A DNA stretch of 64,000 nt from TPA_inf: Saccharomyces. Its lineage: Eukaryota. The DNA lies in assembly GCA_000146045.2 (NCBI GenBank), contig BK006947.3, positions 672,001-736,000 of the forward strand, written 5' to 3'. The stretch's first letter is position 1, and each line of letters starts with the position of its first letter. Below, piece after piece: positions 1 through 64,000 of the stretch. Both the position numbers and the translations under genes were made by a program. Below the pieces are notes generated by a model. The model saw only the letters and a list, made by a program, of their open reading frames with translations, searched no databases and was not told the DNA's origin.

Positions 1-11600: not shown

Positions 11601-13433
11601 ATTCCAAGTTTTTTGGTATTTCAAGAAGAAAAATTTGGCCTTCAAAATCCATGGTGCTAATGGAAAGAATATTTTTTTTTGAAATATCAGTTCAATATCC
11701 TTTTCCTTCATAATTTGCTCCGCAAAGCGTTTACAATTAGTGGCGAAAACGGCTGGATCATCCAAATTCACGGTGGTGTTATCCACTTCGGTAGTGCTTT
11801 CTAGCTCTTTATTGCCAACTATCCATTTTTTCAGGTACGCAATATTAGTATCAAAGTTAAATTTGAAATTAAGCCAACTATTCAAAGTATCTATTCGATT
11901 CCTGAATGCTTCTGTTTTAGTAATGGGTTTTTCAGCATGCATTCTTTTAATGTTAGGCCATAGATTTAAGACTCTATAATATTTGTCTACTAGTGATTTG
12001 ATAGTCTCTGCAGCCTCGTCAGCGCTCATATTATCTTCTAGTTTAAAGGCCATGATTTCTTGAAATACGGAGTCAGTAGAATCCCTAAAAATCCTCAGAG
12101 ATTTGTTCTGATCTTCCACGGTCCTCCCATTCATCCATGCCTTCAACTCAATCCAAATGTCATCTGAAAACTGAGTATTGAAGCCAGGGCCTTTCCCTTG
12201 ATTTGCAATCTTCGTTTTTTCATTCCTCACAATATCTCCCTTCAGTACCTTAGATAACATTGTTTGCCATTCAAATCGGTTGTTCACCATAGGATTTTGT
12301 AACAATTTTGACAGCAAATCCTCGCTCCCCAGTATGGAATGCCACTCCTCATCTTCTATTTCACACGGTTGATCATTGTTCACATCCCTCAACCAATCCA
12401 ATTTGCCCTTTAGATAATTTAGGCTCATCGAAACAACATTTTCATTATTTTTTGTGCTCGACGTAATAAAATTATAACCAAAATTGAAGTCGTTATCTTT
12501 ATCCTCACCTTCTACCTTTAAAAGATCATCCATTTCTAGTTCTAAGTCATCTTCACCTTTGTTACTAAAATTTTCTTCGTCATCTTCAAAGTTGGATGAT
12601 GCGACTATACCTCTAGTGTAATAATCATCATTAGCACGGTTTCTCATTTTTCTTAAATATAACTGTTCATTTAATACATATTGTTTTTTGTATGTTCGGA
12701 GGCTCGTTGTGCTTCCACCATGGTGGCCTACAGACCGTTGCGAGCTATTTGTCGTGACAATATCCTGCAAAGTGGAGGAACTTGTTGACCCATTTGGTTG
12801 CGATCTGGTGGGAATGTGTTTGTTCGAAGTTTGGTTTGTAATATTTTGTGGCGTTGACATAATCGATGTATTCGTTGTATTTAGTGAAGCCAGTTCTGGT
12901 GATATCACTAACGTTGGGGTCGTCAATAATGGATCTTGATTACTATTCACGGGAGCGGGCTTCTTAATAATCTCGCTCTCTGTTTTACTAGCCTCAACTT
13001 TCTTATGTACAGGAACAGGTTGAGTAGACAACTTCGGTAGAGACTGCTGAGGATTTTTTGGTAGAGGAAGACCAATATTCGAGGGCCGTCTACTAGATCT
13101 TGCCGAGGAGCTGGAGGACCCAGAAATGGCATTTTGATGAAAAAACTGACCTTGAGGTATACCCGGAAGACGATTGAATAGCTGTACTGTATTTAATGGA
13201 GACTCTCCAGGGCTGTAAACAGCGTTTGGTGATCTAAAGTACTGGGTAGAATGCAGCCCTGGGCTGATGGGCGATGACGCTACTCGAGCCTGCGTAGTAT
13301 TGGAATTTCGCCCTAAACTTTCCGACCTTAGTCTAGATGAAGATGATGAAGATGACTGCCTCATCTTGGAGCTGCTGGGCTTTTCCGTGGAATCGCCGTA
13401 AGGCTTATAATTGAAGTAGTCTGAATGCGACAT
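8694..13433 (-). CDS. SSK2: Ssk2, MAP kinase kinase kinase of the HOG osmosensing pathway (1579 aa)
   Basis: 1579-aa ORF with C-terminal Ser/Thr kinase domain ([27 protein letters not shown]) and N-terminal Ser-rich region. Confidence 0.95.
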
Positions 13434-14009
13434 TATTTGTGCCTGTCAAATAGTTTACGCAAAGGCTTCTCTTCTTTTTAGTAATGGCAGACTGTTTGTA
13501 CTTGAAACTGCCCAATAGTAACTTGAAGGACAGACGGAGCTCACACAAAAGTTAACAAATATGCTGGAACCTTTTTTTTTCCTTTGAATTCTTTGTAAAC
13601 CAGTAATTCGTTTTGAAAACACCCGTTCTTAGCTGTTCTTTAACAGTACTACTCTCTAAGGCAATAACACACTGGGGCAGCAACAATTACAATCTTCTAA
13701 CCTCTTCTAATCTGCAGATTTGGCTTCTTTCTATCTCTGTTTACCCACCTTTATCACTCTTTTCAGATTAATCAATTCTTTCCATACAAAGAAACGCCCG
13801 AAAAGTGGCGCGAGTTTCCCGGGTGATGGAGCAGTAATTAATAATGCAAAACTGCTAAAATACCCACTGTTTCAGGGTATGAAACGCGGTATTTTCAGCG
13901 AGTTGTAGGTAATTTGGAACAGTTCGTGACTGTTTATTAAGTTCCACTCATTGCAGTTGTATCCCCACTGTGTACTTTTATTTTTGGTTAGAGAATTGGC
14001 CCAGTAGAG

Positions 14010-15116
14010 ATGGAATTGGACGAATGTTTAGAAAGGCTATACAAGGCCCAGTTACTACCTGAAGTGACTGTAAGGGCACTCTGCTTTAAGCTGAAGGAAA
14101 TGCTAGTGAAGGAGTCAAACGTGATTCACATTCAGACCCCTGTCACAGTCGTGGGGGATATGCATGGACAGTTTCACGATATGCTGGAGATCTTCCAAAT
14201 AGGCGGCCCTGTTCCTGATACGAATTATCTGTTCTTGGGCGACTATGTAGACAGGGGGTTGTACAGTGTGGAAACAATTATGCTATTGATTGTGCTTAAG
14301 CTTCGATATCCTAGTAGAATTCATCTTTTGAGGGGAAACCACGAGTCACGTCAAATCACGCAGAGCTATGGTTTCTACACGGAGTGCTTGAACAAGTACG
14401 GTGGCAATTCAAGAGTTTGGCAATATTTGACAGATATATTTGACTATCTAGTGTTATGCTGTATTATCGACGACGAAATTTTTTGTGTTCATGGTGGGCT
14501 CTCGCCCAATGTTCAAACCATAGATCAGATCAAGATTATTGATAGATTTCGAGAAATTCCACACGATGGCGCCATGGCAGACTTGGTTTGGTCTGATCCG
14601 GAAGAAAACAATAACCCCACGTTAGATCATCCAGATAACTCTGGACAACATTTCCAGGTGTCACCTCGTGGAGCAGGTTATACTTTCGGAAGAAGCGTGG
14701 TGGAGAAATTCTTACGTATGAACGATATGAACAGAATATACAGAGCCCATCAGTTATGTAACGAAGGTTACCAGATATATTTTGATGGATTGGTTACTAC
14801 TGTATGGTCGGCGCCAAACTATTGTTATCGGTGCGGCAATAAAGCATCTATTCTGGAGCTGTATAGTAAAGATCAATTCTACTTCAACGTTTTCGAAGAG
14901 GCACCTGAAAATAAACTGTTGAAAGAGAACAGTATGAACGACAATGCCTTAGAAGATAGCATATCTAATCCGGTAGCCAACAGGAAATTGATTGCAGATT
15001 ATTTCGAAGACGACTCTGCCTCCGCAGATGGCTCCACGGACCCTGAAATGTACATATTTTCAGATGTATACCAAGCCAGATCTGCTTCTAACAGACATGT
15101 TGATTACTTCTTGTAG
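14010..15116 (+). CDS. PPG1: Ppg1, PP2A-like Ser/Thr protein phosphatase catalytic subunit (368 aa)
   Basis: PPP-family motifs [19 protein letters not shown]; 368 aa. Confidence 0.92.
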
Positions 15117-15242
15117 CTTACTAAACAATAGAAAAGCATTATAGAGACAACGCCATCTTATTATTTCTACATATTCTATCTCTCTCGGTTGCAAATGTAT
15201 GTATTGTGTATTTAGATCAAAAAAAAAAAAACAGCGCATTTT

Positions 15243-15464
15243 CTACAGGTAATACAGCTCCAAATTTGTCTGATCATGTACCTCATAATCTTCCAGAGAG
15301 ATATGGTCTTTTAAAACACTTCCACCCTTCTGCAACACAATTTTGTTTGGTTGGGTGCCAATTTGCAAGGACAATACTTTTTTGAAATCACCTACACTAT
15401 CTTCAGCAAGGCACTTCACTCTGACTTTTTTGCCTAATCGGTCATTCACAACTACCTCAATCAT
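15243..15464 (-). CDS. HUB1: Hub1, ubiquitin-like modifier involved in splicing (73 aa)
   Basis: The ORF-track 85-aa frame is trimmed to the internal ATG, giving [18 protein letters not shown]...LELYYL, 73 aa. Confidence 0.88.
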
Positions 15465-15634
15465 TTTCAGAGTATTTATTTGCAATCTAAGCTTTGCCAC
15501 CGCTCCTCTTTCTCAATCTTTTCCTCTCCCTCCTCATCTCTCTCAGCCAAAACCGCGAATATATAAAAACAAGCAAGTCTCCCGTAGAACTTTTACACGA
15601 TGACCTTTCGAGATTTCACAAGGGGGATAAAGGA

Positions 15635-17998
15635 ATGCTGTCCGATACAATTGACACAAAGCAACAACAGCAACAGCTTCATGTCCTGTTCATAGACTCT
15701 TATGATTCATTCACCTACAATGTAGTGAGACTAATTGAACAACAAACTGATATCTCACCGGGAGTCAACGCCGTGCACGTGACGACGGTACATAGTGATA
15801 CGTTCCAATCTATGGATCAGCTATTGCCACTTTTGCCGCTTTTTGATGCTATCGTTGTTGGCCCAGGACCTGGGAATCCCAACAATGGTGCACAAGATAT
15901 GGGTATAATATCTGAGCTTTTCGAGAATGCCAATGGAAAGTTAGATGAAGTTCCAATATTGGGTATATGTCTTGGGTTCCAAGCAATGTGCTTGGCTCAA
16001 GGTGCTGATGTCAGTGAGCTAAATACTATCAAGCATGGGCAAGTGTATGAAATGCATTTAAACGATGCAGCCAGAGCTTGTGGCCTTTTTTCTGGTTATC
16101 CCGATACGTTCAAATCTACGAGGTACCATTCATTGCATGTCAATGCCGAAGGCATTGACACCCTTTTGCCCTTATGCACAACCGAAGATGAGAACGGTAT
16201 TCTTTTGATGAGTGCTCAAACGAAAAATAAGCCATGGTTTGGCGTACAGTACCACCCGGAGTCATGTTGTTCAGAATTGGGGGGGCTGTTAGTCAGTAAC
16301 TTTCTCAAGTTGAGTTTCATAAATAACGTGAAGACAGGAAGGTGGGAAAAGAAGAAACTTAATGGAGAGTTTTCCGATATCCTATCTCGATTGGATAGGA
16401 CTATTGATAGAGACCCCATATACAAGGTAAAAGAGAAATATCCGAAGGGCGAGGACACAACTTACGTTAAGCAGTTCGAGGTCTCTGAAGACCCGAAATT
16501 GACATTTGAAATTTGCAACATCATACGAGAAGAAAAATTTGTCATGTCATCTTCTGTGATTAGTGAAAATACGGGTGAATGGTCTATCATTGCTTTACCA
16601 AACTCCGCATCCCAGGTATTCACTCATTATGGAGCTATGAAAAAGACTACAGTTCATTATTGGCAAGATAGTGAAATTAGTTACACCTTGTTGAAAAAGT
16701 GTCTAGATGGTCAAGATTCGGATTTGCCTGGCTCCCTTGAGGTAATACATGAAGATAAATCCCAATTTTGGATCACTTTGGGTAAATTTATGGAGAATAA
16801 AATAATCGATAACCACAGAGAAATACCTTTTATTGGAGGTCTTGTTGGCATTTTAGGTTATGAAATAGGTCAGTACATTGCATGCGGCCGTTGCAATGAT
16901 GATGAGAATTCCCTTGTTCCCGACGCCAAACTAGTTTTTATCAACAATAGTATAGTCATTAATCACAAGCAAGGGAAGCTTTATTGTATTTCTCTGGATA
17001 ATACATTTCCAGTGGCATTAGAACAATCATTAAGGGACAGTTTTGTTAGAAAGAAGAATATTAAGCAATCCCTGTCCTGGCCCAAGTATCTTCCAGAGGA
17101 GATAGACTTCATTATAACTATGCCCGATAAACTTGACTACGCTAAGGCGTTTAAGAAATGTCAGGATTATATGCATAAGGGTGATTCTTATGAAATGTGT
17201 CTCACAACGCAAACCAAAGTTGTACCATCTGCGGTGATAGAACCCTGGAGGATTTTCCAGACCTTGGTACAAAGAAACCCGGCTCCATTTTCAAGTTTTT
17301 TTGAGTTTAAAGACATTATTCCCCGCCAAGATGAAACGCCTCCAGTTTTGTGCTTCTTAAGTACTTCTCCAGAAAGGTTTTTGAAGTGGGATGCAGACAC
17401 ATGCGAGCTACGTCCCATCAAGGGAACTGTGAAAAAAGGACCGCAAATGAACTTGGCAAAAGCCACACGAATCCTGAAGACACCAAAAGAATTTGGTGAG
17501 AACTTAATGATTTTGGACTTAATCAGAAATGACCTTTACGAGTTGGTTCCTGACGTTCGGGTGGAGGAGTTCATGTCCGTGCAAGAATATGCCACCGTTT
17601 ACCAACTCGTTAGCGTCGTAAAGGCACATGGATTGACCTCTGCCAGTAAGAAGACGAGATATTCAGGCATTGATGTCCTTAAACACTCGCTTCCTCCGGG
17701 ATCTATGACGGGAGCCCCCAAGAAGATTACTGTGCAATTATTGCAGGACAAGATAGAAAGCAAGCTAAACAAACATGTCAATGGTGGAGCACGTGGTGTT
17801 TACAGCGGTGTCACGGGATATTGGTCTGTGAATTCCAACGGAGATTGGTCTGTTAACATTAGATGTATGTATTCCTACAACGGCGGAACCAGCTGGCAAC
17901 TCGGTGCAGGGGGGGCCATAACAGTCTTAAGCACACTAGATGGCGAACTAGAGGAAATGTACAACAAGTTGGAGAGCAACTTACAAATTTTCATGTAG
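15635..17998 (+). CDS. ABZ1: Abz1, para-aminobenzoate synthase (glutamine amidotransferase + chorismate-binding domains, 787 aa)
   Basis: The ORF-track start is TTG 15494. The first ATG at 15635 (MLSDTIDTKQQQQQLHVLFIDSYDSF...) gives 787 aa with GATase and ADC synthase domains. Confidence 0.9.
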   Translation: MLSDTIDTKQQQQQLHVLFIDSYDSFTYNVVRLIEQQTDISPGVNAVHVTTVHSDTFQSMDQLLPLLPLFDAIVVGPGPGNPNNGAQDMGIISELFENANGKLDEVPILGICLGFQAMCLAQGADVSELNTIKHGQVYEMHLNDAARACGLFSGYPDTFKSTRYHSLHVNAEGIDTLLPLCTTEDENGILLMSAQTKNKPWFGVQYHPESCCSELGGLLVSNFLKLSFINNVKTGRWEKKKLNGEFSDILSRLDRTIDRDPIYKVKEKYPKGEDTTYVKQFEVSEDPKLTFEICNIIREEKFVMSSSVISENTGEWSIIALPNSASQVFTHYGAMKKTTVHYWQDSEISYTLLKKCLDGQDSDLPGSLEVIHEDKSQFWITLGKFMENKIIDNHREIPFIGGLVGILGYEIGQYIACGRCNDDENSLVPDAKLVFINNSIVINHKQGKLYCISLDNTFPVALEQSLRDSFVRKKNIKQSLSWPKYLPEEIDFIITMPDKLDYAKAFKKCQDYMHKGDSYEMCLTTQTKVVPSAVIEPWRIFQTLVQRNPAPFSSFFEFKDIIPRQDETPPVLCFLSTSPERFLKWDADTCELRPIKGTVKKGPQMNLAKATRILKTPKEFGENLMILDLIRNDLYELVPDVRVEEFMSVQEYATVYQLVSVVKAHGLTSASKKTRYSGIDVLKHSLPPGSMTGAPKKITVQLLQDKIESKLNKHVNGGARGVYSGVTGYWSVNSNGDWSVNIRCMYSYNGGTSWQLGAGGAITVLSTLDGELEEMYNKLESNLQIFM

Positions 17999-18320
17999 AT
18001 ATTTGTATATTATTAGATATGTATGCAAACATTTTCTTTAGAATAATATACTATTCTTGTACGATGCAGAATTTTTTTTTTTTTTCGCTTTAGGAAAATG
18101 ACGTTTTGTGCCGTGGAAAACCCTGGAAAAGGATATTGGAAAAAAGTTAAAGCATGGTCATTTAGGGAAGACTTTCCTTCCAATTTACTTATCAATAGGT
18201 TATAATGTATGCTTGACGGAGCAGAATTCTTTCAAACCATAAGATAATAGATATTATAACATTTTAGTACATAAAAGAGGCCCGAGAAAATAGATTTTAA
18301 CTGGAATAATTTTTTGCAAG

Positions 18321-19286
18321 ATGACAACAACCGTACCTAAAGTGTTTGCATTCCATGAATTTGCAGGAGTAGCTGAGGCAGTTGCCGATCATGTTATTCA
18401 CGCACAAAACTCTGCCCTTAAGAAGGGCAAAGTCTCAAGGTCCACACAGATGTCCGGAACGAGCCTTAACGGAAATGGTAACACAGAATCCAAAACGATG
18501 GAGAGAGTAAATTCTGTAAGGAGTAATGCCTCCAGCCGTGGTGGTAGTGAAGACGGCGCCACTAAGAAATTGAAAAAGGAGAAAGAAAGGCGCTTCAAGA
18601 TTGCGTTGTCCGGTGGTTCGTTAATCCAAGTGTTGCACGAAGGATTGTTGAAAAGAGACGACGTTCAATGGGGTAAATGGGACATTTACTTTGCTGATGA
18701 AAGACTAGTGCCCTTTAGCTCCAGTGAAAGCAATTACGGTCTTGCTAAGAGAAAAATATTCGATTTAATAGATACGGAGAAGTACGGAACTCCGAAAATT
18801 TATCACATTGATGAGTCATTGATTAACGACCCTCAAGAGTGTGCAGATAACTATGAGAAAATTCTAATTAAAGGATTTGCCGGTAGAGATTCTGTGAAAC
18901 TACCGATGTTTGATCTGTTTCTGCTTGGCTGCGCTCCTGACGGTCACATAGCCTCGTTATTCCCCAATTTTCAAGAGAATCTACGTGAAAATCTGGCATG
19001 GGTCATACCTGTAGAAAATGCACCCAGCGGACCTTCGAATAGGATTTCACTGACCATCCCAGTGATTTGTCACTCTCATAGAGTCACCTTTGTTGTAGAG
19101 GGCGCCACAAAGGCGCCTGTAATCAAGACAATAATGGAAAGGCCTGAAAAGGGATTGCCTAGTAGTATTGTCAATGAGGGCGCCGCCGGTCGTGTTTCAT
19201 GGTTTGTAGACGACGATGCTTTGAAAGATGTCTTTGTAATTAAGAAGAAGTACAAGTTTTATGATGATGAGAATTTGACTGAGTAG
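18321..19286 (+). CDS. SOL1: Sol1, 6-phosphogluconolactonase-like protein (321 aa)
   Basis: 321 aa, MTTTVPKVFAFHEFAGVAEAV..., glucosamine-6-phosphate isomerase/6-phosphogluconolactonase fold. Confidence 0.88.
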   Translation: MTTTVPKVFAFHEFAGVAEAVADHVIHAQNSALKKGKVSRSTQMSGTSLNGNGNTESKTMERVNSVRSNASSRGGSEDGATKKLKKEKERRFKIALSGGSLIQVLHEGLLKRDDVQWGKWDIYFADERLVPFSSSESNYGLAKRKIFDLIDTEKYGTPKIYHIDESLINDPQECADNYEKILIKGFAGRDSVKLPMFDLFLLGCAPDGHIASLFPNFQENLRENLAWVIPVENAPSGPSNRISLTIPVICHSHRVTFVVEGATKAPVIKTIMERPEKGLPSSIVNEGAAGRVSWFVDDDALKDVFVIKKKYKFYDDENLTE

Positions 19287-20149
19287 GTGTTTAATTTTTT
19301 GGGTTCTTTTTCTTTCTGATGATAATGACAACTAATGACAATACTATGATTTAACCTTAACCATTTTCTTTTTTTAGCTCTTTCTATCCCCACCCTTCCC
19401 TTTAGTAATCGCAATAAATCACCCTATGTTTTTGAATTTTCTCGAGAAGTAACTTTATATAAAACAAGTCATCTTAGTGACGTAGTGTGCATATATAACA
19501 TACAACATATATAATATATACAATAACCCTTTAGAAAAAAATAATAACAACCACAGTGGATATTTCCCTTTTGGACCTATGGCTTCCGCTAAGAGAAAAG
19601 CATGCTTTTAAGTTTTCTTTTCTTTCAAGGAGATTATTTGGTCTTAAGCGAAGTGAGAGATTGAAACAAAATGTTAATTACAGAGTTTACGAAGAATCAG
19701 TTTGCAAGACCACCTTATTCGTATGGCATTATCAAGCTTTGTGTGTAGACTATCCACACAAACATGATTCAACATACATAGCAGTGGTAGGTATACAACG
19801 GATATAAAAACCTTAACTCTACGTGTAGAAAATGTAAAAGGGTAGAGCGGTTGCAAAAAAGCAAGTTTTAGTAGGATTCCAGGAACAGCTTCTCATCTTG
19901 CTAGATAACATACGGCAATAATGACAAAATACACTGAGCCATGCGGTTGTTACACTTTCCCAAAATAGTAATCTACTTCTCCCATTTTTTATATTTTGCG
20001 TATCACACCACATCGTCCCTCAACACAAAAGTTTTTGTTCTTGTTGACAAGACTGTCATTTTCCCCTTGAGTGACTTTATGTCGCTGATTCATTCATTTC
20101 GGCATTGTTTGCTGTTTATTCCCCAGATTCTTTCCGCTTTGCTTGGCTG

Positions 20150-20236
20150 CCCCTTTCCCCGGAAGCCTCGAGATTAAGATGAAAAGACTAATAGCCAGGC
20201 TGTTAACCCCTTGTTGATACAGTTTGGACACCCCCT
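20150..20236. promoter_or_regulatory. Cluster of three CCCCT (STRE) motifs (20150-54, 20207-11, 20232-36), 325-410 bp upstream of YNR034W-A
   Basis: Motifs read directly. YNR034W-A is a strongly stress-induced Msn2/4-type gene (memory). Confidence 0.5.
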
Positions 20237-20560
20237 ACTAGTTAGCTGTGTATCCTGAATCTATGTCAAGCAAAAATTGCTTACATACAGTAAGGTATTT
20301 TTTATAATCCCGCCAACACTATGTCGACTCCTTCATTTTGGACATCTTCTTTACATGGACGAACCAGAGAAGGAGGTCGGCTCGAAGGGAATGTAAAGCT
20401 ATCATAGGGGTATAAATAAGAGACACATTGTTCTATTATAGAGAAAAATATTTTATAGATCTTGTATCTCATCTTGCGTAATATAACCAAACAAAGGTTT
20501 TCCTTATACTATATCAAACCAAAAAAAAAAAAAAGCAAAACAACAAATAATCATAATATC

Positions 20561-20857
20561 ATGAAGTCAAGTATTCCAATCACCGAAGTATTGCCAAGAG
20601 CAGTGGGTTCGCTAACATTCGATGAAAATTACAATTTACTGGATACATCAGGTGTCGCAAAAGTCATCGAAAAGTCACCAATCGCAGAAATAATCAGGAA
20701 ATCAAATGCCGAGTTAGGTAGGCTGGGCTACTCCGTCTACGAAGATGCTCAATATATAGGTCATGCCTTCAAGAAAGCTGGCCATTTTATTGTGTACTTC
20801 ACTCCAAAGAACAAGAACAGAGAGGGCGTTGTTCCTCCTGTAGGAATAACCAATTAG
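20561..20857 (+). CDS. EGO4: YNR034W-A (Ego4), small stress-induced protein (98 aa)
   Basis: The ORF-track frame starts at TTG. The first ATG at 20561 gives MKSSIPITEVLPRAVGSL..., 98 aa. Confidence 0.78.
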   Translation: MKSSIPITEVLPRAVGSLTFDENYNLLDTSGVAKVIEKSPIAEIIRKSNAELGRLGYSVYEDAQYIGHAFKKAGHFIVYFTPKNKNREGVVPPVGITN

Positions 20858-21018
20858 CTCAGAACAGAATTAGTGTTAATAGCGGTGACAGTAGTTTTAT
20901 TGTATCTCACCTTTTTTTATGTATAATCATATAATGACTTAATTATTTTTGAAATGTTTCTTTTTTTTTTTTTAGTTATAACCCTTTTTACGGATTCTTA
21001 CGTACTTATTTAATCTTT

Positions 21019-22047
21019 CTAGTAGACAATCTTTCTACCGGTGAAGGTTCTTCTTGCCTGTTGTCTGCCTTCTGCACTCAATTCATCATTTTCATCATCT
21101 TCGTCCACCTTGGCTCTATTTAAGACTTTGATGAACGAGTCCACTCTGAATCTCATTCTGGAGTGCATGTAGGCTTTAGAGCACTTTATGTGATAATGGA
21201 AGTAGTTTCTAAACAATGTTAACTGGCAAATTGAATGGAATTGCAACTCTTTTGTCTGGAAATGACGTGGGAAAAGAACAAACGTGATAAATCTTCTACT
21301 TTGCTCTGCAACTTTAGGTGGTTGATATAGTCTCTTCAACTCCAATGGTGGTTCATGTGAGTATAAAACTTGTGGAGCGGATTGGATTTGACGGTTTCTC
21401 TTACGTGCATCCACGAATTCTTGTAAAAAGACCTTGCCAAAAATTTTATCTGTTTCGTCTTGAAAAATAGTCTCGAAGATTATGGTAACTCTGTCATTGG
21501 AAGGTTTGATGAAGATGTTCTCCTCGTCACGATACTTGATTGTGAACAAAGTGTTGTCTCCATTGGCAGCAACCTCACCGCCAGTAATTTCTGCTTCGAC
21601 AGGTGCCGGTTGCTGCTGGCTTAGTTCAATAAACTTCGAAATGGCCAATTCGAAGGGAAAACTCAATATAATGGTCTTCAAAACAGACAGTTGTAAAATC
21701 GATTCTTGAACCAATTCGGCCAACGTAATCTGAAGAGTGTAGTCATAGCCGGGCTCCACTTCACTTGGGATAGTCACCCCACCCAAAGAGGAGTAGTGGT
21801 CGGCCAGAAACTTCAGTAACGTCAAAGAACCGTCCAATTGGCACTCAGAGACACTTACCCAAGCTTTGGTCTTAACACTCAACAACAGAATGGACTTATC
21901 TTCTGCTGTGTTTGAAATGTGGTAGGTGGTATAGTCGAAATCGGAAACAATTCTGTCCATGGTCAACGGCGAACCCTTGCGAAGTGCCTCTATCGCTTCA
22001 TTCAGTGTCTTTTGGATGAGAAGGTTTTGTGGTTGTAAGTGTAGCAT
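21019..22047 (-). CDS. ARC35: Arc35, Arp2/3 complex 35-kDa subunit (342 aa)
   Basis: 342 aa matching the ARPC2 family. Confidence 0.9.
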
Positions 22048-22238
22048 TGCGGATTACCGTTTTGAGGCAAGAAGATTGCTAGTCTTGTATCTACACTAGT
22101 TCCTTTGAACGCTAGTTAGCCCCTATGCTTATAGTATTTCTTGTCAATACAAGCGTCTGAAAATTCAGATCGCTTTATACGAGTAAGTATGCCAAATACA
22201 CCAAATATACCAAAGCATTGATTGCGTATACTGAGAAT

Positions 22239-22240
22239 AC

Positions 22241-22266
<26 letters not shown>
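22239..22266. repeat. (AT)n dinucleotide microsatellite, about 14 units, between ARC35 and MRPS12
   Basis: acatatatatatatatatatatatatatgtatgg. Confidence 0.9.
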
Positions 22267-22271
<5 letters not shown>

Positions 22272-22360
22272 GTCATTGCTATTTACAAAAGGTTGTATGG
22301 AGTGGGAATATTAGAGAAAAGTAGTCGAGAGGCCAAAGAAAACTTAGAGCGTACTGCGCA

Positions 22361-22840
<480 letters not shown>

Positions 22841-22966
22841 TCAATTCTGGTGTACCTGTAAGTTCTCCGTCTTTTCCCTGGTTATATGCGTTTTTTCTCC
22901 CCAAATCGTTTTGTCGCTCGGGTAAGACTGAAATGCTTTTAAAAGCACTATTACTGTTTATTATGC

Positions 22967-22985
22967 TATATATATATATATATAC
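22967..22985. repeat. (TA)n microsatellite, about 9 units, between MRPS12 and RSM19
   Basis: ctatatatatatatatatatac. Confidence 0.85.
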
Positions 22986-23051
22986 AGCCCGAGTCTGGCT
23001 TGATCTTATTTACATGATATATCATCTAGAAATCTATATACACTAGATCCC

Positions 23052-23390
<339 letters not shown>

Positions 23391-23527
23391 TTAAGTCATG
23401 GTTAGATTCTTACTAGGCGCTTCCAATTGCCATTTCTTGCTCAGCCATAACCGTGAATAGTGATCCAAACGCTAATGCCGGGTGATGCTTAAAATTTGAA
23501 AAATTATTGCAGATTTGTATTATATAG

Positions 23528-23535
23528 AAAGCATA
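23528..23535 (+). promoter_or_regulatory. PAC motif GCGATGAG about 60 bp upstream of the DBP6 ATG, with an RRPE-like GAAAAATTAT about 40 bp further upstream
   Basis: Exact PAC octamer. DBP6 is a ribosome-biogenesis gene, where PAC/RRPE motifs are expected. Confidence 0.7.
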
Positions 23536-23594
23536 ACTGGCGATGAGATGTGCTCGAAACTGGACACCTTTACCATTGGTGACCGGTAGTGACA

Positions 23595-25484
23595 ATGTTT
23601 GCATCGAGATTTGACCCTAGCCAATTGACTGCTCCTGCAGCTAGCGCACCAGAAGGAATCGTCGGAACTACTCCCCCGGCCATTGTGCCTTTAAAGAGGC
23701 AGGCTACTGAATCTGATAATGAAGAATATGGCTCTCACCAAGATTCTGATGAGAGTTCCAACTCTAGTTCAGAGGAAGACGAAGACCGTATGCAAGTAGA
23801 TTATGGGGCTAGTGAAGAGGATTCGAGTGAAGTGGAAGAGGAAGAGAGTAAGCCAAGTACTCACAGCACAGTGCTATCGAGATTCAAGCAAACAGTATCA
23901 TTGCAAGAAAGGCTAGGTGCATCTGATATTGCTGAGAGTAAGGAAGACGAAGGTATTGAAGACGAGGCGGCCTCAACTCACCAACTAAAACAGATTCCTC
24001 AACCTGAATTCGTCAAAAACCCAATGAATTTGAATACAAATTCATTACAGTTCAAATCTACGGGTTGGTTAAATACTGAGAAGATATATTATGATAATTC
24101 CTTGATCAAACCGTTCTCGGATTACGCAAATGAATTAGAAGCAAAACTACTGCAGAATATTTGCAAGAATTTCTCTACAAACACTTTTCCCATCCAATCG
24201 ATCATCCTAGACTCCATATTACCGGTATTGAACTTCACGTTGAACGTATCTAAGAGAAACTTCACCAGAAGAATCGGTGATATTCTTGTAAATGCTGCTA
24301 CCGGTTCAGGTAAAACTTTGGCTTACTCCATTCCTATTGTTCAAACCCTCTTCAAGAGACAAATTAACAGACTGCGTTGTATAATCATCGTCCCCACAAA
24401 ACTATTGATAAACCAAGTTTATACTACGTTGACAAAGCTAACTCAAGGGACGTCGCTTATTGTGAGCATTGCCAAATTAGAAAATTCTTTGAAGGACGAA
24501 CACAAAAAATTATCAAATTTGGAACCAGATATCTTAATCACTACACCTGGTAGATTAGTAGATCATCTAAATATGAAATCGATAAATTTGAAAAACCTAA
24601 AGTTTTTGATTATCGATGAGGCTGATCGTCTTTTGAACCAGTCCTTCCAGGGCTGGTGTCCAAAACTAATGTCCCATTTGAAAACGGATAAATTAGATAC
24701 ACTTCCAGGGAACGTGATCAAAATGATCTTCAGTGCGACATTGACTACCAACACAGAAAAGTTAAACGGCTTGAACCTTTACAAACCAAAGTTGTTCCTG
24801 AAGCAAACCGATAAATTGTACCAGCTACCTAACAAATTGAATGAATTTAACATCAACATTCCCACGGCGAAAAGTGTTTACAAGCCATTGATATTGTTGT
24901 ATTCAATATGCCAATTTATGGCACATTCCCCCATTGCTGCAAAGATTTTGATTTTCGTTAAATCAAATGAATCGTCTATCAGATTAAGCAAGTTACTACA
25001 ACTTATCTGTGAATCTCGCTCACAATCCAGCGTATTGAAAAACCTTCAAAATTTGGCGGTGAGTATTAATTCTGTCAATTCAAACAACTCCAAAGCAGAA
25101 AATAAAAAAATTGTTGCGAACTTCTCGCATCACTCGGAAAGCGCAGGCATTACCATCTTAATTACTACCGATATCATGTCCCGTGGTATTGATATTAACG
25201 ATATCACTCAAGTAATAAACTATGACCCACCAATGTCTTCTCAACAATATGTCCATCGTGTTGGTAGAACAGCAAGAGCTAACGAACTTGGTTCCGCTTA
25301 TAACTTACTAGTAGGTAGAGGTGAAAGAACGTTTTTCGATGACTTAAACAAAGATCTAGATAGAGACGGTAAATCTGTCCAGCCATTAGAACTCGATTTT
25401 ACCCTATTGGAATCTGATTCTGAACTATATACTTCGTCTCTAGAAAGTTTGAAAAACTATCACAATAACACCGCACAAGCTTAA
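23595..25484 (+). CDS. DBP6: Dbp6, DEAD-box RNA helicase for 60S ribosome biogenesis (629 aa)
   Basis: The ORF-track start is GTG 23589. The ATG at 23595 gives an acidic N-terminus followed by the helicase motifs AATGSGKT, IDEADRLL, SAT, HRVGRTAR. Confidence 0.92.
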   Translation: MFASRFDPSQLTAPAASAPEGIVGTTPPAIVPLKRQATESDNEEYGSHQDSDESSNSSSEEDEDRMQVDYGASEEDSSEVEEEESKPSTHSTVLSRFKQTVSLQERLGASDIAESKEDEGIEDEAASTHQLKQIPQPEFVKNPMNLNTNSLQFKSTGWLNTEKIYYDNSLIKPFSDYANELEAKLLQNICKNFSTNTFPIQSIILDSILPVLNFTLNVSKRNFTRRIGDILVNAATGSGKTLAYSIPIVQTLFKRQINRLRCIIIVPTKLLINQVYTTLTKLTQGTSLIVSIAKLENSLKDEHKKLSNLEPDILITTPGRLVDHLNMKSINLKNLKFLIIDEADRLLNQSFQGWCPKLMSHLKTDKLDTLPGNVIKMIFSATLTTNTEKLNGLNLYKPKLFLKQTDKLYQLPNKLNEFNINIPTAKSVYKPLILLYSICQFMAHSPIAAKILIFVKSNESSIRLSKLLQLICESRSQSSVLKNLQNLAVSINSVNSNNSKAENKKIVANFSHHSESAGITILITTDIMSRGIDINDITQVINYDPPMSSQQYVHRVGRTARANELGSAYNLLVGRGERTFFDDLNKDLDRDGKSVQPLELDFTLLESDSELYTSSLESLKNYHNNTAQA

Positions 25485-25613
25485 TTTCTCACTTTCCACC
25501 TTCGCATCCATTCATTTATAACATTCAAACATTTTTTTTTTTAGTCTCATTCTAATAACTCCTGAGTATAGTAATATTAATATGTATGTATTGATGGGTA
25601 TGTAACTGTAAAA

Positions 25614-27431
25614 TTATATTCGGTCTATGTCTATTGTAGTTTCACACGTTGGAATGCTCGTTTGAATGCACTTGTCAATGGCTAACCTTAACATCAATTC
25701 GTCATCGTCGGAGCCTCCTTTCATTGTTATCTTGATCAGTACCACATAAAGCGTAAAATTCACTTTGCTTATTACTATATCATCGTAATTTAGGATGTAT
25801 CTGGATTTAAACTCACTTAATCTCTCGATTTGGTCCTTGATCATGTTCTTAATGGTTGTTGGATTTTCAGTGAAACCTGCAGAATTCAAAAACCCAGTTT
25901 TCCGTATCTTTGTATTCTTTGTTGCTATAGGTAGTGAGCTCATTGATCTTGGTCGTACAGATGGTTTTTCTTTAGCAGCTTTAGACTCGACTTGTTGAGT
26001 ATGGGCGGTCGTATCAGTGCTGTCATTATTATTGAATAACGCTGAATTGGATAAAGATGTGGTGGAAAATCCCATTAGTAACACTGTCGAGGTCCACCGT
26101 GCTATAGTCAGCCCATGCCATAGAATTAAACTCGAAATAACCAAAGTAGCAAGGTAATCGGATATACTCGATAACAGATCCAATAGTAGGGGATAAATGA
26201 ATAGGTATGCTGTATAAGTGATGGTAATAATCGGGTTCTTCGTCTTTAAATTACTGTATTTGTTAGCATAAAACGTCTTATAAAGTGATAACGTCGATAA
26301 CACTAAATTGATCATTAGTATGCTATACCATAAGGTAATATTCTCGTTTTGTGAATCATTGGCATTGGCAATGTGGGAATGAGGAATTTGCTCATTAATT
26401 TCATCGTGATCATGGTTATTCGTCAAAGAACTACCAGATTCTACAAAGAGGACTATGAATTCTTCAATTATATGGAATAAAAGGTCCAGCCCAACAAAGC
26501 ATAACGAAACGGCAAGCGCAAAACTTAGTAGAACGTCTATTCTATTTAACCCGAATGGAAATGTGATAGTGCCTGTAAACCATACCTGGAACTGAGACAA
26601 ATTTTCCACAAATATGATTACCAGCGAACCGATGATATCGTAAGTAATAAAATGCGATAGTGTAATAAAATTACTCCATGAGTACAGGTGTCCGACTTGG
26701 AAAGTAATCAGACATGCAAAGATTTGTAGAGCGGCAATAGATAACTGAATATAAGCCTTTGGCCATGGCAAATTTGACAGCAAATCATTGAAATCTGGAA
26801 TGGGAAGAGATTTGGCAATGTTCAAAGGAATTTTCACCTCAGGCTCTTGAAAAAAATTCATGGATACAGAGGAATGCTTATAACGATGCCCCTTACGAAA
26901 TGAGGTCCTTGATGCAGCTGAAGAGGGTGGTGTCTGTTGATGCGGTTGCAGCGTTGATGTCGTAAAATTAAAGGGAGAATCCAAGGTCATAGAAGACCTC
27001 TTACTGCTGCCAGCATCGGGGGAAATGCCTCTTACCGGTGATCTTGTTCTGGGAGGAGGCGGCACCAGCTTTGGTGCTGGTATATATTTGAGTGATTGCC
27101 TTCGTCCTTCGTTGCCTTTTCCCTTCATCAAAGCAGCTTCATTGATATTAGCATTACTAGAAGCGTTTTCACCAAAAGTGAACGAAGGATTGTAGATGAT
27201 ACTAGAACTGGAATTGTTACCTTCCTTGGCAGAATAAAATAGGGAACTGGGCCTAGGTGATGCAAAAAATGTCCTGTTTTGGGATGGTATACCGTCTACA
27301 TTCCCGACAGCGTTCATATTGGACAAAGAAAACGATGAAGCATCGGAATCATTCAATTTAGGAGTCTGGAAAGCAACTTCCGGAGACAAATTGTCCTCCT
27401 CTTGTATAGCGTTCATTTGCGGCGTCTCCAT
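25614..27431 (-). CDS. ZRG17: Zrg17, cation-diffusion-facilitator zinc transporter subunit of the ER (with Msc2), 605 aa
   Basis: 605 aa, Ser-rich N-terminus and C-terminal CDF-type TM domain. A perfect ZRE lies 74 bp upstream. Confidence 0.9.
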   Translation of the reverse strand: METPQMNAIQEEDNLSPEVAFQTPKLNDSDASSFSLSNMNAVGNVDGIPSQNRTFFASPRPSSLFYSAKEGNNSSSSIIYNPSFTFGENASSNANINEAALMKGKGNEGRRQSLKYIPAPKLVPPPPRTRSPVRGISPDAGSSKRSSMTLDSPFNFTTSTLQPHQQTPPSSAASRTSFRKGHRYKHSSVSMNFFQEPEVKIPLNIAKSLPIPDFNDLLSNLPWPKAYIQLSIAALQIFACLITFQVGHLYSWSNFITLSHFITYDIIGSLVIIFVENLSQFQVWFTGTITFPFGLNRIDVLLSFALAVSLCFVGLDLLFHIIEEFIVLFVESGSSLTNNHDHDEINEQIPHSHIANANDSQNENITLWYSILMINLVLSTLSLYKTFYANKYSNLKTKNPIITITYTAYLFIYPLLLDLLSSISDYLATLVISSLILWHGLTIARWTSTVLLMGFSTTSLSNSALFNNNDSTDTTAHTQQVESKAAKEKPSVRPRSMSSLPIATKNTKIRKTGFLNSAGFTENPTTIKNMIKDQIERLSEFKSRYILNYDDIVISKVNFTLYVVLIKITMKGGSDDDELMLRLAIDKCIQTSIPTCETTIDIDRI

Positions 27432-27504
27432 AGCTCTTTCCCTATTCTATAATCTCGCTCACAAGTCACTAAATATTCACTTTTTCTCTCTTAGTAACAA
27501 AAAT

Positions 27505-27515
27505 ACCTTCAAGGT
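27505..27515. promoter_or_regulatory. Perfect Zap1 zinc-responsive element (ZRE) ACCTTCAAGGT, 74 bp upstream of ZRG17 and 175 bp upstream of YNR040W
   Basis: An 11/11 match to the palindromic ZRE consensus ACCTTNAAGGT. ZRG17 is a Zap1 target (memory). Confidence 0.8.
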
Positions 27516-27689
27516 TCATCATTTTCAGTAATGAATATTCTTGATATTACGCAATAGGACACTTGTGGAAAACTTTTTGAGGTTGCGTTACCCGCGCTGA
27601 AATTCGAGAACAATAAAGATCATCATCTCTCATTTTAGCTACATTATAACATAAGAAGGTGCATTTAGTTATCTTATGTGGACTAGGGT

Positions 27690-28460
27690 ATGACAAACAT
27701 GGCTGCCAAGAATCAGTTCAAAGGAAGCAGCTTCACACTAGCGCAGCTAATCGAAGAAGTCGGACGTAACGGAGGAAAAAAGCCTGTGTTCCAGTATAAG
27801 GTACCACGGTCGATACGATGGGCTTCAACTGCTCTAGCTGTAGTGTTTCTCACATATGGCGCTGCATACACTGATATGTCGTGGAGAACTGCTCGAGAAG
27901 TGTACGGAAACGCTACTGAGGAAGAAAAACACAGCCCGTGGTTCAAGTGCAAAACTTTTGGGCCTGTGGCTTTAGGGGTTTTGCCTGTGATCCTCGCTGC
28001 TGCCACGAAACACGTAACGTCAAGACTAGTCACAGAAATGAAATATCTGCCACCGCTCAAGAATAGTACGGTGCCACGGTGTCAATTGACTCGACGCACT
28101 TACTTGTTAGGAAGACCAGTTTCTATCACGAGGGAGATCAATGAACTGTCTAAAAATAAGGCCACCAAGATCTTCACAGGAGTAGGTTCTCAAGGTATGG
28201 AGGATAAGGCCACCTTTGTTTTCTTCACAGTGGATGAAAAAGCACCCTCATTTTTCAATAAATTTTACATTTTCTCGAGATCTGGTAGCGTTGTGAAGAA
28301 TGACGCCAGGATCTTGGACTGCTTTTTCAACAGTGTGGCAGAAAATAAGCTATTGAACAGGTCAATATTAACTCAGATCCTTTCACATACGTCTGCCAAG
28401 ACCCTATTTCACTCGGGGAATTCTAGATCATCCATCAAGAATATCGTGAAGCCCAAATAG
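27690..28460 (+). CDS. YNR040W, uncharacterised mitochondrial protein (256 aa)
   Basis: A 256-aa ORF at the position expected for YNR040W, divergent from ZRG17. The function call is from memory only. Confidence 0.7.
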   Translation: MTNMAAKNQFKGSSFTLAQLIEEVGRNGGKKPVFQYKVPRSIRWASTALAVVFLTYGAAYTDMSWRTAREVYGNATEEEKHSPWFKCKTFGPVALGVLPVILAAATKHVTSRLVTEMKYLPPLKNSTVPRCQLTRRTYLLGRPVSITREINELSKNKATKIFTGVGSQGMEDKATFVFFTVDEKAPSFFNKFYIFSRSGSVVKNDARILDCFFNSVAENKLLNRSILTQILSHTSAKTLFHSGNSRSSIKNIVKPK

Positions 28461-28540
28461 GTACGGACATCTACGTAAGAATGCATGTAAATAATAATCG
28501 AATAAAAGAACAATTAAACACTTGTATATGCACGCTATAT

Positions 28541-29659
28541 CTACAAGAATCCAAACAGTCTCAAGATGTAGTCGACTGCCAAGGCGTACGTAAAGTAAAG
28601 TCCGGTGTTGATATTTGCATTAAAATACTTCCAGCAGTTTTTAGGATTGTCAAGATCCACTTTCTTTATCATGCTGAAGAGTCTATAAGCGAAGACTCCT
28701 AGTCCACCAATGAACCCAGGCCCCCATAACAACCCACTGTTCAAGCCGGCGACAGCTAACAGTGCGATTTGAGACGCGGACATGGCCTTCATGATAGACT
28801 TTGTGCGTGGACCCCAAGCCAAAGCGGTAGACTTGATTCCAGCCTTGATGTCAAACTTTTTATCCTGGTGTGCGTATATAGTATCGTAAGTCATACACCA
28901 CAAGTAACTGCTCAGGTACAAAGGTATCATTGTAGGCCAGCTCATTACACCCATGGCAGGAAACCCAAGTAACGCTCCCCAATTGAAACATGCACTTAAT
29001 GCAGCTTGAGGATAGTACGTAAACCGCTTAAACAAAGGGTATGTGAACACAATAGGTAACGATGCAAGGCCTAGCCACCAACACTGCGCAGGAAGCAAAG
29101 ATAGAACGCCCATTCCAACAAGAGTTTGAGCCCCCAAGAATACTAACGCCCGACGGGGGCTCACTCTACCAGAGGCGATAGGCCTCTCGACGGACCTGAT
29201 AACTCTTTGATCCAACTTTCTATCCAAAAAATCGTTGATGGTGCAGCCAGCACCTCTCATTACCAATGCACCTACACCGAAAATACCCAACATACCAGCT
29301 GTTGCGCTCAATGTAGCACCTTGCATCATGGCTCCCATAAGTATAGACCAACTGCAGGGCAAATATAACAGCCACGTGCCCACGGGTTTCTCTAGCCTCA
29401 TCAGCTCCGCATACGGTATCCATTTCTTAGGCAGCCGAGACACGAACGGTCCCAGTCCATCCAATCTTTCCTTTCTTGCAACTTCCAACTCTTTCGACGT
29501 AAACACAGGTGCTGATTCTTTCGAGGAAGGGGAGGAGGAGGAGGAGGAAGAAGACGTATATCTCTTTCTGCTGCTTCCAATGATTCCAGCAACGGTAACT
29601 CGGCCGCTGCCCAGAATGGACCTCCCTAGTAAAATACTCTTTCTCTGCCAAATAAACAT
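28541..29659 (-). CDS. COQ2: Coq2, para-hydroxybenzoate:polyprenyl transferase (UbiA family, 372 aa)
   Basis: UbiA prenyltransferase motifs (NDFLDRKLD), multiple TM segments, N-terminal mitochondrial presequence, 372 aa. Confidence 0.92.
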   Translation of the reverse strand: MFIWQRKSILLGRSILGSGRVTVAGIIGSSRKRYTSSSSSSSSPSSKESAPVFTSKELEVARKERLDGLGPFVSRLPKKWIPYAELMRLEKPVGTWLLYLPCSWSILMGAMMQGATLSATAGMLGIFGVGALVMRGAGCTINDFLDRKLDQRVIRSVERPIASGRVSPRRALVFLGAQTLVGMGVLSLLPAQCWWLGLASLPIVFTYPLFKRFTYYPQAALSACFNWGALLGFPAMGVMSWPTMIPLYLSSYLWCMTYDTIYAHQDKKFDIKAGIKSTALAWGPRTKSIMKAMSASQIALLAVAGLNSGLLWGPGFIGGLGVFAYRLFSMIKKVDLDNPKNCWKYFNANINTGLYFTYALAVDYILRLFGFL

Positions 29660-29894
29660 TAGTTGACACTGTTATTCTACGACAGTTATTTCTACTGTAA
29701 TCTATAGTATACTCCGCCCTTCTGATAACCTTACTTTTAATTTTGGCCTGATTCTTGTGAAACTTTTCCACGATGCCGAAATCGCCGAAATGGCTCGTTT
29801 AGCCTTTTCTCGAAGATTGATATATAAAGAGCATCCATCGTGCTGGTAATGGTGATGCAAGATTGAAAATTCCCAGACAGTGAGCACCAGCACA

Positions 29895-31085
29895 ATGACC
29901 GTTTACACAGCATCCGTTACCGCACCCGTCAACATCGCAACCCTTAAGTATTGGGGGAAAAGGGACACGAAGTTGAATCTGCCCACCAATTCGTCCATAT
30001 CAGTGACTTTATCGCAAGATGACCTCAGAACGTTGACCTCTGCGGCTACTGCACCTGAGTTTGAACGCGACACTTTGTGGTTAAATGGAGAACCACACAG
30101 CATCGACAATGAAAGAACTCAAAATTGTCTGCGCGACCTACGCCAATTAAGAAAGGAAATGGAATCGAAGGACGCCTCATTGCCCACATTATCTCAATGG
30201 AAACTCCACATTGTCTCCGAAAATAACTTTCCTACAGCAGCTGGTTTAGCTTCCTCCGCTGCTGGCTTTGCTGCATTGGTCTCTGCAATTGCTAAGTTAT
30301 ACCAATTACCACAGTCAACTTCAGAAATATCTAGAATAGCAAGAAAGGGGTCTGGTTCAGCTTGTAGATCGTTGTTTGGCGGATACGTGGCCTGGGAAAT
30401 GGGAAAAGCTGAAGATGGTCATGATTCCATGGCAGTACAAATCGCAGACAGCTCTGACTGGCCTCAGATGAAAGCTTGTGTCCTAGTTGTCAGCGATATT
30501 AAAAAGGATGTGAGTTCCACTCAGGGTATGCAATTGACCGTGGCAACCTCCGAACTATTTAAAGAAAGAATTGAACATGTCGTACCAAAGAGATTTGAAG
30601 TCATGCGTAAAGCCATTGTTGAAAAAGATTTCGCCACCTTTGCAAAGGAAACAATGATGGATTCCAACTCTTTCCATGCCACATGTTTGGACTCTTTCCC
30701 TCCAATATTCTACATGAATGACACTTCCAAGCGTATCATCAGTTGGTGCCACACCATTAATCAGTTTTACGGAGAAACAATCGTTGCATACACGTTTGAT
30801 GCAGGTCCAAATGCTGTGTTGTACTACTTAGCTGAAAATGAGTCGAAACTCTTTGCATTTATCTATAAATTGTTTGGCTCTGTTCCTGGATGGGACAAGA
30901 AATTTACTACTGAGCAGCTTGAGGCTTTCAACCATCAATTTGAATCATCTAACTTTACTGCACGTGAATTGGATCTTGAGTTGCAAAAGGATGTTGCCAG
31001 AGTGATTTTAACTCAAGTCGGTTCAGGCCCACAAGAAACAAACGAATCTTTGATTGACGCAAAGACTGGTCTACCAAAGGAATAA
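29895..31085 (+). CDS. MVD1: Mvd1/Erg19, mevalonate diphosphate decarboxylase (396 aa)
   Basis: The ORF-track start is GTG 29880. The ATG at 29895 gives MTVYTASVTAPVNIATLKYWGKRD, the GHMP-kinase family motif, 396 aa. Confidence 0.93.
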   Translation: MTVYTASVTAPVNIATLKYWGKRDTKLNLPTNSSISVTLSQDDLRTLTSAATAPEFERDTLWLNGEPHSIDNERTQNCLRDLRQLRKEMESKDASLPTLSQWKLHIVSENNFPTAAGLASSAAGFAALVSAIAKLYQLPQSTSEISRIARKGSGSACRSLFGGYVAWEMGKAEDGHDSMAVQIADSSDWPQMKACVLVVSDIKKDVSSTQGMQLTVATSELFKERIEHVVPKRFEVMRKAIVEKDFATFAKETMMDSNSFHATCLDSFPPIFYMNDTSKRIISWCHTINQFYGETIVAYTFDAGPNAVLYYLAENESKLFAFIYKLFGSVPGWDKKFTTEQLEAFNHQFESSNFTARELDLELQKDVARVILTQVGSGPQETNESLIDAKTGLPKE

Positions 31086-31496
31086 GATCAATTCGATATG
31101 TAACATTTTTCTTTTCTTTTCTTTTCCTTTTTTTACAATAGCTAATTTACGTTTCCCTACGGTATTGGTCGGAACGACCAAGCTTCAATTTATAAATATC
31201 TTAATTTTAACAGCAGTTACCACTTGAATGAGAAACTTTTTGATGCCTACTCTTTTGCTTTTTCATATCATGACCTCCCTACATGCTTCGGAATTTCCTT
31301 ATTCGTAGCTGTCTAACAGCACCACTTAGCACAAGTACGTCCACCCGTTTCATACTTAAAGATCTCAGCAGCCACCCAATCTACATTTAGGGTACCTGTC
31401 ACATATCTTCTCAAATTTTAGGTTAGCTTTCAATTGTAAAGTCTCTTTTTGGATATTGCACGTTTCAAGTCAAAACGCGGCTGTAACATAATTTTC

Positions 31497-31503
31497 TGAA
31501 ACA
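31497..31503 (+). promoter_or_regulatory. Ste12 pheromone-response element TGAAACA about 200 bp upstream of AGA1. A second near-match TGAAACG (reverse orientation) is at about 31462-31468.
   Basis: Exact PRE heptamer. AGA1 is pheromone-inducible. Confidence 0.6.
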
Positions 31504-31698
31504 ATATTAAAACATAGTAATGACTTAAAACAAGCGACTATCGCAAATAAGCAGTTCCCAGCAAGCAATTAAAACGTATATAAGCGCAGAATAATGATCT
31601 ATCATCAATAATTATCGTGAACTTTTCCAGTATTTACGTTCATCTTTGAAAAACGGCGAGCATTAACAATAAAAGCTAAAAAAACCAAAAAATTTCAG

Positions 31699-33876
31699 AT
31701 GACATTATCTTTCGCTCATTTTACCTACCTGTTCACAATATTGTTGGGATTAACTAATATTGCCTTGGCATCTGATCCAGAAACGATTCTAGTGACGATA
31801 ACCAAGACAAACGATGCAAATGGGGTTGTTACAACTACAGTTTCACCCGCGCTAGTCTCCACATCCACTATCGTTCAAGCTGGCACTACGACATTGTATA
31901 CGACTTGGTGTCCATTGACGGTATCCACTTCATCTGCTGCCGAAATAAGTCCTTCAATATCGTACGCTACTACCCTATCCAGATTTAGTACTTTGACATT
32001 ATCTACAGAAGTCTGCTCCCATGAGGCATGTCCTTCGTCATCGACGTTGCCAACCACCACCTTATCTGTGACTTCCAAGTTCACTTCATATATTTGCCCT
32101 ACTTGTCACACAACCGCTATCAGCTCATTATCCGAAGTAGGAACTACAACCGTGGTATCATCCAGCGCCATTGAACCATCAAGTGCCTCTATAATCTCAC
32201 CTGTCACCTCTACACTTTCGAGTACAACATCGTCCAATCCAACTACTACCTCCCTAAGTTCGACATCTACATCTCCAAGCTCTACATCTACATCTCCAAG
32301 CTCTACATCTACCTCATCAAGTTCGACATCTACCTCATCAAGTTCGACATCTACCTCATCAAGTTCGACATCTACATCTCCAAGTTCGACATCCACATCT
32401 TCAAGTTTGACATCCACATCTTCAAGTTCTACATCTACATCCCAAAGTTCTACATCTACCTCATCAAGTTCGACATCTACATCTCCAAGCTCTACATCTA
32501 CCTCATCAAGTTCAACATCTACATCTCCAAGTTCTAAATCTACTTCTGCAAGCTCCACTTCCACTTCTTCATATTCAACATCTACATCCCCAAGTTTGAC
32601 TTCTTCATCTCCAACTTTGGCTTCCACTTCTCCAAGTTCAACATCTATTAGCTCTACTTTTACTGATTCAACTTCATCCCTTGGCTCCTCTATAGCATCT
32701 TCATCAACGTCTGTGTCATTATACAGCCCATCCACACCTGTTTACTCCGTCCCTTCGACTTCGTCAAATGTTGCAACTCCTTCTATGACTTCTTCAACTG
32801 TTGAAACAACTGTTAGTTCACAAAGTTCGTCTGAATATATCACCAAATCCTCAATTTCTACTACTATCCCATCATTTTCCATGTCTACATATTTCACCAC
32901 TGTTAGTGGAGTCACTACAATGTATACGACATGGTGTCCTTATAGCTCTGAATCTGAGACTAGCACATTAACCAGTATGCATGAAACGGTTACAACAGAC
33001 GCTACAGTCTGCACTCACGAGTCTTGCATGCCCTCGCAGACAACAAGTTTGATTACATCTTCTATAAAAATGTCCACTAAAAACGTCGCAACTTCTGTAA
33101 GCACCTCAACGGTTGAATCCTCATATGCATGCTCCACATGTGCTGAAACGTCACACTCGTATTCTTCCGTGCAAACAGCTTCATCAAGTTCTGTAACACA
33201 GCAGACCACATCCACAAAGAGTTGGGTAAGTTCAATGACAACTTCGGATGAAGATTTCAATAAGCACGCTACCGGTAAGTATCATGTAACATCTTCAGGT
33301 ACCTCAACCATTTCGACTAGTGTAAGTGAAGCCACGAGTACATCAAGCATTGACTCAGAATCTCAAGAACAATCATCACACTTATTATCGACATCGGTCC
33401 TTTCATCCTCCTCCTTGTCTGCTACATTATCCTCTGACAGTACTATTTTGCTATTCAGTTCTGTATCATCACTAAGTGTCGAACAGTCACCAGTTACCAC
33501 ACTTCAAATTTCTTCAACATCAGAGATTTTACAACCCACTTCTTCCACAGCTATTGCTACAATATCTGCCTCTACATCATCACTTTCCGCAACATCTATC
33601 TCTACACCATCTACCTCTGTGGAATCGACTATTGAATCTTCATCATTGACTCCGACGGTATCTTCTATTTTCCTCTCATCATCATCTGCTCCCTCTTCTC
33701 TACAAACATCTGTTACCACTACAGAAGTTTCCACTACTTCAATCTCCATACAATACCAAACTTCATCAATGGTAACAATTAGCCAATATATGGGCAGTGG
33801 ATCGCAAACGCGTTTGCCATTAGGAAAGTTGGTCTTCGCCATCATGGCAGTTGCTTGCAATGTAATTTTCAGTTAA
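31699..33876 (+). CDS. AGA1: Aga1, a-agglutinin anchorage subunit (GPI-anchored Ser/Thr-rich cell wall protein, 725 aa)
   Basis: Signal peptide, extremely Ser/Thr-rich with tandem STSTSxS repeats, C-terminal hydrophobic GPI signal, 725 aa. Confidence 0.92.
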   Translation: MTLSFAHFTYLFTILLGLTNIALASDPETILVTITKTNDANGVVTTTVSPALVSTSTIVQAGTTTLYTTWCPLTVSTSSAAEISPSISYATTLSRFSTLTLSTEVCSHEACPSSSTLPTTTLSVTSKFTSYICPTCHTTAISSLSEVGTTTVVSSSAIEPSSASIISPVTSTLSSTTSSNPTTTSLSSTSTSPSSTSTSPSSTSTSSSSTSTSSSSTSTSSSSTSTSPSSTSTSSSLTSTSSSSTSTSQSSTSTSSSSTSTSPSSTSTSSSSTSTSPSSKSTSASSTSTSSYSTSTSPSLTSSSPTLASTSPSSTSISSTFTDSTSSLGSSIASSSTSVSLYSPSTPVYSVPSTSSNVATPSMTSSTVETTVSSQSSSEYITKSSISTTIPSFSMSTYFTTVSGVTTMYTTWCPYSSESETSTLTSMHETVTTDATVCTHESCMPSQTTSLITSSIKMSTKNVATSVSTSTVESSYACSTCAETSHSYSSVQTASSSSVTQQTTSTKSWVSSMTTSDEDFNKHATGKYHVTSSGTSTISTSVSEATSTSSIDSESQEQSSHLLSTSVLSSSSLSATLSSDSTILLFSSVSSLSVEQSPVTTLQISSTSEILQPTSSTAIATISASTSSLSATSISTPSTSVESTIESSSLTPTVSSIFLSSSSAPSSLQTSVTTTEVSTTSISIQYQTSSMVTISQYMGSGSQTRLPLGKLVFAIMAVACNVIFS
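32260..32595 (+). repeat. AGA1: Intragenic tandem repeat in AGA1: about 16 copies of a 21-nt unit (tcgacatctacatctccaagt and variants) encoding STSTS(P/S)S
   Basis: The repeat units can be phased directly, with P/S/Q/L variant units. Confidence 0.9.
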
Positions 33877-34138
33877 TATCAGAACAATTTAATTCATTTA
33901 TATAAACATATACAATCAATCGAATAAAAATACAACAATGTAATGAAAACGCTCTCTATTGATATGTATTTGCTGACGCTTATAAATTTATTAAAGTTTT
34001 ATTTTAAACCGTTCTAGTGACTTCACGCGGGGAGATACATCCAATAGTAAATTACAAAATAAGGAAAGTATAAAACAAACGGATAACAACAGTAGCTTGG
34101 AGACAGCAAAGGCACCCGAGCAGGCGTGGAAACACACG

Positions 34139-35608
34139 ATGCATTTGAAAAAGGGGAAGAGGAGTATTAGCACAGTATGGCGACTTTTATGGAAGCGTTT
34201 TTATTCCGTAAACTCTAAGACGAATATGCATTTTTCTCGAAGTAGGAAGAAACCAGTGACAAACTTCACAAGGACAAACGGACTTCTCCTGAGCTGTAAT
34301 GGTGATACATTCCCATATCTGCGTACACTGTGGAGATACTTCAATGCGCCTGGTAATTTGATGTTTGTCACAACTAATATTGTCGCATTTATGGGCATTG
34401 TTACGTATAATACGCTGGTTACTATCAGCAGTGAAAGAGCATTCGAAGAGCAGATGATGGCGGCACAGGTGAGCCTGGCGAAACAGAGAGAAGAGCTCGA
34501 GACTACGGCCCTCAGCTTGCCACGAGATATTGAATTGAGGGGTGAAGAAGATGATATTAAATGGGAGCAACCTGATGTAGCACATGTCCGGGAAGATCCC
34601 TTAGTCGAGGAGCAGAACGCAAAGTTAGACACCCCTATAAAACAGTATACTTTAGGAGATTTGATTTTGAATAAGAGGGAAAATGTCACTGATTATGACT
34701 CGCAGCGTGCGAAGGCATCTATATTCCACATGCTATATGCTTATATGCTGTATCGAGATGTTATTCAACCCACGACCATGACTCAAAATAACAACAGCGA
34801 GGAATGGCGGCGTGAAGTCGAGCTTTTGACTAAGGGAAAAGAGGTACAAGGTACTCATCGAAGGATAGACGTGTTCTACGACCTGTGGAATAAAAATTTC
34901 GATAAGATAGTGACATCACCTGAGAAAGTGCAGAATTTTCAACTGCCGAACTGGTCTAAATACCCAACGATATTGAAATTCATCTGCACAGAACTTCACG
35001 ACAACAGTTTGAAGACCTTGGGTGAGTTTAAGCAATTCTATGGAAAGGTGCGATCTAACGAGGTAAAAAAACTGTTGGGTCTTTGGCTGTACGACCATTC
35101 CTTCCTTTTCCCCCATAATATCTACGACAACAGAACCGAAGAAGATTTTTACGATATATTAATTAATGACTCCATGCAGGATAACAGGATATTCCAGAAA
35201 TACTCTTCAATTGTAATGAATCCCTACAACGAACGTACTCAACTTTTTTTCCCTAATGTAAATTCTCCATCTGTCAACAAGCCAGTACCGAGCATATCTC
35301 TGGAAACATACACACGACTACTCAAGGGATATATCAACTTGCAAGAAACAGGCTGCAAATACGACTATAATGACAATATATTCAAACTAATCAGCATCCT
35401 CAAACTAAATTGTTTCCTACAACGCAACAAGAAGAAACACGCAGGGCCAACCGTCAGAATCCTACTGCCGAGAGATGAAGACCGCTCTCAAATACTTGGT
35501 ACCATTTCGCAGGCAGAGAAGAGAACCTGTTATCAAATTCTAAGCAAAAATAGGGACGTGGTTGCGCTGCTGAAACGCATTTCTGATATCCAGGCGGACT
35601 CTTCTTAA
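34139..35608 (+). CDS. PET494: Pet494, mitochondrial translational activator of COX3 mRNA (489 aa)
   Basis: The ORF-track start is TTG 34097. The ATG at 34139 (MHLKKGKRSISTVWRLLWKRFYS...) gives 489 aa. Confidence 0.85.
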   Translation: MHLKKGKRSISTVWRLLWKRFYSVNSKTNMHFSRSRKKPVTNFTRTNGLLLSCNGDTFPYLRTLWRYFNAPGNLMFVTTNIVAFMGIVTYNTLVTISSERAFEEQMMAAQVSLAKQREELETTALSLPRDIELRGEEDDIKWEQPDVAHVREDPLVEEQNAKLDTPIKQYTLGDLILNKRENVTDYDSQRAKASIFHMLYAYMLYRDVIQPTTMTQNNNSEEWRREVELLTKGKEVQGTHRRIDVFYDLWNKNFDKIVTSPEKVQNFQLPNWSKYPTILKFICTELHDNSLKTLGEFKQFYGKVRSNEVKKLLGLWLYDHSFLFPHNIYDNRTEEDFYDILINDSMQDNRIFQKYSSIVMNPYNERTQLFFPNVNSPSVNKPVPSISLETYTRLLKGYINLQETGCKYDYNDNIFKLISILKLNCFLQRNKKKHAGPTVRILLPRDEDRSQILGTISQAEKRTCYQILSKNRDVVALLKRISDIQADSS

Positions 35609-35787
35609 TAAAACATGTAAATATGTACCTCCCAAATCACACTCATCATCTCATACGAAACTGTATCTTTTTGGGTAAAATTTTCATCGATGAGCTTTAA
35701 AAGCAAAACTACTTCACCAGCAATGAAGCTACTGTAGCATCCTATGATCTCTTCGGCTCTACACATCATATTACTAGCCTAGTCAAC

Positions 35788-36195
35788 ATGAAGTTCTTAA
35801 CCACCAACTTCCTAAAGTGCTCCGTTAAAGCCTGTGACACCAGCAACGACAACTTCCCCCTACAGTACGACGGCAGCAAATGCCAATTGGTACAGGATGA
35901 ATCTATCGAGTTCAATCCAGAATTCCTTCTGAACATAGTCGACCGCGTAGACTGGCCTGCAGTGCTCACGGTTGCTGCCGAATTGGGAAACAACGCCTTA
36001 CCTCCTACCAAACCATCCTTCCCATCTTCGATCCAGGAGCTCACCGATGACGACATGGCCATCCTTAATGACTTGCATACTTTACTGCTACAGACGTCCA
36101 TTGCCGAAGGTGAAATGAAGTGTAGGAACTGCGGACATATCTATTACATCAAGAACGGCATTCCAAACTTGCTGTTACCTCCACACCTGGTATAA
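35788..36195 (+). CDS. TRM112: Trm112, small zinc-finger activator of methyltransferases (135 aa)
   Basis: 135 aa, MKFLTTNFLKCSVKAC...CRNCGHIYYIKNGIPNLLLPPHLV. Confidence 0.92.
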   Translation: MKFLTTNFLKCSVKACDTSNDNFPLQYDGSKCQLVQDESIEFNPEFLLNIVDRVDWPAVLTVAAELGNNALPPTKPSFPSSIQELTDDDMAILNDLHTLLLQTSIAEGEMKCRNCGHIYYIKNGIPNLLLPPHLV

Positions 36196-36522
36196 ATCAA
36201 GCGAGATCTCTGTGTGTGGGCACGCAAGACGAAAAGACAACTATATACACAGCTATATATGTAGTAGTAGCCTCATATACGTATGGCATCAAACATGTAG
36301 CATAAACAACCTAAAAGGAAAACAAAGACTGAGATCTAACCCACCACAGTTTCTATTTGAGCCTTCCCGTCGCGCGTGATTTGGAGATACAGATTCTAAG
36401 AGCTTTAAAGAACGAGATACTCTCCTGTTTTAAGGACTCACCGGCATATAAGGCAGCAAAGTCGCCGGTTTGAAGGTTCAGGGGCCTTGAAGGTAGTATC
36501 ATTTGGAAAACAGCAAGAGAAT

Positions 36523-39204
36523 ATGGCTGGACACCATCACGAACATGAACAAGAGCGCGACCACGAGCAAGAACACGAACACGATTCCCTTCAACGGCCT
36601 ACTACTGGATCAGAAAGGACTAGAAGTATATCCTTTTCGAAGTTGCTTACGCGGTCATGGAAAAGGAATGCGAGTTCATCGAACAACATGAGTGTGTCTA
36701 GCGTGAATCTGTATTCGGATCCAGAGAACTCGAGAGAATCAGATCACAATAATAGTGGCTCAGAGGGCCAGTCTTCACGATTTTCTAAATTGAAAAGTAT
36801 GTTCCAATCCGGCAATAGCAGCAAAAATGCCAGTGCCCATAACAGCAGCCAAAGCAGTCTTGAAGGTGACTCGGCGTCATCTTCATCTAAGTTAAGATAC
36901 GTTAAACCAATGACTTCTGTTGCCAATGCTTCTCCGGCATCTCCACCACTTTCTCCCACGATCCCGGAAACGGATGTTCTTCAAACACCAAAGATGGTAC
37001 ATATAGATCAACATGAACATGAGCGTGAACACTCGAATTGCGGGTCTCCAATAATGCTTTCATCATCCTCTTTCAGTCCTACTGTTGCCAGGACTGGGAC
37101 GGGTAGGAGAAGATCACCGTCTACTCCGATAATGCCCAGTCAGAACTCGAATAACTCTAGTAGCACCTCTGCTATCAGACCAAATAATTATCGTCACCAT
37201 TCAGGATCTCAGGGGTTTTCTTCCAACAATCCATTCAGAGAAAGGGCAGGTACGGTACGCAGTAGTAACCCATATTTTGCATACCAAGGTCTACCAACTC
37301 ATGCCATGTCTTCTCACGACCTCGATGAAGGATTCCAACCATATGCAAATGGCAGCGGCATTCACTTTTTGTCCACCCCCACCTCGAAGACAAATTCTTT
37401 GACAAACACCAAAAATTTAAGTAATTTATCACTAAACGAGATTAAGGAAAATGAAGAAGTGCAAGAATTCAATAACGAGGATTTCTTCTTTCACGATATT
37501 CCGAAAGATTTATCGCTCAAAGATACGCTGAATGGCTCACCCAGTAGAGGTAGTTCCAAGAGCCCCACGATTACTCAAACGTTCCCTTCAATCATTGTCG
37601 GATTTGACAATGAGTACGAGGAAGATAACAACAATGATAAACATGATGAAAAGGAAGAACAACAAACGACAACCGACAATAAAACGAGAAATCTTTCACC
37701 TACCAAACAAAATGGTAAAGCTACCCATCCAAGGATAAAAATACCTTTAAGAAGAGCAGCTTCAGAACCAAACGGGTTGCAACTCGCATCTGCCACATCG
37801 CCGACATCTTCTTCAGCAAGGAAAACATCAGGGTCCAGTAATATAAACGACAAAATCCCAGGCCAATCAGTGCCTCCTCCAAACTCATTTTTCCCTCAAG
37901 AACCCTCTCCAAAGATTTCTGATTTTCCAGAACCTAGGAGGTCCCGACGTTTGAGAACTAAATCTTTCAGCAATAAATTTCAAGATATCATGGTGGGACC
38001 ACAGTCTTTTGAGAAAATAAGATTGCTGGGCCAAGGTGATGTAGGTAAAGTTTTCTTAGTAAGAGAGAAAAAGACGAATAGAGTGTATGCTTTGAAAGTC
38101 TTGAGTAAAGACGAAATGATAAAAAGAAATAAAATCAAACGTGTTCTGACAGAACAAGAGATTCTTGCCACCAGCAATCATCCCTTCATCGTCACACTAT
38201 ACCATTCGTTCCAATCTGAAGACTATTTGTATCTCTGTATGGAATACTGTATGGGCGGGGAGTTTTTCAGAGCTTTACAAACAAGGAAAACCAAATGTAT
38301 ATGTGAAGACGATGCCAGGTTTTATGCCAGTGAAGTGACAGCAGCACTAGAATATTTACATCTGTTGGGTTTTATCTATAGAGATTTAAAACCAGAGAAT
38401 ATTTTGCTGCATCAATCAGGCCATATCATGCTTTCTGACTTCGACTTGTCTATTCAGGCTAAAGATTCCAAGGTTCCTGTTGTCAAGGGTTCCGCTCAAT
38501 CAACCCTTGTTGATACCAAAATATGCTCAGATGGGTTTAGAACCAATTCCTTTGTCGGAACTGAAGAATATATTGCCCCTGAAGTCATAAGAGGTAATGG
38601 CCACACCGCTGCGGTCGATTGGTGGACGCTAGGGATTTTGATCTATGAAATGTTATTTGGTTTCACTCCATTCAAAGGCGATAACACAAATGAAACTTTT
38701 ACGAATATTTTGAAAAATGAGGTCAGTTTTCCCAATAACAATGAAATCTCCAGAACTTGTAAGGATTTGATCAAAAAATTACTGACAAAAAATGAATCTA
38801 AAAGACTGGGTTGCAAAATGGGCGCTGCCGACGTGAAGAAACACCCCTTTTTCAAGAAAGTCCAATGGTCTTTGCTGAGAAATCAAGAACCGCCTCTGAT
38901 ACCAGTGTTATCTGAGGATGGATATGATTTTGCTAAATTATCATCTAATAAGAAGAGACAGACTAGTCAAGACAGCCATAAACATCTCGATGAGCAAGAG
39001 AAAAATATGTTTGAAGAACGAGTTGAATACGACGATGAAGTCTCTGAAGATGATCCATTCCATGACTTCAATTCAATGAGTTTGATGGAACAGGATAACA
39101 ATTCAATGATTTATGGTAATACCAATTCTTATGGGAAAATTGCATACACTCCAAACTCCAACAGATCGAGGAGTAATAGTCATCGAACCTTTTTTAAGAG
39201 ATAA
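36523..39204 (+). CDS. FPK1: Fpk1, AGC-family Ser/Thr kinase that phosphorylates lipid flippases (893 aa)
   Basis: The ORF-track start is TTG 36487. The ATG at 36523 ([16 protein letters not shown]...) gives 893 aa. Kinase domain in the C-terminal third with the long activation-loop insert typical of Fpk1. Confidence 0.9.
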
Positions 39205-39629
39205 AGGGGGCTTTGACGTATAAGTGTCGGTATTTTTTTTTTTTTTATTGATTTTTTTTTCACTCTTATTTTTTCCCTCATTTATTCATCATACATTTAA
39301 CGAACTCTATTTCTTTTCAAAATCCTTATCTACCTATTTTTTTTTCTTTATTTTCTTTCCTCTGTCAGTTAGTCAGTAGTGTGTAACTTAAATAAATCAT
39401 ATATCGGTGTTTCAATTTCTAGCATTCTGTGTAAACATCAGATGAAGCATTGCCTTTCTTTTCAATGAACTCTATGTAGTTTTTTCGATTTGCTTGCGTA
39501 CTATTTTTCACGCGATAGTTGAAGAAACGATAGAAGGATGGCGCAATATACAAGTTAAAAGCAAATAGATATCTAATCAATAGTTAACATCTAGAATAAA
39601 GTGCTGGAACTTAGATTTTTTTGTGCAAT

Positions 39630-40811
39630 ATGGGACTGATATTAAGGTGGAAAGAGAAAAAACAGTTGTCTAGTAAGCAAAATGCTCAAAAATCCAGGAA
39701 ACCGGCAAACACATCGTTTAGACAACAGCGCCTCAAAGCCTGGCAGCCCATCTTGTCGCCACAGAGCGTACTGCCGTTGCTTATTTTGATGGCATGCGTC
39801 TTCGCACCCATTGGTATAGGGCTGGTGGTCAGCACGATAAGTGTCCAAAGACTAGTGGTAAACTACACAGAATGTGATGCATTGGCACCGGCGAAGCATT
39901 TTGAAACGATTCCCTCCGAGTACGTGGACTACCACTTCAGTAAGAAAGTCGCAGTCCAACCTCAATGGATGGTACTTACGGATCCTGAATTAGGCAATCA
40001 AACTTGTCGAATACAGTTCGAAGTTCCAAATCATATCAAGAAATCTACTTATGTTTATTACCGCCTAACAAATTTCAATCAAAACTATAGAGAATATGTG
40101 CAATCTCTTGACCTAGACCAATTAAAAGGAAAAGCATTGATCGGAAATGATCTGGATCCAAACTGTGACCCTTTAAGGACGGTAGAAAATAAGACCATAT
40201 TCCCCTGTGGATTGATAGCAAATTCGATGTTCAATGATACATTCGGCACAACACTTACTGGTGTAAACGATACTGCAGATTATTTGCTTACCACAAAAGG
40301 TATTGCGTGGGACACCGACAGCCACAGATATGGAAAGACCGAATACAATGCATCCGATATCGTACCGCCCCCAAATTGGGCCAAGTTATTTCCCAATGGC
40401 TACACTGACGATAACATTCCAGACCTACAAAACTGGGAACAGTTCAAAATATGGATGAGAACTGCTGCATTGCCCAACTTCTATAAGCTAGCAATGAAAA
40501 ATGAGACCAATGGGTTAGGTAAGGGTATTTACATTGCTGATATAGAACTCAACTACCCAGTAAGATCTTTCTATGGAACAAAATCTTTTGTATTAACCAC
40601 AAACAGTATTATCGGTGCTGGAAACGAGGCATTAGGGATTGTTTATTTGATTGTTGCCGGGATTGCAACTCTTTTCGCCATACTATTCCTGATAAAAGTC
40701 ATCTTCAAACCAAGACCTATGCATGATCATAGCTACCTAAATTTTGAGAACAGCGATACCCCATTCGATGAGAGTAGTGTCGTTAGTATTCCATTGAGAG
40801 AAATTTTATGA
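39630..40811 (+). CDS. YNR048W, Cdc50/Lem3-family P4-ATPase beta subunit (partner of Dnf3), 393 aa
   Basis: The ORF-track start is TTG. The ATG at 39630 (MGLILRWKEKKQ...) gives two TM segments flanking a large luminal domain of the CDC50 family. Confidence 0.86.
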   Translation: MGLILRWKEKKQLSSKQNAQKSRKPANTSFRQQRLKAWQPILSPQSVLPLLILMACVFAPIGIGLVVSTISVQRLVVNYTECDALAPAKHFETIPSEYVDYHFSKKVAVQPQWMVLTDPELGNQTCRIQFEVPNHIKKSTYVYYRLTNFNQNYREYVQSLDLDQLKGKALIGNDLDPNCDPLRTVENKTIFPCGLIANSMFNDTFGTTLTGVNDTADYLLTTKGIAWDTDSHRYGKTEYNASDIVPPPNWAKLFPNGYTDDNIPDLQNWEQFKIWMRTAALPNFYKLAMKNETNGLGKGIYIADIELNYPVRSFYGTKSFVLTTNSIIGAGNEALGIVYLIVAGIATLFAILFLIKVIFKPRPMHDHSYLNFENSDTPFDESSVVSIPLREIL

Positions 40812-41022
40812 TTGATTATCATTTACTATAAAATCCCTGCGTTTGATTCGGTCTCTAGGGAAGCGTTGTAATTTCATGTATATTCAAAATAAGGACGAGG
40901 TTATATACCATACTATATTATCTCCTTGCATTCTGTATCAAACACTTTATTCAGTACATATACGATACCTATATATTCATTAAATGTTCTTTTCGCTTTA
41001 TTTCAGCAAGGTATAGTGCTAT

Positions 41023-41655
41023 TTAAAATCCATAATCGTTATTGCGTCTCTTTAGTCTGTCCTTCATTGCCATTACTCCACTACTTGCGTCTGGTGGCGG
41101 CGTTGGCGTGCTGGAGGTGTTGAAACTGTTCGACGTTTTACTTCGACCGAGACTTGCCCTGAATTCTTGGCCTGCTGAAGGTCTAGTCGGCCGTGATGAA
41201 GCTCTTCTCGGTGTCGCGCTAGAGGAGCTTGTATGATTATTGTATATATCTTGAAACGATTTACTCGCAGGCGTGTACTCCGGTGTGTTCCCGTTTGAAG
41301 AAGGTGTACCCATAGGATCTTCTGAAGAAGCCTTCCTTCTGTTAGAAAAGGATGGCGAGAAATGACGCGAGTTTTGCTTCTTCATATCATGCTTCACTTG
41401 AGTATCTAATATTTTACGTTCGTTCGGTAAATCTTCCTTCTCCCCCAACCATCCTGGGAACCCCTGGAAAGGATGCTGATTTTCATAGAATTTCACAAGC
41501 CCTTTATGGACCAATGTAGTATTTACAGTATCACCATCTTTTTCTGCTTTAATGGATAAATGTGCCAACGATGTAGATAACGATTTGGTTGACGACTTAA
41601 ACTTGTTCCAAAATCGCCCGGATCCTTCTTGGGAATGCGATACTTGACTCATCAT
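41023..41655 (-). CDS. MSO1: Mso1, Sec1-binding secretory protein (210 aa)
   Basis: 210-aa hydrophilic protein, MMSQVSHSQEGSGRFWNKF..., at the expected position. Confidence 0.85.
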   Translation of the reverse strand: MMSQVSHSQEGSGRFWNKFKSSTKSLSTSLAHLSIKAEKDGDTVNTTLVHKGLVKFYENQHPFQGFPGWLGEKEDLPNERKILDTQVKHDMKKQNSRHFSPSFSNRRKASSEDPMGTPSSNGNTPEYTPASKSFQDIYNNHTSSSSATPRRASSRPTRPSAGQEFRASLGRSKTSNSFNTSSTPTPPPDASSGVMAMKDRLKRRNNDYGF

Positions 41656-42047
41656 ATGCGTGAAATCTTAGTTATACTGGTAGTTGGTATTAGGGCCTAG
41701 CGTCTAATAGTTAGTTGGCGTTTTATTTTTTTGCACCTTTCCTAATAGTATTAATCTCTAAAAGTGAAAAACTCCTAAGAGTCTTTACGAGCTCATTTAA
41801 TACGTTCTGATCAGAAGCAAGACTATAAAATGCAATAGCCAATACTTTTTAGACTAAAGGTAGACGACTTACTAGCGGTTCAAGCTTCAGGAACTACACT
41901 CTCAATTACGTTCTAGTCCATTTTGTCCCTCTTTCCGGTTTTTTTTTTTTTACGTTTCCTTATGAAAGTATAAGTAATACTAAAGAAAGATTTATAAAGT
42001 GCCGTTACTGTTACGTATGATAAACCTTTTGATACATTTCTTCTTAT

Positions 42048-43388
42048 TTAAGCCACTGTCTTTTCCTTTAGATAGATGCCGTACTTGTCCTTTAGTTCTT
42101 TCATGATTGGATCATTAATCTCTGGTGAGTATGGCGCTAGTAAGCCTGGTCCCTTGATTGTACCATCTAAGACGAATTTCGTTGCAATGGCAACTGGATA
42201 ACCAACAGTAGCGGCCATAGAACTGTAACCACCAACCTTACCATAGTCAACTAAAGTGGATGTTCTTGTTTCGGTAGTTCCATCAGCCCATTCAATACCG
42301 AATTTGTGTTGTAGTACAACCATATCTCTTTCATTGTCTTCATATTGCATTAGTTCTTCTAAACGTGCACATAGAGTGTCTAAAGCATTACCTCTTGGTG
42401 TGATCTTTGCGTCAGAGAACAAGCCTAACCAAGCAAACCCGGAAAGGATTCTTTCTCTATCTTCATCATCTTTCCAAGTAGCCTTTGAGTCAATGGAAGC
42501 AATCAAATCTTCTTTAGAAGTAGACTTGGCACCTAAATATTGTTTTAGTGCTTCGTTCCAGGCAATTGGCTTGCTGAAGATTTCGTTAGCATCATCCTTC
42601 AACATACCCATGTCAACTAAAGCCTTAACAAATTCTGGGAAACCTTGATATCTCAAAGTACCTCTAATGACCGTTTCGGCTTCTGGAATATGATAAAGAT
42701 CCTTGAAAAGGGTAGAGTCTCTATTTGGGTAGCAAACGAATGCATAACCTGGGTAGATGAAGTAAGGCTTAGCAGTGGCCATTAAGTCTTCGGAAGAAAC
42801 AGTTTCAATCTTTCCGTCTTTCCAGTATTTAGCAGAGTTTCTTAAAGCCAGTAGCACACCTCTGGAGGACCATGAAAATTTGTATCCTAATGGATTATCA
42901 GAGTCTTCAGGAGCTGGTAAACCACCACAGTATGACAAGAATGACTTTAGCTTACCACCAGCTCTGTGAACTTCATCAATAGTCTTGACCGCATACAAGT
43001 GGTCGATACCTGGATCCAACCCAATTTCGTTCATAACTGTAATACCTGCCTTTACGATTTCTGGTTCCAATTCTCTTAAGGCAGGTGAGATGTAAGAGGA
43101 AGTGACGACATCGGTCTTTGTTCTGATGGCGCTCTTTACCACATTTGGATGGAAGGTGTATGGAATCAAAGAGATGACAACATCGTTATCAGCCAGAACT
43201 TTGTCTAAGGCACTGTCATCGGTAACATCCAATGAAATAGCCTTGGATCCAGAGGGCTTGGCCAATGCTTGCGCATTGGCTAATGTTCTACATGCGACAG
43301 TGACATTGATGTCATCATTAGCAGCCAATGTGTCGATAACAGGTTGTGCAACAAAACCAGATCCTAGCAACAAAACGTTCTTTCCCAT
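42048..43388 (-). CDS. LYS9: Lys9, saccharopine dehydrogenase (NADP+, L-glutamate-forming), 446 aa
   Basis: 446 aa, MGKNVLLLGSGFVAQPVIDTLA... Rossmann fold with saccharopine dehydrogenase family similarity. Confidence 0.95.
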   Translation of the reverse strand: MGKNVLLLGSGFVAQPVIDTLAANDDINVTVACRTLANAQALAKPSGSKAISLDVTDDSALDKVLADNDVVISLIPYTFHPNVVKSAIRTKTDVVTSSYISPALRELEPEIVKAGITVMNEIGLDPGIDHLYAVKTIDEVHRAGGKLKSFLSYCGGLPAPEDSDNPLGYKFSWSSRGVLLALRNSAKYWKDGKIETVSSEDLMATAKPYFIYPGYAFVCYPNRDSTLFKDLYHIPEAETVIRGTLRYQGFPEFVKALVDMGMLKDDANEIFSKPIAWNEALKQYLGAKSTSKEDLIASIDSKATWKDDEDRERILSGFAWLGLFSDAKITPRGNALDTLCARLEELMQYEDNERDMVVLQHKFGIEWADGTTETRTSTLVDYGKVGGYSSMAATVGYPVAIATKFVLDGTIKGPGLLAPYSPEINDPIMKELKDKYGIYLKEKTVA

Positions 43389-43604
43389 ATTAAAATATAT
43401 AATACGTTAATATAACTCAATTGTCCTGATAAGTTTTCCCTACTGCCTAAGGATCCTTCCCATGTAATTTTACCAGGACCCTACGGTTTATATACCATTA
43501 AGCCAAATTCTGTGCTACTTTCTATCATCTATTGCTGATAATTCCATTGGAAATTCTCAATACCCTTTATTGACATCTTTATTTTTCACTACAAAGCGAA
43601 TTTT

Positions 43605-43613
43605 TCCAACGGA
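43605..43613. promoter_or_regulatory. Lys14-type site TCCAACGGA (TCCRNYGGA) about 220 bp upstream of LYS9
   Basis: Exact match to the Lys14 consensus read in the LYS9 5' region. LYS9 is a Lys14-activated gene (memory). Confidence 0.6.
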
Positions 43614-44779
43614 ATTTCGATTCCAGAGTATGAGTAATTCTTTTCACTACTAAACGCATTGCTTCGTGGTCAGTAGTAACCGCAATCACACTCTTCACTT
43701 CTGTTGTGGTGAATATCAAAAGAAACAAGAGATCATCCACAATTTCCTCAGCTTGACTTGTCTGCAGTTGCGATTAAAATTTGACTTTTGCTCCACCGCT
43801 CTCTACAGGTATTATATTTGGAAATCATCAAATGATGGGAATCCCCTACGTGGCACTTAGATACGATACATAAGACTCTTGCATATGTAGCTACCAACGT
43901 GGGAAAACCTTTCAAGTAACAGTTTGTTTGCTCTTAGCAACTTCTAGCCCTAATGAAAAAAAATGAAAAATAATTGCCAGCTTTTCCCCGCGACTTTTCA
44001 AAATCGGTATAAAAGCAAGTCGAAAATCAGTCAAAAAACTTTTCTCTCTTGATTGCTTATTGCAATCTCACTTGTTTTTTCCTTGATTTTACTTTCAATT
44101 TAGTTTACAATATCATGGGACTTTATCTCCATGACTATGCCATTTCTAGGTAGCCTATGGTAAACGAATCCCGTAGATTATTCACACGTTTGTTGTCTTT
44201 GTTGACAACAACACAGAGTAAGAAAAAGCAAAAGATTTATCTCTTTTGTCCATCTTTTTTTTATTTTGAAGGCGTGTAACATTTATTGGTTACAACATGG
44301 CTTGTTTTCTTGTCCCTAACAATCGCCAGGAGAATTTTTTTTGAAAATTTTCTTCTATTTTAATTATGTACATAAATGTCGTCAGTTAACTACAAATGAG
44401 CTATCTATCAATATGCTTTTTTTTTTTTTTAATTACTGCTCAAGCTTGCTATCCCCTTCTACCTCCGTTTCCTAGCACAGAAGAAAGTGCCCATATATCA
44501 TTATATTCAATTTTTAACTTGTCTCTTTTTCTTTTCTGCCTCGGTTTCGCGCATCTACTCTACGCTATATTTTCATAATCATCTCATTTAAATGGCATTC
44601 ATTCCCTTCCGCGCCAGTATATTAGTTACTAATCATACAGTTTCTTGTTTCAATTTTTTAGATTTTAATTAGCGGTTTTTTTTTGGTTTTTCTTAAGATT
44701 GGTTTTATGATTTTTTTTTTTCTTTTTCAAATTTTTTTATTATTTTTTCAATTTTTCTTTTTAAAAGGCTTGTGGTTGA

Positions 44780-46327
44780 CTAGTCCTTTCTTTTTAGGGG
44801 TTGCTTTCTATGAGAACGTGTTCCATTAGTAAATATGCCAGGAGGATTATTGCTCGTGGGCTTCTTTACTGTTTTTCTTTCTAAGCATACTTCAATACCA
44901 TCAATTGACTTTTTCTTCTTCTCTAAAGCATCGATTTGGCTCTTTTGAGTTTCAAAGTCGACGACGGCAAAATTGTCTGCAGCTGTTATCCTCATAACTT
45001 TACCGAATTCTTTTTCTAAGGCACTTCTCAATTTTTCTTCTCTTAAGCCATTTGTACCTCTAATGTAGATTGGATAAAAGCCGTCCTTGTTAACGGTGCT
45101 GAATACTGGTTTTTTCTTATTTTTGCTGTTAGCACTAGCGTTGTCCCTCCGATTCCCCATTTCAAATTTTCTTTCAGTCGGTTTCTTGGGTAGTGTTTCA
45201 GGTCTGATGTATTCAACCGTGGTATTATTTTTGCTAATTCTGTCGGAGTTTTCATTCATCAACTTTGAGGCCCATGTCATCTTTGGTGGATTCGCAACGG
45301 GCTCTGGAGAAGATGAAGGTGTTGAAGCGTTATTGCCGGATTCTTTGGCGTCGGAAACCTGTGGCTCTATTGGTTTAATTTCAGTTTCAGCTTCCTTTAC
45401 GCCCCCAGGTACCGGTTTTTCATCACTAACTTCTTTACCGTTGGGCAAAGAAGAGTTATTAACAGCATTTATGGCCTCAACAGAGCCTTCCTTTGTCTTG
45501 ATTGGTGCAGCTTTCTTTTCGGCTTTGTGAGATTTTTCATTTAGTTTAGTAACGTTTCCTAACTCTTCTGTAGAGACCTCATCTTGTTTGTGGTTGCCCT
45601 TAGTACTAGATGGTACCGTTTCGGTGTGAATCTTGGACTCTTTAGTGACGGGTATAGCCCGAGGTTGACTATGATCGACAATTGGTTTTTCCTGAGTTGA
45701 CGATTCAGTTGGCGCAGTTGTGTCTTTGACCGTTTCCTTTTTGGCCTTTGGTTTCGATATTTCTGGTGATTTTTCTTTTTCTTTTTCTTTTTCAACTCCG
45801 GACTCATGCCTTATTTTATCTTCTTCAACTGCACTGACAGAGTTCTCCTCGTTAGATTGTGACAAAGAAGCATCTGTTAAGACATAAGGCTTGAATGAAT
45901 TGGAAATAAATCTGATTATATCATTGGTAATGTCAAACGTAGACCCATTGCTGGATGGTAGCAGGATAAATGTTTGACAAAACTTATAGACCGGAGTTCC
46001 TGTCCAAAACATTTCACCCGTGGCCATGATCAGAATGCTTTTGTGCAAGTGCCCAGTGTACTGGAAATCTATAGTATCTAATTTTAGTTTCAAGCTCCTA
46101 ACTTTGGCATCATTTCTAGAAAAAAACTTATTAATGTTTTCACGTCCAGTAACTTTCACCGTTGGAAGAACGTCATCTTTTTCGTTTGTTGACTTGGACT
46201 GATAATTAGTATGCGTCAACTCGGCTGTACTTGCATAAAAATATGCCAATTTGGAAGGGTCGGTCCTCATTCTTTCGTAGTAGTTTTGCAAAAAGGCAAA
46301 ACATATGTCTTGAACGGTAACACCCAT
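44780..46327 (-). CDS. BRE5: Bre5, Ubp3 deubiquitinase cofactor (NTF2-like + RRM, 515 aa)
   Basis: N-terminal NTF2 domain, acidic/low-complexity middle, C-terminal RRM, 515 aa. Confidence 0.9.
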   Translation of the reverse strand: MGVTVQDICFAFLQNYYERMRTDPSKLAYFYASTAELTHTNYQSKSTNEKDDVLPTVKVTGRENINKFFSRNDAKVRSLKLKLDTIDFQYTGHLHKSILIMATGEMFWTGTPVYKFCQTFILLPSSNGSTFDITNDIIRFISNSFKPYVLTDASLSQSNEENSVSAVEEDKIRHESGVEKEKEKEKSPEISKPKAKKETVKDTTAPTESSTQEKPIVDHSQPRAIPVTKESKIHTETVPSSTKGNHKQDEVSTEELGNVTKLNEKSHKAEKKAAPIKTKEGSVEAINAVNNSSLPNGKEVSDEKPVPGGVKEAETEIKPIEPQVSDAKESGNNASTPSSSPEPVANPPKMTWASKLMNENSDRISKNNTTVEYIRPETLPKKPTERKFEMGNRRDNASANSKNKKKPVFSTVNKDGFYPIYIRGTNGLREEKLRSALEKEFGKVMRITAADNFAVVDFETQKSQIDALEKKKKSIDGIEVCLERKTVKKPTSNNPPGIFTNGTRSHRKQPLKRKD

Positions 46328-47345
46328 TTTCTTTTATTTGATACTTCTATTCGAGGGTATGACTTCAAATGCAACTATTAGTGACAAGGTAATAAAACTA
46401 TAACACACTTGAAAAAAAAAATGCGATGGTTTTGTAGTATTCTTCGTGATCTTTTTCTCTTTAAAAATCAACGAAAAATAAAGATGTATCAGTAAAATAA
46501 GTTTTCAACAGATTCTCTGTAAAATGATTGACTAATTGAATATTTGAAAGAAAATGAGGTTTGAACGAAAATAATAAAACAAAAAAAAAAATGTAATTAA
46601 ATGGGCAAAAATGAATTAAAATGTAGGGAAAAAACACAACTTGAAGAATTAAACAGAGTAAAAAAACGAAAGCTTGTGGTAGGTGATATAAATAAATTAA
46701 AGCAATATCTTACTGTTTATTCTTCCTCTAGAATAGTTTTGGTACTAACGGTAACTAGAAAACTGAAGAAGTTTTTCGTATTCTTCTAATACTCAAGCAA
46801 AATATCCTATGTCAAGTACTACCACTTGTACAGTCTTCGTTTTGTACAAATTAGGTATGAATTGCTCTTTTTTGAAACAGTAATGGGATAAAAAACAAAT
46901 GACTTAGTTTAACGTCCGCCGGTTGCGATAGAACTTTTAACCGTAACAATAGTAACAGTGGACAGGAAAAAAAAACGGTACGAAAAGGTAATATTGCCTA
47001 ATCTGAAATAATGTAGTCACTCTAGAACTATTAATAAAGAAGCTTGTACTTCCTCTTATCCCTGGAATGGACGGTTATGCTGCTTGCAATATGTCATTCT
47101 TTCATTAATCGCCACCTGATGTTTTTCGCTGCTTTGGACGAAAAAATTTCCAAGAAAAAATAAATGGTTAAACAAACTACAGCGCACGTGACCGATAACT
47201 ATACGGGAATAACGCATCAATCTCCTGTGGAAGAGTGCTTATTGCATCGAAGAACCAATCTGTATTACTACATGTCCAATCATAAGCTGATGTTGCTTTT
47301 AAACTTTTTTTTTTAAAATTGTGTATACATATAGTACATAAATGA

Positions 47346-48269
47346 TCATTGGTCCCCATCAATACCGTATATGACACCTTGGTACTTGGCGAAATCCGTA
47401 CCGTTTGGGAACTTATGCATAGACAGCTTGCTCAATTGGCAGAAGGATAGAAGCATCAATAGACTCTGGCCGCCTGTAGTAGTAAATATAGAGAATCTTG
47501 GTAGCCCTAACTCATCGGCAAGTGTGGTTAGTGAATATTGCTGCTGCTGTTGCTGTTGTGAAGATTGTTGCAATTGAGGGTTCTTGAACTCCTGGATTAT
47601 TTTATACACCAGGTTTAAGTCGTAGAAATTGGGCATGTATTGATGGACCCACCACTCGAAATCCTCCTTGTTGTTGGGCATGGAGTCATTCATTAGAATG
47701 TTGATCAGGAAACCTAGATCATATGCCGCATGGTATGTGATCCAAGTAACAGAATCATCCATCATTAAACCAGAGTCCATTAGAAGCTGCGAAAATTCAA
47801 ATACATCGATGCCTAAATTTTCGTGTTTTTCGAAGTTGATACCTGATTTTCTGAGTAATTCTAACGATTCTGTGGACATGATTTCCTTCTTTGGGTCAAA
47901 TTCAAAATTGAACTGCCACGTTGAGGGACCGTTGTCAGGCTTATTGCCGTTGGCGTCACTCAAGGAAAGACCAAGTTGTATTGGGTTTAAGAAGTCTACG
48001 TTGGCCCTCATTGTCTGATAGTGGTAATCGACCTTCGACCTGAAAGTGCCGATCGGCCTAGCCAAAGTCCCCACAAACTCAGTACTGATTGACACATGAT
48101 TATACTGCGAGACCAGTTGTCTTATAACGGCGAATTCACTGTAAAGGTTGGACTTCCAGACATCGCGAACGAAAAGATAATTTGGGGGTGGTAAAAAGAT
48201 CGGTGGCATACTTTGGTTGGTTAAATGCTTGGGTAGCTGGGAAGCCAAGGGACGATTGAGTCCCACTCC

Positions 48270-48315
<46 letters not shown>

Positions 48316-48647
48316 AGAACGTTCAGTCCGGGCGGCAAACTAGCCACCGAAACAGGCGTTCCTATATTAAATGGCTGCTGTTGTTGTTGCTGTTGCTGTT
48401 GTTGCTGAGTTAACAGTGGCTCGTTCTTCTGCTTCAAAAGATAGGCATTGTTCATCTCCTGATTAACAGAGCCATTAATTGTATTTACAGGCATCCCTTG
48501 AGGAAACATTCTTGCTCTATTAACCTTTGGCGAATACACCTGAGGTCCCATGTTTTGCTGCTGGTGTTGTTCAGAAGCCTGCCTCTGAGAGAAAAACTGC
48601 TCACCTCCTACAGCTAATACCCTCGGTTGTACATTCATAGATTGCAT
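47346..48647 (-). CDS. POP2: Pop2/Caf1, CCR4-NOT deadenylase subunit with N-terminal polyQ tracts (433 aa)
   Basis: 433 aa; two long Gln runs encoded by CAG/CAA (seen as CTG/TTG on the + strand), then a DEDD-type nuclease-like domain. Confidence 0.93.
48266..48407 (-). repeat. POP2: CAG/CAA trinucleotide tracts encoding two polyglutamine runs (about 17 Q and 12 Q) in POP2
   Basis: The + strand shows CTGCTGCTGTTGCTG... runs at about 48271-48316 and about 48375-48407. Confidence 0.9.
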
Positions 48648-49119
48648 AATCCTTTTTGACCCTTTATAAATGTATAAAATTGAGTTGCCTGTTTCTAATC
48701 GTTCGAAGTATTTCCAGTATGAAAAACAAGGAAGCCCTGATAACGAGACACGCTAATAAACTTCAAACTGATCTTTCTTGTCAGTTATCATTCTACTACT
48801 ATAATTGAAAAGACTCAATAAAGAAAATATCATAATGATGAAAAAAGAGCGAGCAGCGGGTAAGGACCGAATTCCGTTTGGAATGACTGGTATAATGAGA
48901 TTTACCTTATACTATAGAGAGGGCTATATCATTACCGAACTTAAGTTTTCTATTGGAATATTATACTTTATAAACTAAATAATTACCCATCTATGTTGTT
49001 TCCCCAAGAATGTTTGCTGCCATATAATAAGAACAAAAAAAAAAATAACAAAAAAAAAGAAAAAAAAAATCACTTGTAATCTTAAATTAATATTATACAC
49101 CGGTTGTCCGTTTTTACCT

Positions 49120-49770
49120 CTATGCCGTCTTCTCAACTTCTTTCTTCTTTGGTTTTTCTTCCCCTTCCTTTTCAGGTGGAAGGACGAACCAAGGGATTTT
49201 ACCTCTATTAAAATCATTCAATATTTGCTTAGAAACACCAGACTCATCAGGCTCACCACCCTTCAGTAATCTACCTTGTTTCCTTGCCAGAATTTCAATA
49301 AACTCCGTGGCATCCTTCCATCCTGAGATCTCGTAAGTTCTTTCCAAGTGCTTTACCTGACAACGTTTTAAAACACCTGGAATATATTGTTCTGGGTGTG
49401 TGACGTGTTCGACTCTGACAACACCTCTGAATAAAATGTCTTCTTCGGAGTCTTTACTAGAAGGCGGCACAATACCTGGACAATCAATCAAAAAAATTCT
49501 TTTCATAAGAGTAATATATTGCCAGACCTTAGTTTCACCAGGGATTGGTGCAACTTGACACACCTTTTTCTTTCTCAATGTGTTAATGATGGACGATTTA
49601 CCAGTGTTTGGATAGCCGATAAACCCTACAGATATTTGCTTTCTATCAGTATGCAACTGTGAGAACTGACGTAGCAACTGAATTAACGAACCTTTACCGA
49701 AAGAGTTGGTAATAGATGCGTGAAACGCCAAAGTTGGACGTTCCTTTGACAAATGTTTGACCCAAGCTGC
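49120..49770 (-). CDS. NOG2: Nog2 exon 2 (216 codons plus stop), resuming ...[27 protein letters not shown]... with G1/G4 GTPase motifs
   Basis: Joining exon 1 and exon 2 gives 486 aa, the known Nog2 length. Exon 2 starts just after the first in-frame TAG downstream of TACTAAC. The exon 2 start is +/-1 nt because of the display/ORF-track mismatch near 49741-49802. Confidence 0.82.
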
Positions 49771-50302
49771 CTACTTGTAAAGTTAGAATTGAAAAAAAAA
49801 AACCTTCTGTTAGTAAAAAATACATTTTGTTTCATAATAGGTAATCTTTTGCCCCAAGAGAATGTAATAATCATTGTTATAGCCGAGATTGATTGTTTCG
49901 AAGAGTGGATTAAACTAAAAAAAAAAAAAAAGTAGAAAATTGTGAGGATCTTTACTACGAACATATTGTATGGAGCCCGAGATAAAGTCTCAAATAACAA
50001 AAGCTCAACTCATAAGATCCTCGCTGTTCTAAAAAGCGAAGGTATACCTTTAAAACAAAGGTTGTCCTTCTAATTTACCCATGAGGCTTCCCCAGAACGG
50101 GGAAATATGGATAAGCGAACAGTATTACTCTTCCAAAACAGTAACAGACACTTCTGTAGATAAGTTTATCCTAAAACGGATAGAGAAGCACCCTGACAAA
50201 AAGGTTTGGTAATAAAAATCATACTCTATCGAAAAAAAAAATCTCTCGTGCTATCCTCTTGGTTGGAAAGAATCAAAAAAAAAAAAAAAAAAGTTAACAT
50301 AC
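49771..50302 (-). other. NOG2: NOG2 spliceosomal intron, about 532 nt: 5'ss GTATGT, branchpoint TACTAAC (minus-strand rc of + 49809-49815), 3'ss TAG
   Basis: Canonical yeast splice signals read directly. Splicing restores the frame and the known protein length. Confidence 0.85.
49960..50245 (-). ncRNA. SNR191: Putative intron-encoded H/ACA snoRNA snR191. Boundaries are approximate: an ACA box candidate is 3 nt from a plausible 3' end at about 49964.
   Basis: From memory, snR191 (which guides two conserved 25S pseudouridines) lies in the NOG2 intron. Just before CATACAATA the intron has a hairpin-like segment (GAGC...GGGCTC), consistent with an H/ACA 3' hairpin followed by ACA. Ends were not determined. 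Confidence 0.45.
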
Positions 50303-51112
50303 TGCAACCCAGGTAGGTACCAAATCACACTTATTAAGAACATAAATTAAATGCTTGTGTGGTGTTTCCTTCTTCATATACTCTTCCACGGACTTACAAC
50401 GGGTACCCAATGGATCCCTTGCATCTAGAACATGTATTACCACGTCAGACGAATCGATGACTTTATATAATTCGTTCCAAATACGTTTGGATTGACCCTT
50501 ACTGAAAATAGCTTCTTTTGCTGCGGAGGTCCACCCATTTTCTTTGTCTTCCTGGTTCCCCATTAGTCCTAATGTGGCATCTAAGACTTGCTTTTCCTCA
50601 TACTTGGTAATGTCTTCATTTGTAGCCTTGACCAAGTCCTCTAGATTGGATGCAGCAAGACGTGGTCTCTTTCTTTGGGCTTTGGGCCCAAACGCATCAG
50701 CATAACTTTCGGTATCCAAAATTCTGGCTTTTGGGGATTCATCTGCGTCCTTTTCTTCCAACAATGACATGGGAAGCTTATTTCTTCTCAGAAGAACTTG
50801 ATATGTATCTTTTTGGGTTTCACCCAATGCACTTCTGAAATGCTGCAGTGCGTCCTGAGATATCACTCTTGTGTTACCGAACCAACGACGATCTGGTTGG
50901 ACCCTCGCATCCGGTATTGTGGAGTCCTGGAAAGAAGCGGCCCTAATTAAATTACCTTTCTTATTCCTGATCTCCTTCCCACTAGTGTACATATTCAGGA
51001 ATTTGACTCTCTTGGAGTCTCTGTAGAAATTTTCACCCTTCACACGAAGATTACCATCTTTGGTGTCACCTTCACGAATACGTCTAGATTTCTCTTTCTT
51101 ACCAGTACCCAT
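50303..51112 (-). CDS. NOG2: Nog2 (nucleolar GTPase 2) exon 1, 270 codons from ATG 51112 to the GTATGT 5' splice site
   Basis: MGTGKKEKSRRIREGDTKDGNLRVKGENFY... The frame ends ...LVPTWVA followed immediately by GTATGT (minus-strand 50302..50297). Confidence 0.85.
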
Positions 51113-51255
51113 TGTATTATTCCTCCCCTGATATTTAGTGGTTTTGCTGCAAGTCAACAGATCTTCAAAGTTAACACTTAAGGGAAAGTACTAACAAGTA
51201 GTAAATATCTTTTATATATTCTACGCTTCTTTATATGCCCAAAAAGAAGAAAAGT

Positions 51256-51293
51256 GAAAAATTTTTCTTCAAGCGAAAAATTTTTGCGATGAG
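51256..51293. promoter_or_regulatory. Ribosome-biogenesis promoter module upstream of NOG2: two RRPE copies (GAAAAATTTTT) then PAC (GCGATGAGC), within about 180 bp of the NOG2 ATG
   Basis: + strand gaaaaatttttcttcaagcgaaaaatttttgcgatgagc. NOG2 and the adjacent ESF2 are both RiBi genes. Confidence 0.7.
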
Positions 51294-51355
51294 CATCGGG
51301 CAAAAAAACGTGCTAAATGACAGGTTGTGTTTATATATTTGTTATTGATTCTATA

Positions 51356-52306
51356 TTATAGTAAATTGGTGAGAACATTACCCAAGTCTTTGGACCCAGA
51401 GGATTGCTGCTTGATATCAGAGGGAGCATTGGCACGGCTTGTTTCCACACGACGTTGTTTAAATTCCCTGTGAGGGTGAGAATCTGCAGACTCTCCTTCT
51501 TTTCCGGCGCGCTTCCTAGAGTTCTTAATGTTTTGTATCATCTTACTTTGCTCCACGTTTCTAATGAATTCCGCGTTCAGTTTGTTGGCCTGCGAGATTT
51601 CCATCTCCAACTTGGCCTGTCTGATATCGTTCTCGCGGGCAATCTGTTCAGTCAAATCTGCCCATTTGAAACCTGGGAGGTACTTCACGTTCAGGATATC
51701 ATCATGGTAGAAAGTACCTTTCTTGCCACCAATAATGTTCCCGTTCAACGTCTCCGCACACAATTTGGCGTCTCTTTTCCTAATAAACTCGGCCCAACCT
51801 TCTTCATACTTGTTTTTCTTGTTTCCTCCACCTTTAACTCTTTGCTTGTACTTTTGATCGTCCTCTTTCTTTAGAAATAGTCTATCTACCTCACCAAAAC
51901 GAGTTAATATTTGTCTCATTTTTGCAGGTTTCATGTAAGGTGGAATACTGGAGAAGTATACCACCCCAGTCTTGTGTTTAGACTTCTTGGCGGCCTTTGA
52001 TTTTACCAGTTGCCTTAGTTTTTCTGTTTTTAAATCCAGTGAAGTGGTGGACGAAGCTTGTTCTTCTACTTCTCGATCGAGCTTTTCTCCATTCTCTTTA
52101 TCTGGTTGTTCTACATCCTCTTTTTCTTCTTGTTTTTGCTCTTCTTCTATGTCTGACTCGTTTTCACTTTCGATGTCTTCTACCTTCTTACTGAAGATAT
52201 CATCCTTACTAGAAATTTTTTTCTTGGTCTGAATTAAGACGTTATGTTGATCGGTTTCCTCATCTGAGGAAAAGTCTTCAAAGTCACTATTTACTTTTTC
52301 ACTCAT
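51356..52306 (-). CDS. ESF2: Esf2, nucleolar RRM protein for 18S rRNA processing (ABT1 homolog, 316 aa)
   Basis: 316 aa, acidic N-terminus, RRM-like core (GVVYFSSIPPYMKPAKMRQILTRFGEVDRLFL). Confidence 0.9.
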   Translation of the reverse strand: MSEKVNSDFEDFSSDEETDQHNVLIQTKKKISSKDDIFSKKVEDIESENESDIEEEQKQEEKEDVEQPDKENGEKLDREVEEQASSTTSLDLKTEKLRQLVKSKAAKKSKHKTGVVYFSSIPPYMKPAKMRQILTRFGEVDRLFLKKEDDQKYKQRVKGGGNKKNKYEEGWAEFIRKRDAKLCAETLNGNIIGGKKGTFYHDDILNVKYLPGFKWADLTEQIARENDIRQAKLEMEISQANKLNAEFIRNVEQSKMIQNIKNSRKRAGKEGESADSHPHREFKQRRVETSRANAPSDIKQQSSGSKDLGNVLTNLL

Positions 52307-54133
52307 GCGTAAAAATTTACTTCACTCTGCTGCAGTAAACTGTTTGCTTTGTACTTACATAGCAATGGGTAGTTTGTCAGGTTGAAATTTTTCAAAATCT
52401 TAATAGCGAAAGTTTTACTGCGCAATGTGAGAAAAGCTGGCTATAACGAAGTAATTCAAAATAATAAAACAAGAGAAAGAAAAAATTTACACGTCATTGC
52501 CTTTGGAAATGTGATCAGACAGACCCAATATCACCGTTTAAATATTCTTCACGAGATAATGTAGTTTGTCAATTGAAACGCTATTTGGTGGCTGGCTAAT
52601 CAAATATGGTCGATGAAGGGGTTGTCAATCCAGCAGCCCTTAAAGAATTGTCGCTATCTGTTTGTTCCTATAATTAATTTGCACTGAAAAGATACATGTG
52701 CATTATTGCAGTATATTATAAGGAATTCCGGAGTTTTCTAGTAACTTTCTAGTCGCGCAACCGAGAGATGAGTACTACAACGCAACCTATTTGGTAGTGC
52801 ATCCTACACATTGTGAACGTTTTTGGTTCATATTACAATATTACGATATTACGAATTTTACCCTTTCTTTAATACTAACTTTGATCAGAAAGCACCTTTA
52901 TCAATATGGCCACGTCTGGGAAGTCGGTCATAATCAAAAGGCTACAGGCTTTGGGGTTTGAAATATCAATATACGAATTGTGAGACTTTGTTTTATCTTA
53001 GGGACGAAAATGGATGTGTGAAATTACTTATGGAAGGATCAATAATAGCAACGTTTGCTAATGTGTTAAGATGGCAAAATGCTACTGGTACGCCTCGTTG
53101 AGTATCCATCATTATTAATAGCGCCAAAATTGAAACATTAATTGCGGTTTTAGAACAACTTTAGAATTACAGAGCAAGGTGATAAGATCTCAATAGCTTA
53201 TGAAAAATAATAATTTTTTAGAACCTAATGAACGTGTCGAAACTTTCCGCAAAATATTATGTACATCTCTACTCAACCTTCTATTAGGATCATGAGAAAT
53301 GTGTTAAAACAGAAAAAATGCACCCTCATAATAAAAAACTTGGCCAAACCAAACCCTTTCTAGTACATCGATATGTATATCACACAATAAAGTCAATGCA
53401 GCATAACTTAGAATCGAGGTAGCGACTCCCCGTATTGCTCAAAATGGAAAATTCTATGGAAATAGAATTCATATGACTCTGAGAACTAAAGGAACATTAT
53501 GACGAACAAAATTGCTATGATGTGAGGAATAAGATGATACAGTCCTACCAAATACCAAAGATCGGGTCGTCGAGGGCGGTATCATATCTAGGGAGATTTC
53601 TTTTCAATTAGAGCATATTCATTATCAAGTAACCACCATTTGTATTTTTTTTTTCTTCTCAAGGTAGTTATTCTGTTCTGACGTGCAGAAGATGGGCGTA
53701 GCATTGACACAAAGATTCAGTGGGAAACTATATATCCATATCTCATCCTGGTTTGGAAAATGAAGAGCTGCATACTTATATGAGGGAAAGAAGGCTAAAC
53801 AAAATATACGTAAAGCAACTATCAAGAGCCAATGGAATCTATTTTCAAAATTTGCGTTCTTCCAAAACATTTATCCCGTTTGATGCATTAATGAAAATTA
53901 TGAACATTTATTTCCTTACCACACGTACATTGGGTGCTCTACTTTCTTTTTTATTTAAGCATATAAAATGTACACAGTAGTAAAATACCATTTTAAAATA
54001 TTATTTGAACAATCATAGAACACTACGCAGGTATTCTTCTTCAAAAAGATAGCTTCAATGTATTTCATGTATCTGAAAACGCTTTGTCTTGCCATTAAAG
54101 ATCTGGTGGCCCCGACAAAATAAAAAAAAATAC

Positions 54134-54217
54134 TGAAGGATGCGAGGTTCGAACTCGCGCGGACAACCGTCCAACAGATCTTAAGTCTGCCGCCTTAGAC
54201 CACTCGGCCAACCCTCC
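54134..54217 (-). tRNA. tL(UAA): tRNA-Leu (anticodon UAA), intronless, 84 nt with long variable arm
   Basis: Minus-strand sequence GGAGGGTTGGCCGAGTGGTCTAAGGCGGCAGACTTAAGATCTGTTGGACGGTTGTCCGCGCGAGTTCGAACCTCGCATCCTTCA. The acceptor, D, anticodon (loop CUUAAGA) and T stems all pair. A and B box promoters are present. Confidence 0.93.
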
Positions 54218-54233
54218 AAAGATTTATACTTTT

Positions 54234-54574
54234 TGTTGTATCTCAAAATGAGATACGTCAGTATGACATTTTGAGATCCTAAACGTTCATAAAACACATA
54301 TGAAACAACCTTATAACAAAACGAACAACATGAGACAAAACCCGTCCTTCCCTAGCTGAACTACCCAAAAGTATAAATGCCTGAACAATTAGTTTAGATC
54401 CGAGATTCCGCGCTTCCACCACTTAGCATGATTCATATTTTATATAATATATAAGATAAGTAACATTCCGTGAATTAATCTGATAAACTGTTTTGACAAC
54501 TGGTTACTTCCCTAAGACTGTTTATATTAGGATTGTCAAGACACTCCGGTATTACTCGAGCCCGTAATACAACA
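54234..54574 (+). mobile_element. Ty3 sigma solo LTR (341 bp), 16 bp upstream of the tRNA-Leu 5' end
   Basis: Begins TGTTGTATCTCAAAATGAGATA, ends ...CTCGAGCCCGTAATACAACA, with an internal TATAAATG. Matches my memory of the sigma consensus. Its position 16-19 bp upstream of a Pol III gene is the Ty3 integration signature. Confidence 0.85.
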
Positions 54575-54631
54575 CTTTTTATCGTATTTCAGGTAGTATA
54601 CCACATCATTATTTGAAGAGTGGGTGAGTTT

Positions 54632-54945
54632 TGAGATAATTGTTGGGATTCCATTGTGATTAAGGCTATAATATTAGGTATGTAGATATACTAGAAGTTC
54701 TCCTCGAGGATTTAGGAATCCATAAAAGGGAATCTGCAATTCTACACAATTCTATAAATATTATTATCATCATTTTATATGTTAATATTCATTGATCCTA
54801 TTACATTATCAATCCTTGCGTTTCAGCTTCCACTAATTTAGATGACTATTTCTCATCATTTGCGTCATCTTCTAACACCGTATATGATAATATACTAGTA
54901 ACGTAAATACTAGTTAGTAGATGATAGTTGATTTTTATTCCAACA
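54632..54945 (-). mobile_element. Ty1/Ty2 delta solo LTR (about 314 bp), inverted relative to the + strand
   Basis: On the + strand it reads TGAGATAATTGTTGGGATTCCATTGTGATTAAGG...GATAGTTGATTTTTATTCCAACA, the reverse complement of the delta consensus TGTTGGAATA...TTATCTCA. Confidence 0.85.
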
Positions 54946-55369
54946 TTATTGTACTCAGCAATTGTTGCGAAACAGACAAGATTAAGTATATTATTCAAGG
55001 CCTTGCTTACCTAGATGAACCATTGAGAAATATACATATTGAGCAATACCTCTAGGTCCGAAGTTCCGTGCCTACACCCTTTAGTCAGATTTAGATTATA
55101 TGAGATAAGTGGTATTTTGTGGACCAAGTTTGTGATTAATCTGATATCAAGTTACTTTCTTAACGACATTAGGACGCCAGGGTAGCCAGTATTATTCAAG
55201 TCCATAGAACAGCCTGTATACCTTCACTTCATTAGGTATATTCTTGGTTATGCGTTATTTAAATCCTCATCTGCCGCTGCTTAAAAAAAGCAGCTAAAGT
55301 GTTGCGTAGGCACTTCGAACAAGTAGTCAGTAATATCACCTTTTAACATCTAATCATCAAAAGAGACAT

Positions 55370-55670
55370 TTTTTGGGATTAATTGTTTATAAAAGCTATG
55401 AACTTAGGTCTACAGAATGTACCAAAAGTTATCCTGTAGGATATAGGAATCTACGAAAGGGGCCCGATACTTCTATATAATATATATTTTTATTTCTCCT
55501 TCAATTTTATACGTTGTCATTCCTTATCCTATTACTTCATCAATTCTTGCAATTCAACATCCAATAACTTTGATAACTGTTTCCCATCAATTATGTCGTC
55601 ATTTTACACTGTATATGATACAAGTAGTATGAGTACACACCAATAGATGATTAATTTTTTCCGACAATCA
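55370..55670 (-). mobile_element. Degenerate delta-like solo LTR remnant (approximate bounds)
   Basis: Partial similarity to reverse-complemented delta (GGGATTAATTGT...CGTATATGATA...TTTTCCGACAA). Diverged, and the ends are not cleanly defined. Confidence 0.35.
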
Positions 55671-56425
55671 AATATTGGGATCATAAACACACATAATCGC
55701 CATATCCGTTAATTCGGGTTTCAATCACTTCGTTTGTCTATCGTATCGCAGCCTAGTGAATATTTAATTCTTTCAATAAAAAAGGCTTAAAATCACCATG
55801 AAAATCACAAGAGGAATCTTTCAACAAGAACAATAGTATACAATCCATGAATGAAGGAGTTCATATTTGACTAGAACTATACAAAGGTTTTGTACTGTTT
55901 TTACTGTGAGGGTAGCATCTCATTTATCCAGAATCTCAGAAGGGAGAAACCCAATCGCTAAATCGATATTATCACCCAGAAGTTTCAAATAGGCGATTGT
56001 AGAATATACACAGGGACAACCACTCAGTTTATGGCTTCAGTGCGCGCCCAGTTCTGGAGGAAAGCATTATCGAAGTAATAAAACTTTAAAAAAGCTCTCC
56101 GCAACTAATGAGGATTGCAGTATCCAGATACCCTTGTTTTCTGCCAAATGAACACTTTTACTATGTCATATAAACAAAAAGTGCCATTTCTTGGTACTGC
56201 TTCAGTCTTAGGAATGGTCAATACGTTATTATTACTTAAATATACGATTAATAACATGCTCTGTTGCGTATTTAGTAAGTGTGTAAGGAAACTGTAATAT
56301 TACCTAACCGGTATCCCACGTGTTTCACGAAGGGCGCTTTTGTTGTTGCAATTATAATCCTAGTTAGGTAAAAAAAAAATACTTAATTCCTATCATCTAC
56401 TAGATACAAGAAAGACGTCTCTGAA

Positions 56426-58186
56426 TTACACACCGTCTCTCAAATTGACAGATTGCAAATACCATCTCTTAGTCCAAAGTCTTATCCTCTTACCATAGTA
56501 GTACATTGGTAAAGCAAATGCAGTAATCCCAAAGTTGATGACAGCTAAAGCAATGTAAGTATTTTCAGTACCAGATGCAGCTAGCCAATCAGAACAGGTA
56601 AAGGTGAAAATGCAAGATATCGTGTTGTTAATAATAGCAGTACAAACCATACCTTCCAAAACCATATCGGGGTAACAATCCATTAAATACGCCATCGCAA
56701 TATCACCAGAACAACCCCATGCAAACCCAACAAAACCCAACCCGACGTATATAGCTTGCCAAGGCCATTGTCTAGCGGTACCGATACCAAACATCAGCAA
56801 ACCCGCTGGCCCAATAATTGCAGTTGCGATAGAGAAGTATAGTCTAAATTCTGCCTCTAAAATTCCTCTATTGTGACGAGCCATCCAAAGAACAAAGTAG
56901 TCACTAACAATGCCAGCACAGATACAACCGATGACTGCTCCAATAAGTGTGGGAACATTCATAATTGCGACACCAAAATCACTATAGTTCCATGGAGGTT
57001 CGTAGTAGGCGCTTTCTTGAGTGGTCAAATAAAACGTCAGGAAAACGTCTTGAATACCCCAAAACATACCAGACAACCACACTGGCGGGAATAAGAACAT
57101 TCTAAGGTTGATCTTTAGATATTTGAAATACTGTTTAAAACCGTAGCCTTTCAAATTAGTAGCTTTGGTTAATATTGCTACTCTTTTTGGGTATGGTTTC
57201 AAATGCTCTTTTGAACCATCAATCAATTCGCGAGTCTCAGGTATGGTAACTTCCTCTTCATTGTTAACTTCGAATTCAGCCGTCTCTGAAAGGTCTACAC
57301 CTTTCTCACCCATGGCTCCAGGAGTTGATAATTTAGCGTCAAGATGACGTTTCCTGCGCGACACGGCCGTATTGTCAGAGTTTTGTAAAGTGGTACCGTC
57401 TTCGTATCCCGATTGACAGCTGGTCAAAGGGGTCATATACTGGCCTCTGTCGAAGTACGTTTCTTCGCAGCCAAATATAATAGTTATTAAAAGGCCACCA
57501 GATATGATCACTGCGACCCAACCGACCCAACGGAAGTTGGTAAATGCAGATATGTACCCAGCGATCAATGGGCCCAAGAACGTACCGATACTAGTGCACA
57601 TGATATACACGGTCAATACGGAGCCCAATTGGTGCTGGAAAAAAATGTCGCTCAGGGACAGTTGCACCTGGGCTTCAGCACAGGACTCACTAATACCTAC
57701 AAACAACTGAGACCATATTGTGTCGCTCGTTCTTTTGGCCAAAGCAAACCAAAGCGCACCAAAGAGACCTAATGTGGTGCAAACTATGTACGTAATCTTC
57801 CTGCCATACAAGTTAGCAAATGGAGCCAAGAATAAAGTGGACCAACCAATACCTAGGAAAAGAACACCAGCCCCTGTGTTCATGGAATCGTAGGATATCC
57901 CATAAATCTCATTCAATGAGTCTTGAGCAGCACCAGCGTCGTTACTAGTAGCGGCGGTAAACGCAGTTATAAAGGCCATTAGACCAAAATGAGCCAATTT
58001 CCTCCAGCTAGACCAGTTCAGTGGATCATTTGGCGAGTATGATGGTTGAGGGATTAGGACGACTCCTGAGGAGGTTTTCTTCAATTTTGATTCGTATATA
58101 ATACCATTTTCCAAATTTTGGGAAGAATAGATGTTAAATGTGCCAGGAATATAGTCCGGATGATCCCTGTTGGTATATTTGTCCAT
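56426..58186 (-). CDS. HOL1: Hol1, MFS (DHA1-family) plasma-membrane transporter; polyamine/cation transporter, 586 aa
   Basis: 586 aa, 12 predicted TM segments, MDKYTNRDHPDYIPGTFNIYSS... Confidence 0.93.
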   Translation of the reverse strand: MDKYTNRDHPDYIPGTFNIYSSQNLENGIIYESKLKKTSSGVVLIPQPSYSPNDPLNWSSWRKLAHFGLMAFITAFTAATSNDAGAAQDSLNEIYGISYDSMNTGAGVLFLGIGWSTLFLAPFANLYGRKITYIVCTTLGLFGALWFALAKRTSDTIWSQLFVGISESCAEAQVQLSLSDIFFQHQLGSVLTVYIMCTSIGTFLGPLIAGYISAFTNFRWVGWVAVIISGGLLITIIFGCEETYFDRGQYMTPLTSCQSGYEDGTTLQNSDNTAVSRRKRHLDAKLSTPGAMGEKGVDLSETAEFEVNNEEEVTIPETRELIDGSKEHLKPYPKRVAILTKATNLKGYGFKQYFKYLKINLRMFLFPPVWLSGMFWGIQDVFLTFYLTTQESAYYEPPWNYSDFGVAIMNVPTLIGAVIGCICAGIVSDYFVLWMARHNRGILEAEFRLYFSIATAIIGPAGLLMFGIGTARQWPWQAIYVGLGFVGFAWGCSGDIAMAYLMDCYPDMVLEGMVCTAIINNTISCIFTFTCSDWLAASGTENTYIALAVINFGITAFALPMYYYGKRIRLWTKRWYLQSVNLRDGV

Positions 58187-58380
58187 CTGTTAAAAATTTA
58201 AGATTCACACTCGCAAACTTTCTTCTATAGTAGTTCTTTTCTTTATATTCGTTAGAAATGCAAAAGTTGCGAAGCTGTTTTGTTATATCCTGTAGATTGT
58301 AATATGATACTTCGATTCTTTCGGATTTAGTGTTTACTTGCTATTCTTCTAGTTTCAAATAAATAAGATAATAAGGGATG

Positions 58381-58401
58381 TCAACTTGGTAGTAATAGCA
58401 T
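58381..58401 (-). promoter_or_regulatory. HOL1: uORF in the HOL1 leader encoding MLLLPS-stop (ATG CTA TTA CTA CCA AGT TGA), about 195 nt upstream of the HOL1 ATG
   Basis: Read directly on the minus strand (+ strand TCAACTTGGTAGTAATAGCAT). From memory, a conserved MLLLPS uORF mediates polyamine/eIF5A-dependent translational control of HOL1. Confidence 0.65.
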
Positions 58402-59617
58402 GAAATAGTATCGTAAAATTAAGGATGCTAGCGCTTTCGACAACAAAATGGGCTTGTTTTATTTTTGCAGAGGAGGTTCAGTAAATATTACCTCAGAGAC
58501 TGATACAGATAATTCTTTCTTATTCGACTGCGTATTTATCTTTATCGTTTAGATTGAAGACAATAGACAATTAAATGAATCTATAGAAAGGTTAGGAAAT
58601 AGTCTAAACTACTATGGTTTGTTAACGGCGAGGTCTTTAGTTTAATTTTCTGTCTGGAAAATAACTTTATCCTAAAAAGAAAATTTTCATCAACTGCAAC
58701 TTTTTTTGTTATGCTTTTGTTCTCGCTAGGCGAAAGCTCCCTAAAAATATCCGTAGAATTTCATATGACACAACCAGGCCTTGATGTAAACGTCAAACTA
58801 CACATTTCTCAAAGCTTAGAGAGCTGATGCATGAAATTTTTGCATTGTGTGGTATTATATGTGACTTAAGAAAGTAATTGTACATCATAAGAGAGAAAAA
58901 TTCTGTTCAGAGAAGAACTATTTGAATATATTTTAAAAGATAAAAAAATGTCTTGGCAAAAATAAGTAAGTAATGAAAAAGAAATTTTCTCGAAGAAAAA
59001 AATGAAAAAAATGACTAAGTACTCAATATCCTTGATTTTCTAGTTTTCATTTTCCTCAAAAAAACTTGTCCACATTCATTCTCTGAATCGTTCTTCTTTG
59101 GTATATACTATCATGCGAATACGTCTTTTTTCTTTTGATATTAAAATATCTACAGACTATTTTGTGCACCTATAAAATAAATTTTGTCATGACTTGTAAT
59201 TTTCCCATAATCGGGACTATTTAAGGACCAAAAATACACTTTCGCCCAACTTGCTGCTTGACCAGGACTTTCGATAATCTCCTAATTACACTAGCTAGTT
59301 TTTACTTGTTATGGTTTGTGCAGTTGAGATAGCTCAGTAAAATGGCTTTATGTGTTCTGATCTTATAATGAATCGTAATCGAAATCCACATATTTCATTC
59401 ATACTGACGGAGAATAGGTTAAGCGCTGCTGCTATGGTACCTACTTTTACTCTTTGTGGTGTGCGATTAGTTTTGTAATACAAGGGTACTTCTGGTAATA
59501 AATATACAATTATTTTATGAAACTATGATACAGGAGGGCAGAAGTTCTGACGATAGAGCTACAAAAGGTAGTATCGACCTAGGAATTTATAAGGACTGTT
59601 TTTCTTTCAACAGCATC

Positions 59618-61303
59618 TTAGATGCATGTAGGGAAAACAACGATGCTGATAATGCAGAAAACTACTGCATACACTACTGAGGTGTAATTCATGTTTCCTG
59701 CAGTAACCGGTAGTGTATATGGGAAAGATAAAAATACCAGGCAGAACAAGGTCCATAGAATACATATAATATGAGGAATCATAGACATACGACGACGGTT
59801 AGGCCTGCTGACACAATTTACGTCACTCTCGATTCTATGAATGAATTTTTCCTTTTTAATAACGAACAGGAATATAAAAGAAGGAACTGCGTACGACATT
59901 AGTAACAGGGTGATGCATGCAGTGATAATTGCGTTGAAAGCGGTACTAGATCCCATAAATATACAGCCAATTATCGTTACACATATTTGTGACAAAAAAT
60001 GGGCATATAATGGAGACTTAAACCCAGGTGTCAACACTGCTAGCTTCTTCAAGGATTTGTTTCCCAAGGAACCCTCTTTATAAAATGGTGCGTAACTTTT
60101 CCCGAATGATTGGAGGATTCGACTTTGCCAGGTTCCACTTGCAATGCCTGAAACAAAACCTGTTGTGATACACATACATTGCAGGAAGACACTGAGATTC
60201 CTATTACCAGTGGCCTGGTAAAATATTTCTACGATAGGTAAAATAGACTCAACGACTGCCGTTTGGTCAGTGATGCAGAAAAACAAACCAACGCAATAAA
60301 TAAAACTAGTTACAAAGCCCACAATGATGGTAGTGATAATAACTTTGGGAACTAAGAAACGTGACTTACTATAACCCACTTCATCAATCATGTGCGTAGC
60401 AGAGTCAATGCCAACAAATGCCCAGATCGGATTGACCAAACCGACAACAAACGCCATTCCAGACGAATTCCAGCCTGTTTGATTATCAAAGCTCCCAAAT
60501 ATATTAGAAGCTTTGGGCCATGGGTCTACGGTGTTGTCAGATCTTGAAACAATACAAATAATGAAAGTCATGGCGAAAGACAATAGAGACGTATAGAGCC
60601 CAAACTGAGAGATATAGGGCAACGGAGTTGAATAAATGTTGAAAAGTGTCAAAACGGCATTGATACACTCGTAACCCACAAAAACATGCCAGTGCTTTAA
60701 CTCGTAGTCCGGATGCAACAACTTATGAATACCGATACAGCTCATTGACAAAGATGAGCAGATACTTGCGGTAGTAAAAATGGCACCGAAATAGTTCAGC
60801 AACCCTACAACCATGGAAGAAACCTTTTGAAATTTAGAAGAAACTTCCACGTTGAAAGTTTGACAATAATTCTCGAGGAACACTTCTTCATCATCGTCAG
60901 AAGGGTCCTCGTACTCAGGGGTTTTCAAAGTGACTGATTCTTGTTCCAACATTTTAAGAACCCAAAATGAACCACCGCTGCTGTTTGGCAGGATAGCAGC
61001 AAAATCTCCCAGAGATATACCACACATGAGACTGAAAAAAGCAGCAATTATCAACCCATAGATGATAAGCAGTGGCCCTCCACTGGCAATACCAACGGCC
61101 ATCGACGCTGAGATACCGACCCATGAGCAACTTAATGAGAACGCGATACCTAATAGGGACCACCAATTAAAGTGCTTGTCAAACTTGACTTCTGACCTTT
61201 CTGAACTAGACATTCTTATTTCCGTCCTGTGACGATCTGGAACAATAGACAAAAAAAAATTTCTTTCATATACAAATAGGAACACTGCCCCTACTCTGTT
61301 CAT
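59618..61303 (-). CDS. BIO5: Bio5, plasma-membrane permease for 7-keto-8-aminopelargonic acid (APC/amino-acid permease family), 561 aa
   Basis: 561 aa, 12-TM permease. Lies 52 bp downstream of BIO4 on the same strand. Confidence 0.9.
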   Translation of the reverse strand: MNRVGAVFLFVYERNFFLSIVPDRHRTEIRMSSSERSEVKFDKHFNWWSLLGIAFSLSCSWVGISASMAVGIASGGPLLIIYGLIIAAFFSLMCGISLGDFAAILPNSSGGSFWVLKMLEQESVTLKTPEYEDPSDDDEEVFLENYCQTFNVEVSSKFQKVSSMVVGLLNYFGAIFTTASICSSLSMSCIGIHKLLHPDYELKHWHVFVGYECINAVLTLFNIYSTPLPYISQFGLYTSLLSFAMTFIICIVSRSDNTVDPWPKASNIFGSFDNQTGWNSSGMAFVVGLVNPIWAFVGIDSATHMIDEVGYSKSRFLVPKVIITTIIVGFVTSFIYCVGLFFCITDQTAVVESILPIVEIFYQATGNRNLSVFLQCMCITTGFVSGIASGTWQSRILQSFGKSYAPFYKEGSLGNKSLKKLAVLTPGFKSPLYAHFLSQICVTIIGCIFMGSSTAFNAIITACITLLLMSYAVPSFIFLFVIKKEKFIHRIESDVNCVSRPNRRRMSMIPHIICILWTLFCLVFLSFPYTLPVTAGNMNYTSVVYAVVFCIISIVVFPTCI

Positions 61304-61355
61304 ACCATGCTACTTATATATAGCTGATGAAAGCCTTGCAACTTTTTTATTTAAA

Positions 61356-62069
61356 CTATTCTACGTCTTGTTGGGTCATTAATGACTCCACCGATGGCAG
61401 TTCATGCAACTCCATATCCTGATCATGTGCCGTAGTACATTGTGCAACCTGTGCCATAATATTGACACCGAACTTCTTCAGGGCCTGCACGTTGCCTTCA
61501 TTCGGTTCCCCATTGAGAATGACCCCAAAAAGGTGGCTTCTCAAGCCATTATCGCAAAGATGATTCCAAGTCAGCAATGTATGATTCAGAGTCCCTAGCC
61601 CGCTGCGTGCCACGACAACTACGTACACTGGATGGCCGCTAGTCTCAATCAGATGTTTAATTAGATCCGTCGTAATTTCCAATTTACGAGTGATAGGAAC
61701 GCAAACCCCGCCGGCTCCTTCTACGACCAATGGATTCTCTGCGCTCCACTCTTCAGGAACTACGAAATCCAACAACCTGATGTCGACATTAGGTTCGTAC
61801 TCCATGGCCTGGAGCGGAGATAGAGGCTTCTGCAGCGCATAAGTGGGCGTGAATATAGGTGGTTGCCAAGTTGATGCGGCTATTTTGAAATTTTTCAATG
61901 TCTCGGAGTCACCTTGATCTGACTCAATTCCAGTTTGTACGGGTTTCCAGTATGCAGCTTTCCATTTGTGTACCAATAATGTTGATACAAAGGTTTTACC
62001 AACATCAGTGTCTGTACCGGTGACGAATACAATTGGTTGTTGTTCTTGTTGTTGAGATTTGCTGTTCAT
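61356..62069 (-). CDS. BIO4: Bio4, dethiobiotin synthetase (BioD-like P-loop ATPase), 237 aa
   Basis: The ORF-track start is GTG 62105. The ATG at 62069 gives [26 protein letters not shown]..., 237 aa with BioD family similarity. Confidence 0.9.
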
Positions 62070-62290
62070 GACCTGTGCGCTAGTGATTTTTTGAGTTCTT
62101 TTCACTGGCCTACTTGTGGAAAAAAGTATATCTCTTTATATACTTCAGTAAACGAACTACCAGCGGGATTTTATTTTGTTTTGCCCAATAATTTTGAATT
62201 ATAAATAGCCATTGTTTGTATATTTCATTTTCTTTTGGTCGGGAGGATGTCAACAGCGCAATTCGTTTTCTATTGCTAGGATAACAACTA

Positions 62291-63733
62291 ATGTCCCAAG
62301 AAATTTCATATACACCAGATGTCGCGGAACTGCTAGACTTTGATAAAAAACATATTTGGCATCCTTATACGTCATTGAGTTCACCATTGAACGTTTATCC
62401 GGTAAAGAGTGCTCACGGATGCAAGCTGGTGTTGGATACCGACTCACCAGTGGACGTCGAGGTGATCGACGCCATGTCGTCGTGGTGGTGTGTTATTCAC
62501 GGGTACAATAATCCAGAACTAAATGAGGCCCTTACCAAGCAGATGTTAAAGTTTTCTCACGTCCTTCTTGGTGGATTCACCCATAAAGGAGCTGTGAATC
62601 TAGTCCAAAAACTTTTAAAAGTGATTGATGAACCCTCTTTGCAGTACTGTTTCCTCGCAGATTCTGGCTCAGTAGCAGTGGAAGTAGCTTTGAAGATGGC
62701 TTTACAATCAAACATGTCAGGGGAAGCTACTAAAAATAGAACAAAGTTTTTGACAATCAAGAACGGGTATCATGGTGATACATTTGGCGCTATGAGTGTT
62801 TGTGATCCTGAGAATTCTATGCATCATATCTACAACGATCGACTCAGTGAGAACATCTTCGCCCAAGCTCCCTCTATTGTCGATGGCCTTCCAACCAGCC
62901 AGAACGGTTTCGAGGACCATTGGAATGCAGAAGAAGTTACCGATCTCAAGAAGCAATTTGAATTGCATAGTGATAAGATCTGTGCTGTGATTTTGGAGCC
63001 TATCTTACAGGGTGCAGGAGGTTTGCGACCATACCATCCACAGTTCTTAATCGAAGTTCAGAAACTATGTAACCAATACGACGTTTTATTCATCATGGAC
63101 GAGATTGCTACAGGATTTGGTAGAACAGGTGAGATTTTCGCATTCAAGCACTGTCAAAAATACCAGGACCAACATGGCATCAGTCCTTCCGATCAGATCA
63201 AAGTTGTTCCTGACATATTGTGCGTTGGGAAGGGCTTAACCAGTGGATATATGACTATGAGTGCAGTGGTAGTCAACGACAAAGTTGCTTCCAGAATCTC
63301 TTCTCCAAATAGCCCTACTGGTGGCTGCTTCATGCATGGCCCCACCTTCATGGGCAATGCCCTGGCATGCAGTGTGGCAGAAAAGTCTATGGATATACTA
63401 CTGCGTGGCGAGTGGAGAAAACAAGTGTCTGCAATTGAAAACCAAATTTATAGAGAACTATACCAGTACATCAAGAACCCAGATAATGGGCTCATTGGAA
63501 CTGTTGTTAAGCGTGTGTCAGTTATTGGAGCTGTAGGTATCGTAGAGCTATACAAGAAGACAGATCCCGAGTGGTTCCAGAAAAAGTTTATATCCAAGGG
63601 AGTACATATCCGACCTTTCAACTGCCTGTGTTACATTATGCCACCATATGTGATCACGACAGAGGAATTGACGAAGGTTAATCAAGTCTTGATTGAAGTA
63701 TTACATGAGTGGAAATCCCACATAAACCAATGA
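62291..63733 (+). CDS. BIO3: Bio3, 7,8-diaminopelargonic acid aminotransferase (BioA-like class III PLP aminotransferase), 480 aa
   Basis: 480 aa with PLP aminotransferase class III motifs (DEIATGFGRTG). Divergent from BIO4. Confidence 0.93.
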   Translation: MSQEISYTPDVAELLDFDKKHIWHPYTSLSSPLNVYPVKSAHGCKLVLDTDSPVDVEVIDAMSSWWCVIHGYNNPELNEALTKQMLKFSHVLLGGFTHKGAVNLVQKLLKVIDEPSLQYCFLADSGSVAVEVALKMALQSNMSGEATKNRTKFLTIKNGYHGDTFGAMSVCDPENSMHHIYNDRLSENIFAQAPSIVDGLPTSQNGFEDHWNAEEVTDLKKQFELHSDKICAVILEPILQGAGGLRPYHPQFLIEVQKLCNQYDVLFIMDEIATGFGRTGEIFAFKHCQKYQDQHGISPSDQIKVVPDILCVGKGLTSGYMTMSAVVVNDKVASRISSPNSPTGGCFMHGPTFMGNALACSVAEKSMDILLRGEWRKQVSAIENQIYRELYQYIKNPDNGLIGTVVKRVSVIGAVGIVELYKKTDPEWFQKKFISKGVHIRPFNCLCYIMPPYVITTEELTKVNQVLIEVLHEWKSHINQ

Positions 63734-64000
63734 TATACGATCTCATCAAGTCATTTGCCAAGGAATTCTTATTTCTTGCGTAAAATGCATTCTTTTACGC
63801 TATTATTTATATTGATATAACTCAAAATAAAAAATTTATGGTTATTTATTCTAGCGGACCTTTATATCTTACTTTTCTTATCATAAAACTATGTCGAAGC
63901 CTGCTGCACAAGAGAAAATTGACTAGTTCAGGGCAAGAACGTATCACAGGAAGTACGAGTTGAGAAATCTGGACCGAAATGGTCCGTGGTCGCCTACCCG

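Follow-up and report, generated by a model that had tools for sequence, protein, structure and literature searches.

Upstream of the transporter gene HOL1 of Saccharomyces cerevisiae lies a reading frame of only six codons. The question raised by this locus is whether so short an upstream open reading frame (uORF) is a regulatory device that controls Hol1 synthesis through its peptide, as an earlier note on this DNA had proposed, and how widely it is conserved. The window, i.e., the whole stretch of 64,000 nt that was analyzed (positions 672,001 to 736,000 of contig BK006947.3), contains the following elements; all coordinates are those of the window unless noted otherwise.

56426..58186, minus strand: HOL1 (YNR055C) main ORF, 586 aa, coding for an MFS_1 transporter (Pfam PF07690); the regulated gene

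58381..58401, minus strand: HOL1 uORF, MLLLPS followed by a stop codon; the reverse complement is ATGCTATTACTACCAAGTTGA, read as ATG CTA TTA CTA CCA AGT TGA

58187..58380, minus strand: ATG-free spacer of 194 nt, from the uORF stop to the HOL1 start

The 586-aa ORF showed 100% identity to a 90%-identity protein cluster containing S. cerevisiae Hol1p; with the downstream ORF identified as Hol1, the uORF is located in the 5′ leader of HOL1. According to the ORF listing of the window, HOL1 is followed in the upstream direction by a 561-aa permease-like, a 249-aa, and a 480-aa ORF, which we take to be BIO5, BIO4, and BIO3, respectively, of the S288C map. A permease gene, taken as BIO5 (compared region, 59618..61303), adjoins HOL1 in S. 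cerevisiae, S. paradoxus, and S. eubayanus, whereas at six Kluyveromyces and Lachancea loci (L001, L002, L004, L019, L020, and L021) HOL1 is situated directly downstream of an SSL1-like gene. HOL1 therefore changed its genomic neighborhood.

Read on the minus strand, the uORF extends from the A of its ATG at position 58401 to the final base of the TGA at position 58381. It is AUG-initiated, and the stop codon directly follows the six codons for MLLLPS, so that coordinates, strand, and peptide are exactly those put forward previously. The uORF stop is separated from the HOL1 start codon by 194 nt, which bears out the earlier estimate of about 195 nt, and the ATG-to-ATG distance is 215 nt. With a T at position -3, the start context TTC-ATG-C is poor, while the stop is found in the context TGA-C; the P-site Ser codon begins 15 nt past the A of the uORF AUG. 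TGA-C is a poor termination context in general.

The Saccharomyces Genome Database (SGD) feature chrXIV:730381..730401 and the uORF of the window both comprise 21 nt, and their coordinates differ by a constant offset of 672000. SGD release R64.4.1 annotates this interval as a new HOL1/YNR055C uORF, citing Vindu et al. 2021 (PMC11430078). Papers that cite Vindu et al. 2021 (Mol Cell 81:3904) state that polyamines inhibit eIF5A-dependent termination at Pro-Ser-stop, resulting in repression of Hol1 synthesis. The MLLLPS uORF and the involvement of eIF5A are likewise mentioned in PMC11506843, and a model for the HOL1 uORF that combines leaky scanning with a ribosome queue is outlined in a review (PMC11550727). 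When Pro5 or Ser6 is substituted and the uORF is still translated, polyamine repression is lost, as reported in secondary sources. We conclude that the element in the window is almost certainly the uORF that regulates HOL1 of S. cerevisiae, the gene of a high-affinity polyamine importer, its function being given as described in the secondary sources. The original proposal that MLLLPS is the polyamine sensor which represses Hol1 via eIF5A-dependent termination at Pro-Ser-stop is in line with the published statements on the work of Vindu et al. and with the SGD annotation. The uORF as such is already known; it was listed as functional in 2009, published in 2021, and included in the reference annotation in 2023.

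In a SATAY transposon study, the drug ATI-2307, which is imported via Hol1, selected against transposons inserted upstream of HOL1; this result fits an inhibitory HOL1 leader. [quoted passage not shown]

Following the literature, scanning ribosomes would reach the weak-context AUG of the uORF, and many would leak past it and translate HOL1. Ribosomes which translate MLLLPS would terminate at Pro-Ser-UGA, a step requiring eIF5A. High polyamine levels would interfere with eIF5A and slow down peptide release at the uORF stop, and the stalled 80S ribosome would block later scanning complexes by formation of a ribosome queue, leading to less Hol1 and to negative feedback on polyamine uptake. The sequence adds some detail to this scheme. 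The T at -3 would fit leaky scanning. Given that the P-site Ser codon is only 15 nt away from the AUG, stalling at termination would leave the ribosome on top of the uORF start or right next to it, where it would form a roadblock even to would-be leaky scanners. The conserved C after the UGA would favor slow termination, and the spacer of 194 nt, being free of ATGs, would allow ribosomes that have passed the uORF to reach the HOL1 AUG unhindered.

Such a mechanism presupposes that the uORF is transcribed as part of the HOL1 mRNA. This issue involves the region upstream of the uORF:

58402..58689, minus strand: ATG-free stretch upstream of the uORF, with the next ATG up at 58690; the transcription start is predicted to lie within this stretch

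The uORF ATG is the sole sense-strand ATG in the 503 nt preceding the HOL1 start, compared to 4.8 expected from dinucleotide-preserving shuffles of the upstream stretch (P=0.02). S. paradoxus (P=0.008) and S. eubayanus (P=0.055) likewise keep a single ATG, whereas 8 to 13 copies of CAT, the reverse trinucleotide, are present in these upstream stretches of the three species. Since the ATG is alone, recurs in three species, and is not accompanied by depletion of CAT, the uORF stands out above chance level. Depletion of ATG on the sense strand only indicates a long scanned leader which keeps a single ATG. In a list from 2009, which used 5′UTR lengths derived from tiling arrays, HOL1 appears with one functional uORF (PMC2813248). 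A UTR with exactly one uORF, together with the position of the next ATG at -504, would therefore place the start of the UTR between -215 and -504. From the tiling-array-derived 5′UTR and the sense-strand ATG depletion over about 500 nt, we infer that the uORF is probably located inside the HOL1 transcript.

Some other elements of the upstream region deserve mention. The segment at about 58533..58546 (minus strand, -360..-347) reads GATAAAGATAAATA; it is TATA-like and contains two GATAA motifs, and the S. eubayanus version is CTATAAAGAG. If this segment serves as a TATA-like element, transcription might start at about -315..-235, just upstream of the uORF. A second conserved block is found at about 58711..58767 (minus strand, -581..-525), with a three-way identity of 73–87%. 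The ATG opening the frame MKFYGYF-stop in this block reads ATA in S. eubayanus, and because the ATG is absent from this species, the block more probably represents a promoter element acting at the level of DNA than a uORF. Folding of 141 nt around the HOL1 uORF gave a z-score of +1.18, with 178 of 200 shuffled sequences folding equally well or better, so a special RNA structure was discarded as an explanation of the conservation around the uORF. A search of Rfam did not retrieve any family at E≤1 in the region 58100..59000.

Conservation within the genus was assessed by comparing the DNA upstream of the Hol1 orthologues of three species, S. cerevisiae, S. paradoxus, and S. eubayanus. In S. paradoxus, all 21 nt of the uORF are identical, and the uORF is positioned at -217. 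The S. eubayanus uORF, at -210, reads ATG CTA TTA CTA CGA AGC TGA and codes for MLLLRS-stop. Compared to S. cerevisiae, CCA is replaced by CGA (Pro to Arg) and AGT by AGC, with position, length, and start and stop contexts unchanged; this version is present in two assemblies and at three loci (L005, L006, and L007, at about position 1791..1811 of the locus). Five of the six residues and the exact length of the uORF are thus kept across the three Saccharomyces species, and the contexts TTC-ATG-C and TGA-C are invariant in all of them. The uORF is embedded in a larger block of conservation:

58358..58419, minus strand: conserved block around the uORF, -233..-172 from the HOL1 ATG, three-way identity 93%

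No other 60-nt stretch upstream of HOL1 is conserved as well as this block, which exceeds even the first 30 nt of the HOL1 coding sequence (86%). Three-way identity reaches 100% at -233..-204, as compared to a mean of 56% over 700 nt upstream. The block takes in 18 nt ahead of the uORF ATG and about 23 nt beyond the stop, and with three closely related species, constraint at the peptide level and constraint at the nucleotide level are inseparable in these values. The block might act at the level of DNA or RNA, for example as a core promoter, a start-site element, or an RNA structure, with the small ORF being incidental to it; the peak of conservation indeed takes in the 18 noncoding nt upstream of the ATG, and conservation runs on past the stop codon. 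However, ATG depletion is restricted to the sense strand, as would be typical of a scanned leader with one ATG kept, and the tiling-array-derived UTR takes in the uORF. An RNA structure, in particular, is supported neither by the folding nor by the Rfam result given above. We therefore attach an extremely low probability to this explanation and favor a translated uORF within the leader.

The two S. eubayanus loci L006 and L007 stem from one assembly (GCA_946408725.1) and are located on separate chromosomes, one of them at a distance of about 30 kb from the end of its chromosome. Both have the same sequence over locus positions 682 to 4952, comprising leader and coding sequence, and only their outer flanks differ, which points to segmental duplication or gene conversion in the recent past. 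Copies of HOL1 also occur in Lachancea fermentati, where they are arranged in tandem.

As judged from the sequences of these orthologues, the proline which has been called critical is not invariant even inside the genus, since S. eubayanus has Arg at this position. Such a change to Arg would not be expected of an essential proline. In the S. eubayanus lineage, which has a second, identical copy of HOL1, polyamine control of Hol1 may be weakened or rewired. Alternatively, the MLLL part of the peptide, the flanking mRNA, and the TGA-C stop context may have a larger share in the stall than they are now credited with. That the functional determinant comprises more than Pro-Ser-stop, as the MLLLRS-stop version of S. 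eubayanus and the invariant 18 nt before the AUG might suggest, nevertheless appears rather improbable to us.

Outside the genus, 18 HOL1 leaders were inspected, originating from Kluyveromyces, Lachancea, Zygotorulaspora, and from contigs coding for Hol1 proteins with 48–75% identity to that of S. cerevisiae. Most of these leaders carry several uORFs each, which are unrelated to MLLLPS-stop. An MLLLPS-like uORF was not found in 17 of the 18 leaders, K. dobzhanskii being the sole species with a look-alike. Its uORF, ATG CTC TTA CTG CCT GCT TAA, codes for MLLLPA-stop and is located 440 nt upstream of HOL1 (L004, 2061..2081); apart from the start codon, four codons match in the encoded residue, and three of these are synonymous variants of the S. 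cerevisiae codons. In simulations covering the first 14 leaders, a six-codon uORF matching MLLLPS at at least five of six positions occurred in about 0.07% of the leader sets. Because a chance match is expected at a frequency of only about 0.0007, MLLLPA-stop of K. dobzhanskii is probably a true relative of MLLLPS-stop. Its stop codon is TAA, and it shares part of its sequence with a 53-codon uORF read in a different frame. The leader of the Kluyveromyces relative represented by L001, with 91% identity between its Hol1 and the K. dobzhanskii protein, lacks an MLLLPS-like uORF.

Two further observations in these leaders were not counted as conservation. Copy 2 of L. fermentati has an MPPS-stop uORF with the same CCA AGT TGA ending, but a short uORF ending in Pro-Ser-stop was present in 19% of the simulated sets. 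The Pro-Ser-stop triplets in L001 and in Zygotorulaspora mrakii, which are not preceded by an in-frame ATG, were attributed to chance. When metagenomes were scanned with the Hol1 protein, two S. cerevisiae contigs were found to carry the identical uORF, and the distant yeasts retrieved were without it. As sampled here, conservation of the uORF is essentially limited to the genus Saccharomyces and is not Saccharomycetaceae-wide. The description of the uORF as conserved, which the earlier note had included, consequently holds for Saccharomyces, with an identical version in S. paradoxus and one residue changed in S. eubayanus, and fails at the level of the family, where 17 of 18 leaders are devoid of a similar uORF.

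These comparisons also bear on the idea that the uORF is a generic, sequence-independent barrier which constitutively dampens HOL1 expression, with the peptide and Pro-Ser-stop playing no sensing role. Retention of place and length of the S. eubayanus uORF in spite of the exchange of Pro for Arg would be compatible with such a barrier, as would the unrelated uORFs in the HOL1 leaders of most other yeasts. However, the papers citing Vindu et al. 2021 tie regulation to the Pro-Ser-stop motif and eIF5A, exact length and five of six residues are retained across Saccharomyces, and MLLLP of K. dobzhanskii is kept through three synonymous codon changes, which argues for constraint on the peptide. We consider a merely generic barrier very unlikely and retain the interpretation of the uORF as a polyamine-responsive element. 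The HOL1 uORF represents a clear case of metabolite feedback on a transporter via translation termination and eIF5A, and an example of a true regulatory element of 21 nt that is recognizable from raw sequence. Small new details contributed by the present analysis are the genus-limited conservation, the replacement of Pro by Arg in S. eubayanus, and the lone look-alike in K. dobzhanskii.

Among known polyamine-responsive systems, the HOL1 uORF described by Vindu et al. 2021 and annotated by SGD is the same element as that of the window, with which it has all 21 nt, the peptide, and the downstream gene in common, without any difference. The uORF of AMD1, the gene of AdoMetDC, resembles it in having six codons (MAGDIS-stop) and in repressing a gene of the polyamine pathway by a polyamine-dependent stall at termination. 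It differs in that the peptide is MAGDIS instead of MLLLPS, that it occurs in mammals, and that the protein under its control is a biosynthetic enzyme, not a transporter; dependence on eIF5A is not stated in the text cited. The upstream conserved coding region (uCC) of AZIN1, with a pause at PPW (Ivanov et al. 2018, Mol Cell 70:254, as cited in PMC11550727), is similar with respect to inhibition of eIF5A by polyamines, stalling in an upstream frame with a weak start, and repression of a polyamine-pathway gene by queuing. In the uCC, however, ribosomes stall during elongation on Pro-Pro-Trp in a frame with a non-AUG start, whereas the HOL1 uORF has an AUG start and the stall occurs at termination. 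The length of the AZIN1 frame, moreover, allows a queue to place ribosomes over its start codon, in contrast to the HOL1 uORF with only six codons. Since the distance from AUG to P-site codon is 15 nt, enhancement of start-site usage by queuing would be geometrically unlikely in HOL1.
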